Origin: a virus
Length of the DNA: 64,000 bases
Reading direction: 5' to 3' (one strand)
IMG/VR virus record: IMGVR_UViG_3300012147_000006
Span: 64,001-128,000 of that record
This document shows positions 1 through 64,000 of the stretch, piece after piece. Each line of letters begins with the position of its first letter. Within the stretch, counting starts at the first letter, position 1. The notes beneath the pieces were generated by a model. It made no database searches. It was not told the origin of the DNA and saw only the letters and a program-made list of their open reading frames with translations. A program made the translations under genes and the position numbers.

Positions 1-416
1 ATTTCTTCTCTTGTCTTACCTTTGTATTTTTCGTCATCACCTTTTGCTAAAGTTTTGGCATATGCTTTTGTCCATCCAATTTCTTTAGCCTTTGCTTCAT
101 TAATGAAAATGAATCCTACTTGTCCTGAATCCCAACCACAACTGAATCCCGTTGTGTTCATTGTAATTCCTGAATGGTCATACAAGTAAAGTGGCAAAAT
201 TACAATTGGCTTTTTTTGCTTTACAATTGCTTTTTTAACATCAGCCCAACTATTGCATCCGTCAAGGTCAACCCCATGCTTTTCGTCACCTAAAGAGTAA
301 CGTCCGTGTTGACAAACCATTATTGTTTCATTGTCCCAAGCTGTACGTGGGTTCATTGGACAATCATCACTTTCAATCTCAATTGAATATCCTTTATAAT
401 CTACTGACTCACTCAT
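1..416 (-). CDS. Hypothetical protein, partial (runs off the window)
   Basis: ATG at 416 downstream of a class I promoter; open frame MSESVDYKGY...LPLYLYDHSG...WDSGQVG. Confidence 0.8.
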   Translation of the reverse strand, partial: MSESVDYKGYSIEIESDDCPMNPRTAWDNETIMVCQHGRYSLGDEKHGVDLDGCNSWADVKKAIVKQKKPIVILPLYLYDHSGITMNTTGFSCGWDSGQVGFIFINEAKAKEIGWTKAYAKTLAKGDDEKYKGKTREE

Positions 417-476
417 AATTTCTTTTATTTATTTGGTTATACCTATATAACGATAGGAATTTAAAAAGTTACAAAA

Positions 477-815
477 TCAATTCAATGTACATTCAAAATG
501 TTGCAATGCGTCTGCAATAGCATATTTTTCTGTATTACCTTTTGCTGACAAATGTACATTGTACTTTCCGCTATAAGGGTTACAGTTAAATTTACCTTTT
601 GCTTTGTCAACCTCTTCAAATCTACTGTAAACAGTATAAAGAAATTTTTGAGAGCCATACAGCGTAATATTCAACTTACCTGCAATTGTATTCAAAACAA
701 ATTGAGTATCACTAAACTCTTGCTTTACAATTGTTGCGCCCATATCTAATAAGCCCTTTTTAATTGCTTCAACAAAGTTGTTTTGTTTTTTTAGAGTAAT
801 ATTATCGTGTGCCAT
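477..815 (-). CDS. Hypothetical protein
   Basis: ORF between two class I elements. Confidence 0.8.
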   Translation of the reverse strand: MAHDNITLKKQNNFVEAIKKGLLDMGATIVKQEFSDTQFVLNTIAGKLNITLYGSQKFLYTVYSRFEEVDKAKGKFNCNPYSGKYNVHLSAKGNTEKYAIADALQHFECTLN

Positions 816-869
816 AATGTTTTTATTTGGTTATACCTATATAACGATATGAATTCAAAAAGTTACAAT

Positions 870-952
870 TCCATTCGTCATGATGATAGCACCAGACTTT
901 CGGGCAGGAGTGGATTACTCTTACGATAGGTAAAAAAGAAAACCTATCGGAC
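870..952 (-). ncRNA. Candidate small RNA
   Basis: Class I promoter at 958 with no ORF; CGATAGG/CCTATCG hairpin; 3' part resembles 12960-13040. Confidence 0.35.
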
Positions 953-988
953 ATTTGTATAACGATAGGTTTTCAAAAAGTTACAAAT

Positions 989-1138
989 CTAAATTTCGTT
1001 TCCGTCCTCATCAACTTCATAGCCCCGTGGGTTCTTAATATCTTCCTCCTCACATCTATCACAGTATGCAAGTTTTGGGTTTTCAGTATCTTTGCCTAAG
1101 TTGTTTCCACACTCAGGGTACGTTAAATCACAAGCCAT
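989..1138 (-). CDS. Small hypothetical protein (49 aa)
   Basis: Read manually: MACDLTYPECG...YCDRC...NEI*; directly follows 1141..1536. Confidence 0.6.
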   Translation of the reverse strand: MACDLTYPECGNNLGKDTENPKLAYCDRCEEEDIKNPRGYEVDEDGNEI

Positions 1139-1140
1139 AA

Positions 1141-1536
1141 TTATACAGTTTTTACGTTACTTAATTTTAGGTGAAAATTCTTATCACTAACTTGAAAGAA
1201 TTGGTCTTGAAGTTCTACTTCTCCTTCGTAAACTCCCACAATGTCAATCATGAAAATTCGAATTGTAGTCTTATCTTCTCTCAAAGGCACTTCATTGTTA
1301 CATGAGTAGTTGAGGTCATTTGGTTTGCAGAATTTTTTAATACCCCAAAAGTTGTTTGAAGTAATACTTGCATCTCTAATGGTAATACCATTTACAACCT
1401 TTCCCGTTAAAGAGTCTAAGTACTTTTTAAGCTCACGGTAAATGTAATTGTGCTTGCCTGCATTGGTCTTGTAGGTTTCGTATTTCTTTGGGCTTATGTA
1501 GAAGTCTATAATTGCTCCTGCTAATAATATTTTCAT
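1141..1536 (-). CDS. Hypothetical protein
   Basis: Start corrected to MKILLAG, downstream of the promoter at 1560. Confidence 0.75.
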   Translation of the reverse strand: MKILLAGAIIDFYISPKKYETYKTNAGKHNYIYRELKKYLDSLTGKVVNGITIRDASITSNNFWGIKKFCKPNDLNYSCNNEVPLREDKTTIRIFMIDIVGVYEGEVELQDQFFQVSDKNFHLKLSNVKTV

Positions 1537-1591
1537 AATGTATTGTTTGGTTATGTATGTATAACGATAGCAATTCAAAAAGTTACAAGAC

Positions 1592-1756
1592 ACAAAAAAG
1601 CCAGCGCTTAAAACCTCTTAAAAGCGCTGGCCTAAATTTGCATGGTCCCTAAAACCTCTTAAAGGCTTGATGCATGCGAGCGCTCGAAAAACGCATGGAC
1701 CATAGGTCCCACATCGTAATATATTTCAAAGTATCATGGTCCCTCTCTTGGTCCCT
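1592..1756 (-). ncRNA. Candidate small RNA with repeated GGGACC motifs
   Basis: Class I promoter at 1762, no ORF, four GGGACC copies, ends in a GCCAGCGCTT/AAGCGCTGGC-T6 terminator. Confidence 0.5.
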
Positions 1757-1817
1757 ACAAATATAACGATGAGAATCTAAAAAGTTACAACAGCTGAAGA
1801 AATTAATTTTTAATGCA

Positions 1818-1849
1818 CAAAAAAGTCCTTACTCAATAGTAAGGACTTT
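1818..1849 (-). terminator. Rho-independent terminator
   Basis: AAAGTCCTTACT/AGTAAGGACTTT inverted repeat plus T tract after 1866..2441. Confidence 0.8.
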
Positions 1850-1865
1850 CAATATAATATAATGT

Positions 1866-2441
1866 TTATAAGTTGTATTTGGTAAACTTACCCACGTTGG
1901 TTGCAATGTCCTTGACTAACTTGGGACTGGCATAACCATATATTTCGTTGTAATTGGTGACGTACTCGGTCAAATTTGGTATGGGTTCATTCAATGTAAA
2001 GTTATTAACACTAAAGGTAAACTCGGTCAAATTTGGTATAGGTTTATTGTCGCTCAAAGTAAACTCTGTCAAATTTGGTATGGGTTCATTCAAGGTAAAC
2101 TTATCTATATTCGTGGAATAGCCGTCATCAATAGGTATGTCAAACTTTAAGTTAGAGGTGTACAAGCCTTCCGTGTTCACGGCAAACTCAAAGTCCTCCC
2201 CCACACTTGCGCTATTCACAGACACGTCTGCTGACTGAAAGTCATAACTGACTTGCTCAGTTTCAACGTTAAAGGTAAATTCAGTTACCACTGGCACGAA
2301 TTCAAATGCTACTGCATCAACGTGTGCGCTTTCAATGACAAACTCTGTGTTGTCGTTATTGCTATCAGAATCTGAAGCAAAGGCATTTGAGGAAAATGCT
2401 ACCATCAAGCCGACTACGGCTATCGCAAATAATTTTTTCAT
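1866..2441 (-). CDS. Exported acidic protein with internal repeats
   Basis: Signal peptide MKKLFAIAVVGLMVAFSSNAFA; PIPNLTE repeated three times. Confidence 0.75.
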   Translation of the reverse strand: MKKLFAIAVVGLMVAFSSNAFASDSDSNNDNTEFVIESAHVDAVAFEFVPVVTEFTFNVETEQVSYDFQSADVSVNSASVGEDFEFAVNTEGLYTSNLKFDIPIDDGYSTNIDKFTLNEPIPNLTEFTLSDNKPIPNLTEFTFSVNNFTLNEPIPNLTEYVTNYNEIYGYASPKLVKDIATNVGKFTKYNL

Positions 2442-2619
2442 TCTTTTGGGTTTTAATTAATTTATTGGTTCATTTATATAACGATGAGTTATCAAAAAGT
2501 TACAAATTTCGTTGTGACCACTCTTTAGGTCAGTTTATTATTTCAGATTTGTACTTTTTGAATGGCTCGTTTGCTATTCTTGTTTGTATAACGATGGTAA
2601 TTTAAAAAGTTACAATTTC

Positions 2620-2925
2620 TTATCTGCTCTTAACTTTTTCAATTGCCTCAGTTCCTGAGTTAATCATTTTAATCACTTCTTTCCACTCTCCTGCATCAGC
2701 AGCCCACTCAATATCGTGAATTGTATGTTTCATTTGCCAATTGCTTAAGGCAAATCCCATCCCTGACATTTTAAAGTCACCACTATCATTTTTTCTGAAT
2801 CTAAGCGTCCCAACGTTATCACACATACAACTTATTGTTGTGAAAATAACCTCTCTCGACTGTTTGCTTACCTCCAACTTTGGAGGACTAATTCTTAATG
2901 CTCTGTATTTGTTGTTGTGTGCCAT
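2620..2925 (-). CDS. Hypothetical protein
   Basis: Start corrected to MAHNNK, downstream of the promoter at 2951. Confidence 0.75.
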   Translation of the reverse strand: MAHNNKYRALRISPPKLEVSKQSREVIFTTISCMCDNVGTLRFRKNDSGDFKMSGMGFALSNWQMKHTIHDIEWAADAGEWKEVIKMINSGTEAIEKVKSR

Positions 2926-2979
2926 GTTTTTTTGTTTTTTGTTACAAGTATATAACGACATGAATTTGAAAAGTTACAA

Positions 2980-3447
2980 TTACATGCAACGCTCCATTGT
3001 TTTGTCGTCTTCAATTTCTTTTTGTTCAAGCAATTCAAGAATCTCATCAATAATGTCTTCCTCAAGCTCTTCGTAGCTCAAATCTCCTTCTGAAATTTCA
3101 GTTTCATTGTGGTAAGTAAAAATACCCACACCATCTGTCGAGAATCTTTCAACTAAAACTGAAATATTATTTCTGTTAGTTCCTGTGCTACTAATACAAG
3201 GAGAGCCATCTGCTTCAAGGTCGCAAGTTGACGTACTGTCATCACAACACTTTCTAAGAATTCTTTTTATCTCAGCAATCTTTTGGTCTTTTGAGGTTCC
3301 TACCTCTTCTACTGACAATGTGAATGAATGGGGTTTAAGTGTCATCTCATTCATTTCATCTCCACCAAGAACGTCACAGAATAAATCCATAAGCAAACTT
3401 GTTTGTGCATCCGTTAGGTCGCCAGTATTTATTGTTAATTTTTTCAT
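2980..3447 (-). CDS. Acidic hypothetical protein, probably leaderless mRNA
   Basis: ATG (MKKLTIN) is 5 nt after GTTATA of the promoter at 3453. Confidence 0.75.
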   Translation of the reverse strand: MKKLTINTGDLTDAQTSLLMDLFCDVLGGDEMNEMTLKPHSFTLSVEEVGTSKDQKIAEIKRILRKCCDDSTSTCDLEADGSPCISSTGTNRNNISVLVERFSTDGVGIFTYHNETEISEGDLSYEELEEDIIDEILELLEQKEIEDDKTMERCM

Positions 3448-3595
3448 ATTAGTATAACGATGAGGTTTCAAAAAGTTACAAATAGAAAAAGCCCAGAAGA
3501 ATTTCCTCTGAGCTCTAACTAATATAAATAACAAAACAACTGAATATGAAAACAATCGTTGTGTTAATATAATAAATTAGATATTAAAAATCAAG

Positions 3596-4126
3596 TTACT
3601 CTTTGAATAAAATTCCACTATAATTTTTTGATTCTTTAATTAAATTTTCATTTTGATAATCTGAATGTTCAAGTCGATGACACAAAGCGCAAAGTAAATC
3701 ACATTTATCAAGCTCCTGCTTAACAAGTTTCCATGTTTTATTTGCAACTGTTAGAGCACTAATTCCAAAACTTTTTTCTTCTGAAACTCTGTGGTGAAAA
3801 TCAAATCCAGATATATCACCAGACCAGTCGCATCTTTTACATTTATTTCCAAGATATTCAACAGATGTTTTTCTTTCAATATACCTTCTAACCTTAGTCA
3901 TACAAGTACCGCATTTTGTTCTTTTTCTTGAATTGTTAGTTATTTCTCTTCTACAGATTGAACATTTTATATTTACAGACTTCCTTAGTTGAACCCCATT
4001 TCTTTCAAGAATTAGGTATACATTTTTTCTTTGTATTTTTACAATCTTAGAAATATTAGTACAAGTTTCTCCTTCTTCGGTATATAATCGAATAATATCT
4101 TTTTCTCTGTCTTTATTTTTCATCAT
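3596..4126 (-). CDS. HNH-type endonuclease (putative homing endonuclease)
   Basis: CxxC pairs, FDFHH and ELDKCDLLCALCHR motif; N-terminal HTH-like segment; next to the tRNA gene. Confidence 0.8.
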   Translation of the reverse strand: MMKNKDREKDIIRLYTEEGETCTNISKIVKIQRKNVYLILERNGVQLRKSVNIKCSICRREITNNSRKRTKCGTCMTKVRRYIERKTSVEYLGNKCKRCDWSGDISGFDFHHRVSEEKSFGISALTVANKTWKLVKQELDKCDLLCALCHRLEHSDYQNENLIKESKNYSGILFKE

Positions 4127-4142
4127 AAATAGTATGAAAAAT

Positions 4143-4190
4143 AAAAAGACTCACTTATAAATTGATTAAAAATCTAAGTGAGTCTTTTTT
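4143..4190. terminator. Terminator hairpin downstream of the tRNA
   Basis: AAAAAGACTCACTTA / TAAGTGAGTCTTTTT inverted repeat. Confidence 0.75.
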
Positions 4191-4192
4191 AG

Positions 4193-4284
4193 TGGAGAGA
4201 GCAAGATTCGAACTTGCGACACACGGGTGTTCAGCGCCGCTGCTCTACCTGATTCTTTTACAGAACTCTCTGAGCTACCTCTCC
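4193..4284 (-). tRNA. tRNA-Phe(GAA)-like, atypical (D-loop insertion, bulged anticodon stem, no encoded CCA)
   Basis: Acceptor GGAGAGG/TCTCTCC-A, D stem GCTC/GAGC, T arm GCAAG-TTCGAAT-CTTGC, anticodon loop CTGAACA. Confidence 0.75.
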
Positions 4285-4481
4285 TTCGTGTAGACAATAT
4301 ATAAAAGTATTTTTAGAATATCAAGTGGTAATCGAAGCGTATTTTTAAAAAAGAATGAGCAATAGCTTCACTTGGTTTTTAAACCATCTTTTGCAGGTTA
4401 TTAGCATTGTTGACCATCCGAAAGGGTTATCTTGCTTTTTACCGCTACTACTCATATTCTTGTACAAACCGTTAGCAAACA

Positions 4482-4694
4482 TTAGAGGTTATCAATCTCT
4501 TTCATTACCTCTGTGTAGTAATCAAACTTTTTATCTGCTATTGTTGTAACTGCATCTAATATAGCTTGTACACAAATTTTTGTGCGTTCTTTTGCTCTTT
4601 CAATCTCCTTTAAGTGTCCTTGTTTATCATAATCAAATACACTCCCTTGGTAAAATTTGTTACCTAATTCGTTTGCTTTTTCTTTTGGTGTCAT
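4482..4694 (-). CDS. Hypothetical protein
   Basis: ORF MTPKEKANEL... with A-rich leader. Confidence 0.75.
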   Translation of the reverse strand: MTPKEKANELGNKFYQGSVFDYDKQGHLKEIERAKERTKICVQAILDAVTTIADKKFDYYTEVMKEIDNL

Positions 4695-4842
4695 AATTTA
4701 TTTTTTGTGTTGAGTCACGCCAGCATCTTACTGGATAGATACGAGGTTAAGGGAATCGTACCAATACCGTTGCAGCATCTTAAATCAGTTCGCCTTTGGT
4801 TCTAAATATATAACGATAGGATTTCAAAAAGTTACAAAAGGC

Positions 4843-5139
4843 TTACGCCTCCCATAACATTACGGTTCCAGGGTCGTTGAACTCTGCATACCATCCACGC
4901 TCTTCAAGGAACTCATAAAACTTGTTGTTCACTCCGAATGTGTAGTAGTTGCTTCCACCGTCTTGTGAGTAGTAGTTGAATAAAGGCAGGTGGTTCATAA
5001 TAGGACCATCAATCCCGTCCTCTCCAGAAGTCCATATGCCTCCCTCTGCTCCGTCAAACTGTTCTGTTGTTCTTAGTAACATTTTTGGAAACATTCCTTC
5101 TAATTCCGCTGTCAACTCTTCTCTTGTCAATACGCTCAT
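4843..5139 (-). CDS. Hypothetical protein
   Basis: ORF between class I elements. Confidence 0.8.
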   Translation of the reverse strand: MSVLTREELTAELEGMFPKMLLRTTEQFDGAEGGIWTSGEDGIDGPIMNHLPLFNYYSQDGGSNYYTFGVNNKFYEFLEERGWYAEFNDPGTVMLWEA

Positions 5140-5188
5140 GTCTATGTGTTTTTTGGTTACAAGTGTATAACGATGAGTATTTAAAAAG

Positions 5189-5692
5189 TTACAAAGCTCT
5201 CAAATAATCAGCAACTTCTTGGTCATCTCCTTGAAGGCCAGAGGCGCTTTTGTTGCACCATAGTTCAGCGGCTTCATCCCAGAAGTAGTCATCTCCCATA
5301 ATCATGTCATCAGAATCCTCTTCGTCATATCCCAGACAGCTGCAAATTTCCTCATGACTTTGCCCCCAGTCTTCTCTAAATCTCTTAATTCTCTCTTTTG
5401 TTGGCTTATTCATCTTCACCCCTTCTCCAAATACGTGACTTCCAATTGAATCAATAAATTCTCCATCTACATCAAATAAATCTATGACCAAGAAGTCTTC
5501 ATCTTCAAATTTAACTTGCGTAAAAGAATTGTCCTCGTGAGTAAGGTACACATAATCTTCCACGCCCTCATCATGGTTTGCTTCTACAATTGTTCTCACA
5601 TCGTATTCTCTACTCTCTCCGAGTTTGGTTACTACAATGGTTGTTGGCGTGGTAATCTCAAGAACCCAGCCCTCATGTTCAAATTTTCTCAT
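5189..5692 (-). CDS. Acidic hypothetical protein
   Basis: ORF between class I elements; stop codon supplied by TTGTAA of the next element. Confidence 0.8.
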   Translation of the reverse strand: MRKFEHEGWVLEITTPTTIVVTKLGESREYDVRTIVEANHDEGVEDYVYLTHEDNSFTQVKFEDEDFLVIDLFDVDGEFIDSIGSHVFGEGVKMNKPTKERIKRFREDWGQSHEEICSCLGYDEEDSDDMIMGDDYFWDEAAELWCNKSASGLQGDDQEVADYLRAL

Positions 5693-5882
5693 ATCTTTTG
5701 TTTTAGTCTGGTGTTATAACGACCCAGATTTAAAAAGTTACAAAACACAAATACCCCAACTTGTAGGCTGGGGCATTCTGGACTGACAAATGGTTTTAAC
5801 CATTCAAACAAAAGTGGTAACCGCCATTATCGGCTACCTACGGAATGGGTACGAGACCCAGCAGAGGAGACAAACCCTCCAT

Positions 5883-6074
5883 TTAATTTTTATCATTCAA
5901 GGCTTTCACTGTAGAGACGTACTTTGTCTGTAGGTCTTCTGCTGCGGCTTCATCCATCTCCTTGAGACGGGTAATCAATTTGCCTATCCCAGCGTCCTTA
6001 ACTGTTAATTCTCCTTTGGAAACCTTGCTAATGTTTCCTATAATTTTTCTTTCTAATTGTCTTGCGAAACTCAT
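5883..6074 (-). CDS. Small hypothetical protein with structured 3' UTR
   Basis: ORF after the promoter at 6099. Confidence 0.75.
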   Translation of the reverse strand: MSFARQLERKIIGNISKVSKGELTVKDAGIGKLITRLKEMDEAAAEDLQTKYVSTVKALNDKN

Positions 6075-6127
6075 CTGTGTGTTTTTTGGTTACAAGTGTA
6101 TAACGACACGAATTTAAAAAGTTACAA

Positions 6128-6298
6128 TTAATCTTCTGTAATTTCTGTAATCAAAATATCATCATCATAAGTTCCCTCTAATTCATCAACGCCGCCATGA
6201 ACATTTGCAACTTGCATTTTTCTTGCAATATCTAATAGTCTTGTTGCAATTTGGTCAACTGTACCACTTCCTGCAATTTTAATTTCAAAGTTTTTCAT
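6128..6298 (-). CDS. Small hypothetical protein (56 aa)
   Basis: Read manually: MKNFEIKIAGSG...ITED*. Confidence 0.65.
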   Translation of the reverse strand: MKNFEIKIAGSGTVDQIATRLLDIARKMQVANVHGGVDELEGTYDDDILITEITED

Positions 6299-6303
6299 AT
6301 ATA

Positions 6304-6699
6304 TTAAATTAAATGGTTTCCATTCAAATATTCTCTTGCACTCTCAAACTCTTCTTTGTACTCATCACTTTCAGAACTCTCAAAGTCAAATCCATTCTCA
6401 CTTGAAATGCTTTCCAATTCATCAACAACGTTACAGTGCATATAAATTGGCTCTTCATCTGAAATGTTCTCATCAACTTTATCACGAATCTCATCACTCA
6501 CTTCATTCTCAATCACGTAGTAAAGAGGTGTTAACTCATAAGAAGGTGTAATCTCACAAAGGTTTGTAGTTACAGAACTATCGTACATATAAACCGTTTC
6601 AATCTTTCCACAAGCATCTTGAAGTTGTTGTTTCCAAAATCTTGTTTCATCAATTGCTATTACTCTAATTTCGCTTTTTACTAATGTTGTAGTTTCCAT
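6304..6699 (-). CDS. Acidic hypothetical protein
   Basis: ORF after the promoter at 6725. Confidence 0.8.
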   Translation of the reverse strand: METTTLVKSEIRVIAIDETRFWKQQLQDACGKIETVYMYDSSVTTNLCEITPSYELTPLYYVIENEVSDEIRDKVDENISDEEPIYMHCNVVDELESISSENGFDFESSESDEYKEEFESAREYLNGNHLI

Positions 6700-6752
6700 A
6701 ATTTCTTTTTTTTGGTTATATCTGTATAACGATTAATTTTTAAAAAGTTACA

Positions 6753-6936
6753 AAAAAAGCCCAGAAGAAAATCCTCTGGGCTCTCATATTGTTCGTTATA
6801 TGCAATGTAAAAGTTTTATTAGTGTGTAACACCACCCTTGCAATTATACAGCATATAACACTGTTCAACACCGTTGCCATAAGTGTTTTAATAGTAGGTA
6901 TCACCATTCTACCATTATATGAACATATCGTTTCCT
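6753..6936 (-). ncRNA. Candidate structured small RNA (~180 nt)
   Basis: Promoter at 6942, 5' AGGAAACG, several hairpins, GCCCAGAGGA/TCTTCTGGGC-T terminator, no convincing ORF. Confidence 0.45.
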
Positions 6937-6970
6937 ATTTGTATAACGAAATCAATTTAAAAAGTTACAA

Positions 6971-7252
6971 TTATCTTCTTCTATGGCTAAAATTTCTTTT
7001 TTTAGCCAAATGTTTACCTTTTTGTTTTGTTTCTCTAAATTTAGAAAATGGAACTTTATCTGGTTCAATAAAAACCTCTGGCATTTCTAAAATATCATTT
7101 CTGGTAATTAGAAATACTTCTGGCTCTGGCTCAAAAACATTCTTAACGTCATCAACTACTATGGTATAGCCTTGCTCCATTGCAAGTTCCATCAAAGCTA
7201 ACTTTGCACCAGCAGAACCACCGCTACCGCATCCCACAACAACTACATTCAT
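6971..7252 (-). CDS. Hypothetical protein
   Basis: ORF with ATGA overlap; N-terminal VVVVGCG motif only, no full Rossmann domain. Confidence 0.65.
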   Translation of the reverse strand: MNVVVVGCGSGGSAGAKLALMELAMEQGYTIVVDDVKNVFEPEPEVFLITRNDILEMPEVFIEPDKVPFSKFRETKQKGKHLAKKRNFSHRRR

Positions 7253-7584
7253 ATTGCTACGTTTGTGTAAAACATGAACATTCTCTCGTCATTCATGTGA
7301 ACCCAGACATGACTTCTGGTTCTTCCACATTCAAACTTTCCTGTTCTTTTTGCAGTATCAGAATTACAGAAAGTTCTGCAATCAATCAGCATCTTATCCA
7401 GAACTTCATCATCAAATGCTTTTGTATGTTCGTCTGGCTCTTCCTCTCTGGCAATTTGCAATTCAGCAATTCCCGTATTGTTCCAGAATCTCATACATTC
7501 AAGTAAGTTTCTTGAAATGTAGTTAGACGCACCTTTGAAGGCGTTCTCTACTTTAATTTCTACTATCTGTGTCTGTGTGTCCAT
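7249..7584 (-). CDS. Hypothetical protein, probably leaderless
   Basis: ATG (MDTQTQ) is 5 nt after GTTATA of the promoter at 7590. Confidence 0.75.
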   Translation of the reverse strand: MDTQTQIVEIKVENAFKGASNYISRNLLECMRFWNNTGIAELQIAREEEPDEHTKAFDDEVLDKMLIDCRTFCNSDTAKRTGKFECGRTRSHVWVHMNDERMFMFYTNVAI

Positions 7585-7686
7585 ATCTGTATAACGATGG
7601 TTTTTTAAAAAGTTACAAAAAGCGAAAGAGGATAACAACCTCAGTCATTACCCTCTCTCTATGTTCATAACCAAACAAACAAATAT

Positions 7687-8136
7687 CTATTTTTGCAACT
7701 TGTTTTTCAAGTCCAATAATCCCATATAGCCAAGTTCGTTTTCGTCACATTTTCTGTCGCTAATGTTATTATTAATCAATTGCAAAACTGCTGTTAATTC
7801 TCTATCAGTAAATTCTAATTGAGTTTTATCATTTACATCTTCTATTGGTGTAAATGCGTCCACTATTTCGCAAAGTTGTTCAAACTCAATTCCACTATGT
7901 GCATAACTGTAACCGCTTTCGCTAATCAATGCGTATGGAGAAACTGCAACAACATAAGTTGAAGCTCCATCAATGTTGTACATCAATTCATCATCTTTGC
8001 CGTTTTCTAATTTTAGAACGTTCTCGCTGACAACATTGCTTTTTACTCCTATCCCTTTTGTATTAACAAGTTCAATTATTTTCTGAATAACCTCTTGCTC
8101 AATTTCCTCTAATTTATCTTTAAATCCTTTTGCTAT
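7687..8136 (-). CDS. Hypothetical protein (start uncertain)
   Basis: Frame is open 50 codons upstream of the listed start, to ATA-GCA-AAA just downstream of the promoter at 8161. Confidence 0.6.
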   Translation of the reverse strand: MAKGFKDKLEEIEQEVIQKIIELVNTKGIGVKSNVVSENVLKLENGKDDELMYNIDGASTYVVAVSPYALISESGYSYAHSGIEFEQLCEIVDAFTPIEDVNDKTQLEFTDRELTAVLQLINNNISDRKCDENELGYMGLLDLKNKLQK

Positions 8137-8189
8137 TGCTTTAGTGTTTTTAGTTATGTTTATAACGATTTGTTTTTAAAAAGTTACAA

Positions 8190-8438
8190 TCAATCTTCTA
8201 AGTTAAACACTTCATTTTCATCCTTACCCAATACATCAACTGCGTAGTCTTGAATGTGGTCAATCAAATGAATAATGCCTTGCACTTCGTTAATTTTTTC
8301 TTCACTAACGGTTTTAATTATCCCATTCTTTACACCTTTAACTGCACCCAATATTTCAATCAATGCTTCCTTTTGCTCTCTTAACTTATTAAAGTCAATG
8401 AAGTCTATAATGTCGTCTGCTGAATCAAATTCTGCCAT
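8190..8438 (-). CDS. Hypothetical protein
   Basis: ORF between class I elements. Confidence 0.8.
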   Translation of the reverse strand: MAEFDSADDIIDFIDFNKLREQKEALIEILGAVKGVKNGIIKTVSEEKINEVQGIIHLIDHIQDYAVDVLGKDENEVFNLED

Positions 8439-8488
8439 GTCTTAAAGTTTTATTGGTTATGTTTGTATAACGATTTGTTTTTAAAAAG

Positions 8489-8830
8489 TTACAATATATT
8501 AATAATCTTTTTTGTCTTCTCTAAATCAGGCAATCCGTTGAACTCTCTTGAAAGTTCTTTGTAGTTCTTTACCAAGTACTCAAGCGTAATTACTTGCACG
8601 TAATTGTATTTATCTCCATACACCAAAATTGCGTGGTATCTATCAGAATAAAGTTCGTTGAACTCCTTAACTCCATCAAACAACATATCAGAATTTGAAT
8701 CCTTTGTTGCTTCATCATAGAACTTTCCAAATGCAATGGTAGATTTTTCTTCCTCTTCCTCCTGACGTTCTTCTGCTAAGTCCCATAGCACCACAGACTT
8801 CAGGTCTTTAAATAATTTTCGCTTACTCAT
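8489..8830 (-). CDS. Hypothetical protein
   Basis: ORF; stop lies in TTGTAA of the next element. Confidence 0.75.
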   Translation of the reverse strand: MSKRKLFKDLKSVVLWDLAEERQEEEEEKSTIAFGKFYDEATKDSNSDMLFDGVKEFNELYSDRYHAILVYGDKYNYVQVITLEYLVKNYKELSREFNGLPDLEKTKKIINIL

Positions 8831-9005
8831 CTTCTAATAAATCTTTACAAGCCCCAATGAATAAATCTAATTCGTTCTGCTCTGACTCTCCCGCTTCTAT
8901 TTCATCTTGCATAAGTTGAAACATATCGTTAACTTCATCTTTTAATTCAGGGTTCTTTCCTAAAAACTCTTTTGCAAATTCTTGTGCTTCTGCTGTTGCG
9001 CTCAT
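8823..9005 (-). CDS. Small acidic hypothetical protein
   Basis: ORF after the promoter at 9030. Confidence 0.75.
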   Translation of the reverse strand: MSATAEAQEFAKEFLGKNPELKDEVNDMFQLMQDEIEAGESEQNELDLFIGACKDLLEDE

Positions 9006-9085
9006 GTTATAATGTTTTTGTTACAAGTGTATAACGATGAGTATTTAAAAAGTTACAAGCTGACGCTTTTCCGCTTCGCTTACAA

Positions 9086-9508
9086 TTATGACTTTAAGTA
9101 AAAGTTGTGGTGTTTTTCAAGAATTTCTCTTTGAATCGCTACTTCTTTAATCGCTTCATCAAGTTTTTTTGAATACTTCGCTTCAACTTCTTCAATGAGT
9201 CCATCGACTCTAATTCTTTTATGAAAGAAGGTACGGTTTATGCGCTCTTTTTCAGCCTTAATTCGGTTTATAATACTTTCCTTGGTTTGAAGCGCTCCTG
9301 TATATTCTAAAGACTTTACACAATGAAATGAAGGCTTCATAATTTCTTCGAACTCTGTTTTGAATTCTGAAATGCTTTTGCCAGCATATTTTTCATTTAG
9401 TTTGTCTTCCATCTTTCCTTCGTGAGGAAAATCTGTAATAACACCATCTTTTACGTTAATAAAAATAGGGTGTCCAAATGCTCTGTCTATATAAAATTGT
9501 GCGTCCAT
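9086..9508 (-). CDS. Hypothetical protein, probably leaderless
   Basis: ATG is 5 nt after GTTATA of the promoter at 9514. Confidence 0.8.
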   Translation of the reverse strand: MDAQFYIDRAFGHPIFINVKDGVITDFPHEGKMEDKLNEKYAGKSISEFKTEFEEIMKPSFHCVKSLEYTGALQTKESIINRIKAEKERINRTFFHKRIRVDGLIEEVEAKYSKKLDEAIKEVAIQREILEKHHNFYLKS

Positions 9509-9543
9509 ATCTGTATAACGATTGAAGTTTAAAAAGTTACAAT

Positions 9544-9819
9544 TTAACGAATCTCAATTGTTAAAAGTTTTGACTGCGCATTATAATAAAAATGCGCTTT
9601 ATTGTTGTCGAACTCTGAACTCACGTAAAAACGACCCAACCTTTTCTCTGTTATCGTTCTCTGCTTGTCCAATTGCCCCAGCAACTCAAAACCAATAGCG
9701 TTAGCCTTTTTCATGCTGGGCATCTTTCCTAAAAAACCACCAGCTTTAATAATATCTTTGACTAATTCGCTGGTAGTTATTTCACTTTTTAACCAGCTGG
9801 CTATATTTAACTTTCTCAT
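9544..9819 (-). CDS. Hypothetical protein
   Basis: ORF with ATGA overlap. Confidence 0.7.
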   Translation of the reverse strand: MRKLNIASWLKSEITTSELVKDIIKAGGFLGKMPSMKKANAIGFELLGQLDKQRTITEKRLGRFYVSSEFDNNKAHFYYNAQSKLLTIEIR

Positions 9820-10010
9820 TTCTTTATCATTGTTTGTGAATACTCATTTTCAAAAGTAGTATCTTTGTGTTGAGTTCCCGAAAATCTGTTTTGTTGGTGT
9901 ACCGTCACCACTTGGTGAGAACCCAACGGCTCCCACCCTTCAGCTTGCATGTCAGCAATCTTTTTATTAAGACCGCTTGCGTGTCTTGAAGTAATTATTT
10001 TCTGCTCCAT
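9816..10010 (-). CDS. Small hypothetical protein
   Basis: Start corrected to MEQKII (TAATG coupling). Confidence 0.7.
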   Translation of the reverse strand: MEQKIITSRHASGLNKKIADMQAEGWEPLGSHQVVTVHQQNRFSGTQHKDTTFENEYSQTMIKK

Positions 10011-10225
10011 TATTTTATCTTTAGTTCTTTTCTTAACCATGCGTTACCTTCCCTATTAGGACTTACAATAAATCCTCTTCCCGTTTCAGCGTGCTGAATC
10101 GAGCCACCGTATCCGTTTTCAAGAATGTTAATTGCATTTTCTGCGCTATACTGACCCCCATCACTTGGTTGAAGGCAGTGGTTTTCGAAGTCATCTTCTC
10201 CTAAAGCTTTACTAATTTCGTACAT
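10010..10225 (-). CDS. Hypothetical protein
   Basis: ORF after the promoter at 10254. Confidence 0.7.
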   Translation of the reverse strand: MYEISKALGEDDFENHCLQPSDGGQYSAENAINILENGYGGSIQHAETGRGFIVSPNREGNAWLRKELKIK

Positions 10226-10303
10226 AAGTTGTTATATTAATTTGTTACAATTATATAACGATGCGAATTTAAAAAGTTACAAACTAACGTTTTTCAGCTT
10301 TGC

Positions 10304-10489
10304 TTACAAAGGGAGAGTTCCGTTTTTGTTACCGAACTTAATAATGTTTTTGACTTGCTCACAATTTTCAATAACAGTCTTACCACCAAATTCAACTTTA
10401 ACCTTTATTAGGGAGAGTCTTAAATCTTGTTGTTCTTGGTTTAAATTTTGTCCTTGTGTCAGTTGGTCGAGCGCTTGATTAATTGTCAT
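10304..10489 (-). CDS. Small hypothetical protein
   Basis: ORF preceded by a TATTTATA motif. Confidence 0.65.
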   Translation of the reverse strand: MTINQALDQLTQGQNLNQEQQDLRLSLIKVKVEFGGKTVIENCEQVKNIIKFGNKNGTLPL

Positions 10490-10529
10490 TTTGAGTGTAT
10501 TTAATTACTTCTATAAATATAGGGAGAAT

Positions 10530-10934
10530 TTATAAACTTTCAAAACTTTTCCATGTCAATTCCCACGCTAAATCTTCAAATTCGTTTTTAGTTAAACCCT
10601 TTTCAATTGACTTTAAAAAATCAAAAGTATCTTTGTCTTTTTTTATTTGACGTTTTCTACTTTTAAATGAATCTCTAAAGAAATGCCAACGCTTTAAACT
10701 AAATTTAATTGAAGCTACGTCTTTAAATGGAATGTAAGCTCCTGCAACGCCATATCCACCTATTGTGTTGGCGAAAACTTTATGACACCTTACAAACCTT
10801 CTATCTCCGTCTGAAAAGTTGTAACAAAAGTAGTACCCAGTCACTCTATAGCTTCTACCATCTTTTGTTTGAAAACTCGACAAACCTATGCAGGTGAAAA
10901 GTTTTATCAACCTTTTTTTAATCCAGTTTTTCAT
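10530..10934 (-). CDS. Basic hypothetical protein
   Basis: ORF in operon. Confidence 0.7.
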   Translation of the reverse strand: MKNWIKKRLIKLFTCIGLSSFQTKDGRSYRVTGYYFCYNFSDGDRRFVRCHKVFANTIGGYGVAGAYIPFKDVASIKFSLKRWHFFRDSFKSRKRQIKKDKDTFDFLKSIEKGLTKNEFEDLAWELTWKSFESL

Positions 10935-10937
10935 ATC

Positions 10938-11156
10938 TTAGTTCAGTGTTGCCTTCCAAAATGTATTTCTTTTTGAAAGTAGTTGAGAATATCTGTTTGC
11001 TTTTTGAATTGCCTCTGTAACATCCGCATGGTTGTCGGGCATAATTCCAATTCCATTTGAATCGAAAACCTCTAATTTAAGTTTAGCAATTTCTTCTGTG
11101 AATTCGAATGGCAATCCTGCCAATCCGTCTATTATTTCATCTTTGTCAAATCTCAT
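10938..11156 (-). CDS. Hypothetical protein
   Basis: ORF after the promoter at 11181. Confidence 0.75.
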   Translation of the reverse strand: MRFDKDEIIDGLAGLPFEFTEEIAKLKLEVFDSNGIGIMPDNHADVTEAIQKANRYSQLLSKRNTFWKATLN

Positions 11157-11241
11157 CTTGTTATGTTTTGGTTACATAAGTATAACGATGAATATTTAAA
11201 AAGTTACAAAAAAGCCCCCAAACTAATTGAGGGCTTTTGTT

Positions 11242-11559
11242 TTATTTTCTTTCTATTCTGTGGTCAATTGTCTGCACCAATACGTCAACGTAAACGTTTT
11301 CATCAATGCTAATTACTTTGCCTTTAAGCGTGGTTAAAATTACTTTGAATGTATCATCCCACCCTAAAATAATGTAAACGTGTCCCTTATGCAAAAATCC
11401 TTCTGACTTGAATCTTAAAAACTTGTCTTTGTTAATTGTCCAAGCGTGCGCACCCCAGCACCATACTGTTTGAAGTCTTCTAAGGTTGTTAAACAAATCC
11501 TTTGGGTCAAATCCTCTTTCTCCTATTTCTGCTGGGTTTAAAACGTCTCCTACTTTCAT
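11242..11559 (-). CDS. Hypothetical protein
   Basis: Start corrected to MKVGDV; followed by a terminator at 11208-11240. Confidence 0.8.
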   Translation of the reverse strand: MKVGDVLNPAEIGERGFDPKDLFNNLRRLQTVWCWGAHAWTINKDKFLRFKSEGFLHKGHVYIILGWDDTFKVILTTLKGKVISIDENVYVDVLVQTIDHRIERK

Positions 11560-11618
11560 AATTTCCTTTTGTTTATTGGTTACATAGGTATAACGACACG
11601 AATTTAAAAAGTTACAAA

Positions 11619-11894
11619 TTAGTAAACCCAAGTTTGTTGAATCTCTATTTTAAAATCTTCCTCTCCTACTTCTGCTTCAACTCTAACAACAACATCTAAA
11701 GGTGGGCTATTTTTAACATCAGAAAACCCAAGACCGTCTTGAATTTTAATAGACGTAACTTTAGCGTCAAAATGACTTTCAATTGCTTTGGTAGCTTTTT
11801 TAACCAACTCTTCTTCGTCTGTAGTATTAGAAATAATTGTACCAATGTTCGGTGCTTCACAGTTGTCTAACTCTATAAGTGTTATTGCTATCAT
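11619..11894 (-). CDS. Hypothetical protein
   Basis: ORF between class I elements. Confidence 0.8.
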   Translation of the reverse strand: MIAITLIELDNCEAPNIGTIISNTTDEEELVKKATKAIESHFDAKVTSIKIQDGLGFSDVKNSPPLDVVVRVEAEVGEEDFKIEIQQTWVY

Positions 11895-11950
11895 AATTTT
11901 ATTTTTATTTGGTTATATCTGTATAACGACAGTAATTTAAAAAGTTACAA

Positions 11951-12211
11951 TTACCAACCCATATTGGCTTCGGCTTGTTTTGCCATTCCTTTTGCAAGGT
12001 GCAACAAATAGTCAAATACATCTCCATTATGAAAATCTATTTTTACAAGCATTGTACGAATTTCTTTTTGCATCTCATTAGGAATGCCTTCAATGAATTC
12101 TATAAGGTTTTGGTATGTAATCCCAATGTGACCTTCAATTTTAATTTCAGCATCAACACTTTTACCTTTCTCTTCAATTAAATTTGCTAGGTATGTCTTA
12201 ATTTCGCTCAT
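11951..12211 (-). CDS. Hypothetical protein
   Basis: ORF between class I elements. Confidence 0.8.
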   Translation of the reverse strand: MSEIKTYLANLIEEKGKSVDAEIKIEGHIGITYQNLIEFIEGIPNEMQKEIRTMLVKIDFHNGDVFDYLLHLAKGMAKQAEANMGW

Positions 12212-12265
12212 TGTCTTTATGTATTGGTTACATAGGTATAACGATAGGAATTTAAAAAGTTACAA

Positions 12266-12643
12266 TTAGTCCAGTCTAAACTTTCTGGCTATTTCTTTGT
12301 GCATTTCTGGCTTAATTACAACATAGTTATTTGAACCTCCTGAATAATCTTTGTTGTGTTTTGCTGTACGAACTAACATTTCTGGCTCATTGTTTCTATT
12401 AAAACCGAATCCACCTCTAACATCTGAAATTGAGAAGTAATAAAATTGCTCATCAACTTTAAAAAATCCGCTCAATCCAAAATGACCTTTACTAAATTCA
12501 ATACTTGTTGCTGCAATGTTTAACAACTCTTTTGTAAACTCTTTTTTGAATAATCTGAAGAATTTATTAAACTCATCAGAGTTTCTTGAACTGCTTCCAA
12601 AATAATTAATTCCTCCTAATAAGTTCTGTACAATCGTTTTCAT
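12266..12643 (-). CDS. Hypothetical protein
   Basis: ORF between class I elements. Confidence 0.8.
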   Translation of the reverse strand: MKTIVQNLLGGINYFGSSSRNSDEFNKFFRLFKKEFTKELLNIAATSIEFSKGHFGLSGFFKVDEQFYYFSISDVRGGFGFNRNNEPEMLVRTAKHNKDYSGGSNNYVVIKPEMHKEIARKFRLD

Positions 12644-12690
12644 ATCTTTTTTGTTTGGTTATATCTGTATAACGAAATTAATTTAAAAAG

Positions 12691-12906
12691 TTACAATCTA
12701 CTTGGAACAAATGAAGGTGAATTTATTTTTTGAATGGCTAAATCTTTCATTGACTCGTCATTACCTCTAACGCCTTCAAACTCTTCTGTTGTAACGTGAA
12801 CAAACACAGGAAACATTTCTCCTTTAAATACAGGTGTCAAGTCACGTCCGCCCTTTGCACTTCTTAATGCACGTATTGAACGGATGTTTTCTTTCTTAAT
12901 TTCCAT
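12691..12906 (-). CDS. Hypothetical protein
   Basis: Start corrected to MEIKKE; stop lies in the next element. Confidence 0.75.
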   Translation of the reverse strand: MEIKKENIRSIRALRSAKGGRDLTPVFKGEMFPVFVHVTTEEFEGVRGNDESMKDLAIQKINSPSFVPSRL

Positions 12907-12959
12907 GTCTTTTGTATTGGTTACAAGCATATAACGATAGTAATTCAAAAAGTTACAAT

Positions 12960-13040
12960 TTCATTCGTCATGACGAACAAGGAAAATATAAGGCAGGTTG
13001 GAGTCTACTCTTCCGACTTATAAAGCCAGGCCCGTTTCCT
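12960..13040 (-). ncRNA. Candidate small RNA, paralog of 15913-15989
   Basis: Promoter at 13046, no ORF; shares AGGAAAC..GGGC and CGGAAGAGTAGACTCCAAC with the second copy. Confidence 0.5.
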
Positions 13041-13257
13041 ATTTGTATAACGATACGATTTCAAAAAGTTACAAATCACGTTTTTCCCGCCCCTTGTGAG
13101 GACGAGTTATGATTAGGAAAAATCAGGTCTGCTCTTGCAGTTGTTAATCTCTGTTTTTTGGAAGTTCAGACTTTGCTGTATCAGAATCTTTTTTTCATGG
13201 CTTCTTTATTTTATTGGTTCTTATCTGTATAACGACTGTATTTTAAAAAGTTACAAT

Positions 13258-13443
13258 TTAATCCTCTTCAAGGTCTTCTTCAAATTCTTCAGCCAATTCA
13301 ATCAAATAATCACCCTCCAAATTTTCGCCAACTTCAAATCCTGGATACACCCCAACTTCTTGACCATTCTTTTCAATTAACATACCGTCCTCTATGTTTG
13401 AAAAAATGTACTTATCTAATCCGCTAAAAATTATTCTTTTCAT
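13258..13443 (-). CDS. Small acidic hypothetical protein
   Basis: Start corrected to MKRIIF. Confidence 0.65.
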   Translation of the reverse strand: MKRIIFSGLDKYIFSNIEDGMLIEKNGQEVGVYPGFEVGENLEGDYLIELAEEFEEDLEED

Positions 13444-13718
13444 TTCTGTTGTTTTTATGTTGTCACACATTAAAACTACGCTTCGCTATTGCTAACACGT
13501 TGTATAAGTAATTGCTCCTCCAACCATTTAACATACCTATCGCTAAATAATACATCATTAAAATGAGGTTCAGACCAACATTTATTATAGGTCTTTTTCT
13601 CAAATTCATCTCTTAATTTCTCTTGTTCTTCTTCCAATTTCTTTAGTTTTTAATTCAGAAACTACTCATACAACCATCTGTTACAGCAGTATAACGATGA
13701 GGTTTTAAAAAGTTACAA

Positions 13719-13901
13719 TTAAAACTTAACTACTGTACACCCTTCTCTATCCGTCCACCACAAAGTCTTTTGAACTCCGTTGCCCATTGTCACCACAACG
13801 GCATCCATAATCTCATCATTCTTTGCTGAACCAACTGAATCTACTGTGTAATCAGTTCCATAAAATTTAATTTGAGAGCCTTGTTGTACTGGATTTGTCA
13901 T
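13719..13901 (-). CDS. Small hypothetical protein
   Basis: Start corrected to MTNPVQ, downstream of the promoter at 13925. Confidence 0.7.
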   Translation of the reverse strand: MTNPVQQGSQIKFYGTDYTVDSVGSAKNDEIMDAVVVTMGNGVQKTLWWTDREGCTVVKF

Positions 13902-14003
13902 GTCTTTTGTTTTGGTTACATCTATATAACGATGAATGTTTAAAAAGTTACAAACTAAAAAAGAGGACATAAGCCCTCTTAATTATCGTATATTCAAGAA
14001 ATA

Positions 14004-14192
14004 CTAAGCTGGTATTATCATTATTTCTTTGTTTTTAATACCAGCATACTTAATTGCAATACCTAATAACTCAGCTTCTTCGTTTGCAAAAGCTTCTTGA
14101 GTTAATAAAATTGTTCCTTCATCTCCAGAACAGGCTTTTACGAATTCTGGTAATTCTTTTTCTACTTTTTTTATTACTTCTTGATTTGACAT
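14004..14192 (-). CDS. Small hypothetical protein
   Basis: Start corrected to MSNQEV, downstream of the promoter at 14219. Confidence 0.7.
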   Translation of the reverse strand: MSNQEVIKKVEKELPEFVKACSGDEGTILLTQEAFANEEAELLGIAIKYAGIKNKEIMIIPA

Positions 14193-14324
14193 ATTTTTTG
14201 TTTTATTGGTTATATCTATATAACGATGACATTTTAAAAAGTTACAGAAATGCGAAAAGGCAGGGTAACAACTCCCTGCCTTCTCTATTTGTAACATTGT
14301 AACATATAACAAACAATAATATTT

Positions 14325-14594
14325 TTAGTTCTGGTTCACCTTCTGGACTAACATCTCTAAGGTATCCCTGACCAGCTCCGAGCTGGTAATTTTTTCTTTT
14401 GTCTTCAGGACGGTCTTCTGGTCTTGCTTCAGGTCATCCTTAAAACTTACCTGAACATCCGACTCCTGTATCCTGTATTCACCAGCAATCATGGTTTTGT
14501 ATCCGTCAATCACATCCTGTCCAGTACATCCCCTGTACTCTATCTGGTACACCTGCTGGTCATCAATGGTGAATACTATCCAAGCCCTGTTCAT
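14325..14594 (-). CDS. Hypothetical protein
   Basis: ORF with ATGA overlap. Confidence 0.7.
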   Translation of the reverse strand: MNRAWIVFTIDDQQVYQIEYRGCTGQDVIDGYKTMIAGEYRIQESDVQVSFKDDLKQDQKTVLKTKEKITSSELVRDTLEMLVQKVNQN

Positions 14595-14908
14595 AATTTC
14601 ACGCCTGTAATTCTAACTACTTTGTTGCTGGAGAAATCACCTTCAAAAAGTTCTTCAAATAACGCCTCCTGCTCATTAATAGCGTAAACCTCATCCCAGT
14701 TGACATATAACACAGGCGTTTCACCGTCCATCTCAATATACACCCTTCCCTGTCTGCCTCTACCTTCGTTCTTGTCGTCATCAGCATCAAAGAATCCGTC
14801 ATACTGCTGGTTTCTTAGAATGAATCTCATTGCAGCCTCAAGCTCCTGAACCTTTGCGGCTATGGTTGCTTTTGCCCACTCTTGTAAATCTTTCTTTGCT
14901 GTTTTCAT
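14591..14908 (-). CDS. Hypothetical protein, probably leaderless
   Basis: ATG is 5 nt after GTTATA of the promoter at 14914. Confidence 0.8.
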   Translation of the reverse strand: MKTAKKDLQEWAKATIAAKVQELEAAMRFILRNQQYDGFFDADDDKNEGRGRQGRVYIEMDGETPVLYVNWDEVYAINEQEALFEELFEGDFSSNKVVRITGVKL

Positions 14909-14936
14909 ATCTGTATAACGATTCAGGTTTAAAAAG

Positions 14937-15266
14937 TTACAAAGGGAGAGTTATAAAATTGTCATCTCCCATAATAAAATCATTCTTTGTAGCGCACACA
15001 TCCACTTTGTATCCCAAGCCCATAAGTTCTTCCAGAGCTTTTGCTGAATTATACACCTGCTCCTTCTGGTTAAGTCTGTGAGAAATCTCTGGCATCAGGT
15101 AAATTACTTGGTCTGGCTTCTCACCTTTCATTGAGGCTGGTAACCCATCTCTTTCCCACGCTCTAACATTGCTCATGCTGAATTTGCATACAACAATATA
15201 ATTAGTCCTATCATTGAACTCTAACCCTATCAAAAGTTCTTTTAATATGTTTAAAATATCTTCCAT
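14937..15266 (-). CDS. Hypothetical protein
   Basis: TAATG coupling; stop lies in the next element. Confidence 0.75.
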   Translation of the reverse strand: MEDILNILKELLIGLEFNDRTNYIVVCKFSMSNVRAWERDGLPASMKGEKPDQVIYLMPEISHRLNQKEQVYNSAKALEELMGLGYKVDVCATKNDFIMGDDNFITLPL

Positions 15267-15610
15267 TAGTCCAGTATAATTTTTTTAGTTAATGGCATAT
15301 TTAAAGCCTCTTCCAGTTCATTTATTTCTACCAGTAATTCCTCTTTCAAAACCTCAACCCTATCCATCTTCGTTGGAAATCTTGAAGCGTCTTTCTCAAT
15401 CATTTGAGTTTTATCTGTATTCTGAATTCTGCCAGTATGGTATCCGCCTGCTTCATTAAGGTAAATTACTTTATTGTTTGTCAACGCCTCCAAATAAACA
15501 TCCATTGCTCTGTTGGTCATGTTCATATGCTTCAGGGCAAATTCCAGTTCCTCTGCGGTTCTAATAATCAGCCAGTAACATCCGTTGCTAAATCCAAATA
15601 AAAATTTCAT
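15266..15610 (-). CDS. Hypothetical protein
   Basis: ORF after the promoter at 15634. Confidence 0.75.
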   Translation of the reverse strand: MKFLFGFSNGCYWLIIRTAEELEFALKHMNMTNRAMDVYLEALTNNKVIYLNEAGGYHTGRIQNTDKTQMIEKDASRFPTKMDRVEVLKEELLVEINELEEALNMPLTKKIILD

Positions 15611-15656
15611 AATTGTCTTGTTGGTTATGTATGTATAACGACACAGTTTTAAAAAG

Positions 15657-15869
15657 TTACAAAGACTTTAATACATCATTGACTTTGAAAAACCAATGTT
15701 GTGTGAACTTATGTTCACTGTCATTTACAAGAGAGAGTATTCCATCCTTTATGACCACCTCACGCTCACTGTATCCCCACTTAGGGCAGGTTAAGTAATT
15801 TCCATCAGGCAAAGCATTATCCATTGCCTTAGCGTTTAATTCTGCGTTGGGTGTCTGCGTTAGTTTCAT
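15657..15869 (-). CDS. Hypothetical protein, probably leaderless
   Basis: ATG is 5 nt after GTTATA of the promoter at 15875; stop lies in the next element. Confidence 0.75.
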   Translation of the reverse strand: MKLTQTPNAELNAKAMDNALPDGNYLTCPKWGYSEREVVIKDGILSLVNDSEHKFTQHWFFKVNDVLKSL

Positions 15870-15912
15870 ATCTGTATAACGATGAGGTTTTAAAAAGTTA
15901 CAAGGGAGAGTT

Positions 15913-15989
15913 TTAAAAAAAGAGGGCGTGTTGGAGTCTACTCTTCCGCCATTTTTGAAATGTCATGCCCGTATCAGTTTCCTACCTAC
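15913..15989 (-). ncRNA. Candidate small RNA, paralog of 12960-13040
   Basis: Promoter at 15995, no ORF, conserved 19-nt block, T-rich 3' end. Confidence 0.5.
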
Positions 15990-16106
15990 ATTCATATAAC
16001 GATGGTTATTTAAAAAGTTACAACGCTTCGCTCGTTCGGGGCAAACAAAGAAAAGGGAGACTTTTCAGCCTCCCCTTATTGTCGTAACCACACAAACAAT
16101 AATCTC

Positions 16107-16685
16107 TTAATAGTTCTGTATCTGTGTTAGTGCATACTTTTCGGTGTATCTTCCGTTGTTGTGTTCGTTACAACATTTTCCACAAGCACTAATTCTTTTC
16201 TTCTTTTTGTGACTCGCACTTTTTTTCCCGCATCCATTTTCACAAACTAATGTGTATTTACTTTGAGTGTCGCTAATGTCCTCCGACTTGTAGCATCTTT
16301 CTGCGGTGCAAAGTACTTTTCTTGCTATTGCTTTCCACACGTTGTTGTGGTGGTTTCTTCCTCCCATTGCTCCATCAAGTGCGTGCGCTAATTCGTGACG
16401 CAATGTGTTTTCAAATTCTAATCCTTTGCTTAAGTTTTGAGTTACCAAATACTTTGAAAGGTAAATCGTTTTGTTTCTGTAATTACAAAGACCTGCTGCT
16501 CTTTTTCTTGAATTATACTCAAACTTCCACCCCAATTCTTTTAAGTTAATAACACTTGCTTCTTTGAAACTGTAAATATCAATTGTCCAAATCGTTGCAA
16601 GTAATCTGTTTGCTAATCTTTCAAGTTCTCCAAGGGTTGTCTTACAGTTTTCCTCGAAGTGCATTTCTTTTGTTAAGTCTTTCAT
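16107..16685 (-). CDS. SprT-like zinc metalloprotease
   Basis: RAAGLC, LRHELAH, HHNNVWK and a C-terminal Cys cluster. Confidence 0.85.
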   Translation of the reverse strand: MKDLTKEMHFEENCKTTLGELERLANRLLATIWTIDIYSFKEASVINLKELGWKFEYNSRKRAAGLCNYRNKTIYLSKYLVTQNLSKGLEFENTLRHELAHALDGAMGGRNHHNNVWKAIARKVLCTAERCYKSEDISDTQSKYTLVCENGCGKKSASHKKKKRISACGKCCNEHNNGRYTEKYALTQIQNY

Positions 16686-16866
16686 TGTCGTTGTTTTTAT
16701 GTTACATACATATAACGATACGATTTCAAAAAGTTACAATTTCTTTCTCTGCGCTTTTCTCTTCTCTCTGCGCTTTTCTTTTCCACACTTTGGAATGTCA
16801 AAGTTTTTGGTGGTTCTACCCTCATCACTATAAGGGTTTGTTATGTAATAAATTTTATCAACCATC

Positions 16867-17259
16867 TTATCCAAAAATTACTTCTCCATATAAACAGTGC
16901 TGAAGCAATTCAGTAGCCGTTATCGCATCATCCCCCTCTTCTTTGTAGGTCAACACTATTTCAGACGCATCTTCATTGCTAAGGGCTTCTATCGCACCCT
17001 CAAGCGTGAATTCTAACGCTTCATCCCCCTCATAGTCAAAAAACTGTAAAGGCTTTCCGCTTTTAAGAATTTGAGCGTAAATGTCCTCACGACACGGGCT
17101 ATTGTCATTCTCTGCGTTCCAAGTGTTTTTCGCTTCCTCATAGTCCTCTTGAACTATGTTTAATCGAACCGAACACATTGCGAGTTCGCTTAACCCTCCG
17201 TTGCAAAGTGCGTTATGCACCATCTCTAAAACTTCTACTTTATCTAAAATAATTTTCAT
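16867..17259 (-). CDS. Acidic hypothetical protein
   Basis: ORF after the promoter at 17284; ends LYGEVIFG. Confidence 0.8.
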   Translation of the reverse strand: MKIILDKVEVLEMVHNALCNGGLSELAMCSVRLNIVQEDYEEAKNTWNAENDNSPCREDIYAQILKSGKPLQFFDYEGDEALEFTLEGAIEALSNEDASEIVLTYKEEGDDAITATELLQHCLYGEVIFG

Positions 17260-17316
17260 GTCTTTTGTTTTTGGTTACAAGTGTATAACGATACGATTTC
17301 AAAAAGTTACAATTAT

Positions 17317-17580
17317 CTAAGCTTCAAAATCTCCAATATATAATTTTCCATTTTGAAAACTTGGCTCATATTCTCCATGCTCTGCTTCCATGTCATCAGT
17401 TTCAAAAAACGTGCTATCTGCCGCTTTCTCTAATTTGTGGCATACACATATAACAACTGACATATCTCCTTGCATTGGGTGCTCAAAGAACTCTATCTCT
17501 TGACCCTTTGAGTTTGTCATTGCTCCGTAGCTTGTCGGGTTATGCTCCATTAATTTTTCGTACTTATAATGCTTTGCCAT
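17317..17580 (-). CDS. Hypothetical protein
   Basis: ORF between class I elements. Confidence 0.8.
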   Translation of the reverse strand: MAKHYKYEKLMEHNPTSYGAMTNSKGQEIEFFEHPMQGDMSVVICVCHKLEKAADSTFFETDDMEAEHGEYEPSFQNGKLYIGDFEA

Positions 17581-17630
17581 TTTGTTTGTCTTTATTGGTT
17601 ACAAGTGTATAACGAAATGAATTTAAAAAG

Positions 17631-17873
17631 TTACAAAACGTTTGCAAGGTTTGTGAAATATGCAAAATCAATTAACATCATTTCTTTTTGTGCCACGGGG
17701 AGAGTTGCAAAATTTGGTGAGCAAATCATATCGCCCAAGGCTTGCATTTTTTGTATTGTCTGAGCTTGTAAGTGACCCGTAGGCATTTCGCCCATTTGTT
17801 GAGGTTGGGGAGAGTTTTGTCCTTCTAACTCTTCTGCTTGTCTTTTTGACGGTGTGTTGAATCCTATTGCCAT
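17631..17873 (-). CDS. Hypothetical protein
   Basis: ORF between class I elements; stop lies in the element. Confidence 0.7.
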   Translation of the reverse strand: MAIGFNTPSKRQAEELEGQNSPQPQQMGEMPTGHLQAQTIQKMQALGDMICSPNFATLPVAQKEMMLIDFAYFTNLANVL

Positions 17874-17930
17874 TTTGTTTATCTTTATTGGTTACATAGA
17901 TATAACGATAGCAATTCAAAAAGTTACAAT

Positions 17931-18149
17931 CTAATTAGGGAGAGTTTCAATGCGTTCTAAGGTGTTTTTATCTACTGAGTAAGGCTGGCTATGCCCGTTA
18001 CCTTTTAAGACCAATACAATAGGTATTGGGGAGAGTTCTAATAGTATTCCATGCACAGTAACGCCATCGCCAATGCCACACGTACCAACTGCCTTAACAA
18101 GTCCGCCAATCATCTTTTTTGCATCTTCTAATAATACTATCTTTGCCAT
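17931..18149 (-). CDS. Hypothetical protein
   Basis: ORF. Confidence 0.6.
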   Translation of the reverse strand: MAKIVLLEDAKKMIGGLVKAVGTCGIGDGVTVHGILLELSPIPIVLVLKGNGHSQPYSVDKNTLERIETLPN

Positions 18150-18217
18150 TAGGGAGAGTTTCTAAGTTTATAAAAAAAAAGGGGAGCAATTCGCCCCCCT
18201 CGTTGTTGTTTCGTTTC

Positions 18218-18787
18218 TTATCCCTCAATTAGGTACATATTACCATTCATATTGAAAGAAATTAAGTTGTTAAAGTCAAGCGTTCTGAAAAAGAAGTTAT
18301 TTTCTTCGTTAATCGTTCCACGTCCTGCAACTGCATTTGGTTTCAATCCCGCAGGTGTAATGTAAGTATCATTCCAAACATCTTTACGGTCAACTAACTT
18401 TCCATCTAAAATCAATTGTGTTTGTGGCTTTGAATGTCCTTCAACAATGAATACTAAGTATCTTTTTTCTTGTGTCTTTGTGTCCATACACACTGGGTTT
18501 CCTTCTGAAACATAATCTTTACCTCTCATTGGTTGCGCTTCAAAAACAATTTCCTTTCCCTCTCTGTCAAGAATTTTGTTAACTTTCTTTGCATAATCAC
18601 TCCCTATTGTTGCGTTCGTTTCAACCATTTTCTGTAAAACTTTCTTACCTTTTACAGTTTTAGACTTTGACTCGTCTACTAAGTATGCAATGTTTGAAAA
18701 TGCTACACCCGAAGCCGAAACTTCTTTTTTGTAGTTAGTGAACATTGTTACTGCTTGGTCTCTTGTAATTCTTACTAAATTTTTCAT
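18218..18787 (-). CDS. Hypothetical protein
   Basis: ORF after the promoter at 18817; terminator at 18171-18200. Confidence 0.85.
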   Translation of the reverse strand: MKNLVRITRDQAVTMFTNYKKEVSASGVAFSNIAYLVDESKSKTVKGKKVLQKMVETNATIGSDYAKKVNKILDREGKEIVFEAQPMRGKDYVSEGNPVCMDTKTQEKRYLVFIVEGHSKPQTQLILDGKLVDRKDVWNDTYITPAGLKPNAVAGRGTINEENNFFFRTLDFNNLISFNMNGNMYLIEG

Positions 18788-18816
18788 AATGTTTGTTTTA
18801 TTATTGGTTACATACT

Positions 18817-18943
18817 TATAACGATATGTTTTTAAAAAGTTACAAAATCAAATTTCTACCTTAGAAAGTTCGCTTACTTTCTTATACGCAAATAAAAATT
18901 AATGTTCTATATCTTTGTAACTTTTTGAATTTTGGTCGTTATA
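18817..18943. promoter_or_regulatory. Divergent pair of class I promoters (strand switch point)
   Basis: Minus copy 18817-18844 precedes 18218..18787(-); plus copy 18916-18943 precedes 18972..19232(+). Confidence 0.85.
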
Positions 18944-18971
18944 TATATGTAACCAATAAAAACATTAAAAG

Positions 18972-19232
18972 ATGATTGATTTAACGCAAGAGCAAAAGAA
19001 CAAAATTCAGGAGAATACTGTAAGAGATTCAGGAGTCATTTGCTTTGAAGAGTACCATTCAGCTGACGGTGAAGTAACAGTAACCAATATTAATATTAAC
19101 AAGCAGCCTGGATTCTATGCCGACAGGGTATATACCTTAAAAAACAAAAACAAAAACATTCTTGTCTCTAAAAGCGCTGGTGATATTCTTGATGAATATA
19201 CAAAGATAATGCTTGTAAAATTAAAATTGTAA
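18972..19232 (+). CDS. Hypothetical protein
   Basis: ORF between the two plus-oriented class I elements; stop in TTGTAA. Confidence 0.8.
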   Translation: MIDLTQEQKNKIQENTVRDSGVICFEEYHSADGEVTVTNININKQPGFYADRVYTLKNKNKNILVSKSAGDILDEYTKIMLVKLKL

Positions 19233-19281
19233 CTTTTTAAATTCCTGTCGTTATATTAATGTAACCAAACAAGTAGAAATT

Positions 19282-19422
19282 ATGAGCAAAGATATTAAAG
19301 CACCAAAGTTTGAAGTCATTCAATTGACGCAAGGTGAGATACAAGATGCAATGAAGCATAGCGTACACAAGTCTAAGAAGACGTACACACGAAAGGCAAA
19401 GCACAAAGGTAAGAGGTACTAA
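19282..19422 (+). CDS. Small basic protein with ArfA-like tail (46 aa)
   Basis: Read manually: MSKDIKAPK...VHKSKKTYTRKAKHKGKRY*; follows the promoter at 19228. Confidence 0.7.
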   Translation: MSKDIKAPKFEVIQLTQGEIQDAMKHSVHKSKKTYTRKAKHKGKRY

Positions 19423-20223
19423 CCCCCTACCCTGTTTAAGCCCCTTACAGATAGGCTCTTATTTAAGGGGTCTATTTAAGGCTCGGAAGGAAAATAAGCC
19501 CCTAAAAAAGCCGCCCCTCCATAGGGGGTCCAAGACCTCTCACGAATTTTTCCCCATTTTTTTTACAATATTCTCAACCAACGTATATTCCCTATCATAC
19601 GCATTGTTGCTCCAGGTTTATTATTATTTTTCTCAACCAATCCCGTCAAGGACAAAATGTCCTATAGAATGTCTTTGAGAATTGTGAATATAAGCTATAT
19701 TGCTTATAAAGGACAATATAAGCTCCTGGGCTTATAATACGTTCGGAATGACCATCGGAATTTTCTTAATACTTATTTGCCGCATCCTTTACTGCGATTA
19801 GGATAGCTAACTGCCGTAACGTTCGGAATAAATAGTTCTTTCATCATGACGAGGAAAAGTTTTCTCTTTGTTAATAAGTCAATCCTTAAAAATTTTTTCC
19901 CAAATTTTTTAAGCTAATTTCTGGACCAATTACGCTCGGAATGACCATCGGAATCTCTCTGAGAAAAAACCTCTACACAACACTGATAGCAAAGCTTTAA
20001 CGAGCGGAATGACCATCGGAATTATTTGCCGCATAAAGCGCTGCGATTAGGTGTTCTATTTGCCGCACTCAAAGATATTGTTCATTCGTCATGACGAACA
20101 AGAAACTTTCTCTGGGGGGTAGGGGGTCCGTATAAGGGGGTGCCCCTTTTTCCTATGGACTTACAAAAAGTGAATCCTTAAAAATTTTTTCCCAAATTTT
20201 TTATTGTAAATTTTGGGAACAAG
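19423..20223. repeat. Non-coding region with nested direct repeats (candidate origin or terminus)
   Basis: CGGAATGACCATCGGAAT x3 (19744, 19937, 20005), TATTTGCCGCA x3 (19774, 20023, 20057), CTGCGATTAGG x2, AATCCTTAAAAATTTTTTCCCAAATTTTT x2 (19881, 20173); no ORF of 60 aa or more. Confidence 0.8.
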
Positions 20224-20392
20224 TTAACAGTGGTCTTTGAATAGTTTCTTCATTCTATGTATGTGAGAAATGACAAGACACTTATATGCAAGGTGCAGCA
20301 ACGAAGTTTCTGATAGGCCCATCTTTTTTCTCTTCAAATGTTCGAGTATATTCTTCGTACTTAAATTCCCAGAGTTCTATATCTTCATTCAT
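20224..20392 (-). pseudogene. Frameshifted member of the [DK][HY]C-tail family
   Basis: MNEDIELWEFKYEEY.. continues in a shifted frame as MGLSETSLLHLAYKCL..RMKKLFKDHC*; aligns with 20392..20580. Confidence 0.6.
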
Positions 20393-20580
20393 TAGCAGTA
20401 ATCTTGTATTATTTTTTCACGCCTACACCTGACAGCCAAATCCAGGAAACGATAAGCTCTAACGAGTTCATGAGTACCTGTGCTGAGGCCCCAGAAATGG
20501 ACTTCAGTTTCATAATCTCCTATTGATTGGTTGCACCTGGTTTCCCACTTAATTATTTCTTCTCTTGTAATCTTACTCAC
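20392..20580 (-). CDS. Small protein, [DK][HY]C-tail family
   Basis: Ends REKIIQDYC. Confidence 0.75.
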   Translation of the reverse strand: MSKITREEIIKWETRCNQSIGDYETEVHFWGLSTGTHELVRAYRFLDLAVRCRREKIIQDYC

Positions 20581-20758
20581 AGTGTTTTCTATATATTTTA
20601 TGGTAATGCAATTTAATAATCCAATAGTGAGACTCCTCTTGTTTGTCTTCTCCCATGATTCTTAAATTACTTTCCATTAGATTCAACAATTGCTCCAGCG
20701 TCAAACCTTGTTGCTTGAGAACTCCATTGACTTCTTCTTTTGTTAGGTTATTTATCAC
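20573..20758 (-). CDS. Small protein, [DK][HY]C-tail family
   Basis: Ends KIYRKHCE. Confidence 0.75.
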   Translation of the reverse strand: MINNLTKEEVNGVLKQQGLTLEQLLNLMESNLRIMGEDKQEESHYWIIKLHYHKIYRKHCE

Positions 20759-20987
20759 AATGCTTCAATTTAATTAACATCATCCTATATTCAATTGAAT
20801 TTGTTACACAGAAGAGTGCGGTTTCTTCCCACCCTCTCTTGGAGCCAAGTCTATTCTGAACTGAACCGTCACTTCTAATGTGACTTACATATCCGCAATC
20901 CATAGCCTTGCAGTACTTAACATAATCAAGGTCATAAATTTTGGTCCTATATTCCAATTCGTTTATATCATTTCTAAAATCATCCAC
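20748..20987 (-). CDS. Small protein, [DK][HY]C-tail family
   Basis: Ends RMMLIKLKHCDK. Confidence 0.75.
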   Translation of the reverse strand: MDDFRNDINELEYRTKIYDLDYVKYCKAMDCGYVSHIRSDGSVQNRLGSKRGWEETALFCVTNSIEYRMMLIKLKHCDK

Positions 20988-21186
20988 AGTGGTCTTGTTT
21001 TATTTTTATCATTCTAAGTTGTATTACCTTAAATATTGAAAACACTGACATTTCAGCACATTCTTCATATGACATTTCAATGGTATTATCGTAGAGATTG
21101 TCTAAATATTCTTGATGGACGGTTTCCCAGTTAATAATTTGGTTCTCGGTGACCTTGCCTCCCCTCCTTCTTCTAATATTCGCCAT
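20980..21186 (-). CDS. Small protein, [DK][HY]C-tail family
   Basis: Ends RMIKIKQDHCG. Confidence 0.75.
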   Translation of the reverse strand: MANIRRRRGGKVTENQIINWETVHQEYLDNLYDNTIEMSYEECAEMSVFSIFKVIQLRMIKIKQDHCG

Positions 21187-21430
21187 GGTCTCTAAGTATC
21201 TTTTTCATCCTGTAGTAAATTGATTTCATAAGTGCGTCACATGCTCTCCCAAGAGATAACATGGAGTCTTTGTTGCATTCATAATTAATGTCGTAGTGAC
21301 GAATGTTGTCCTCCAGGGAAAAAGTCTGTTCTATGATTTTTTCAGTAGAAGTAACTTGGAAGTTTAAATATATAAGTTCTCCTTTTGGAGTTATAATCCC
21401 TGGCGGTATAAATTCTTTTCCTTTATGCAC
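21173..21430 (-). CDS. Small protein, [DK][HY]C-tail family (variant)
   Basis: Ends RMKKILRDHGEY. Confidence 0.7.
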   Translation of the reverse strand: MHKGKEFIPPGIITPKGELIYLNFQVTSTEKIIEQTFSLEDNIRHYDINYECNKDSMLSLGRACDALMKSIYYRMKKILRDHGEY

Positions 21431-21713
21431 AGTGTTTTTTTAAAATTAATAAATTCATGTAATACAAATATTTCTCCAGGTGATACATGGTAAACTCATC
21501 TTTATACTCTCCTTGTTTAAAGTAAGCATCTGAATATCTCTTATGAGATTCAACATTATTCTCAATGCTATCCTTGGTATCAATAAAAATGTCCCTCATA
21601 TGAATGGGTGGCATTCTAAGCGATTTCCTCAAACTTGCAAGAAACCGTTCCATATCCTCATCGCTAACTGTATTTGGATACACGACAAACGTTCTTTTAT
21701 TATCCTTACTCAC
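21423..21713 (-). CDS. Small protein, [DK][HY]C-tail family
   Basis: Ends LLILKKHCA. Confidence 0.75.
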   Translation of the reverse strand: MSKDNKRTFVVYPNTVSDEDMERFLASLRKSLRMPPIHMRDIFIDTKDSIENNVESHKRYSDAYFKQGEYKDEFTMYHLEKYLYYMNLLILKKHCA

Positions 21714-21801
21714 AATGCTTCTCTTTTATGTTATAGTGCATTAGGTGGATGCATTTCTTGGGCTTGAACTCGTTGGGGTCATATATATTCTGTTCACTCA
21801 C
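21706..21801 (-). CDS. 31-aa peptide, [DK][HY]C-tail family
   Basis: Read manually from GTG: MSEQNIYD...YNIKEKHCE*; fills the gap with the same 8-nt overlaps as its neighbours. Confidence 0.55.
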   Translation of the reverse strand: MSEQNIYDPNEFKPKKCIHLMHYNIKEKHCE

Positions 21802-22132
21802 AGTAGTCCTTTCTTATTTTCTTCTCCATCACAGTCAAGAGGTTTGCCAGAATATCTTTCCTAAGAAAGTCTGGAATATCTGTATCAAGCATTGACTTCA
21901 TCTTCTCTACTCTTCCCTCCAGAGAAAGAGTGCTAAGTTCAATTGTTTTTGTTTTAGCTATTTCCTTATCAATTTCTTTTTTAAGAATGCTTGTGAGAGC
22001 TGCTTCTATGTCAATGCCATACAGTTCCAACAGCTCTCTTGTTTCTTGTGAAACAGGCTTAATTGAGAACTCGGTGCCATGGAATTCATAGGTGTATTCT
22101 TCTGTTGGCAATTTTATCTCTTCTTTTGTCAT
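21794..22132 (-). CDS. Small protein, [DK][HY]C-tail family
   Basis: Ends EKKIRKDYCE. Confidence 0.75.
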   Translation of the reverse strand: MTKEEIKLPTEEYTYEFHGTEFSIKPVSQETRELLELYGIDIEAALTSILKKEIDKEIAKTKTIELSTLSLEGRVEKMKSMLDTDIPDFLRKDILANLLTVMEKKIRKDYCE

Positions 22133-22395
22133 TAGCAGTGGTCTATTTTTATTTTCTTCATCATAACTCCTATTATTGTATCGAGCGTCAATAATTTTTC
22201 TGTAATTGTTCGCTCATGCGTAATTCTCTCCTTAAGATTTGTTAGCTGCGTGCTTATGCTAATTGTTGAAAGTCCTGCTATTTGCATCATCTCATTGAAT
22301 GCTTCGGCTCCCATATTTTCTCCGTCAACCACAAATCCCACAATATTGGTACCAGTCTGGTTCCAGACAATCTCTGTTTTATTCGATTCGTTCAT
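22132..22395 (-). CDS. Small protein, [DK][HY]C-tail family
   Basis: Ends MMKKIKIDHC; first gene of the operon. Confidence 0.75.
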   Translation of the reverse strand: MNESNKTEIVWNQTGTNIVGFVVDGENMGAEAFNEMMQIAGLSTISISTQLTNLKERITHERTITEKLLTLDTIIGVMMKKIKIDHC

Positions 22396-22400
22396 GTGCT

Positions 22401-22430
22401 CAAAGTTATGAAAAAATGGTCAATTTTCAA
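22401..22430 (-). promoter_or_regulatory. Bacteroidota primary-sigma (-33/-7) promoter
   Basis: TTG-N19-TAACTTTG; similar elements at 25903-25933, 29905-29935 and 47898-47928 (N20). Confidence 0.75.
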
Positions 22431-22482
22431 AAAGAATGTATATTTATTAAATATAACAAAACAACACAAAAACAAAACAATT

Positions 22483-22704
22483 ATGGCATTACCAGGAGTA
22501 TCATTTAAGGAATTCGTAAAGAATCCGATAGTGGCATTACTCTTCATGTCCCTAATGGCGGTGGGTTACCTTTATTACGATAATAAGAGTACCTTAACGT
22601 CACAAGTGGAGACATTGCAAGAGGACATTAAAACCCTCAAAGAGGATTACAAAGAATTAAACGAGAAGTTCATTGAGTCACTCAAAGAGCTTCACAATCA
22701 CTAA
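22483..22704 (+). CDS. Small membrane protein with coiled coil
   Basis: Start corrected to MALPGV; one hydrophobic helix; TATTTAT motif at 22441. Confidence 0.7.
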   Translation: MALPGVSFKEFVKNPIVALLFMSLMAVGYLYYDNKSTLTSQVETLQEDIKTLKEDYKELNEKFIESLKELHNH

Positions 22705-22709
22705 AAAAT

Positions 22710-23270
22710 ATGAAAAAAGAATATAAGAAAGCTATATTAATAGCGGTATCAGGATTGGCGCTGATGTTCATGGTTAAAATGTGCAAGTCAGAAGATTTCA
22801 CAAAGATTTACCAGAAGGATAAGGAGGATATAAAAAAGTTAGGAGAGTTGCAGCACGAGAGCGACAGCTTGCTAACAGAGATGCTTCATGACCTTGATAC
22901 CAGGAGAAATATGTACAGCAGTGAGATTGACAGCTTGAACAACATCGTCCTAAACGATAACCTTACAGTAGAAGAGGTTGAGAAACTTAAAAAGAAAGTG
23001 AAAGATGCGCAGAAGCTATTGAAGGATGCTCAAGATGCCAAGGGTGTTATTATAATTGACGCTGGCATGACGATTAGCGAAATAGTTCTTGACTCAATTA
23101 TTTACAACTATATTTACAAAGATTCTGTACAGTGGAATATTGTTGAGAAAGACTCTATTGTATACAACATAGTCCACAAAGACACTGTGATTGACAGGAA
23201 AGTTTATAAAATAGACACTGTTTACTATGACGGTGATGACGTTAAGAAGCTGAAGCTTAAAAACGATTAA
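22710..23270 (+). CDS. Membrane-anchored coiled-coil protein
   Basis: N-terminal hydrophobic segment, coiled coil, repeated D(S/T)-hydrophobic motifs. Confidence 0.7.
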   Translation: MKKEYKKAILIAVSGLALMFMVKMCKSEDFTKIYQKDKEDIKKLGELQHESDSLLTEMLHDLDTRRNMYSSEIDSLNNIVLNDNLTVEEVEKLKKKVKDAQKLLKDAQDAKGVIIIDAGMTISEIVLDSIIYNYIYKDSVQWNIVEKDSIVYNIVHKDTVIDRKVYKIDTVYYDGDDVKKLKLKND

Positions 23271-23330
23271 GAGGTCAAAAAATTTTTACGTAAAAACGGT
23301 CATTCTAAATTTAGAGTGACTTTTTTTATT

Positions 23331-23753
23331 TTAGACCTTTGACATTACCCAGCTGCTATTTTCCCATTTGCCAGCGCCATAATATTTAACATTACCACCA
23401 CACTTAGGGCAAGGATTGTGAGCCCACATATCACTTTGCATTCCTATCGCTTCGCAGTTACCGCATCTGTTGACTTTTGTAAATGTTCCTCTATAGTATG
23501 TGATGCCAGGTTTAACATGCTCAACTTTCTTCTTTGGTGGAGTTGGCATTGTGCCTTCTTTAATTATCCTTGATGGTGGCGGAGGTGGTGGAGCAACTCT
23601 ACCTTTGATTACCTTTTTGATTGCACCTCCTTCATCACGAATAAATTCATTAATGTTAAACTTGGGTTCTTCCTTAATTTTTTCTCTGGCTTTAATCTTG
23701 GCAATAGCCTTAGACTTAATTCCGATTATGTATCCAATTGCAAATGCAATCAC
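23331..23753 (-). CDS. Hypothetical protein with poly-Pro tract and Zn ribbon
   Basis: PPPPPP; CGNC..CPKC. Confidence 0.65.
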   Translation of the reverse strand: MIAFAIGYIIGIKSKAIAKIKAREKIKEEPKFNINEFIRDEGGAIKKVIKGRVAPPPPPPSRIIKEGTMPTPPKKKVEHVKPGITYYRGTFTKVNRCGNCEAIGMQSDMWAHNPCPKCGGNVKYYGAGKWENSSWVMSKV

Positions 23754-23772
23754 TGCTATAAAAAATATCCCA

Positions 23773-24009
23773 TTATTTAAAGTCTATGTGAAATGTAACA
23801 TCTGTTGTATCGTTGTTATGCATTTCGTAAATATAAGTTGTATCTCCTTCTGCGGAAATCTCAAGTGTTGGCTCCATTGGACTGTCGAGTCTTGTTGATA
23901 GCTTGGTTACGTGTATTGCGTTAATTACGATTACCAGAAGTATCATCCCAAGGATTCCTGGGAGTATCTTTAGAAAGTAATCTAAAAAGCTATTGTGTGG
24001 TTCTTTCAT
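23773..24009 (-). CDS. Small membrane protein
   Basis: One TM helix. Confidence 0.65.
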   Translation of the reverse strand: MKEPHNSFLDYFLKILPGILGMILLVIVINAIHVTKLSTRLDSPMEPTLEISAEGDTTYIYEMHNNDTTDVTFHIDFK

Positions 24010-24533
24010 ATATTAATTGGCGCTTTGGTGCTGTTTACAATCTCCTGGAGCCACGTTCTCTTCTCTTCGGCAATATCTCTTAGATTTTTCATAACGATGT
24101 CTGTAAGGACTTCTTTTTTGATTCTCTCGTAGAAGTTTTTCCCCTCTACATTATCCCAAGCTTTCTTTTCATCATCACGAAGTTTAGCGGCTCTATCGTA
24201 TTCTTGGGCTACTATCATTTCGCCTTTCTCCTCTTTGATTCTGATGAGTTCAGCAATACCGCAATCTTTAGATATTTCTTGATACTTTTCATTAGCAACG
24301 CTCTTCACTTCTTCAGATAAACCTCCTGCTCCGAATCTTTTAGTCAATTTTTCACCAGACACAAGTTGAATTGTGAATTGTACGTGAACGGTTTTCTTTT
24401 TTGGATTGATGATGTCTTTTGTTATATCTAAAAAAGATTTTGTCTCCAATTCTGGAATATACTCCTCCAATTCTGAAATCGTCTCAATGTATTCAGCTGT
24501 AAATATTTTATCATCTAATCTTAGTGTTGTCAT
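24006..24533 (-). CDS. UVR (UvrB/UvrC) motif protein
   Basis: QEYDRAAKLRDDEK. Confidence 0.7.
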   Translation of the reverse strand: MTTLRLDDKIFTAEYIETISELEEYIPELETKSFLDITKDIINPKKKTVHVQFTIQLVSGEKLTKRFGAGGLSEEVKSVANEKYQEISKDCGIAELIRIKEEKGEMIVAQEYDRAAKLRDDEKKAWDNVEGKNFYERIKKEVLTDIVMKNLRDIAEEKRTWLQEIVNSTKAPINI

Positions 24534-24862
24534 TATATTTTATTTAAAGTATCTGTAACAATGTCAAGCGCTGCAGGGCGAGTGCTTCCTTTTCTGTCAA
24601 GGTCTCCTTCTGTGATTCCTTTTCCCTTGTATTTTTCGAACAAAGCAGAGATGTCAGCCATGAAATCTCTGAAGTGAATGTTTACCTCTGTAATACTTTC
24701 TGACTCAACATAGAATCTAAGTTCGTAATTGCTTTCAGTGATGCCGTAGCCGTTTTTAATTCTAAGAATGGCAGCGTCAACCTGTTCAGCATCTTGGTAT
24801 TCCAGGAGCCTTTTATATTCACGATGTTCTCTGGTTTTCTCCAAAAATTCTTCTTCGTTCAT
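24533..24862 (-). CDS. Hypothetical protein
   Basis: ORF with TAATG coupling. Confidence 0.75.
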   Translation of the reverse strand: MNEEEFLEKTREHREYKRLLEYQDAEQVDAAILRIKNGYGITESNYELRFYVESESITEVNIHFRDFMADISALFEKYKGKGITEGDLDRKGSTRPAALDIVTDTLNKI

Positions 24863-24863
24863 C

Positions 24864-25116
24864 TTAGTATTTTTTAATCATTGGATGCTCAATTACTTTG
24901 ACAAATTCTTTCTTTGTCAAGTATATGGATTCGATTATTTTTGTCGAGGAGGGCAGATTTATCTGTATCAGTGTATTCATATAAGACAGAGCCTCCGCCA
25001 CAACCGCCAACTTCGTATCTATAACTACGCCATCCAAAGAAAGTTTTCCTCTGGATGGTGTAATCATGTTTTTCTCCATGTTGGACGAATCTTATATTTA
25101 AGACAAGTCTTCCCAC
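24864..25116 (-). CDS. Hypothetical protein with apparent 1-nt frameshift
   Basis: MGRLVL..LLDK joins IIESIYLTKK..KKY* if one A is removed from the A run near 24940. Confidence 0.5.
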
Positions 25117-25872
25117 TTAGAAGTGTATTTTACCAGTTCTTGTGTGGAAGTTGTATAGCTTAACAAGCTCATTGACCATGTCTCCAACTTTAGATTGTTC
25201 ACGAACGATACCTGAGTTAAGTTTAAGCTTGGTAGTCATTTTCTCATGAACATAGTTAGGGTGCATATAAAGTTTAAGCATTGCCTTAACAAACTTTTCT
25301 TTCTTAGCGAAATCATAGTAATTTTCGAAGATAGCCATGTGAGTAAAGAAATCGTCAATGTCGATGTCTTCTCTAAATTCGAAAGAACCTTGTTTAATGT
25401 TGTGTGAGTGAGAACGTGCGTTCTTTGAGATTTTACCGAATGCACCAACTACAGAAATTCTCTGGTCGTATTTAGCACAAAGGTCTAAAAGCATGATGTA
25501 AGAGTCTTTCCCTCTCTTAGCATAGTGACGAGCATAATCCATAGCGTTCCAGTTCTTAGCAGCTCTGTTGATGTCTGCAGCAGCATAGATATGAATATCT
25601 TCTGATACGATGAAATGAATTGGAAGGCCAAGCTCTTTACATGCAAGGTATCTGTTTTGTCCATCGACAATCTCCATTTGCTTGTTAACAAGGATTGGTT
25701 GATATTGAGTATAATCGTTTGCTTCGATTGACTCTTTAACTTTTTTGTAGTGAGACGGGTCTCTGTTGAATTCGCTTAGTACGAACTTTTCATACTGTGT
25801 AGAAATCCAGATTTTAATGTCGGACATCTTTGCGAATGCTGCATCTTGTGCAGTATCATTTTTCGTTTCCAT
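25117..25872 (-). CDS. ParB/Srx N-terminal domain protein
   Basis: PILVN..EIVDGQNRYLACKELG motif. Confidence 0.8.
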   Translation of the reverse strand: METKNDTAQDAAFAKMSDIKIWISTQYEKFVLSEFNRDPSHYKKVKESIEANDYTQYQPILVNKQMEIVDGQNRYLACKELGLPIHFIVSEDIHIYAAADINRAAKNWNAMDYARHYAKRGKDSYIMLLDLCAKYDQRISVVGAFGKISKNARSHSHNIKQGSFEFREDIDIDDFFTHMAIFENYYDFAKKEKFVKAMLKLYMHPNYVHEKMTTKLKLNSGIVREQSKVGDMVNELVKLYNFHTRTGKIHF

Positions 25873-25936
25873 AAATTTTTGTTTTGTAATTAAATTAGAC
25901 TACAAATCTATAGAAACTTTTTAACCCTTGCAAATT

Positions 25937-26146
25937 TTAAATGCAATATTTGCTCATTATTAGCTGAATTTGTCTATCTATAAGGTATTTTTGAGCCTTT
26001 ATTCTTATTAGATTGAGCGATTGATATTCGTCAGTCTCATAAAAGTCAACAATATTTTCGAGGTACCTCTCAATATCTCGTTCGGCTGCTCCAACTATGT
26101 AGTATATTTCTCCGTTGTGGATAAAACACGCATCTTCCTTGCTCAT
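25937..26146 (-). CDS. Small protein, [DK][HY]C-tail family
   Basis: Ends QLIMSKYCI. Confidence 0.65.
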   Translation of the reverse strand: MSKEDACFIHNGEIYYIVGAAERDIERYLENIVDFYETDEYQSLNLIRIKAQKYLIDRQIQLIMSKYCI

Positions 26147-26297
26147 CTATTTGCTTATTATAAGTCTTAATAATAAATATACAATAAATAAGAAGAAATT
26201 TAATTAGAATATTTTTAAATTTAATTAATGGTGAAAAAATTTTGTCGGAATCCGCCTGTCGGCAATGACTGTGCGATGAAAAAATTGTATTATTTTT

Positions 26298-26627
26298 TTA
26301 TAGAAATTTCTTTAAAAAACAAATTCTTTCCTGCTCTAACTTAATGCCTCTTTCTTTAGAGTCAATATATTTTTGAATATCTTCTTTGCTTATTTCTTGA
26401 AAACACGGGTAGTTTTGATTTTTCACCAGTTTCATTTCACGTTCTAATTCTCCTAAGTTGTGTTTAGAACTATTTGTGAAGTTAGTTAACTTGCATAGAT
26501 AAACGCCAGAAAACTTTCCTGGATAGGATTCTATCAATTCACCAGTGTCCTTAATGAATTCTACAATGAAGTCGCCCATTTGGTAAAACTTACTTGGTTC
26601 AAGTTCTTTTCCGCTAAAGTGCTTCAT
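26298..26627 (-). CDS. Hypothetical protein
   Basis: ORF in operon. Confidence 0.7.
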   Translation of the reverse strand: MKHFSGKELEPSKFYQMGDFIVEFIKDTGELIESYPGKFSGVYLCKLTNFTNSSKHNLGELEREMKLVKNQNYPCFQEISKEDIQKYIDSKERGIKLEQERICFLKKFL

Positions 26628-26629
26628 AA

Positions 26630-27079
26630 TTAATCCATTCCATCTACATCATCTTGAGTAATCTCAAGACAATCAAATTTATCCATGCAATCCTCAAGAA
26701 TTACATGCAAGAAAGAGCTGTTGTTTCTTGGAGACAAACCTCTTAACATGGTGTGTCCATTCTTGTTTTTGTACTTCCACACTGGGATGTTCCACTTCTT
26801 ATAACCTGCATCATCATTTTTTGCCCAGCTATCATCATAAGTTTCGAACATATCAATTCTAAGATTTTTGTCTCCGCCAAATCCTGCTCCAAGTCTATTG
26901 AATCCTTTCGGCATTCCAAGAAAAAACTTACCTATGCCAACTGCTGCAGTTCCAGCTCTGTGATTTCCACAAGCTGAACTTAATCCTTCGTCATCTTTCT
27001 TGAAGCATGTAATGTCGCTTCCAGCCATGCATCCTGGGCACTGGTATTCTTCGATTGCGTCTTTAACGTTATCTTTCAT
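26630..27079 (-). CDS. Hypothetical protein (Cys-rich N-terminus)
   Basis: Start corrected to MKDNVK; CPGC..C..C. Confidence 0.75.
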   Translation of the reverse strand: MKDNVKDAIEEYQCPGCMAGSDITCFKKDDEGLSSACGNHRAGTAAVGIGKFFLGMPKGFNRLGAGFGGDKNLRIDMFETYDDSWAKNDDAGYKKWNIPVWKYKNKNGHTMLRGLSPRNNSSFLHVILEDCMDKFDCLEITQDDVDGMD

Positions 27080-27081
27080 GT

Positions 27082-27384
27082 TTAGTGTTCTAAAAATTCG
27101 TAAACTTCTGTGACTGTATCCCAAACGTCTTGGCCAATAACTTCACAGTATTGTTCGTGAGTAAACCCAAGTTGCTTAAGGATTTCGTTTTGAATGTCAG
27201 TGCTTACTTCAGACTCAGCTTCTCCACGACCAGTTTCTCGATAAGCATCTTGCTCGTCTTCATACTCGTCTTCCCAATCTTCATCAAGATAATTATAGAT
27301 TGCCTCTTCAACTAAATGCTGAAGGACACTTTCTTCATATTCTTTTCTCAAAAATTCGATTACTGATTCTTTAGTAGCTTCCAT
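27082..27384 (-). CDS. Highly acidic hypothetical protein
   Basis: ORF after the class II promoter at 27395. Confidence 0.75.
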   Translation of the reverse strand: MEATKESVIEFLRKEYEESVLQHLVEEAIYNYLDEDWEDEYEDEQDAYRETGRGEAESEVSTDIQNEILKQLGFTHEQYCEVIGQDVWDTVTEVYEFLEH

Positions 27385-27394
27385 ACTTAGGTTA

Positions 27395-27420
27395 TACGAT
27401 AAATAAAAGAAAGTGTTCTA
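27395..27420 (-). promoter_or_regulatory. Class II ECF-type promoter
   Basis: TAGAAC-N16-CGTA; also at 31260-31285, 37153-37178, and as TGAAAC at 44625-44650 and 45853-45878. Confidence 0.75.
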
Positions 27421-27430
27421 TTTATCTCGA

Positions 27431-27898
27431 CTAAGCTGTTTGTTTCCACTTGGTTGGAAACTTATAATCTTTTAAAAGCTCAAAAGCTTTCTCTGGAGTT
27501 ATATAGCCATCAATTTTAACAAAGAACTCTCTCCAGTTCTCATCAGACTTTGCTCTCTTAGCGTTTTTAGCCTTCTCTTTCTTCTTCTTTTCTTCATCAA
27601 GAGAGACTACTGAAAATCCATCACCCATTTCTTCATCACAGACAGATTGGTCTTTTCTGTAAGAACTCCCATCAACTTCAAATCTAAAACCATCTATTGT
27701 AGTGTGGTATGTGCATGTGATATAGCACGAGCCTGTAGTCTCGTCATAGTCATCATAACTTTCTCTTAGGCATTCTACTACCTCCTCGATAGTCATTTCT
27801 TCGCCCTCACCTTCTTCCTCTTGAAAGTATTCTGCAAACACTTTCTTAAGAACTACCATTACATCACTTGGGATGTCTTCTATTTTATCAATATACAT
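27431..27898 (-). CDS. Hypothetical protein
   Basis: ORF. Confidence 0.75.
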   Translation of the reverse strand: MYIDKIEDIPSDVMVVLKKVFAEYFQEEEGEGEEMTIEEVVECLRESYDDYDETTGSCYITCTYHTTIDGFRFEVDGSSYRKDQSVCDEEMGDGFSVVSLDEEKKKKEKAKNAKRAKSDENWREFFVKIDGYITPEKAFELLKDYKFPTKWKQTA

Positions 27899-27912
27899 AA
27901 TTATTTATTTTT

Positions 27913-28164
27913 TTATGAGTCCATTACGTGGTCTGAACATAAGTTATAGTCAACGCAATCTTGGTTAGTTGTATCAACGGGTTGTCCGCAATAACATTTC
28001 TTTGGAACTTCTGAAGCTGGAACTGCGTCCAGGTGCTCCATTAGTTTTTCTTTAAATTTTCTATATCCGTCAGCATTCTCAAACCCTTCTTCGTCCAAGC
28101 AGATACCTATTCCATAAAGGAAATCGTCTATGATTGTTTTCACGCTATATTTCTTGTGACCCAT
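27913..28164 (-). CDS. Hypothetical protein with C-terminal Cys/His cluster
   Basis: CYCG..C...LCSDH. Confidence 0.65.
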   Translation of the reverse strand: MGHKKYSVKTIIDDFLYGIGICLDEEGFENADGYRKFKEKLMEHLDAVPASEVPKKCYCGQPVDTTNQDCVDYNLCSDHVMDS

Positions 28165-28207
28165 CTGGCCATCATAAGTGTTAACGTATTTCTTAAATTT
28201 TTATAAG

Positions 28208-28414
28208 TCAAAATTCTCCATCATCAAGTATATCTTTGTTGCTAACTTTTTCTTTTTCCCACCCCATTAATAATCGACCTATAATTGACACAACAAAACC
28301 TGCAGGTACAAGTGTGTATTTTAAGTCTGGCCTTCCAGTCATCATTGGAATAAACATTACAACGATTCCGATTACATAAAAAAAATATTGAGGCAATTTT
28401 ATAAACCATATCAA
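28208..28414 (-). CDS. Small 2-TM membrane protein
   Basis: Two hydrophobic helices. Confidence 0.7.
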   Translation of the reverse strand: MIWFIKLPQYFFYVIGIVVMFIPMMTGRPDLKYTLVPAGFVVSIIGRLLMGWEKEKVSNKDILDDGEF

Positions 28415-28740
28415 GCTTCTTTTCTTAGTTTTTCAGCAAATTCCTGGAGTTCGTTCCACTCTTTTTCATATACCTCTGGGTCTTCGTTATATTTTTCTTT
28501 TCTATTCTTAAGTCTCCAAGGAGTTATTGAATGCATGGACGTATTGTGGTAATCTAATTCAATTTCTTCAACCGTCTTTAGTATTTCCTCCTTTGTCTTC
28601 GCAAGCCTAAGAGTGAAGTGAATTTGATTCATAGCTGTCTTGGCGGCTTCGTTTTGTTCCTCTATGATTTTTTCAATCTCAACATCAAGTTCTTCAATGC
28701 TTGAGGAGTTGAGCTACTCTAAGTGTTCTTCCCAGTTCAT
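28411..28740 (-). CDS. Hypothetical protein with internal TAG
   Basis: MNWEEHLE-TAG(28714-28716)-LNSSSIEE.. is in frame with 28411..28632. Confidence 0.5.
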
Positions 28741-28741
28741 A

Positions 28742-29038
28742 TTATTGAATTGTAAAATCTACAACTTGTATTTCATCAACAGTGTTGTGCCATCTATTTT
28801 CTCTCTTGTCACATTTTCTCCACTTAAACTCTTCATAGTGCCTTAACATAACTTCATGGTCTTCATCTTCTACTTCAAGTTTTCTATATTCTTCTTGGCG
28901 AGCTATCTCCATTTCAAAAATCCTTGTCGCTTCAGCAACTGCAGCTTCTTTATCTTTGAAGAGGTTTTTGTTGACTCCTCCACCTTCGTAGATGCAGCCT
29001 TGATGTATTCCGTATACAACGTCTTTATCTTCGCTCAT
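28742..29038 (-). CDS. Hypothetical protein
   Basis: ORF. Confidence 0.75.
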   Translation of the reverse strand: MSEDKDVVYGIHQGCIYEGGGVNKNLFKDKEAAVAEATRIFEMEIARQEEYRKLEVEDEDHEVMLRHYEEFKWRKCDKRENRWHNTVDEIQVVDFTIQ

Positions 29039-29286
29039 ATTTACTCGCCATTTTGTTCGTTAATAAACTCTTCTCTAATTGCTACCAAAAGCTCCATTAA
29101 CAATTTATTGGCCTCATCTGCTTTGTCAACCATTCCGAAGCTCATCATTATTTTGATTCTTTCTTCCATTGTGGCAACCTGGAGCACAACTTTTTGCATA
29201 CTTCTCCGACAAGGGCTTGGTGTGCTCGTATGACAATATTTGCATTAATTGTGTTGCTTTTTTCACTGCTCAAATTTAGTTAAAAT

Positions 29287-29517
29287 TTATTTATTTACCA
29301 AATGTATTTTAATGAACCTGGAAATTAACCCTGGAGTTACAGTTGGCATTCCAGTCGGAGGATTAACCCACTCAGGTTCTGAAATATATCTTTTTTCATA
29401 CTTAAGTTTTTTATCCTTCCATATTTTAATAGTTGAAACTCCTTGATAGCCTCTTATTACTGACCACGCCCATAAGTCGCCCCCATCTATCGTTATATTT
29501 CTGTGCTTCTTTTTCAT
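29287..29517 (-). CDS. Hypothetical protein
   Basis: ATGA overlap start MKKKHR. Confidence 0.65.
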   Translation of the reverse strand: MKKKHRNITIDGGDLWAWSVIRGYQGVSTIKIWKDKKLKYEKRYISEPEWVNPPTGMPTVTPGLISRFIKIHLVNK

Positions 29518-29708
29518 ATGCAATGTTTTATAAAAATTTCTCTAAACATTTCGTGGTAATTTCTTTCATACCCTTTAATCAAATAATTTACTTGATAATC
29601 TGAAAGCCCGTTGTTTACTATTATGCGCAAGTCTTTAGATGACAAGTGAACAAATTTCTTGTTTCTGAGATGTTCTGGAAGTCTTCTTATTTTGTCTTCT
29701 TCTAACAT
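29514..29708 (-). CDS. Small protein, [DK][HY]C-tail family
   Basis: Ends EIFIKHCI. Confidence 0.65.
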   Translation of the reverse strand: MLEEDKIRRLPEHLRNKKFVHLSSKDLRIIVNNGLSDYQVNYLIKGYERNYHEMFREIFIKHCI

Positions 29709-29899
29709 TAGCAATATTTTTTTAAGATGTATTTATTTTTCTCCTCAATAGAAAAGATAAGACTTTGCCTTGTCATCCACAAACCTCTTTTTACAAAAGC
29801 TGTATTAGCAAACTTAGGGTCCTTAAGTCTTTCTGTTAAAATTTTATGCAATTGCTCCCCCGCTTTATCCCACTTCATTTTTCTTGCTCTTGTTTTCAT
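29708..29899 (-). CDS. Small protein, [DK][HY]C-tail family
   Basis: Start corrected to MKTRAR, below the host-type promoter; ends KYILKKYC. Confidence 0.65.
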   Translation of the reverse strand: MKTRARKMKWDKAGEQLHKILTERLKDPKFANTAFVKRGLWMTRQSLIFSIEEKNKYILKKYC

Positions 29900-30018
29900 T
29901 GCAGCGAAGGTACGAATAAATGAAAAAATTTCCAAAAATAAAAACTATTTATTAAGACAACACAAAAATAGATGGAGCCTGAAGAAGACTACGATGACTA
30001 TAACTGGTTTAACGAACA

Positions 30019-30804
30019 ATGAATATAAAAAAAATAATACAAGAAGAACTTAAAAAGGTTTTTGAAGCTGTTGTCTATAGTGACTACAAAGACTTTCCAG
30101 ACTTTTTTGACCCACAGTTCAACCCACAGATGAGGAGCTATCCTACGACTGGGCAGCACAAATTTGGAACCATGGTGAAAGAAGATTCTTTGGAAGAGGG
30201 TTATCCTGAAATGTTTAAGATAGAGGAGTTTAAGACTCTTACAACGTTTGCAGAGAGAATTAGATATTGTGAAGCATTTCTTCAAAGGATTTCTTCTGGT
30301 TCGTCAAGAATTGTATATAAAATTGATGATGAGAAAGTTTTAAAGCTTGCTAAGAACAAAAAAGGTATTGCTCAAAACCAGGTTGAGATTGACTTTGCAA
30401 AAGAAGGCTTAGATGATGTTTTGGCTACAATTTATGACTATGACCCAAATAGCTTGTGGACCGAAATGGAATTGGCCCAAAAGCTTAAAGTGGCTGATTT
30501 TAAAAAAATTACTGGATTTGATTTTAGAGATTTTGCTGTAGCTATTCACAATTATGGAGAAGATGCGAATGGGATTGGTGACAGAAGTTCGTATAAGCAA
30601 GATATTGATAAAGCTGTTGTAGAAGAGATGTGGGAAGACGAGTTTGTGTATGGAATATTTCAGTACATAGGAAATTTTGGAATACCTGCAGGGGATTTAA
30701 CAAGACTTAGCTCCTACGGTGTCGTTAAAGAGGGTGGAATAGAAAGGGTTGTGATTATTGATTATGGTTTAAATTCTGAAGTTTACGGCTCTTATTATTC
30801 TTAA
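30019..30804 (+). CDS. Protein kinase-like fold protein
   Basis: SSGSSRIVY Gly-loop, VLK lysine, QNQVE helix-C Glu, GDL catalytic loop, IIDYG. Confidence 0.65.
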   Translation: MNIKKIIQEELKKVFEAVVYSDYKDFPDFFDPQFNPQMRSYPTTGQHKFGTMVKEDSLEEGYPEMFKIEEFKTLTTFAERIRYCEAFLQRISSGSSRIVYKIDDEKVLKLAKNKKGIAQNQVEIDFAKEGLDDVLATIYDYDPNSLWTEMELAQKLKVADFKKITGFDFRDFAVAIHNYGEDANGIGDRSSYKQDIDKAVVEEMWEDEFVYGIFQYIGNFGIPAGDLTRLSSYGVVKEGGIERVVIIDYGLNSEVYGSYYS

Positions 30805-30912
30805 AATCGAAAAAGCCCCCATTGCTGGAGGCTTTTTCTTTGAACCAATAAATAAAGATGTCAATTGCGAGACGCATAGATGACCATCCTTAGATACAGA
30901 CGTTATATATCT

Positions 30913-31251
30913 TTAGTCCCAAATACCCTTGCTGCTGCTTGAGTTTGGAGACTTTTCAATTTCTTCTTCATTTGCAAACTTAAACGCTTCATTTGTTCTA
31001 TCGTAAACTTCTGTTCCAGCCTTAACGACTTTATCATAAGCTTTTGCAACGAATGAATTCATTTGCTCGTTCATCTTTGTCATCTTCTCTCCAAGCAGCG
31101 CTCCAGTTCCTCTTTCGATTTCCTCGTGACACCATTGAGTAAAGACAGCTTTATTATCAACTTCAAGAGTTGAGAACATTGCTTTTAATATTTCAATTTT
31201 TTCTTCTTGGCTTAGCGTTTCTGAGCCAGTTCCTGTGTTTGCTGTTTCCAT
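30913..31251 (-). CDS. Hypothetical protein
   Basis: ORF after a class II promoter. Confidence 0.75.
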   Translation of the reverse strand: METANTGTGSETLSQEEKIEILKAMFSTLEVDNKAVFTQWCHEEIERGTGALLGEKMTKMNEQMNSFVAKAYDKVVKAGTEVYDRTNEAFKFANEEEIEKSPNSSSSKGIWD

Positions 31252-31286
31252 ATTCTTTATACGATTATTATTATAAAATGTTCTAT

Positions 31287-31775
31287 TTAATTTGTTCTAA
31301 TATATTCGACATCATCTAAATCGCTATTTTTTAGATGTTTATTGTTTAAATAAACTTTGTTCATAACGATGCTTTGCTTGTCTTTGAAGTCTGGGTGTTG
31401 CATTAAATCGCTTGCAATAGCCCATCTTCTATCTGCCTCCTCTCTTGAGAGGTCAAGAATAGATGTCATGAGCCATACAATGTGACCTTTTTCTTTAGGC
31501 TCATACTGATAAGCGTCTTTAAACGCTTCGCATCTTGTGCTCCAGGATTTGCTTTTTCTTTTTTCGTCTTCATTCTCTATAGTTTCGAAAATAGAATGTA
31601 CTGTTTTTTCTAATATAGCCTTCTTTTCTCCTATAGATAGATTGAATCCAGATTCATAGAAGTTTATTCTGGCGAAAAGCTTTTCTGAGGCTTCGTTGAA
31701 TATGAAACCTTGTTCTCCATCGTCAGATACGCTGCAGCTTATTTTAACTCCTTTTTCTATTTCTTCATTTGTCAT
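31287..31775 (-). CDS. Hypothetical protein
   Basis: Probable start MTNEEI. Confidence 0.7.
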   Translation of the reverse strand: MTNEEIEKGVKISCSVSDDGEQGFIFNEASEKLFARINFYESGFNLSIGEKKAILEKTVHSIFETIENEDEKRKSKSWSTRCEAFKDAYQYEPKEKGHIVWLMTSILDLSREEADRRWAIASDLMQHPDFKDKQSIVMNKVYLNNKHLKNSDLDDVEYIRTN

Positions 31776-32016
31776 CTGGAATGTTTTTGTAATTATTAAA
31801 TGCGTAAACATATATCAATGATATAAGTGTTGACAAAGATATGATTAAAATCTCAAGTGAAAAAAATAATCTTAAATTAAATTCTAAAGAAATTGGTTTT
31901 CCTTCTGAAACATAATTTACAAGATTCATTACTACTTGAATTGCTATTAGAGTTAGTGTAAAAAGCACTACTCCAAATGTAAACATTTCTATAAAATCTC
32001 TTAACTTATTCTTCAT
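31765..32016 (-). CDS. Small 2-TM membrane protein
   Basis: Two hydrophobic helices. Confidence 0.65.
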   Translation of the reverse strand: MKNKLRDFIEMFTFGVVLFTLTLIAIQVVMNLVNYVSEGKPISLEFNLRLFFSLEILIISLSTLISLIYVYAFNNYKNIPDDK

Positions 32017-32042
32017 GTAAAAATATTAGTTAAACAATAAGC

Positions 32043-32243
32043 TTACTTGTCGCAGCTACAATTTGTGCATTTACAGTCTGGGTTATTTTTTATAGCCTCC
32101 ACTGCAATATTCATCTTAGAGAACATGTCCTTTAAAATAGTCGAAACACTATCAACAGCGTCATAATCATTAATTGACTCAGTTGTTTTTGTTACGATTC
32201 CTTCGGCAATATCTCGAATCTCTTTGTTAGTTACTTCCTTCAT
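32043..32243 (-). CDS. Small protein with Cys-rich tail
   Basis: Ends CKCTNCSCDK. Confidence 0.7.
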   Translation of the reverse strand: MKEVTNKEIRDIAEGIVTKTTESINDYDAVDSVSTILKDMFSKMNIAVEAIKNNPDCKCTNCSCDK

Positions 32244-32440
32244 TTTGTTTTTTTTTTTTTTCTTGATTTGATGTCATAGACTTTGACATAGACAATATAT
32301 TGTTTATAAAAAACTTGTTCAGTTTTAGAAAACTTGTCTTTATGGAAAACTCATACATCATCTGGATAACCTGTTTTTAGTAACAGCTCTTATTACAACA
32401 GTGCTCTCATGAAATTTAATTTCTAAATTATTATCGTTTA

Positions 32441-32836
32441 TCATTTGCTATTATTTTTCCAGAAATCAATATAGTGATTTATTTGCTCATCAAGCTTTAG
32501 CTCTTTTTTATTTAGATGACGATGGTATGATGTAATTATCAATCCAGATATGTCATCAGCATGGCTTAATCCAAGCTTTTTAAAATACTGAAGCAAAGTG
32601 CTGTCTTCTATTCCAAATATCCAATTGTTTCTTATCCATTGGCCAAGGCCGTGATGAGATTCTGCAACAGCCTTATCTTCTGAAGAGGACACAAACCAAT
32701 CGCTATCCTCCGACTCTTTAAATATGTCGTCAAGATGTCTGAAACACTCTAACAAGCTGGTTGGTTGTTTTACTTCTTCTTTCATTTTATTATCTCTTTC
32801 TAATACAAACTTAGATATTTTATTTCGTTTTGACAA
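32441..32836 (-). CDS. DUF6794-like protein
   Basis: HHGLGQWIRNNW..G..HADDIS..I..SYH motif. Confidence 0.6.
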   Translation of the reverse strand: MSKRNKISKFVLERDNKMKEEVKQPTSLLECFRHLDDIFKESEDSDWFVSSSEDKAVAESHHGLGQWIRNNWIFGIEDSTLLQYFKKLGLSHADDISGLIITSYHRHLNKKELKLDEQINHYIDFWKNNSK

Positions 32837-32877
32837 AAAAATAACTACATTTGCTTAGTTTAATATAAGAAAAAAAT

Positions 32878-33447
32878 ATGAAAAACATAATCATTTTTGG
32901 ACCTCCTGGAACTGGGAAAGGAACAATGTCAGAGAAAGTTGCAAAAGAGTTTGGATTTAAACATATTTCTACTGGCGACATAATTAGAAAGAACCAGGAA
33001 GAGAAGACAAAGATTGGAATTCTTGCTGACAAAGTTGTAAATCAAGGAAATTTGCTTCCAGATAATATTGTCAATGAAATGATTAAGCAAGAGATTATTG
33101 ACAACAGCAATGCTTCTGGGCTCATATTTGACGGTTACCCAAGAACAACAGACCAAGCAAAAACTCTGGACCAATTTTTAAACAAAAGAAAGGCTCCAGT
33201 TTCAAAAGTTATTCTGCTTGATGCTGACAAGTATGTTATTAAAAACAGAATTTTAGAAAGAGGAAGAGAAAGCGGAAGAAAAGATGATAACGCTGAAGTT
33301 TTCGAAACAAGATGGAGCGCCTATCAAAAGGAGACAATTCCAGCTTTAAATTATTTTGAAGGTCGTGGAATGGTTGTGAAAGTTGATAGCGAAAAATCTA
33401 TTGAATCGGTTTATGATGAGGTTAAAAGTATAATTAACGCATTATGA
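32878..33447 (+). CDS. adk: Adenylate kinase
   Basis: GPPGTGKGT, HISTGD, FDGYPRT, GRKDD (short LID). Confidence 0.95.
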   Translation: MKNIIIFGPPGTGKGTMSEKVAKEFGFKHISTGDIIRKNQEEKTKIGILADKVVNQGNLLPDNIVNEMIKQEIIDNSNASGLIFDGYPRTTDQAKTLDQFLNKRKAPVSKVILLDADKYVIKNRILERGRESGRKDDNAEVFETRWSAYQKETIPALNYFEGRGMVVKVDSEKSIESVYDEVKSIINAL

Positions 33448-34010
33448 CAATTAATCTAATAGTAGCAACGACTGAGAATGGAGTAATAGGCAAAGATGGA
33501 GACATGCTATGGAGAATGCCTGCAGACCTAAAGCATTTTAAGCATATTACAACGCTCGGAGAGAGCAATGTGATAATCATGGGCAGAAAGACCTATGATT
33601 CAATCGGAAAACCGCTGCCTGGTAGAACTAACTATGTTGTAACCAGAAACAGAAACAAGGAAGAGACAGATTACATTAACACTGAGGTATTCAACACAAT
33701 TGAGGATGCGTTACATCAAGCACAAGGTCTTGAGTATTTTCTAAAGTTAGAATTAGATGTTCACATCATAGGTGGGGCCAGCATATATGAGCAAGTCATG
33801 AAAATGGATAAAGTAGAAAGAATTCATCACACACTTATTCATACTGAATTAGATGGAGATACTTTTTTTAATATTCCAGAAGGTTGGGTTGTAAAAAGCG
33901 AAAAGCCTTATTTAGCAGATGAAGACAATGCTTACAATTACACATTTAGAGTTCTTAGGAAGGAAAAGGATTTATCTTCTCACCAAGGGTTGAATTCACT
34001 CTTTCAATAA
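33444..34010 (+). CDS. folA: Dihydrofolate reductase
   Basis: NGVIG, WRMPADLKHFK, IMGRKTYDSI, PLPGR, IIGGA, GDTFF. Confidence 0.95.
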   Translation: MTINLIVATTENGVIGKDGDMLWRMPADLKHFKHITTLGESNVIIMGRKTYDSIGKPLPGRTNYVVTRNRNKEETDYINTEVFNTIEDALHQAQGLEYFLKLELDVHIIGGASIYEQVMKMDKVERIHHTLIHTELDGDTFFNIPEGWVVKSEKPYLADEDNAYNYTFRVLRKEKDLSSHQGLNSLFQ

Positions 34011-34395
34011 ATGTGTGGTATTCCTCTACGTATCCAGTCTCTGCAATTATCTGAGGCTCATTCGAGCCACGCTCTAATTCAGCAATCCTAAGATTACAGA
34101 AGCTATTGTATTCTGGCCCAATTGTGTGTGTGATTTCTATAATTTGACTTCCTCCATAGCTGGATTCAATCTCAAACATCCAACCCTCTTCAAATTCTGA
34201 ACGTGGGAAGTAGTCGTTCATATAATACTCGGAAAGCCCGTTGATGTCTCTGGATAGTTTATTTTTACCAAACATTCTCCCAGCATCAAAATCGTAAAGA
34301 ATTTGTTCTTCACCAGAAGTTTGAAGCGCTGACCCGTTTATCTCAAGTAATGCCTTCAAAAGTTCTTTCTGTATTATTTCTCTAACTCTTTTCAT
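33955..34395 (-). CDS. Hypothetical protein (IIxEE-like N-terminus)
   Basis: MKRVREIIQKEL; CTATTTAT upstream. Confidence 0.7.
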   Translation of the reverse strand: MKRVREIIQKELLKALLEINGSALQTSGEEQILYDFDAGRMFGKNKLSRDINGLSEYYMNDYFPRSEFEEGWMFEIESSYGGSQIIEITHTIGPEYNSFCNLRIAELERGSNEPQIIAETGYVEEYHTFIERVNSTLGEKINPFPS

Positions 34396-34419
34396 GTACT
34401 AATAAATAGTACTTTAAAA

Positions 34420-34950
34420 TCAGGAAACCACTTTATTAAATGTGTTGACTACATCAGCCATATTGTCTATAGCTTCTATTGTGAGAGGTCTGTCGCTCAT
34501 TAGCTTGTTAACCATTGGTTCTCTAAGCTCTGCTTTTGGCGTATTTCTTATCTTATTTTCCAAAGTAAAATACTTAGCTACAACAGAAAGGTTTTCGCTT
34601 ATTTTTGATATAGGGTCATAACCAAGAGCTACTGCAAAATAAGATTTAACATTATCCTTAAAGTCTGGAGACATTTGAAAATCTGAATCCTCATCGAGAG
34701 CTTTATTAATCAGCAATTTTTTATACTCTTCATAAACAAGTTTTACGTCATTTACGTTGCTTGCTGAATCTATTGAGTTGGCAATGTTAGATTTATCATC
34801 TTGAGTTAGATGAAATTCTGACATTATTCTTGTCGAATATCCAAGTTTAGCGTTAGCAAGCGTAAGTGATTGATTTGATAGCTCCAGATTAAAAACTTTA
34901 ACTTCTAAATCCTTTATCATTTGTTGTTCTGGTGTAATGTTCTCTTCCAT
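34420..34950 (-). CDS. Coiled-coil hypothetical protein
   Basis: ORF after a TATATTTG -7 box. Confidence 0.75.
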   Translation of the reverse strand: MEENITPEQQMIKDLEVKVFNLELSNQSLTLANAKLGYSTRIMSEFHLTQDDKSNIANSIDSASNVNDVKLVYEEYKKLLINKALDEDSDFQMSPDFKDNVKSYFAVALGYDPISKISENLSVVAKYFTLENKIRNTPKAELREPMVNKLMSDRPLTIEAIDNMADVVNTFNKVVS

Positions 34951-35012
34951 ACAACAAATATAATTTATTTTTATGACTTTTCCTCTTCTTTAAGGATTTT
35001 TTTTAATGTTAG

Positions 35013-35999
35013 CTACACTTTTTCTGACTTTGTTCTCATGTCAATGAAGTTGTCTGTTTCGTCAACAATTTCATAACCAAATATTTCTTCATGTATATCT
35101 TCAAGAGTAATGATTCCAAGTATATTGTCATGTTCATCAACAACAATTAACAAGTGCTGTCTTGCGGTTCTAAAAATCTCCAATATGTCATCCAACTTCG
35201 TATCATCCTTTACAGTAATTGGCTCATTTGCTTTGTTCATTATTTTAGTACCCTTTCTCATTCCGAGAAGATTCTTGGCAAGGACGACTCCAACAACTTG
35301 GTCCCTCTTTGTTTTGAAGACGGGCACTCTTGTGTGACCCTTCTGAATTATGCTATCAATTAATTCTGTGGTAAGCTTTTGGTCTTCATAGAATCTATAC
35401 ACATTTTTCTTTGGTGTCATTACCTCTCTTGCTGTCTTATCAGAGAACGTTAGAGCTCCCATAACAGTTTTTGCTTCCCTTTCATCAATATCAGTAGTAA
35501 TGTCCAGCTGGTGGTCTCTAATCATCTCGCCAATTTCAAACTTTGTATGTCGAACTGGAGGCTCAGGCCCAAGAAAATAATCCATAATTTTAGAAAGCGG
35601 CCAACATATAACCCAAAGAGCAATCATAAACACTCTAAATACAGGAGCTGCTTTTGAACCTATTTCAAGAGGATACCTTGAGCATATTGCTTGTGGTAAT
35701 ATTTCACCAAACACAACAACTAATGCTGTTGCAACAATCACAGCCATTGCACCAGTAAACATCTCACTCATGTATATTGCAAGTATGTTGTTAACTAATA
35801 CGTTACCTATAAGAATCGTACAAAGAAGAAGGTTTCCATTCTTTCTAAGTCTATAAACAACATCAGCTCTCTTGTCGCCCATGCTTATTTTTCTTTGCAA
35901 CTCTTCTTTCCCAAGGGACATAAACCCAAGGTTAAGTCCAGAAAATAATCCAGACATAAATAATAATCCTAAAATAATCCCTATACTAATTAGCTCCAT
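35013..35999 (-). CDS. CNNM/CorC-HlyC family (DUF21 + CBS pair) membrane protein
   Basis: SGLFSGL, LLCTILIGNVLVN, VFGEILPQ, VMTP, HTRVPV, VDEH..GIITLED.EE.G..DETD. Confidence 0.9.
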   Translation of the reverse strand: MELISIGIILGLLFMSGLFSGLNLGFMSLGKEELQRKISMGDKRADVVYRLRKNGNLLLCTILIGNVLVNNILAIYMSEMFTGAMAVIVATALVVVFGEILPQAICSRYPLEIGSKAAPVFRVFMIALWVICWPLSKIMDYFLGPEPPVRHTKFEIGEMIRDHQLDITTDIDEREAKTVMGALTFSDKTAREVMTPKKNVYRFYEDQKLTTELIDSIIQKGHTRVPVFKTKRDQVVGVVLAKNLLGMRKGTKIMNKANEPITVKDDTKLDDILEIFRTARQHLLIVVDEHDNILGIITLEDIHEEIFGYEIVDETDNFIDMRTKSEKV

Positions 36000-37143
36000 C
36001 TTCTTTTACGTGGTATTGAACTTTATAACATTCGTTGAGGTCTGGGACATCCAGGGCACCAATCATACTATTAACTGCGTCCTCTGGGACCTTGTAGTAT
36101 CTGTTATGATTTTGATTTAATAAAACTTTATATGGAACCTCTATGTAGATAACTTCTACCTTGGCTCCGTAATCTTCAAATTCTTTAATAGCCTTTCCAC
36201 GCATATCTTTTGTGATATTTGTTGCGTTGAATACAAAATCTTGCTTAACTCTCATGTGAACTTTACACATTTCCTTGATGTCTTGATAGATGTGGCCTTC
36301 TGCTTTGGTGTCTCCACGCTTAACTTTTCTTTCTCTTCTCAGCGCATCAATTGATACCATTGGAAGGTCGGGTATGTTGTTTTTAATAAAAGTGTCTTTA
36401 CCAGAACCTGAAACAGCGCACATAATGTAGGCTATTAAATCTTTTTCATCAAAAGGCTCATAGTCAGGGTGTGCTTCTTCTTTTTGGAAGTAGTATCTTC
36501 TACCGAGGTCGGATGCGAACTCTCTTGCGTTTCCAAAGCATTTATTATCCTTGCAAAGCTCTTCAAACAATTCTACACGCATTAGCATTTCTTCTGAATC
36601 TTTTGCAATCCTACCAAGTATATCAGCTTTTGCAAATAGTCCAAGCATTTTCGTATTAAGAAACAAACTTGCGCCAATAACCTCTTTATCTGGATTCTCT
36701 TTTTCTATAGCCCAAATTGGCAATCCGTGGTGACGAACAAGCTTACAAATATGTTCTCTAATTATAAATGGAGTTGATATGTCTTTGTATAAAATTACCC
36801 TGGCAGTCTTCTCTCCTCTCTTGGCATGACTTCTTGAGGTGATTGCCATTCTCTTGACTCCATTCTCTTCAATTTCCTCTTCTTCTGTTGTGGAACGTTT
36901 TTCTATGTCATGAAACATTGCGGTTGCAAACAATATATGTTGCCCCTGTTCGTCAAAACACTTAAAATCTGGATGTGCAACAAGTGCCTCCGCCACCATT
37001 TTGGTGTGAACGAATACATCGCCTTCAGCGTGCCAGATTTTATCTTGAGGTACTCCCTTCATATCTCGGAACCAATCGAATTCTTTTTCGAGTTTGTCCC
37101 AAGGTATAGGAAGCCCTACTTCATAGTAAGGGAATTTCCACAT
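35986..37143 (-). CDS. HD-domain phosphohydrolase fused to P-loop (AAA_33/polynucleotide kinase-like) domain
   Basis: WHAEGDVFVHT, FHDIEK, AVSGSGKDT, FNATN. Confidence 0.85.
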   Translation of the reverse strand: MWKFPYYEVGLPIPWDKLEKEFDWFRDMKGVPQDKIWHAEGDVFVHTKMVAEALVAHPDFKCFDEQGQHILFATAMFHDIEKRSTTEEEEIEENGVKRMAITSRSHAKRGEKTARVILYKDISTPFIIREHICKLVRHHGLPIWAIEKENPDKEVIGASLFLNTKMLGLFAKADILGRIAKDSEEMLMRVELFEELCKDNKCFGNAREFASDLGRRYYFQKEEAHPDYEPFDEKDLIAYIMCAVSGSGKDTFIKNNIPDLPMVSIDALRRERKVKRGDTKAEGHIYQDIKEMCKVHMRVKQDFVFNATNITKDMRGKAIKEFEDYGAKVEVIYIEVPYKVLLNQNHNRYYKVPEDAVNSMIGALDVPDLNECYKVQYHVKEDGAN

Positions 37144-37175
37144 AATTGTTTATACGTAAATTTAATTGAAATGTT

Positions 37176-37340
37176 CTACTTATTTTTGCTATCTTTCTTG
37201 TAGGGGCAATGCTTGCAATTATTGTTGCAGCAAAAGTTTCTATCTCTAAGGTATGATTCGGTAAATACTTTATAAGTAATGTCACCAGATTTTTCCCAAT
37301 AGAAATCTACACCCTCTTCTAATATAAGCTTCTTACTCAT
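37176..37340 (-). CDS. Small Cys-rich protein (DUF5522-like)
   Basis: EGVDFY..VFTE..R..CCNNNCKHCPY. Confidence 0.7.
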   Translation of the reverse strand: MSKKLILEEGVDFYWEKSGDITYKVFTESYLRDRNFCCNNNCKHCPYKKDSKNK

Positions 37341-37513
37341 TTGCAATAAATATGTAGATATAGTTACCCTCTTCAAGGGTGGATGTGCTTACCCAGGCTG
37401 GCGAATCTTGCTCAACTGCGTATGTTGTGTGTTTTGTCTTCATTATTAGTAAAAATATATACTTTATATTTCAATATCAATAGTTTTTGTCTATTTATAA
37501 TAAAGTGATTTTT

Positions 37514-37765
37514 ATGAAAAAGGAAATAATGGATATTATAAAGGAGGAGTTTGAGAGTGTTTTCTCAAAAACATTTTCTGGTGAAGAGATTTCTAATGCA
37601 ATTAATAACAAGTACTTTATACACACCAAGGGTGGGAACGTCTTTTCTCCCGTAAAGCTAAACAAAGACTTTGTTGTTGGAGTAAACAATGACTGTCAAC
37701 ATGTTAACGTACCATTGGGTGAAATCACATTAATAGAAACCGCAGAAGAAAGATTTAGAAAATGA
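37514..37765 (+). CDS. Hypothetical protein (IIxEE N-terminus)
   Basis: Start MKKEIMDIIKEEF; TATTTATA at 37492. Confidence 0.7.
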   Translation: MKKEIMDIIKEEFESVFSKTFSGEEISNAINNKYFIHTKGGNVFSPVKLNKDFVVGVNNDCQHVNVPLGEITLIETAEERFRK

Positions 37766-37881
37766 TGGAAGTTGAAAACTTTTTAGTCTTTTGGTCGAAT
37801 TTTTGCGTCTTAACAGTAGGGTTTAGTTTTTAGTGAGTCTATTTATATTAGACCAGCAAAAACGGCTAATATAAAATAGAA

Positions 37882-38166
37882 ATGTCACAAGTAGATAAGA
37901 AAATAGAATTCATTAAAATTTGGTATACATCAGAGTGTGCTAAGCTTAGCTTTGGAGATAGTCTTAAGCTTGCCAGAATATGGATTGAAGTTTGTCTTAA
38001 AGATGAGGAGTATGAGATGGCAGCTGCAATAACAGAGGAAAGACAGAAAATAATAAAGAAACACATCAAAAATAAGAGAAGCAAAAGACGTTTGTCTCAA
38101 AAGATTGTGATTTGGATATATCTTTGCAAAAGGAAGATGTCTGCCAAGCTTAAAAATAGACGATAA
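37882..38166 (+). CDS. Small protein with UVR-like motif
   Basis: EEYEMAAAI; TATTTATA at 37840. Confidence 0.65.
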   Translation: MSQVDKKIEFIKIWYTSECAKLSFGDSLKLARIWIEVCLKDEEYEMAAAITEERQKIIKKHIKNKRSKRRLSQKIVIWIYLCKRKMSAKLKNRR

Positions 38167-38484
38167 AAGTATTTTTTTTAACCCGTTAGCTTTACCAATA
38201 GAATCCCGTGTACCCTTTGACTTCGAATACCAAAAAGCTACTACTAATTCTGAATTTTCTATTATTGTTGTATTTCTTAGGAATCCAGCTTTTTTACCAA
38301 ACAGGTCCCACTGGGCAAGGTAAATTTCGGTTGGCAAACCTTTTTCTTTGGCATATCTCTCAGATAATTTGTCGGCACCCCTTGTTCCTCCAGATACTAT
38401 TTTAGTGATATAAAATTGTTCTAAAGTTTTCTTAAGAAGCTCATAATCATTAAACTCCCTACCTCCTATTACTGCTACTTTCAT
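38150..38484 (-). CDS. SLOG/YspA-like (DUF2493) protein; 3' end affected by an A-run frameshift
   Basis: VIGGREF, IVSGGTRGAD, AGFLRN, VAFW..SKGT; one extra A at 38172-38179 gives the ending KKNTFIVYF*. Confidence 0.8.
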
Positions 38485-38487
38485 ATT

Positions 38488-38697
38488 TTAATATTTAAAA
38501 ATCTCTGGAAGAAGGTTTTTTACCATATCTCTAAAACCATCATTACTACCAATTTCTTTTATAAGTAAAAATTTAAACTCTTCCCTATATTTTTCATTTT
38601 TAATGATATTTTCTTTGGTTACATTTTTAAAACCATTTGCCATTAAATTACGAACACCGTTATCTATCAAATGTTCTCTAATTTGTTTATTTTCCAT
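38488..38697 (-). CDS. Hypothetical protein
   Basis: ORF. Confidence 0.65.
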   Translation of the reverse strand: MENKQIREHLIDNGVRNLMANGFKNVTKENIIKNEKYREEFKFLLIKEIGSNDGFRDMVKNLLPEIFKY

Positions 38698-38789
38698 TAT
38701 TTTCTAAATTTAGAAGTGTTAAAAAATATGCCAACTTGGTATTCGTCAATAAAAAACATTTTTAACACTATTTATATAAAAATAAAGTT

Positions 38790-39710
38790 ATGGCTAATAA
38801 GTTTAATACACAAATATTTATAAATAAATCAACAAAAATTCATGGTGAATATTATGACTACTCCTTGGTTGAGTATAAAAATTGTGATTCTAAAGTTAAA
38901 ATAATATGCCCAAAGCATGGTAAGTTTGAGCAAATTCCTTACTTACATTATAAAAAAGGTAGTGGATGTATTAAATGTGCTGAAGAAAAAGTTGGAATGT
39001 CGTTTAGAAAGAGTGGTAAAGATTTTATCTCAGAAGCCAATAAAATACATAATTATTTTTATGATTATTCTTTTGTAAAATATGATGGTGCTCGAAAAAA
39101 CATAACAATAACCTGCTTAAAACATGGAGAATTTGACCAGACTCCAACTAATCACTTAAAAGGAAAAGGTTGTAGGAAATGTTATAATGAAAAAATAAGA
39201 GACAGACTATTGATGACAACAGAAGAATTTACGTCAAGAGCTAAAATAATTCATGATTATAAATTTGACTACTCATTGGTTAGCTATAACGGTGGTAGAA
39301 ATAAAGTAAAAATAATATGCCCTATACACGGAGAGTTTGAACAGACTCCAGAAAATCACCTTAGTAATCGTGGGTGCAGGAAATGTAGAAGTTCTAAAGG
39401 GGAAAAAGAAATAAGAAAAATTCTAAAAGAAAATGAGATTAATTTCAAAGAACAACACACATTTGAATTGTGTAGGCATATAAACAAACTTCCTTTTGAT
39501 TTCTATTTACCTGAACGTAATTTATGTATTGAATTTGATGGTAGACAGCATTTTGAGGTAATTGAATTTTATGGAGGACAAAAAGGCTTTGATTCTACAA
39601 AAATAAATGACCAAATCAAAAATGATTATTGCAAAAATAATGGAGTCACACTAATTAGAATTAAGTATGACTCCATTATAAAAAAAGAGTTAAATAAAAT
39701 TATTTCCTAA
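38790..39710 (+). CDS. Putative homing endonuclease (three CPxHGxF Zn repeats + Vsr/DUF559-like nuclease)
   Basis: YDYS..Y..KVKIICPxHGEF..GCxKC x3; LPFDFYLP..IEFDGRQH..D..K. Confidence 0.8.
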   Translation: MANKFNTQIFINKSTKIHGEYYDYSLVEYKNCDSKVKIICPKHGKFEQIPYLHYKKGSGCIKCAEEKVGMSFRKSGKDFISEANKIHNYFYDYSFVKYDGARKNITITCLKHGEFDQTPTNHLKGKGCRKCYNEKIRDRLLMTTEEFTSRAKIIHDYKFDYSLVSYNGGRNKVKIICPIHGEFEQTPENHLSNRGCRKCRSSKGEKEIRKILKENEINFKEQHTFELCRHINKLPFDFYLPERNLCIEFDGRQHFEVIEFYGGQKGFDSTKINDQIKNDYCKNNGVTLIRIKYDSIIKKELNKIIS

Positions 39711-40554
39711 AAACATCTGTATTAAATGTTGGAATAGGTATCATCTTGTGAAGATTAGCTCTATGTCTTTTTAGATATATTTTCATTACTTCTTTTTCTC
39801 TTTCACTACAATCTTCATATATATGAACACCAAGATTTATGTCATTTGATGCTGTACCTGTATAATAATTCATAGCCCACTCTAATTCTGAGTATGTACA
39901 TCCCAATTGTTCTTCGTCTGTACGAGCGTCATCATGAAGTCCATCTGTAGGAGCAGCAACCAGGATGTCGTTGTTAATTCCAAGCTCAGAACCTAACTTA
40001 TAAACTTCTGACTTCATAAGGTCAGCGATAGGAGATAAATCAACCCCACCATCACCATACTTAGTATAGAATCCGATTCCGAAATCCTCAACTTTGTTTC
40101 CAGTTCCAGCGACAAGCATTTTGTTCATTCCTGCATATTGATAAAGAGTTGTCATCCTAAGTCTTGAACGTGTGTTCGCCATTGAGAAATCAAAGTCTTC
40201 AGCAGAAATCATTCCTACAACTCCTTTTGATTTATTAGCATATGTGTTATAAAGAACGCCATAAGCCTCTGTAAGGTCAATCTCTTTTGAAGTTACATTG
40301 TCGAAGTTATCCTTAAGCCATTGAATGTGGTTCTTGGCTCTATCAACTTCTGCAGTCCCCTGGTGAATTGGCATTTCAAGAACCAAAAGGTTCATTCCAG
40401 TTCTTGCGCATAATGTAGACACTACTGCAGAATCAATTCCTCCAGATACTCCCATTACAAATCCGTTTGTTCCAGATTTTCTAACGTAGTCAGTTAACCA
40501 GTCAGAAATCCCTTCTGCGATGGCGCTATAGTTAAGTGTTGTAGTTGTTTCCAT
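39700..40554 (-). CDS. nadE: NH3-dependent NAD+ synthetase
   Basis: SGGIDSAV, NTRSRLRM, GTGNKVE, TKYGDG, APTDGL, DEEQLG. Confidence 0.95.
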   Translation of the reverse strand: METTTTLNYSAIAEGISDWLTDYVRKSGTNGFVMGVSGGIDSAVVSTLCARTGMNLLVLEMPIHQGTAEVDRAKNHIQWLKDNFDNVTSKEIDLTEAYGVLYNTYANKSKGVVGMISAEDFDFSMANTRSRLRMTTLYQYAGMNKMLVAGTGNKVEDFGIGFYTKYGDGGVDLSPIADLMKSEVYKLGSELGINNDILVAAPTDGLHDDARTDEEQLGCTYSELEWAMNYYTGTASNDINLGVHIYEDCSEREKEVMKIYLKRHRANLHKMIPIPTFNTDVFRK

Positions 40555-40559
40555 TTTAT

Positions 40560-41186
40560 TTATTTTTGAAATAATTTGTGTTCTTCAATGTGTTCAATTA
40601 CCGCATCTGGAACGAAGTATCTATTTGAAATATTTAATTGGATGTTCTTTCTAATTAAAGTGGCAGAAATGTCAATCTGAGGAACATCTTTAAGGTATGT
40701 TGATACTGAGTGAGCTTTGTCTGTCAACTTCCACTTAGAATCCTTCTCAGACACTTCTCGTGGATATACAATCATATCATGCATGTCAAGAATTTCTTCA
40801 CGTTTTCTCCAGTAGTTACCCATTTTTCTCTGAGTATCTGTTCCAACCACGATTGTAAAATGAGTCTCTGGGTGTGCGTTTCGAAGTGCGCTTAGCGTTT
40901 CTGCAGTGTAAGATGGAACTGGCATGCTAAATTCAATATCACATGTAGAAAACTTAGGCTCATCAGCAATTGCCTTAGAAACCATCTCTAATCTATGGTT
41001 GGCATCTTCGAGTTCTCCGCTTTTTACCTTAGCAGGGTTTTGGGGGGACACAACAAACCATAATTCATCAAGGTCTGTGTGCTCAAGAGCTGCCTTAGCA
41101 ACAATGAGGTGGCCAATATGAATAGGGTTGAATGAACCGAAGTATAATCCAACTTTTTTATTTAGAAGTTTAGTCTTCATTTTCAT
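40560..41186 (-). CDS. nadD: Nicotinate-nucleotide adenylyltransferase
   Basis: GSFNPIHIGH, SPQNP, ISATLIR. Confidence 0.93.
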   Translation of the reverse strand: MKMKTKLLNKKVGLYFGSFNPIHIGHLIVAKAALEHTDLDELWFVVSPQNPAKVKSGELEDANHRLEMVSKAIADEPKFSTCDIEFSMPVPSYTAETLSALRNAHPETHFTIVVGTDTQRKMGNYWRKREEILDMHDMIVYPREVSEKDSKWKLTDKAHSVSTYLKDVPQIDISATLIRKNIQLNISNRYFVPDAVIEHIEEHKLFQK

Positions 41187-41847
41187 CTTCGTTTATAACT
41201 TGTTCAGCAATTTTCTTTGCACGCTCCATTCTTTGATTCTCAATAAACTGTCTTCCTGCAGCAACTACTTCAGAATTTCTAAAATGCCAAAGCGCTTGTG
41301 CTCCAATTAGTGTTTTTCCATCACAAATAGTTCCATCAGCAACCATATCAAAGAACTTGCTAACACCATGTGATTCTATCTCAATATTTTCATGCTCCCC
41401 TTCTACTCCTCCGCCATTTGAAGCTTTGTCTTCATTGGTAACAAAAGCTAAGTACAAGTAAATTTTTTCTGAAGAGTACCCTGGAGAAGCAAAGAAAGAG
41501 TTTAGCAAGCCCATCTTTCCTTCTTGTACTTCGTACCCAATTTCTTCTTTTATCTCTCTTAAGGCAGCGTCTGATGGAGATTCTCCTTCATCAACTTTTC
41601 CAGCTGGAATTTCAAGGATATTACCATCAACTTTGTCATCAATTGGATAACGGTGTTGCTTAACAAGAATTACAGTATCATCACTGTTGTTGTAGACAAC
41701 AATAGCTACAGCGTCTGGTCTTGTAAGTTTGAATCTGTCGTAAGTTTGAACTTCTCCGTCTTCAGCAGTCTCTTCAACAATGCCTTTATCAATTTTAAAG
41801 TACTTATCATACTCTCTTTGTTCTGTTATTACTTTAATTTTTGGCAT
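41170..41847 (-). CDS. NUDIX hydrolase, ADP-ribose pyrophosphatase-like
   Basis: Nudix box GKVDEGESPSDAALREIKEEIG; QHRYP, SPG and DGKT motifs of the NudF/NudK type. Confidence 0.85.
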   Translation of the reverse strand: MPKIKVITEQREYDKYFKIDKGIVEETAEDGEVQTYDRFKLTRPDAVAIVVYNNSDDTVILVKQHRYPIDDKVDGNILEIPAGKVDEGESPSDAALREIKEEIGYEVQEGKMGLLNSFFASPGYSSEKIYLYLAFVTNEDKASNGGGVEGEHENIEIESHGVSKFFDMVADGTICDGKTLIGAQALWHFRNSEVVAAGRQFIENQRMERAKKIAEQVINEDENED

Positions 41848-42262
41848 CGTTTATTTTTTTAATTAGGTTTTCAATTTTAGCTTTTGCTCCAACCCCAAGA
41901 GGTCTCTTGTCTCCGTCTTGCTTGTCAATCCTTACAAAAACTGCTCGTGTTTTGCAAACCAACTTTTCCATTCCAGTGTGAACATTATATTTTCTCGCTT
42001 CAAGCGCAATTACTATTGATGTGGTTCCAACACTTATTGGTTCTCCATAAATATTAACTTGCGTATTTTCTCTCACTTTTTTGAGGAATTTTACTCCCTC
42101 CATTTCTCCAGTTACCATACTGCTTGATTCACACAAGCTTGTGGCCCAAATTGCCCCAGCCTTGTCTAAAAAACTCATCATTTTCCCACCAAAAAGATTA
42201 CCATGAATTCCAAGGTCACCTTTCAATACTAATTCTCTTGTAATAAGCTCCATATTAATCAA
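41834..42262 (-). CDS. Hotdog-fold acyl-CoA thioesterase (YciA-like)
   Basis: DL..HGNLFGG.MM..LD, VGTTS, FVRID. Confidence 0.85.
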   Translation of the reverse strand: MINMELITRELVLKGDLGIHGNLFGGKMMSFLDKAGAIWATSLCESSSMVTGEMEGVKFLKKVRENTQVNIYGEPISVGTTSIVIALEARKYNVHTGMEKLVCKTRAVFVRIDKQDGDKRPLGVGAKAKIENLIKKINDAKN

Positions 42263-42552
42263 ACTCTTATTTTAACTCCAGTGCAAATTCTATTTTCATC
42301 CAAAACTACTCCTATAGTTTTTATTGGTCTGTTATTTGAAAACTTTAACAAATCTATTTCTATACTTTTTGTCATCATTCACCTTAAGTTCATTAAGCAA
42401 ATAATTAATAGTGTCATCAACGCCTTTTAAATACGCTTGATTTACGTTTGACCACAATGTTTCATCAGACATGTTGTCTGGAGAATTTGGTTTTATGTTA
42501 TCAGAATAGTCAACTGATTTTTCTTTAAATTTTCTCTAATATTTTTCATATT

Positions 42553-43263
42553 TTATATAAATTTCCAAACATAACCGCATGCTGTTTTTCTTTTTCCTTT
42601 ACAAACTTCTCTTATGTGGTCGTTTTCGTATTTTTTTATAGCAATACTTAAGTTTTCAAACTCTTCTTGCAATTCGTTTTTATCAAACCTTCCAACCCTT
42701 AGTGTTTGATATGCGTTTTTAACTTTTATTTTCTTTTCAAAGTTACAACTTTCTTTCCAAATAAAAAAATAACCACGAGAAAATTTAGGTTTATTTTTTG
42801 GCACAGCACCCAATCGTCCTTTGATACTTTCTTCTGCTTTTTTTTTAGATTCGAACTCTTTTAAAAAATCACCTTTTAAATCATATTGAAGGATTGGTTT
42901 ATATAGTTTTTTTACAACTTCTTTTGGCCTCTTTCTGCCAGTTAAAGATTTTCTTATCTTATCTTTAGTTTCCTCGCTTGTTGTATGTCCAAAAACTGCG
43001 CCACCAACTCCTCCATCTTGTAGGTTATAAAAATCTTCTGATTTAACAGCATCAAAAAAATCTATCCACCACACCTCTCTATTTTCAAGATGGCATCTAT
43101 CTGTGCATTCTTCTAAAGTTATTTTTTTAAAATTTTCTTTGCCATATTTTTTTATAGCTTTAGTCAGCACTGTTCCAGAACCCAAGTAGCTTTTTTTGTT
43201 TTTTACATCTTTACCTATATAACGCTTTTTGTTAATAAGGTTAATTGTCATATAAACTACCAT
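42553..43263 (-). CDS. GIY-YIG homing endonuclease (NUMOD3/NUMOD1)
   Basis: VVY..YIG, YLGSG, YNL..GG, HTTSEETK, GYVWKF. Confidence 0.88.
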   Translation of the reverse strand: MVVYMTINLINKKRYIGKDVKNKKSYLGSGTVLTKAIKKYGKENFKKITLEECTDRCHLENREVWWIDFFDAVKSEDFYNLQDGGVGGAVFGHTTSEETKDKIRKSLTGRKRPKEVVKKLYKPILQYDLKGDFLKEFESKKKAEESIKGRLGAVPKNKPKFSRGYFFIWKESCNFEKKIKVKNAYQTLRVGRFDKNELQEEFENLSIAIKKYENDHIREVCKGKRKTACGYVWKFI

Positions 43264-43333
43264 AGTATTGTTTTACTATAAATAGTTTATAAAAACACTT
43301 TTACACCAAATCCATTAAATCATAATTCCTCCA

Positions 43334-44599
43334 TCAATTTTCCGATACTTCTGCAACCTTTTCTACTTCTTTAATTCTTAAAGTGTCCTTACACAGTTGG
43401 ATTTCTTCTTTGGTGCCAGTGTGTTTAATTGGATTATCACTAAGCTTAACTGTGTCAAACCATATGTCTCCAACTTTTACTTGAACAATCTTGATGACCA
43501 TGTTGAGAGCTTTAACTCCAACGTCATTTGTAAAATGGGTCCCAATTCCAAAAGAACTTTTGATTGCCGCAACAGGAGAACCATAAGCTATCGCTGTCTT
43601 TATACCAAGGTCTTTACAAAACTTGTATAAGTCAACAGCAATGTCTGTATTAAGACCGTCAGAGAATACAATAGTTTTAGAAGATGAGTCAATCTCAAGT
43701 TTTCTATAATGAGCTACAACTTTAGTTGCAAACTCAAAAGGGTCGCCAGAGTCATGACGAACTCCATCAAATAATTTAGCGAATTTTTTATCGAATGTTT
43801 TGAAAAATACATCTGTAGTAAATGTATCAGAAAGTGCAATACCAAGGTCTCCTTCATAAACTTTAACCCAGTTCTCAAGAGCTCTGTAGTTTGCCATTGT
43901 GTATCCGTAATGTACAGCATGGAACATGAACCATTCATGAGCGTGAGTGCCTATCGGTTGAATGCCTGTCTTCATTGCAATATGCACATTAGATGTACCT
44001 ACAAGGAATGGGTTTCCATTATCGAAACAAGAAAGCAAGTCCTCAACTACTTCCAATTGGTTGTCATAAGAATATCTTCTACGAGTTCCAAAGTCAGCAA
44101 CCTTCATTCCGTGAGTGTAGAATTTCTTACCCTTTTCAATATTGTTTGTGTGCCTCTCGCTTCTGCTCTTAATTTTTTCTCCAGTCATCTGGAAGTAAAG
44201 TTCAGATATAAGCGCCATAAGAGGAACTTCCCAAAGGATAGTTCTGTACCAGTAACCAGTAATGTTGATTGTAAGGTCGCCACCGTCTTGCGTGATTCCT
44301 ATTTCAGAAGAGTCATATCTATATGATTTCAAAAAATCAATATATGTAGGCTTTAAAAAGCTACCGCATTTTTGTGTAAGAAAATCAGCTTCAGAGTCTT
44401 TTAAAGATAGTTGTTCCATCTTTTTAAGTTCTTGTCTAAGCCTAAGGTCAAATCCATCTGGGAACTTTGTTCCGCCTCTGTTGATGAAATTGTACTTAAC
44501 CCATTCTCTTTGAAAAAGCTCCACAACAGCTTGTTGTTGGGTAAACTTATATAAATCATTATCTATTATAGACTTAATTATACTTGACTTTTCGTTCAT
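43334..44599 (-). CDS. pncB: Nicotinate phosphoribosyltransferase
   Basis: DNDLYKF, DFGTRRR, GTSNV, GTHAHEW, ALSDTF, GVRHDSGDP, FSDGL, FGIGT, KLSD. Confidence 0.95.
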   Translation of the reverse strand: MNEKSSIIKSIIDNDLYKFTQQQAVVELFQREWVKYNFINRGGTKFPDGFDLRLRQELKKMEQLSLKDSEADFLTQKCGSFLKPTYIDFLKSYRYDSSEIGITQDGGDLTINITGYWYRTILWEVPLMALISELYFQMTGEKIKSRSERHTNNIEKGKKFYTHGMKVADFGTRRRYSYDNQLEVVEDLLSCFDNGNPFLVGTSNVHIAMKTGIQPIGTHAHEWFMFHAVHYGYTMANYRALENWVKVYEGDLGIALSDTFTTDVFFKTFDKKFAKLFDGVRHDSGDPFEFATKVVAHYRKLEIDSSSKTIVFSDGLNTDIAVDLYKFCKDLGIKTAIAYGSPVAAIKSSFGIGTHFTNDVGVKALNMVIKIVQVKVGDIWFDTVKLSDNPIKHTGTKEEIQLCKDTLRIKEVEKVAEVSEN

Positions 44600-44624
44600 A
44601 ACATTATAGTTTTATATAATATTA

Positions 44625-44650
44625 TACGAACAAATTTACAAAATGTTTCA
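44625..44650 (-). promoter_or_regulatory. Class II ECF-type promoter of the NAD cluster
   Basis: TGAAAC-N16-CGTA, 25 nt upstream of pncB. Confidence 0.7.
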
Positions 44651-44651
44651 A

Positions 44652-45341
44652 TTAATCCAATCTTTTTGCAGTCCACCCTTTGTGATGTTTTCTCTCCCCT
44701 TTAATTATCTTTAGTATATTAGCTCCGCTTAGATTATTTTTTTCGCAAAACAAAGTCAAACCATTTTCTGTAATGTAAATGTTTCCATCTGGGTCAGTCA
44801 TCTCAAATTTCTTGATGTTTATTTTTCCTTTTGATGTTTTACTGCGCTTGTCTTTTGTTGCCTGAGTTGTTTTTCTTTTTTTTCTGGCAATACTTAAGTT
44901 TTCCTTATGCTCATCAGTAAACTTCATACCAATTCTGGCTTCACTCATTTTCTTTTTAGTTTCTTCACTGCGCTTACTTCCGAGGTGTGCTTTTCTTATT
45001 TTTTCAGATACCCCAGGAATAGACATTATCCCACCGTCTCCACCATCTGTTAGGTTTTTTAGATTATACCCTTCTTCTCTGAGTTTTTTAATGTAATAGA
45101 TTTCTTTATCATCAACTTGGTCACACGATAAACCACTCTCAACAACCACAACAAGGTTATTGAAATTACTTCCTTCTCTGATAAGTTTTCTTAGTTTGTT
45201 GTATTTTGGGAGAGTATTCCCTTCTTTGACTTCAAATAGATGTTCTCTATTTCTTCTTTTGATGTCACAGGTCTTACCTATGTAAAAATATTGACCCTGG
45301 TCATCTATAAATGCGTAGATAGTGTGTTTTATTTCCTCCAT
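44652..45341 (-). CDS. GIY-YIG homing endonuclease (NUMOD3)
   Basis: TIY..FYIGKT, NLTDGGDG, RSEETKKKMS. Confidence 0.85.
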   Translation of the reverse strand: MEEIKHTIYAFIDDQGQYFYIGKTCDIKRRNREHLFEVKEGNTLPKYNKLRKLIREGSNFNNLVVVVESGLSCDQVDDKEIYYIKKLREEGYNLKNLTDGGDGGIMSIPGVSEKIRKAHLGSKRSEETKKKMSEARIGMKFTDEHKENLSIARKKRKTTQATKDKRSKTSKGKINIKKFEMTDPDGNIYITENGLTLFCEKNNLSGANILKIIKGERKHHKGWTAKRLD

Positions 45342-45586
45342 GATTTATGAGTTTTCTCATAAATAGGAATAAATTTATAAAAGTCGTTGTCATAATTTAT
45401 TTAAGTTGTTATCCAACTAATTATTATCCTTGTTTTCTAATCTAAAAGGTCACGCCAATGTAGGCCTTTGTCAAAGTTTGCTCTAGTTACACTCTTTCTA
45501 TTTCCAATAGAAATAGCAACTATGTATATGATAACTAATAAAGGCAAAATAAAAACTGGTAATATAGTATAAAAAAAGCTCATAAT

Positions 45587-45820
45587 TTAATAATCTTTTG
45601 ACATTCTCTCCAAAGTCTTTGCGCTCTCTTCGTGGTGCAAGTCTTTAAAGTGCGTTCCAACTTGTTCTTTATGTTCGTTTATAATAGGAACTGGCACATG
45701 CACATCCATATTATAAAGAAGTTGATGAAATCTAAGGCTTGGATATTTTTCTATTGCCTTAGATAATTCTTCAATTATTTTTCTATTAGCCTCTTGTCTT
45801 GCGTTATTTTGTTTGTTCAT
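45587..45820 (-). CDS. Hypothetical protein
   Basis: YPSLRFHQLL; class II promoter upstream. Confidence 0.7.
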   Translation of the reverse strand: MNKQNNARQEANRKIIEELSKAIEKYPSLRFHQLLYNMDVHVPVPIINEHKEQVGTHFKDLHHEESAKTLERMSKDY

Positions 45821-45891
45821 AATATTTTTATTTAAAACATTTTTACCTATTCTACGTATAATAAAGAAAAATGTTTCAACTATTTAATTAA

Positions 45892-47304
45892 ATGAGCAAA
45901 GAAATTAGAAATAAAATAGCAAATATACTTAACGAGGAATTTGGAGAATCTCAAAAAGACAAGCTCGTTGGGATGTTAAACGCACTTGAATTTAAGAATG
46001 ACGTTCTTGCAGCAGGAGGAGAAATTTACGCTGTAGGAGGAATTGTGCGTGATGCAATTATGGGAACGCCAAGTGATGACCTTGACATTGTTGTTCGTGG
46101 TGTAGCTTACGACCAGTTATTTGCGATACTTTCTAAATATGGAAAACCGACTGACACGTCTCACGTAGATGAGAATGGTAAGAAGGATTTTGGTTCTACA
46201 AAGTTCGTTTCATCAAATAAAGCCTTTAATCAATTTCTTGCAGACAATGGTGCTGCCAGAGATATTGATGTGATGCTTCCTCGTAAGGACGCAAAGGACG
46301 TTGGAGTAAAGGGTCACAAAGGAATTAAATCTGAAGTAAACCCAATGTTTACAATTCAAGATGACCTTGAGAGACGTGACATAACAATAAACGCAATCGC
46401 CATGGATATGGCTGGCAATCTAATTGTAAATGGAACTGGGGTTGAGGACATTCAAAATGGTGTCATAAAAGCGGTTAATGCAGATGCGTTTATTGAAGAC
46501 CCGCTTAGAATGCTTAGAGCTGTAAGGTTTGCTGCAAGATACAATTACAATTGGGACCCAGAAACTGTTAGACTAATTAAAGAAAACGCCTCACTTCTTG
46601 CTGACAAAGAAGAGTTGCACAGCAGTAGATTCTTAAAAGAGTTTCAGAAGATGATTGGTAAAGCTGATTTATCAAGAGCTGTTCGATTGATTGTTGAACT
46701 GGGTATGTACAAGCATATTTTTGGCGTAGAGTCAAAGATTCAAGATTACACTAAATTTCAATACGCAAATAGCGTTGGGGAGATGGCATACATGATGTTT
46801 GACAACGAAGCTTCAGGAACAATTTTAGGACTGGTTAACAACAATATAACAGATGACAAATACACCGCTGCCGTTGTAGAGTCTCTAATTAACTACGTTG
46901 GCAATGTGAAAAACAAAAACCTTGACTTCATCAAGAGAGTTAATGAGCTTGCTTCTATCTTTCTTAAAAAAATGGATACAGTTGCGAGAACAGGTCCAGG
47001 CGTAGACGTTTTAACAAACTCTTACTACATAGAACCTCATGATAGAGAGATTGCAAGAAAGTTTTCTACTGGAGAACTTCCAGCTGGAGAAAATGACGTT
47101 GCCTTTAAGGGTCAAGAGTTTGCTGAATTTGTAAGAGACATTATAGTAAGCAACCAGGGTGAGTTTAGTAAATCAAAAGATGGCAGAAAGTTTGGTAACG
47201 CAAAAAGACTTGCGCTAACAGCTCTTTACAATGAAGAGATTGAAAACGATGTTGATAGTATTAAAAGATTCTTGATTGATTCCGCAAATCAATGGATGCT
47301 ATAA
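45892..47304 (+). CDS. tRNA nucleotidyltransferase (CCA-adding) / poly(A) polymerase family
   Basis: VGGIVRD, DLDI, DLERRDITINA, FIEDPLRMLRAVRF. Confidence 0.9.
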   Translation: MSKEIRNKIANILNEEFGESQKDKLVGMLNALEFKNDVLAAGGEIYAVGGIVRDAIMGTPSDDLDIVVRGVAYDQLFAILSKYGKPTDTSHVDENGKKDFGSTKFVSSNKAFNQFLADNGAARDIDVMLPRKDAKDVGVKGHKGIKSEVNPMFTIQDDLERRDITINAIAMDMAGNLIVNGTGVEDIQNGVIKAVNADAFIEDPLRMLRAVRFAARYNYNWDPETVRLIKENASLLADKEELHSSRFLKEFQKMIGKADLSRAVRLIVELGMYKHIFGVESKIQDYTKFQYANSVGEMAYMMFDNEASGTILGLVNNNITDDKYTAAVVESLINYVGNVKNKNLDFIKRVNELASIFLKKMDTVARTGPGVDVLTNSYYIEPHDREIARKFSTGELPAGENDVAFKGQEFAEFVRDIIVSNQGEFSKSKDGRKFGNAKRLALTALYNEEIENDVDSIKRFLIDSANQWML

Positions 47305-47424
47305 ATTTGGTGTCTATTTATTTGCATGAGAGGAAATAGAGGAATAAAAATAGATATATCCTTTAAGATTTTAATTGTTATACTGGCGCTGCTAACAGCT
47401 TCTGCCTTGAAGTGTTGTTAAAAA

Positions 47425-47877
47425 TTAACAAACTTCCATAACAGCAAATGCTGGAACTCCTTCCATGTAGGCACCTATGATGTTGTATTCATAATTTTCC
47501 ATTGCCATTGTGTAAAAGCTATAATCTTCATCCTCTTCTAATTATGGGTGAGATTCATATTCGGTAATCATTTGCTCAATCATCTTTTCTCTATCGTGAA
47601 GATAAACTACATAGCCGTCAATATTTAAGTATCCTATAAGGGTATCCTCAAACCCATCAGCCTTTAAAGCTCTTGAATTATATTGGCTAACGTGTTCAAC
47701 TAATTTGTCCATATCGTTTATGATAAATGCATTTATTCCCTCATACATAGGCAAAATGGCTCCCCCAAAACGTTCAGCATAACCAATTAGTTTATCTTCA
47801 TTTTCTTCATCAAACTTAATGCATGGGTCCATTTCCATTAGGTATTGCTTTAGCTCTTCTCTGTCTTCTTGTTTCAT
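47425..47877 (-). CDS. Phage hypothetical protein with internal TAA
   Basis: ADGFEDTLIG..; frame continues past TAA (47542-47544) as LEEDED..YEYNIIGAY..EVC*. Confidence 0.6.
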
Positions 47878-47985
47878 AAACGGGTAAATTTTGATTACGA
47901 ATATACAAAAGTTTTTTTAGCCTTGCAAGAAAGCAGCTAAAATTCCATTTTTTTAACTATTTATGATAAAGTATCTCTAACGACT

Positions 47986-48369
47986 ATGGATAAGAAAATA
48001 ATAAACGAGGAACAATTTAGAAAATTGGTAATCAAGGAAGCAAAAAAAATCTTCTCTGAGGATGTGAAATCGACTCCAGCAATGGAGAGTGGCAAGGTAG
48101 AATCAAAGAGATTGTCTATTGATGAGGTTGAAAGCTTAATCAAAGAGATGGAAGAGATGAATACTTCAATAACTTCTTTAAGCCTTAGCCTGTTAGGTGA
48201 GTCTGAAGCCGCATCTGAAGAAGCAATCGAAGAATCTAAGGGCCCAAATAGAGACCTTGATGTTAATGAGCACAATAAGAATAAGAATTATAAGCACATT
48301 AATGAAAATGAAAAAGATAGAATCAAAAGAATGTTGAATTACAATGTTCCTAAAGATGAGGATAGATAA
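47986..48369 (+). CDS. Acidic hypothetical protein, possible virion internal protein
   Basis: TATTTAT upstream; IINEEQFRKLVIKE N-terminus. Confidence 0.7.
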   Translation: MDKKIINEEQFRKLVIKEAKKIFSEDVKSTPAMESGKVESKRLSIDEVESLIKEMEEMNTSITSLSLSLLGESEAASEEAIEESKGPNRDLDVNEHNKNKNYKHINENEKDRIKRMLNYNVPKDEDR

Positions 48370-48443
48370 TCTTCATCAATAATATTTTAAAAAGCTCTGG
48401 TATCAGGGCTTTTTTTTGTGCTCAAAATTTCTTATAATTACTC

Positions 48444-48917
48444 ATGAATAAATTAAAAGGAGAATATGTTTTTGCCAAGGATTTAATTAAAGGCGAAGCT
48501 GGAGAAGATAAGATTGTAGAGTTTATGGTTGGTCTTGGATTTGAGTTTATTAGCAGAAACAACGACAATAGATATGATGCTGTAATGAAGTTTGATGAAA
48601 CTGAATATAAGTATGAATACAAGACAGATATGTATTGCAACCCAACAAATGACACAGGAAATCTCGTTGTAGAAATAAGAAGTCGTGGAAAAGATTCAGG
48701 CATAACTGTTACTCAAGCAGATTATTTCGTAACATATTATCCTCACCTGGGGGAGATATGGAATATAAAAACTTCTGACCTTAAAAAATTAATAGAAGAT
48801 AATAATATTAGACTAAAAGAAGGAGCAGGAGACCCTGGGAGCAATACTGCTTTTTATTTAGTAAACAGAGCTACGTACAGAAAACATTTCAAAGTACACA
48901 CCATAGCTAAAGTTTAA
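48444..48917 (+). CDS. PD-(D/E)xK nuclease-like protein
   Basis: GE..YD..YEYKTD..TGNLVVE. Confidence 0.55.
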   Translation: MNKLKGEYVFAKDLIKGEAGEDKIVEFMVGLGFEFISRNNDNRYDAVMKFDETEYKYEYKTDMYCNPTNDTGNLVVEIRSRGKDSGITVTQADYFVTYYPHLGEIWNIKTSDLKKLIEDNNIRLKEGAGDPGSNTAFYLVNRATYRKHFKVHTIAKV

Positions 48918-48951
48918 GTTTTGCTGACTATTTATAGAGAAAGCAAATAAT

Positions 48952-49122
48952 ATGAAATTTATAAATAACTGGAAGAGCCCGAACAAACAATGGGACAAAT
49001 GGGAATTCAGACTAAGACTTGGCGCTATAGATGTACTTAGACTTAAATACGACCACTCAGACAAATATTTTGAATTTAGAGTTATTAACTTAGGTGGAAA
49101 ATTAGGTGGACGTAGAAAATAA
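48952..49122 (+). CDS. Small hypothetical protein (56 aa)
   Basis: Read manually: MKFINNWKSPNKQWDK...; TATTTATA at 48929. Confidence 0.6.
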   Translation: MKFINNWKSPNKQWDKWEFRLRLGAIDVLRLKYDHSDKYFEFRVINLGGKLGGRRK

Positions 49123-50431
49123 CATACCAGAAGAAGGGAGAAACTTATCTCACACAGCAAAAAGAAGCGCTAAGTACAGGAACAAAAAAGGTCCTGCTAA
49201 GTATTTCAAGCCGTATAAGAATCTTAAGTACATCGTAATGGACGAAGAAGTTGAGCCAGATGATGTATCAGTTCCTGTTGCGCCATTAAGAGATGAGTTA
49301 AATGCTAAAGTTTGGACTGCAGATAATCAATTAAGACCAGAGGTAAGACAGGCGTTGATTGATATTGCTAATTCTTATTTTGAAGCGCTTGAGCTTGAGC
49401 TGGAAATCAAAGACATTTTGTTTACTGGAAGCCTTGCTAATTATGGATGGACTGAAGGTAGTGATATTGACTTGCATATTATTGTAGAGTATGGAGAACT
49501 TGGAGAAGTTGCATTTCTCGAAGACTATCTTTATCTTAAAAAGAAAAACTGGCTTGATGCTCACAATATTTCTATTTATGGATTCGAAGTTGAACCGTTT
49601 GCAAAAGATGTTGAGAACGAATTTGCCTACAAAGCAATTTATAGCGTTCTAAATAACGAATGGGTGGTTCCGCCAAGAAAAGATAAGCCTGTAATTGATT
49701 TTGAGACAGTTAAAGAAAAGTCTGCAAGTCTTATGAATGATATTGATAAAATCTTATCAATAAAAGATAATGTACAACAATTTGAAGCTGCTGAGAAACT
49801 TAAAAACAAGCTTGGCGGATTAAGAAACATTGGCCTACATAAAAGTGGCGAATACTCTAATGAGAACCTAATTTATAAAACACTTAGAAGAACTGGGTAC
49901 CTTGATAAGTTAGGTGATGCTAAAAATGATTCGTTTGATGCTGGGCTGTCACTTAACGAAGGAGTTAAAAGCAAAGTTATAAGTGAGAATAAAACTGTAA
50001 CTCAAAACCTTGGCGCTACTCCAATGGTTCATACACTAAAAGTGCAGAGTGGAATTGATGGGATGATTCCAGAAAAAATTAGAATAATAAAAGACTTTAT
50101 AAGTTTCGTGTGTGGAAAGCTTGGAATGGAAGAACCTGTAAGCGTATGCCTTAGAAGAGGTAGAGACGCTTATATTGAAACTACAGCTTCGTATGTGCCA
50201 GGAGACAATGAAAATCACATTAGATGCAATGGTAGAGCTCTTGTAGACATACTTAGAAGTATAGCGCACGAACTTACTCACAATAGACAGAGAGAAGTTG
50301 GTATGTTCGGAAATGGAGACCAGGTTCAAAATATTGGAGGCCACATTGAGGACCAAGCTAATTCAGTTGCTGGAATCTTTATAAAAGACTTTACTCACAA
50401 TTACGGGTACGACAATATTTACGACATTTAA
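49106..50431 (+). CDS. Pol-beta-type nucleotidyltransferase fused to HExxH domain (start uncertain)
   Basis: TGSLANY..SDIDLH, VE third carboxylate; C-terminal IAHELTH. Confidence 0.75.
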   Translation: MDVENNIPEEGRNLSHTAKRSAKYRNKKGPAKYFKPYKNLKYIVMDEEVEPDDVSVPVAPLRDELNAKVWTADNQLRPEVRQALIDIANSYFEALELELEIKDILFTGSLANYGWTEGSDIDLHIIVEYGELGEVAFLEDYLYLKKKNWLDAHNISIYGFEVEPFAKDVENEFAYKAIYSVLNNEWVVPPRKDKPVIDFETVKEKSASLMNDIDKILSIKDNVQQFEAAEKLKNKLGGLRNIGLHKSGEYSNENLIYKTLRRTGYLDKLGDAKNDSFDAGLSLNEGVKSKVISENKTVTQNLGATPMVHTLKVQSGIDGMIPEKIRIIKDFISFVCGKLGMEEPVSVCLRRGRDAYIETTASYVPGDNENHIRCNGRALVDILRSIAHELTHNRQREVGMFGNGDQVQNIGGHIEDQANSVAGIFIKDFTHNYGYDNIYDI

Positions 50432-50640
50432 AGGTCTGTAAAACTCTTAAGTTTCACAGCTTCTTTAGCAATATCTTCATCATGAGGAGAAAGCAAAGTA
50501 AATTCACCAAGCAATGATTCTTGAAGTGCTTTTGTAAGCTCTGCAACTCCCTCAGAGTTTGTTTCATTCATTATTTCTTCCCACATTTCATCACCCTTAA
50601 GGTCTTCTTCTGTAAGTGTTATTTCGAATACGTATTTTTT

Positions 50641-51522
50641 TCATAAGTCAAGTATGCTTATTTGTTTTCCTGGAAAGTTTAATTTCTTATCTGGCTTAGA
50701 TATGCCAAATTTCTTTGCAACTTCTTTGATTTGAAAGTTTGCTGAATTATTTCTGTAAGGACCATAATCTGGAAGTCTTGGGTCAATATAGAACGTGTGG
50801 TCGAAGAGCCAGTTTTCTTCAGCGACTCTGATGCACTCGTGAGTAAGAACGTCTTTGTCTTTAAGTTCGAATTGGCTAACATGAAAAAGGAGCGCAGAAT
50901 AAGATTTAAGTTTTGATGGCTTCATGGTAACTCCAGCGGAAGCGAAACCAAGCTCAGACCTTCTATTAAAGGCGTTTGAGTTCATGAATATATCAAGCTC
51001 TTTAGTTCTTCTAACATCAGACAAGATGATGTTGTTGTGACCAGCGGCATCAATTTCCATTGCTTTATTTATCCAATAGTATCCTCCATTGATTTCACGA
51101 AGCTTTTCTCCATACCAAATGATAAATGGCCTAAGTCTTTTTTTAACTGGAATGTCTTCAGTTTGAAAGTCCATCATATCCATTGTAAGAGTTCTCATAT
51201 CTTCAAGCAAGAGAGCGTCAGAAACATCTGGATGTATGTCTTCAGAGAAGTGCGTGTTGGGTATTTCTGCAAGGTACTCATAAACAGCTTTCTTAAGATA
51301 TTTATTCATCTCAATTTTAATGTTGTCAGCAAAAGCTACTCTATGATAACCATAGTCATCAATAAACTTCTTAGCTATTGTATCTTTTCCGCTTTTTGCA
51401 TATCCAACTAAACCTAAAATTATTTTGTTATTTAATAATTCATAATTTATCTTTTCATGCTTTTCTTTAGAAATTAAACAATCTGGAATTTTTATATCAA
51501 AATCATACTGATGGTCAAACAT
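50641..51522 (-). CDS. Deoxynucleoside monophosphate kinase-like protein
   Basis: GYAKSGKDT, FADNIK, R..GE..R, YWI, SDVR. Confidence 0.8.
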   Translation of the reverse strand: MFDHQYDFDIKIPDCLISKEKHEKINYELLNNKIILGLVGYAKSGKDTIAKKFIDDYGYHRVAFADNIKIEMNKYLKKAVYEYLAEIPNTHFSEDIHPDVSDALLLEDMRTLTMDMMDFQTEDIPVKKRLRPFIIWYGEKLREINGGYYWINKAMEIDAAGHNNIILSDVRRTKELDIFMNSNAFNRRSELGFASAGVTMKPSKLKSYSALLFHVSQFELKDKDVLTHECIRVAEENWLFDHTFYIDPRLPDYGPYRNNSANFQIKEVAKKFGISKPDKKLNFPGKQISILDL

Positions 51523-51552
51523 ATTTTTATTTTTTTGTAAAGTTATAATATC

Positions 51553-52353
51553 TTACTCATATTTCCAAATAAATCCTTTAGCTGTTTTCGATTTTCCAAC
51601 ACAAGCTCTTCTAATGTTTTCTTCAATACATTTCATTTTATTAGATGCATCTCTACAGCTATCAAAAGTTCTTATAAATTCTCCACTTAAATCAAATTGA
51701 CCAACACGCCTTGCTGTTTTTTTGCCAGATAATTTATATCCAGATTTACCAGTATTCCACGGATTTGATTTAGTTTTAAAACTTCCATCGTTAGATTTTC
51801 TTTTTCTGTTAATATAGCAATTTATAAAATCATTAAATTGCTTTTCTGTCATAGTTTCGTATGTAATTTTCCTTAGCCATAAAAACCCTCCAGTAGAAAG
51901 TCTTTCTTTATCTATAGATTTAAACATATCTTTTCCAAAAACCCTCCTTGCTATGATATAAGATTCAAATTCTTTAACTACCACTCCAGAATCGCTAATT
52001 TGAAGTATAGGGATAGAGTTTTCTCCTTTTTTAAAAGATGTTTTGTTTGCAAATGTACAGCCATCTCCACCGCTAGTATGGTTAACTAAATCAAAGCCCC
52101 ATGTTTTAATTTGAGAAATCCAATAAGTTTCCCAAAACCTCCAATCATCTAAAGGAACAATATCTATAACTTCTATTATTGGTTTTAATTTTTTCTTTTT
52201 CAAAGACTCAATCCAATTTTTTTTATGAGTTTGATGCTTTCTAGCTTTATTTAAGTGTGCTCTATATCTTTGTGTTACATTATTAGCTTTACCAATGTAT
52301 CTAATTTTATTTGTCTCTGGGTCTCTTAGTGTGTAAATATTTGTAAAATTCAT
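51553..52353 (-). CDS. GIY-YIG homing endonuclease (NUMOD1)
   Basis: IYTLRDP..RYIGK, NHTSGGDG, TAKGFIWKY. Confidence 0.85.
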   Translation of the reverse strand: MNFTNIYTLRDPETNKIRYIGKANNVTQRYRAHLNKARKHQTHKKNWIESLKKKKLKPIIEVIDIVPLDDWRFWETYWISQIKTWGFDLVNHTSGGDGCTFANKTSFKKGENSIPILQISDSGVVVKEFESYIIARRVFGKDMFKSIDKERLSTGGFLWLRKITYETMTEKQFNDFINCYINRKRKSNDGSFKTKSNPWNTGKSGYKLSGKKTARRVGQFDLSGEFIRTFDSCRDASNKMKCIEENIRRACVGKSKTAKGFIWKYE

Positions 52354-52428
52354 AATAATGATTTATTATAAATATGAACAAAAAATATAAAAACGAGAGC
52401 CCATTAATGCTATATCCGCAAAGACCTA

Positions 52429-53118
52429 TTAAACTGAAACTTTTGCTTTAATTGCAGGAAGTGGTTTGTAATCTAAAATCTTAATATCATCATATTGAAA
52501 GTCGAATATGTTCTTAACGTCTGGATTTAGCCAAATACTTGGTAATTCAGGACCATATACATCTGGCATATAATGAATGTTTTTGTTTTCCCAGAAATTA
52601 ATACCACCAGAACCATTAGAATATGTTCTGTCTAAAAGCTCATTTACTTGGTCTTTATGATTTGAATACAGGTGAGCATCCCCAAATGTATGAACAAACT
52701 TACCAGGCTTCATTCCAGTTACGTGACACATCATGTGCAACAGTAGTGAGTATGACGCAATGTTAAAAGGAACTCCAAGAAATGTATCTGCAGAACGTTG
52801 GTACAGTTGTAGAGAAAGTTCGTATTTTGGCACTCCCCAACCATCGCAAACTCCATGTAAATAACCTTTTTCAACATCCCAATTAGCATCTACACCATTA
52901 GTGTTTCCATAATTTACTGAAATGTTCATCCTTTCTCTGGATGTTAATTCTCTTGCTTGAAACTGGAAGAATGCATGGCAGGGTCTGAGTGCCATCTTTC
53001 CTGGTTGGACATGTTTTTTACCAAACTCTTTATTAAATCCTTTATCTGCTTTTAACTTTTCTAAAAACTCTTCTTTTGTAAGCGGAGCTCCATCTTCATG
53101 TGTATACTTTTTATTCAT
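52429..53118 (-). CDS. thyA: Thymidylate synthase, C-terminal half
   Basis: [12 protein letters not shown] (catalytic Cys), [30 protein letters not shown]. Confidence 0.92.
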
Positions 53119-53119
53119 A

Positions 53120-53374
53120 TTAATTTATTTTTTGGTTTCCCCATTTGGTGTTATCATAAGTAACTGTTTCCATTTTATCAACATTTACAAACACTCCCCA
53201 GCCAAACTCTGTTTGATAAAACGCTTCATTATCTTTTAATTGGTATATATCCTCATCATTTGGACCTACCTTTAACTTTCGTTTATGAGATAAATTAAAT
53301 TCCATTGTTTCGTCATAACCATTTAATTTTATGGTTTTTGGTAAATCTATTGTTTTTGTTATTTTATAATCCAT
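53120..53374 (-). CDS. Hypothetical protein between the thyA halves
   Basis: 84-aa ORF tightly coupled to both neighbours. Confidence 0.6.
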
Positions 53375-54213
53375 TCTTTAAAATTTTTATTTTTAACTCT
53401 ACCCCTTACTGTATTTTCAGATAAATCAAGTTGTCTTGCAGCTTCAGCAACGCTTCTATAAACAACTTCATTTATAGAACATTGTTTATTTTGAGCTGAA
53501 TTCAAACTTATATTTTTCTTGTGTTCATCAGTTTTTGGCTTTGAGTTAATTTCGCTCAACATTTTCTTTACTTCATCTGTATGTGTTTTCCCTTTAAAAG
53601 GATTATTTTCTTTCATCCACTGGGAGTGACCATCATTTGTTTTACCATTCCAATAACCCTCTTTTCCTTTGTTAGCCTCACTTATTTTTTTACTAATAAT
53701 TTTTCGCTCTTCATCGGGCAAATTTTGGTGCCATTCTTTTCTTTTGTCTGATATTATTTTTTTTGTCTCTTCAGTGTGAGTATTTCCATACATTGGATTA
53801 TTTTCTCCTAATGATTTGTCACCAAAAGATTTTCTCCATTTTTCAATTTCTTCAGAAGTTCTTTTTCGCCCCCTTGTAGGGTTATTTTCTTTCATCCATT
53901 CAGAGTGGTTTTTAGATATTAAATCTTTATCTTGATGGTTCGATATTGTGTCTCCACCCTCCCCTCCTGTTGCAATATTATATCCGTTAGGATAAAAAGA
54001 ACCAAGTTCATTAATCCAAAAGATTTCTCGCTCTGACATTTGCTCGTATGTTTCGCAATGTTCTAAAATTTCTTTTTTAAAATTATCTTTTCCATAATGC
54101 TTTATGGCATTTTTTAAAATCTTTCCACTCCCCAAATAATCAGGGTTATTAAACTTATCTTTACCAATGTAAAATCTTCCGTTTGCTAAATTTGTTGTTT
54201 TGTATATAATCAT
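53359..54213 (-). CDS. GIY-YIG homing endonuclease (NUMOD3 repeats) between the thyA halves
   Basis: IIYKTTN..FYIG, YLGSG, GYNIA.GGEGG, HTEETKK repeats; own TATTTATA at 54235-54242. Confidence 0.9.
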   Translation of the reverse strand: MIIYKTTNLANGRFYIGKDKFNNPDYLGSGKILKNAIKHYGKDNFKKEILEHCETYEQMSEREIFWINELGSFYPNGYNIATGGEGGDTISNHQDKDLISKNHSEWMKENNPTRGRKRTSEEIEKWRKSFGDKSLGENNPMYGNTHTEETKKIISDKRKEWHQNLPDEERKIISKKISEANKGKEGYWNGKTNDGHSQWMKENNPFKGKTHTDEVKKMLSEINSKPKTDEHKKNISLNSAQNKQCSINEVVYRSVAEAARQLDLSENTVRGRVKNKNFKEWIIK

Positions 54214-54246
54214 AATGGTATTACCTCATTTTATTATAAATACAAA

Positions 54247-54825
54247 TCATTTTATTTTTTTCAGATATTCTTGATAAAGTTCGTCATAACTTCTATTATC
54301 TGGCTCTGACAAATCCGCTACATTCCAAGCAGATACAATAAGGCCTCTATCCATTGGATTGAAATTGTCGTGACCTTCTGTAAGTTTGTCAACTATGTTT
54401 TGAATTTGATTTATGTGCTTATACATAATCTTAGGGTCTCTTGATTTTGATAACAAACCATCAGAAATGCTAATATAATGAGCTACCTCCCAATCTACCC
54501 ACTGCTTCCCGTATACTGGACCAAGGCTACCATCTTCATCGGCCCATTCATCCCAGATGTGAACTTTATTATCTACAAGGTATTTTATATTTGTCATTTC
54601 AAGACCTTCGTATTCTTTAAGGTTGGTATGATTACCAAGGAGCCAAAGTAGTTCATGAGTAACTCCTGGCATCCAAGTTTTCTTTAAAGTAAGAAGTGGG
54701 AATCCGTCATCCATATTATAAGTAGATTGGTGTCCGAATATTTTTACAGTACCAGTGCCAGTTCTATCGTCAGACTTGTGTCCTTCGTTTATAATTCTAT
54801 GAATTAAATCTGTATATTGTTTCAT
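54247..54825 (-). CDS. thyA: Thymidylate synthase, N-terminal half
   Basis: MKQY, DRTGTGT, FPLLT.K, ELLW, IWDEWA, LGPVYG.QW, NQI, IVSAWN. Confidence 0.92.
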   Translation of the reverse strand: MKQYTDLIHRIINEGHKSDDRTGTGTVKIFGHQSTYNMDDGFPLLTLKKTWMPGVTHELLWLLGNHTNLKEYEGLEMTNIKYLVDNKVHIWDEWADEDGSLGPVYGKQWVDWEVAHYISISDGLLSKSRDPKIMYKHINQIQNIVDKLTEGHDNFNPMDRGLIVSAWNVADLSEPDNRSYDELYQEYLKKIK

Positions 54826-55733
54826 ATTTGTATTTTTAAGTATTCATCATCTTCATCGTAGAGAATGTCCATTGAGTCAAGGTACTCTTTTATTGATAGC
54901 TTTTGACTATTTGATATTCCGCTTTCTATTGAACCGAGACAATCGAATTCAAGCCTTCCAACCATGCTAATATACTTGAGACCTATGTAAATGTGTTTAG
55001 ACTCTGTATCATACCCTGAGGTGGCTGCAATATCATACATAGATAGCAATACATATTTTCCAAAATACATTTCATCAATACCTTTGCTTAAATCTTTTAT
55101 TTCTGAATACTTTTCGAGTTCCAATTTATTATCAACAACAGATACAATAAATTGTCCATTGTATTTTTCTGATGACTCAAGATATTTAAACGCCTCAAGA
55201 AACTCTTCTGGCTGCCACTTAAATTCCTTGGAAAAAACATTACTTTTTGGATTAGCTCTTAACGAATTAATTATTTTCTCTTTTTCAAAATAACTAACCT
55301 TTTCTCTTTTCCAGTCTGTTTTTGGTGGTGGCGTTCCTTTTGAGATGGGTTGCTTCAATTGGTCTGCAACTTCTTTAGCTGTCCTGGAAGGCTCTTCCAT
55401 TGTAATACCAGCTGCAGCAACAGATGCTTTTCGAATTTCTTCCTGTCTTTCACGAGAAAGAACTTCATCTATAATAGCTTTTTTGCCGATGTCACCAAAA
55501 TGGACACCTTTGAATTTTTCTTTATTTTGAGACTCTTTAACCTTTTGAATTGTGTCATTATTAAGTTCATCTCTAATATCAAGAAACATAAATTCAGCAA
55601 GCTCACAAAGCTTATTGTTAATGTCTAAGATGTACTTTTCAACTCTATCTTTTCGGTTTTTGTTTATTTCTGCAATGTTGTTTTCCTTTCCGCTGATTGG
55701 GTAGTGGTCAGGATGGTATCTGTTTATGCTCAT
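54822..55733 (-). CDS. Hypothetical protein
   Basis: Long ORF with ATGA overlap to thyA-N. Confidence 0.8.
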   Translation of the reverse strand: MSINRYHPDHYPISGKENNIAEINKNRKDRVEKYILDINNKLCELAEFMFLDIRDELNNDTIQKVKESQNKEKFKGVHFGDIGKKAIIDEVLSRERQEEIRKASVAAAGITMEEPSRTAKEVADQLKQPISKGTPPPKTDWKREKVSYFEKEKIINSLRANPKSNVFSKEFKWQPEEFLEAFKYLESSEKYNGQFIVSVVDNKLELEKYSEIKDLSKGIDEMYFGKYVLLSMYDIAATSGYDTESKHIYIGLKYISMVGRLEFDCLGSIESGISNSQKLSIKEYLDSMDILYDEDDEYLKIQI

Positions 55734-55786
55734 GACTATGCTTTCTAATTTTTATAAAAATAAGAAAATATAGTCATAAAAACAAA

Positions 55787-56926
55787 TTAGGAAATGGAAA
55801 ATAGCTTGAAATATTCTTCTGTAGTAATTTCAGGCTTGTCAAGACTCTTTATAAACTCTATTTTTGTTTTGATGAACTCGACATCTTTCTTTACCATCAT
55901 AGCCTCTTCGAACTCTTCGTTATTAGATAGTGAGTCCATTTTTTTAGAAAGAAACTTGCTCAACTCTTCGGCTTCGTATTCTATATCTCCAGTTGCAATA
56001 AATTTATTACCTTCATAGACTGATTCTGTCTTAATTTTTTCAGACAACTTAATCAACCTATCATATCCCATTCTATTTGTCTCAAAAACAATTGATTGGT
56101 CTGGTTTAAGGTGTTTTTTTACTTCAGCAAGTTTATATGGAAACTTTGTTTCCTTAAGAATCATAGAGTCACCCTTTTCAAGTCTTTTTTGATACTTAAA
56201 GAATCCACTATAAAGTATTCCAACTTCTTTTAGCAAGTCACCTTGGTTCTTGCAGCTTGTGAACACAATTGAGTTTGGACTATTTGGGTCTTTTACTCTT
56301 TCGAATTCTGACTCAACTATTTTTATATAATTTCTATCATCATAATCCTCAGAATCTTTAAAGTCTCCTCCGAACTGGATTATAGGGCTTCCCGTTTGGT
56401 TAAACCCAAACTCCAAGAATAGATAAAAATACAAAGTAACTTTTTCTCTTAATTCAGGCTCTTTGTATTTAAACTTAAACAATTCGCTTTTTGATGCTAT
56501 AAGTTCATTTTTTGTACTTTCTCCTATTGGAGCATCACTTATTTCTTTGTCAAAATCCCCTTCTCCATAAATAAACTCCAGGTTGTTGTGCGCTATTTTG
56601 TCTGTCTCTGCCTTTAGATTGTTCAAATCCTTTACAACACTAACCTCCAACTCTCTACTATAGTTGAGCCCAAGGTTTTCGAGATTATCTCTCATTTCCA
56701 TTATAGTTGAGACAGTTGAATTGTTGGAAGATTCAAATTGAAGACTGCTTGTTTCAGTATATCCAAATTTTTCGAGTATCTCCTTTATGTCTTTATAACT
56801 TTTGTTTTTTACAACGCTTCTATTAAGAGTGTTGCTTCCATTTTTTGTAATAAATATCATATTCCTTCCACCGCTTGCAAAAGGATTTGGTATGATACAG
56901 AAATCTAAATCTACGTCTTTATTCAT
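55787..56926 (-). CDS. Hypothetical protein with C-terminal UVR-like motif
   Basis: Long ORF; NEEFEEAMMVK. Confidence 0.8.
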   Translation of the reverse strand: MNKDVDLDFCIIPNPFASGGRNMIFITKNGSNTLNRSVVKNKSYKDIKEILEKFGYTETSSLQFESSNNSTVSTIMEMRDNLENLGLNYSRELEVSVVKDLNNLKAETDKIAHNNLEFIYGEGDFDKEISDAPIGESTKNELIASKSELFKFKYKEPELREKVTLYFYLFLEFGFNQTGSPIIQFGGDFKDSEDYDDRNYIKIVESEFERVKDPNSPNSIVFTSCKNQGDLLKEVGILYSGFFKYQKRLEKGDSMILKETKFPYKLAEVKKHLKPDQSIVFETNRMGYDRLIKLSEKIKTESVYEGNKFIATGDIEYEAEELSKFLSKKMDSLSNNEEFEEAMMVKKDVEFIKTKIEFIKSLDKPEITTEEYFKLFSIS

Positions 56927-56981
56927 ATAGGCTTTTATTATAAATAGTTTATAAATAATTTGACATTTTTGTCACATATTT

Positions 56982-57586
<605 letters not shown>

Positions 57587-57587
<1 letters not shown>

Positions 57588-57838
57588 TGAATTTATCAGA
57601 AGAAGACGAAATAAGAGCAATGGTTAGAGAAATGCTTGCTGGAGGAATCAAAGAATATGACGCATTGTATTCCAAAGAAAAAGAATGGAAGCAGGAGTCT
57701 AAAGAGCTTAGAGTCTTACTTGTTGACTTGCTTAAAAATATTGAGAATGATGATTACAAAGAGGGTGTCAGCAAAATAGACACCGTTGTTCACAAGCTAA
57801 ATACTTGGAAAAGGAAAATCGAAAAATTTATTGACTAA
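57587..57838 (+). CDS. Hypothetical protein
   Basis: TAATG coupling. Confidence 0.7.
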
Positions 57839-57856
57839 TACCTAAAAAATAACAAA

Positions 57857-57970
57857 ATGAAAGACGTGAAAGAAACCTGTACTTGCAAATGCAAGGAATG
57901 CGAAAAAGATAGCTGTAAAAATTGCTCTTGCAAATCATGCAAGTGTGACGGATGTGCTTGTGACAAATAA
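57857..57970 (+). CDS. Metallothionein-like peptide (37 aa, 11 Cys)
   Basis: Read manually: MKDVKETCTCKCKECEKDSCKNCSCKSCKCDGCACDK*; A-rich leader. Confidence 0.7.
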   Translation: MKDVKETCTCKCKECEKDSCKNCSCKSCKCDGCACDK

Positions 57971-57973
57971 AAG

Positions 57974-58867
57974 TTAATTAACTTTATAAACATGTAGTTC
58001 AGGCTGGCTCATCAAAATGTTGCTCCAGTTGTTATCATCTAACTTATCGAATTTACAATGAGCCAGGAATTTTCCTGGCTTTTCTATTAACAGCTTCTCC
58101 CAGCCAAATGGAGATATTTTATTAATATCCCTATCAAGAACAAGATAAGACAAATCAGGTTCTTCAAACATACAACAAAGCCTTATTGAATAGAATATGT
58201 CGCCAGAAAGGAACTTTTTAAAATTGCAGTAACTAAGCATCTCTGGCCTAATAGATAAAAGATTAATCCAATCTATGCTTGTTAAAGCGTTTATGTCTAA
58301 AAGGTCTAAGCTTTCTTTGCCTGTGTGAGCCAATATTTCAGAAATCTGGTATCCTTTTAATAATTTATAACTTACCTGTTTAATAATGTTTCTGTCGTAA
58401 TTATATCCTTTAATGATATTCATCGACTCTTTGAAGTTAAACTTGTAATTAGAAAGTTTTATATTGTCAAGAAAATATTTCTCCCCCAAAGAAAGAACTA
58501 CTGCAGCTTCAGATGTGGTTATTTTATTGAGGTCAATTTTAAATTTCTCAACATATTCAGGCTTTCTCTTGAGAAGGTGGATTAAGTGCTTGATTTTGTA
58601 GTCATATTTCTCAATACTTACCTTTTTCATTATGTCAGCATCATTGTCGAGGCATCTAATTAGAATTCTAATCATCTTCATTTTATCAATCTTATCCCAT
58701 CTAACAACTTTTCTAACCTCTTCATTTTCAGATATGACTCTATCTGGCACCTGGTTGTAATTAACATTATTCGCCAAATGTTTCAATATTGAACTTGGAA
58801 TCTCGTCCCAGTGCCAACTGAATATATCAGTTATCAAAGCGTCTGCTGTAATTGAAATTACATTCAT
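57974..58867 (-). CDS. Helical-repeat hypothetical protein
   Basis: Repeated L..(D)W..LL..(R/K/Q)P units. Confidence 0.8.
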   Translation of the reverse strand: MNVISITADALITDIFSWHWDEIPSSILKHLANNVNYNQVPDRVISENEEVRKVVRWDKIDKMKMIRILIRCLDNDADIMKKVSIEKYDYKIKHLIHLLKRKPEYVEKFKIDLNKITTSEAAVVLSLGEKYFLDNIKLSNYKFNFKESMNIIKGYNYDRNIIKQVSYKLLKGYQISEILAHTGKESLDLLDINALTSIDWINLLSIRPEMLSYCNFKKFLSGDIFYSIRLCCMFEEPDLSYLVLDRDINKISPFGWEKLLIEKPGKFLAHCKFDKLDDNNWSNILMSQPELHVYKVN

Positions 58868-58903
58868 AATTGATTTTAAGTATTTATTTTCTTATTTTTC
58901 CAC

Positions 58904-59428
58904 ATGGACAATAACATACCCATAAAAATATACAACAAAGATGGAAAAATAAAGCTATCCGTTAAGTATTCTAAAGTCACCAAGACTATTAGTACATATA
59001 AATACAATGGAGAAAGTGTTGACACACATCATCTTACAGTTGATGTTCGTGAGGCTATGGATAAATTGTTACTTGAGTACTCGGAATCAAATTATAATCC
59101 AGCAAGGCTTAGTAGAAAAAGCCCACTTAGCCCTTATCACGCATACTATGAAATGACGAGTGAGGTTGGTGGAGTCTTAAAAAAAAGAGTGTCTGTTTCA
59201 AAAAAATCAATTGAGAAAATTGAGATTGCTGGAGACATGGAAGAGGTGAGAACGACAATTAATCTCGATAGTAAAAATGAGTATGAAAAAAGGATTAAGT
59301 ACTTTGAGGGCGAGAGGTATGAGTCAGAATTTAAAAACGGAGAACTATATGATATTGCCTTCAGATTAAAAGAAAATAAAATTAATGAATATTTAAAAAC
59401 ACTACAAGATGGAAAAGAAAAAAATTGA
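58904..59428 (+). CDS. Hypothetical protein
   Basis: ORF. Confidence 0.75.
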   Translation: MDNNIPIKIYNKDGKIKLSVKYSKVTKTISTYKYNGESVDTHHLTVDVREAMDKLLLEYSESNYNPARLSRKSPLSPYHAYYEMTSEVGGVLKKRVSVSKKSIEKIEIAGDMEEVRTTINLDSKNEYEKRIKYFEGERYESEFKNGELYDIAFRLKENKINEYLKTLQDGKEKN

Positions 59429-59723
59429 CATAGAGATGGCGAACATGGTCGGCAAGACTTATTTTGCAATTGCAACTTGGCATAACCAAGATTTTGATAA
59501 CGAGAAAGAAAAACAAGAAGCTTTGAAGCATGTGTCTGCTGAGATTATACAGCAAATACTTGAAGATACATTCCTTCAGATGGATGGTGTTGTAGACACA
59601 GAAGCTAAAGACGTTAGTCACAGCGTTCCTGCAAAAACAATTAACCAAACATCAGGAGGTACAGGAAAGATGTTTGCTCCTACTGAGGACCCAATAATAA
59701 GAGCTCTAAGAGAAAATAGATAA
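59409..59723 (+). CDS. Hypothetical protein
   Basis: ORF in operon. Confidence 0.7.
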   Translation: MEKKKIDIEMANMVGKTYFAIATWHNQDFDNEKEKQEALKHVSAEIIQQILEDTFLQMDGVVDTEAKDVSHSVPAKTINQTSGGTGKMFAPTEDPIIRALRENR

Positions 59724-59727
59724 TATC

Positions 59728-60612
59728 ATGATAACTATATTCAAAAATATAATAAAGTTCATTACAGACCCTAAAAACACTCGAATGATAATGTTGGGCG
59801 TTATTGTTGTAGTATTATTGTTGTTCTTGCAACAGTGCAATAGAACGCAACACTTTAAAGACCAGGTTGAGCTTGAGAAACAGGAAACAAAAAGAGTTAC
59901 AAATAACTACGAAGCTGCAATGGACACAATTGTTCAAGGCAAAGCAGATGAGAATACGTGGAGAGCTGAAAAAGCGGGATATGAATTAACTCTTGATGAA
60001 CTTGAAGGCAAATATTCTGACCTTCTTGGCGACTTCAAGGTTGAGAAAAATAAGCCACCAAAAGTTATCATAAAAACAGAGTACGTAATAAACGAAGTTA
60101 TAAACAATGTTCCAGTATATGTTGAGATTGATAGTTTTGGAAATACGGTTATGGCATTTAATGACAGCACATACCACGACTCTACAATGACTAATTATAG
60201 ATTTTTAAGCGGAAGGATTCCATATAAGATTGTGTTCGACCCATCTGACTCTCTTTATAAAGCAGTTCCAGATTTTGGCACATTTGACCTTACACTGGGA
60301 ATGAACCTTAACTTAGGGTTATTCCAAGATAAGAAAACAAGAAAGATTAGCATAATGGCTGACACAGATTATCCTGGAGTTACGTTTACAAACATTGAGG
60401 GAGCCAGCATAATGGATGACCCTGCAAACAAAAAAGTTCTTAGACAAATGCGTAAACCATGGGGGTTAGGACTTAATGTTGGATATGGTGCTATCGTAGA
60501 CATAAAGAGTGGAAACATTTCTACTGGCCCTTATTTCGGAGTAGGCTTAAGTTATACGCCTAAATTTTTACAATGGGGAAATAAAATATCTTTTTTAACT
60601 CTATTTATATAA
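59728..60612 (+). CDS. Membrane-anchored protein, possibly spanin-like
   Basis: N-terminal TM followed by Cys, coiled coil, C-terminal amphipathic strands WGLGLNVGYG..PYFGVGLSY. Confidence 0.6.
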   Translation: MITIFKNIIKFITDPKNTRMIMLGVIVVVLLLFLQQCNRTQHFKDQVELEKQETKRVTNNYEAAMDTIVQGKADENTWRAEKAGYELTLDELEGKYSDLLGDFKVEKNKPPKVIIKTEYVINEVINNVPVYVEIDSFGNTVMAFNDSTYHDSTMTNYRFLSGRIPYKIVFDPSDSLYKAVPDFGTFDLTLGMNLNLGLFQDKKTRKISIMADTDYPGVTFTNIEGASIMDDPANKKVLRQMRKPWGLGLNVGYGAIVDIKSGNISTGPYFGVGLSYTPKFLQWGNKISFLTLFI

Positions 60613-60622
60613 AACAAAACAA

Positions 60623-61162
60623 ATGTATACAGAAAGACTTATTGCAAATATGGCAAAGAAGACTGGGATTGACATTAGCAAGTTCGACATAGAAGAGTTG
60701 GTAATGGGAATGGATGTTGAGTTAGAACACGGAAGTGAAAATCCAGAGACAGACGTAACAGGAGATGACCCAGAAGCTACTTTTAAAATTGTAATATCTC
60801 ACATGCGTGAACTTTCAGATTATTACACAAGATTAAAAAAAATGGAAAAGAAAGAAAACATTAGCGAATACGCAAAAAGAATGAGAGAACTTGCTGGTCT
60901 TTCTGAAGGAAATCAGAACAAAACTCTTAAAACTATTCAAGAAGGGGAATCTTCTTTTGAAGAAGGTCAGACTTTCTACGCAAAAGACATGATGACTTCT
61001 AATGATGTTGTTAAAGAATCTGAAGAAAAGGATGAAGATTTTGAAACTCACAAGTTTGAGCAAAAGACAATCGAAGAAGGCGCAGATGATGCTGAGCTTT
61101 ACAACTTAAATGAAAACACTGTTATTGTACTTGACTTCTTAGAAGACGAGGATAATAAATAA
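60623..61162 (+). CDS. DUF5661-like protein
   Basis: GMDVELEHG..DVTGDDP..KI...H..E..DYYTRL; acidic tail. Confidence 0.65.
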   Translation: MYTERLIANMAKKTGIDISKFDIEELVMGMDVELEHGSENPETDVTGDDPEATFKIVISHMRELSDYYTRLKKMEKKENISEYAKRMRELAGLSEGNQNKTLKTIQEGESSFEEGQTFYAKDMMTSNDVVKESEEKDEDFETHKFEQKTIEEGADDAELYNLNENTVIVLDFLEDEDNK

Positions 61163-61215
61163 AAGATACCTTGGGGCGATAACGGACCCCTATCCTTTAG
61201 GACCGTTATAGTTAC

Positions 61216-61248
61216 AAAAAAAGAGACTTATCGCTAAGTCTCTTTTTC
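61216..61248. terminator. Bidirectional terminator
   Basis: AAAAAGAGACTTA/TAAGTCTCTTTTT between convergent genes. Confidence 0.8.
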
Positions 61249-61271
61249 TTTGTCTAATATTTTCTAATTTC

Positions 61272-61508
61272 TTAGTATCCCTGTGGAGCTTCATCGTTTG
61301 ATGCTCTTGGTGCTTCTGTTACAGACGGTGCTGATACAACCTCTTCAGTTGGAGCTGGAGCTGGAGCTTCTTGGTTTTGAAGTGAGTTAAGGTAAGATAT
61401 GGCTACATAAATGTAGTGAGATTCTTCTAATGAGTATACTCCACCTTTGCTATGTGCAACGTTTACTGCTGAAATTAATGTGTTTAATGCTTCTGCTACT
61501 GAATTCAT
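61272..61508 (-). CDS. Small hypothetical protein
   Basis: ORF with Ala/Pro-rich tail. Confidence 0.75.
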   Translation of the reverse strand: MNSVAEALNTLISAVNVAHSKGGVYSLEESHYIYVAISYLNSLQNQEAPAPAPTEEVVSAPSVTEAPRASNDEAPQGY

Positions 61509-61582
61509 AATTCTAAATTTATAAAGTTTTTATTTAACCAAATATATAAACCTGGTTTTGTAAAATAAATAGTTTTTGTTTT

Positions 61583-61975
61583 TTATTTAACTAAGTCGTT
61601 AATCCAAGAAAACCTATGATTAATGTTCTCAATTATATATTCTGGCAATTTTAGGTTGTGTTGTTTAAATTTAACAGAACCTTCTTTGATTGTGTGTGGG
61701 AACTTATAGTTATACATTCCGTCAAACTCAAATGTAGACTGTCTAAGGTCCTCAAAGTTGTTTTTGCCATAATCATACTCTTCTTCTCCTAAGAACTCGT
61801 GAACACGCTTTAAAGTCTCTACTGGATGCTTTGTAAGATGTTCATACTTAACAATAAGTATTCTATCTCCGTATCCAGTTTCAAATGCGTCATTTAAAAG
61901 CCATACTGGTCTTGCTACAAGTCCTCCATCGTTTATAAATGTATCAACCCTTTTAGATAGAGTGGAGAAAATTAC
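61583..61975 (-). pseudogene. Start-less C-terminal fragment of a sulfotransferase-family protein
   Basis: Open frame ..ILIVKYEHLTKHPVETLKRVHEFLG..HTIK..*; no start codon or N-terminal P-loop. Confidence 0.6.
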
Positions 61976-62273
61976 CTAAAGCTCCAGAAATAAAGTTATT
62001 ATACCCACCTGCAATTGCAGCATACGGTGTGTTTGTTATTGTATTTCCTCTTCCAGCGACAAAAGATTCCTGACCACCCGCAATATTTCCAGTTCCATTA
62101 TTTGCTATAATAGAATTAGTACCAGTTGATGCAGACCACAAGTCTCCACTCGTACTTGTAGTAGCAGTAGTTACTATATTGGTGCCATCAAAAACTAATG
62201 CTTGTCCTGCGATAAGCCCTGTGAAATCATGGTCTGTTGCTCCTGTAAAGCTATGTAGTCTTAAATGGCTCAT
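61953..62273 (-). CDS. N-terminal part of a Gly/Thr-rich virion or fibre-like protein, apparently truncated
   Basis: GQALVFDG, AGRGN/AGGYNN beta-roll-like repeats ending abruptly. Confidence 0.55.
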   Translation of the reverse strand: MSHLRLHSFTGATDHDFTGLIAGQALVFDGTNIVTTATTSTSGDLWSASTGTNSIIANNGTGNIAGGQESFVAGRGNTITNTPYAAIAGGYNNFISGALGNFLHSI

Positions 62274-62301
62274 TTGGTTGTTTTATTATAAATATTATTC
62301 A

Positions 62302-62760
62302 TTAAGTTAATTCTACACTTTTTGTTGTTCCAGTCACTTGATAATTCAAGAAAGTTGTACCACCAGAAGTAGTAAACCACATTGAACCGTCTGCTGGAGC
62401 TGCTGCGTTAACTGGCTCCATTATAAGTTGAGCTACAGATGTAGAAGTTAAACTCATCGTATTTGCGCTTACGTTTGTTGTAAATACAGTATCTCCTGTT
62501 ACAGTTCCACCGCTAAGTGCAAGGAAGTTTCCAGAACCTCCTCCTGTTACAGTTCCCACCGCTAATCCAGAACCTCCTCCTGTTACAGTTCCACCGCTAA
62601 GTGTAAGGAGGTTTCCAGAACCTCCTCCTGTCATAAATACAGTCCAAACGGATTCAATTGCACACTCTAAATTTTTAAAGTTTTGATTCCAAAGATTCCT
62701 ACCTTCATCAGGGTTGTGATAAGGTTGTACTTCAGTTATACCAGTTAAACAATAAGCCAT
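62302..62760 (-). CDS. Gly/Thr-rich putative virion protein with tandem repeats
   Basis: LSGGTVTG and GGGSG repeats; DNA repeat at 62493-62631; TATTTATA upstream. Confidence 0.65.
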   Translation of the reverse strand: MAYCLTGITEVQPYHNPDEGRNLWNQNFKNLECAIESVWTVFMTGGGSGNLLTLSGGTVTGGGSGLAVGTVTGGGSGNFLALSGGTVTGDTVFTTNVSANTMSLTSTSVAQLIMEPVNAAAPADGSMWFTTSGGTTFLNYQVTGTTKSVELT

Positions 62761-62813
62761 TTCTTTTGATTATTTATAGTTTCTCTTATAAATATTCAAA
62801 GAAAACTTTAAGT

Positions 62814-63560
62814 TTATGTTTTTGTAATAAAATTAATGTTTAAAAACTTCAACACTTCTTTGTTTCTAAGATTCTTGTAGTCACTCGCAAATAGGGTATA
62901 TTCAAAAAGCATTTCATTATACTTTGCAACTGGCGATTTATTTCCCTTTCCAAATTTTTGAATTAGCTTTCTCGAATTTACATCAAACTCGATTGTAACG
63001 TGAGGCATGTTATGTTTATCTCTAATAGAGACGATGAGAGATTGTTTGTTTTTAACCTTGCTTTTATAACCTTTTCCACCAACGCAATGGCCCATTATAT
63101 TCCCTTCAAGTTTTAGGTCATTTGCTGTCAATAAATACAAGAAATGTTCTTGGTCTGAAAATCTAAATATAACCCTATCTTCTACGATTGTAGGGATGTC
63201 CATTTTTTCGATTCTATACTTCCTTCTCATCTCATCATGCCACTCTGCTTGCATTTGATATGCCTTATTAAAGTCGCATTGAAATATGTCAGCTTTCGTT
63301 TCTGATGCCCAGTCTACTATTAGTCTAATATCTGTAAGTCTGTCGATTATTTCATGAGATTTTTTCACTTCTTTAGAAATCCAAACATCATATTTGTGTT
63401 TTCTTTTTTCAGCTAATTCATTGTCTTGATTTACGTTGTCTCCAATGAATCCAATAGAGTTTCCAACCTCTGAAATCTTCTTAACTAACTTTTCAGCCTC
63501 TTCTTCTGGAAGTTCGCTAAAAAACGTTTTCTTTATGTATTCCTCTCTTTTAGTTAGCAT
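62814..63560 (-). CDS. PcfJ-like domain protein
   Basis: L..EG..MGHCVGG..Y..IVSIRD..PHVTIE. Confidence 0.75.
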   Translation of the reverse strand: MLTKREEYIKKTFFSELPEEEAEKLVKKISEVGNSIGFIGDNVNQDNELAEKRKHKYDVWISKEVKKSHEIIDRLTDIRLIVDWASETKADIFQCDFNKAYQMQAEWHDEMRRKYRIEKMDIPTIVEDRVIFRFSDQEHFLYLLTANDLKLEGNIMGHCVGGKGYKSKVKNKQSLIVSIRDKHNMPHVTIEFDVNSRKLIQKFGKGNKSPVAKYNEMLFEYTLFASDYKNLRNKEVLKFLNINFITKT

Positions 63561-63831
63561 CTTTGTCTTTTTTTTCTCCTACAATTAATCTTAGATTAAC
63601 AATATCATCAAGTTCTTCTATTTCAAATCTACCAGAATGCTCTTTGGGGTCATCCATTTTGAGGCCGTTAATTTTATGTGTTTTTTTAAAGGTGAAGGTT
63701 TGTGTGTCGTCATCAAGTTCAAAACCAACAATTGTGTAGCATTTCATAATAACTCTCAACTTATGCTGCAGAGTTGACAACTTTCTTTTTTTAAAAGTCC
63801 TTGCGTTTATTTTGAAATCCTTGATTACCAT
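63550..63831 (-). CDS. Hypothetical protein
   Basis: ORF. Confidence 0.7.
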   Translation of the reverse strand: MVIKDFKINARTFKKRKLSTLQHKLRVIMKCYTIVGFELDDDTQTFTFKKTHKINGLKMDDPKEHSGRFEIEELDDIVNLRLIVGEKKDKDAN

Positions 63832-64000
63832 ATTATTATTCTTCTGGCAATAAGTGGTCCCAATTACTTTTTAACACACTAATATCTTGACTACTTACGA
63901 CTTCATAAATTCCTGTCCAACCACCATTAACCATATAGTCTAATTCATCTTCATCATCAGTAATTGATGTGAATCCAGAATAACCCATTTCTGCAACTTG

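Follow-up and report, generated by a model that had tools for sequence, protein, structure and literature searches.

Homing endonucleases and split genes

To our knowledge, homing endonucleases in essential genes are thought to survive only inside self-splicing introns or inteins, and rare exceptions such as nrdA of phage Aeh1 look like lucky accidents. The group I intron of T4 td encodes I-TevI and the intron of B. mojavensis thyA encodes I-BmoI, the td intron interrupting its gene further downstream than a site upstream of the catalytic Cys.

In phage Aeh1, nrdA is split by an endonuclease gene into two polypeptides for which enzyme activity has been shown; likewise, the topoisomerase genes 39/60 of T4 are split by mobA, and gp43 of Aeromonas phage 25 is split by seg43(25) (PMC2988022). 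In fractured genes, split inteins flank a free-standing endonuclease (Dassa et al. 2009, PMC2677866). Our literature search found no published report of a split thymidylate synthase.

Here we describe a thyA gene split into two open reading frames in a 64,000-nt stretch of DNA from a large uncultured phage (positions 64,001 to 128,000 of IMG/VR record IMGVR_UViG_3300012147_000006), hereafter the window. As in Aeh1 nrdA/mobE, a free-standing homing endonuclease gene interrupts a gene of nucleotide metabolism that relatives carry in one piece, the catalytic region is where the break lies, with catalytic residues divided between two polypeptides, and there is no detectable intron or intein. The locus differs from Aeh1 in its host gene (thyA rather than nrdA), in its endonuclease (GIY-YIG and I-TevI-like rather than HNH), in its conserved tail and leader peptides and passenger-gene slot, and in the occurrence of the cassette across many unrelated alleles of thyA; activity is established for Aeh1, whereas for the split thyA it is predicted from sequence. 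With the T4 td and B. mojavensis thyA introns it shares a thymidylate synthase host, insertion into active-site-encoding sequence, and a GIY-YIG endonuclease that has, like I-TevI and I-BmoI, NUMOD3 repeats and an I-TevI-type DNA-binding domain. Unlike those introns, it has no detectable ribozyme and would yield two polypeptides rather than a spliced product, and its insertion, upstream of the catalytic Cys, precedes the site of the T4 td intron. T4 39/60-mobA and gp43 of phage 25 are comparable in that one essential enzyme is divided, by a split associated with an endonuclease, into two subunits that reassemble (as those of the split ThyA probably do), but those splits are lineage fixed, whereas the thyA split is polymorphic among close relatives and travels as a defined cassette with adaptor peptides. 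Fractured genes have the same layout (N-half plus extension, endonuclease gene, extension plus C-half), and there, too, the extensions are part of the mobile element and are believed to make the host protein whole again. The thyA extensions, in contrast, are too short, are predicted to be helical and lack every intein motif; any rescue would have to be noncovalent.

Anatomy of the split thyA locus

All features of the split region lie on the minus strand, at the coordinates given by the initial annotation, in the order thyA N-half, spacer, GIY-YIG endonuclease, 84-aa open reading frame (ORF) and thyA C-half (Table 1). The break that it reported between SAWNVADL and KMALRPCH is borne out by the translations, by the Pfam model, whose positions matched by the two halves are contiguous over the break, and by alignment with the unsplit ThyA of a syntenic relative (L003), with which the halves align end to end. 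Its account of an N-half tail, of a C-half leader with its own ATG, and of an interval filled by a GIY-YIG gene and an 84-aa ORF with gaps of only 33 and 1 nt (the latter between the stop codon of the 84-aa ORF and the C-half ATG) also proved accurate. No ThyA residue is lost or duplicated across the break, where a single residue, the Asp of LDKM in the relative, gives way to Ser173 or Gly40.

Table 1. Features of the split thyA region and its neighbor (window coordinates)
Feature	Coordinates	Strand	Remarks
thyA N-half ORF, 192 aa	54825..54247	-	PF00303 positions 1-139 on residues 2-173
thyA N-half core, codons 1-172, up to SAWNVADL	54310..54825	-	PF00303 E 4.5e-44
N-half tail SEPDNRSYDELYQEYLKKIK (20 aa) plus TGA stop	54247..54309	-	Kept in all cassette copies
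Spacer, 33 nt, with GAGG Shine-Dalgarno sequence for the endonuclease	54214..54246	-	
Free-standing I-TevI-like GIY-YIG homing endonuclease, 284 aa	53359..54213	-	Pfam, TIGR01453, phrog_314
84-aa passenger ORF	53120..53374	-	Overlaps endonuclease end by 16 nt
thyA C-half ORF, 229 aa	53118..52429	-	PF00303 positions 140-266 from exactly K41
C-half leader, 40 aa, N-terminal	52999..53118	-	Cassette-borne; 8 protein clusters
thyA C-half core from K41 (KMALRPCH...)	52429..52998	-	PF00303 E 5.9e-42
Second GIY-YIG/NUMOD1 endonuclease gene, free-standing, between thyA-C and dNMP kinase gene	51553..52353	-	Pfam

Both halves score well above the Pfam PF00303 cutoff of 24.3 bits (N-half, 151 bits; C-half, 144 bits) and pass the TIGR03284 ThyA equivalog cutoff of 108 bits (118 and 150 bits, respectively), and the unsplit relative's ThyA matches the PDB ThyA structure 6AUJ (E 4.8e-76). 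The N-half core carries DRTGTG, the W-x-x-W/DEW region and the phosphate-binding Arg of DRG (E. coli R126 position), and the C-half core carries the catalytic Cys, QRSAD, PFNIASY and DAHLYSNH. The motifs expected of a ThyA (catalytic Cys, QRSxD, dUMP-specifying Asn and His-x-Tyr) are thus present, as are all of those that the initial annotation listed, and both halves keep the catalytic motifs in every lineage seen.

The endonuclease ORF has its own Shine-Dalgarno sequence and its own ATG between the thyA halves. It matches TIGR01453 (96.7 bits; cutoff, 56), NUMOD3 (53 bits; cutoff, 20.4), I-TevI_DNA-bd (28.4 bits; cutoff, 27) and phrog_314 (E 7e-53), with the GIY-YIG domain PF01541 falling just below its cutoff (22.2 versus 22.6 bits). 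By these domain matches it would be an I-TevI-like enzyme in which NUMOD3 linker repeats join a GIY-YIG domain at the N terminus to an I-TevI-type helix-turn-helix (HTH) DNA-binding domain at the C terminus, and the nearest endonucleases of cultured phages are only ~30% identical to it. The spacer upstream, which has two differences or fewer across six copies, can form a weak AU hairpin over the ribosome-binding site (RBS) and ATG, the fold of which is not significant (z -0.9).

Unsplit relatives and distribution of the split

The thyA gene of L003 is intact, uninterrupted (342 aa) and without the endonuclease. Because this unsplit relative is syntenic with the window and has no endonuclease, we conclude, as the initial annotation did, that endonuclease insertion caused the split. 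The N and C parts of thyA are contiguous in 33 of 35 viral relatives; of the two exceptions, one runs off its contig (L037) and the other (L005) has an ORF-less group I intron at the td-type site, after QRS.

At least 15 contigs of independent sample origin share the split architecture, among them contigs from JGI, ENA and Logan samples with an identical 2.5-kb arrangement. Diverged copies are found in at least six genomic backgrounds (the window, L055/L064, L059, L060, L062 and L066), in all of which the thyA halves and the endonuclease are intact. An assembly artifact would not recur on so many independent contigs and in so many diverged backgrounds, and we therefore reject it. No further contig with the leader was found in IMG/VR, every context seen retains the endonuclease, and a search for a re-fused derivative, with the leader as an internal insertion in proteins of 125 to 2000 aa, returned none.

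Mobility of the cassette and its passenger slot

Where the endonuclease has entered an unrelated thyA allele, the tail and the leader have come with it. Synonymous sites of the backbone genes are saturated (pS 0.62 to 0.80), in contrast to the endonuclease (pS 0.05 to 0.39; omega ~0.14), the dS of which is far below that of the host backbone. Between L059 and L060, for instance, endonuclease dS is 0.05 and the tail and leader are identical, whereas the flanks are saturated and the neighboring genes are unrelated. Upstream of the tail, only ~21 nt are common to the cassette copies. The L066 cassette, on the other hand, is near synonymous saturation against the others (pS 0.67). The comparisons of the window with L044 and of L055 with L064 resemble recombination mosaics. 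Judged from these sequence comparisons, the tail and leader are parts of a mobile cassette rather than local accidents.

Cassette types share no homology between the endonuclease and the C-half. The 84-aa ORF has 13 homologues, the distant ones free-standing in arrays of small phage genes, and its place is taken by unrelated ORFs in L059/L060/L062 and in L066. Because three unrelated small genes thus occupy the same slot in different copies, the 84-aa ORF is a replaceable passenger, and a role for it in assembly of the ThyA halves is unlikely. The passenger ORF of L059 has a premature stop.

Selection, structure and origin of the tail and leader

Leader omega is ~0.04 to 0.3, with 0.04 to 0.2 between more closely related copies. 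Between the window and L055, the leader shows 10 synonymous versus 3 nonsynonymous changes (S=21, N=99), and against L066 its pS is 0.37 to 0.62 and its pN is 0.14 to 0.17 (binomial P for synonymous excess, 2e-4 to 0.03). The tail against L066 gives pS 0.61 to 0.71 and pN 0.15 to 0.20, in a sparse test of 20 codons (P 0.008 to 0.04). Hydrophobic positions are invariant in both peptides. By these substitution patterns, the tail and leader are under protein-level purifying selection, which could serve the cassette (e.g., endonuclease expression or regulation) rather than ThyA assembly.

AlphaFold2 (AF2) predicts two helices in the leader (residues 15 to 24 and 26 to 35; pLDDT, ~77 to 80; mean for the C-half, 78.7) and one in the tail (residues 180 to 191). 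Predicted helicity and purifying selection together fit the earlier suggestion that helical extensions zip the halves together, an association that we likewise infer.

The search for an origin of the leader and tail gave no Pfam or Atlas match of any weight. The alignment of NF002497 to the N-half through residue 189 suggested that the tail might be a degenerate copy of the KMALRPCH...FQF strand, a reading that proved unsupported (DNA identity by hand count, ~38% versus ~30% expected; nothing found by hhalign). Nor did we find support for the reading that the new ends rebuild a duplicated ThyA helical module, as the best local matches are not significant: leader residues 11 to 29 against the start (REL-T-x-x-ER) of the clade's helical insertion (E 0.6) and the tail against the N-terminal helix (E 0.15).

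Proposed explanation

We consider it likely that the locus encodes a ThyA in pieces, comparable to Aeh1 NrdA/MobE, with cassette-borne helical peptides that probably clasp the halves. A mobile homing-endonuclease cassette would have entered thyA where the E. coli codons for D139 and K140 meet, five codons upstream of the catalytic Cys, bringing with it 20 tail codons and a stop, an RBS spacer, the endonuclease gene, an exchangeable passenger slot, and an ATG with 40 leader codons. One operon would then give two polypeptides (the N-core with its tail, and the C-core preceded by the leader), presumably with neither RNA nor protein splicing. The halves would most likely cofold noncovalently into a ThyA-like (N.C)2 enzyme with composite active sites, to which the N-half would contribute Arg and Trp and the C-half would contribute Cys, QRSxD, Asn and His-x-Tyr. 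The tail, as one amphipathic helix, and the leader, as a helical hairpin, are expected to emerge at the same surface point and probably bridge the break there as a small clasp of helices. Presumably, thyA alleles that are still unsplit are cut by the endonuclease and receive a copy of the whole cassette, its two adaptor peptides included; the putative cleavage target is unsplit L003-type sequence around GCATGGAATGTTGGACAGCTTGATAAGATGGCG.

The more general proposal, that homing-endonuclease cassettes may bring a portable clasp of their own (a short peptide pair, one for each broken end) that reassembles the enzyme noncovalently and makes the insertion phenotypically neutral, is one that we advance tentatively, giving it somewhat less than an even chance. 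If true, such a clasp would be a third route to neutral insertion besides introns and inteins, and the same cassette could colonize divergent thyA alleles, ferrying exchangeable passenger genes between phages.

Alternative explanations

A single-chain ThyA would be restored if the insert were a cryptic self-splicing intron, whether of group II or of group I, in which case the endonuclease and the passenger would be looped out. The endonuclease is of the I-TevI/TIGR01453 "group I intron endonuclease" type, a family that is usually intron encoded; td/thyA genes are classic intron hosts, as L005 illustrates; and the non-ORF and extension sequences together (93 + 121 nt) could conceivably accommodate a core. 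Whole-region Rfam scans were negative but also miss the T4 td intron itself, and we dropped them as evidence. We instead scanned separate pieces on either side of the endonuclease ORF, an approach that detected both T4 td control pieces as Intron_gpI (28.9 and 15.5 bits; E 5.5e-6 and 0.057), whereas the equivalent window pieces gave no match at E<=10, in agreement with the initial annotation, which had seen no group I core. The region has no S-element and no R/S elements, and group II domain V/VI was unmatched at E<=10. The window flanks fold no better than shuffled sequences (-11.7 and -12.5 kcal/mol; z -0.9 and +0.2) and about 3-fold more weakly than the td pieces (-30 and -42 kcal/mol; z -1.6 and -2.6). 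We thus found neither a group I core nor a stable conserved RNA structure at the split thyA. In addition, unrelated ORFs replace the 3' stretch in other copies, the tail and leader evolve as coding sequence, and there is no in-frame junction with an exon-1 U and an intron-end G that retains the universal L-x-K-M spacing. We therefore regard a cryptic intron as very improbable. Even less credible, to the point of near exclusion, is a tiny or atypical split intein formed by the tail and leader that joins the ThyA halves by protein trans-splicing. The fractured-gene layout (Dassa et al. 2009, PMC2677866) and a tail that begins with Ser in most copies would suit it. But the tail and leader amount to 60 aa, far under the ~130 aa of a HINT domain; the leader ends in ...QPG or ...QEG, with no terminal Asn/Gln and no His-Asn; the +1 residue is Lys rather than Cys, Ser or Thr; the first tail residue in L066 is Pro; and both extensions are predicted to be helical, not beta. 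The initial annotation had noted the lack of intein termini, and direct reading of the halves revealed no intein motifs, Pfam gave no intein or Hint match, and the split-intein set of HINT blocks, first Cys/Ser, terminal (His-)Asn and Cys/Ser/Thr at +1 was not found.

A dead thyA in a purely selfish cassette, with the phage using host ThyA or another route, is unlikely, though less so than the intron and intein readings. The halves would then look intact only through rehoming of the cassette into fresh functional alleles, and the leader and tail would owe their conservation to something at the level of the cassette, for example translational coupling, endonuclease regulation or target immunity. 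In favor of this reading, the cassette has clearly moved, its flanks are recombination mosaics and much older than it, and mutants of T4 td can grow on thyA+ hosts. A search of 142 kb of phage sequence gave no ThyX; the phage contig is only ~65% complete, and another dTMP route is therefore possible. The dN/dS of the halves, proposed earlier as a check, is indeed low in the cores, but because the cassette rehomes into fresh functional alleles, this and the intactness of the halves may partly reflect history before the split. In the window clade, Gly also stands in for the second Arg of the dUMP-phosphate RR pair; because the unsplit relative shares this Gly, it is not postsplit damage. Against a dead gene, even the near-saturated L066 cassette sits, as always, at the same thyA codon with its halves open and motifs intact, and in all copies the leader is in frame with the C-core and its ATG is coupled to the upstream stop. 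Together with the synonymous bias of leader substitutions in the C-core frame, this arrangement of the leader would be difficult to account for if the C-half protein were of no consequence, and a dispensable ORF of the same cassette, the L059 passenger, does decay.

Under the preferred reading of a ThyA assembled from two chains, the device that neutralizes the insertion (a stop, a restart codon and two conserved peptides) is apparently part of the mobile element, in that these parts are carried along with the endonuclease from one thymidylate synthase gene to another, unrelated one and the peptides appear to be selected as proteins. If the peptides hold the halves together, they would represent a new selfish-element strategy that limits the cost to the host gene and, for an enzyme that has been studied in depth, a natural module of protein-fragment complementation that can be transferred, and default annotation of split genes in phage metagenomes as pseudogenes or as intron containing would be unwise.

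Neighboring and unrelated elements

A match to thyA_1 of an Acinetobacter "phage" proved to be an ordinary bacterial-type locus, irrelevant to the split. The second GIY-YIG/NUMOD1 gene, downstream of the C-half, is absent from L003 and L055 but present in L059; it is a neighboring element that lies outside the split cassette.

Structure and origin of the split thyA gene

In a Pfam profile search, residues 2 to 173 of the thyA N-half matched positions 1 to 139 of Thymidylat_synt, and the C-half, from exactly K41, matched positions 140 to 266; because these ranges adjoin, no ThyA profile position was lost at the break. The extra sequence there comprises a 20-amino-acid (aa) tail, SEPDNRSYDELYQEYLKKIK, on the N-half and a 40-aa leader on the C-half. 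The middle ORF, with NUMOD3 and I-TevI_DNA-bd domains (Pfam) and a TIGR01453 score of 96.7 bits (cut-off 56), is by its sequence an I-TevI-like GIY-YIG endonuclease. The 142-kb IMG/VR phage contig containing the window carries five GIY-YIG genes in total and neither a second ThyA nor any ThyX.

The comparison with relatives indicates that the split is real and derived. In L003 (IMGVR_UViG_3300026097_001455), which shares the order 375-aa gene, 304-aa gene, thyA, and dNMP-kinase-like gene, thyA is a single 342-aa gene and neither endonuclease is present, which bears out the proposal of the initial annotation that thyA was broken by endonuclease insertion. The N and C parts are contiguous in 33 of the 35 viral relatives; the exceptions are L037, where thyA is incomplete at the contig end, and L005, where an intron interrupts it. 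Contigs assembled from JGI, ENA, and Logan samples carry exactly the window's 2.5-kb arrangement, and the split is evidently not an assembly artefact.

Features of the split thyA locus and of equivalent loci in relatives
Feature	Position	Strand	Remarks
thyA N-half	54825..54247	minus	192 aa; followed by 33-nt spacer
I-TevI-like GIY-YIG endonuclease ORF (predicted)	54213..53359	minus	284 aa
84-aa ORF	53374..53120	minus	16-nt overlap with endonuclease 3' end
thyA C-half	53118..52429	minus	229 aa; starts 1 nt past 84-aa ORF
Second, free-standing GIY-YIG/NUMOD1 endonuclease gene	51553-52353	minus	Between thyA C-half and dNMP-kinase-like gene
Small-ORF slot, window	53120-53374	minus	Three unrelated ORFs among copies
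Small-ORF slot, relatives	L059:4808-5008; L060:4353-4610; L066:3278-3508
DRG ahead of LIVSAWN (N-half)	54337-54345	minus	Gly at E. coli R127 position
AU-rich hairpin	54200-54246	minus	Weak
Hypervariable insertion	52810-52950	minus	Between FQFQAREL and VPKYELSLQ
Insert in L005 thyA	L005:5630-6010		~400 nt, no ORF

Absence of intron and intein features

An Rfam scan of the whole region gave no match in the window, group II introns included. A scan of this type also failed to detect the T4 td intron, so the sequences flanking the endonuclease ORF were each searched on their own. The T4 td 3' and 5' pieces then matched Intron_gpI (28.9 bits, E = 5.5e-6, and 15.5 bits, E = 0.057, respectively), and window pieces 52980-53380, 52985-53119, and 54214-54340 gave no Intron_gpI match at E ≤ 10. 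No S-element was found in the region at ≤2 mismatches. Folding energies were -11.7 and -12.5 kcal/mol for the window flanks (z = -0.9 and +0.2, respectively) and -30.1 and -42.5 kcal/mol for the T4 td pieces. The locus likewise lacks intein features, with Lys at position +1, no Asn at the terminus, and only 60 aa in tail and leader combined. The earlier reading that the locus has neither a group I core nor intein termini thus stands.

The thyA gene of the viral relative L005 (IMGVR_UViG_3300033146_002014) is interrupted after QRS(V), a td-type site, by a classical ORF-less group I intron with textbook R (ACGACTA) and S (TGATATAGTC) elements and a P9-like hairpin. This insert is an ordinary intron and a contrast case for the window.

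A mobile cassette with a passenger slot

Eight protein clusters bear the leader, every one a ThyA C-half. On all the cassette contigs the tailed N-half is followed in turn by a spacer, the 284-aa endonuclease, a small ORF, and the leader-bearing C-half, in differing genomic settings. In L060 the neighbours are glutamine synthetase, dCD/dUTPase, and PcfJ, and thyA is far shorter and divergent; L062 is a further background; and L066, with an N-half of 245 aa, is the most divergent. Of the cassette contigs, L059 has the second endonuclease, and L055-58 and L064 lack it.

By Nei-Gojobori counts, backbone genes and distal parts of thyA show synonymous saturation (pS 0.62 to 0.80); endonuclease pS is 0.05 to 0.39 across five backgrounds and nearly saturated against L066 (0.67). 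Between L059 and L060, whose genomes are unrelated, the endonuclease is almost identical (dS 0.05) and tail and leader are identical. In addition, the similarity between copies reaches ~21 nt beyond the tail on its upstream side and ends directly after the leader. Tail and leader are thus components of the mobile unit and not of the host allele.

The slot between endonuclease and C-half holds three mutually unrelated small ORF types (the 84/86-aa type of the window, 85 aa, and 76 aa), each overlapping or coupled to the C-half ATG. The L059 ORF has a premature stop, and a tandem repeat of ATGAATAAAAA lies in the slot junction of L059 and L060. Distant homologues of the 84-aa protein are free-standing members of small-gene arrays in phages, where neither thyA nor an endonuclease is close by. 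The slot's three unrelated occupants and these free-standing homologues identify the 84-aa ORF, evidently a real gene, as an exchangeable passenger. Being occupied by unrelated ORFs among copies, the stretch cannot be a conserved ribozyme core. The cassette apparently moves small genes of uncharacterised function from one phage to another.

Constraint on the extensions and a proposed mechanism

A dN/dS analysis, suggested earlier for both halves, revealed a synonymous excess in the new ends. Between the window and L055, the leader has 10 synonymous and 3 nonsynonymous changes (21 and 99 sites; omega 0.04), and omega is 0.04 to 0.2 in other pairs. Against L066, pS and pN are 0.37 to 0.62 and 0.14 to 0.17 for the leader (binomial P = 2e-4 to 0.03) and 0.61 to 0.71 and 0.15 to 0.20 for the tail (P = 0.008 to 0.04). 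In both, hydrophobic positions are invariant and substitutions fall at polar positions. The pattern is that expected of peptides which are translated and kept under functional constraint, and it argues against a ribozyme. It also argues against a dead gene and so bears on the main rival explanation, that thyA is non-functional and keeps its intact look through repeated re-homing, which we regard as unlikely.

We favor a functional split enzyme, in which the operon would yield two polypeptides, an N-core ending in the tail and a C-core preceded by the leader. In every copy the passenger stop overlaps the C-half ATG or is separated from it by 1 nt, which suggests translational coupling of the C-half to the passenger ORF. 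Because the break separates the SAWN strand from the MALxPCH strand, the halves would have to co-fold, completing the central sheet. AF2 predicts two leader helices (15-24 and 26-35; pLDDT ~77 to 80), with a linker of low confidence between them and the catalytic strand, and one tail helix (180-191), in agreement with the helical extensions envisaged initially. Tail exit and leader entry would lie at the same surface point, where the three helices could form a clasp, and the active site would be composite, as it is in Aeh1 NrdA. Similarity of tail and leader to a ThyA helical module, as its duplicates, was not significant.

Genes in pieces split by endonucleases are known from Aeh1 nrdA/mobE, T4 39/60, and phage 25 gp43 (PMC2988022). 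Relative to the literature searched, the new elements are thyA as the host gene, an I-TevI-type endonuclease without an intron, selected adaptor peptides carried by the cassette, and the passenger slot.

Other features of the locus

The weak AU-rich hairpin, with possible pairing across the endonuclease GAGG and ATG, resembles the hairpins that sequester the RBS in I-TevI and Aeh1 mobE, but its stability is no better than that of shuffles. In ThyA of the window clade, the unsplit L003 protein included, Gly replaces the second Arg of the conserved RR pair, which binds the dUMP phosphate; SRR is kept in L066 and canonical ThyAs. The ThyA clade also has a partly helical hypervariable insertion of 30 to 55 aa, almost wholly unlike between otherwise close alleles.
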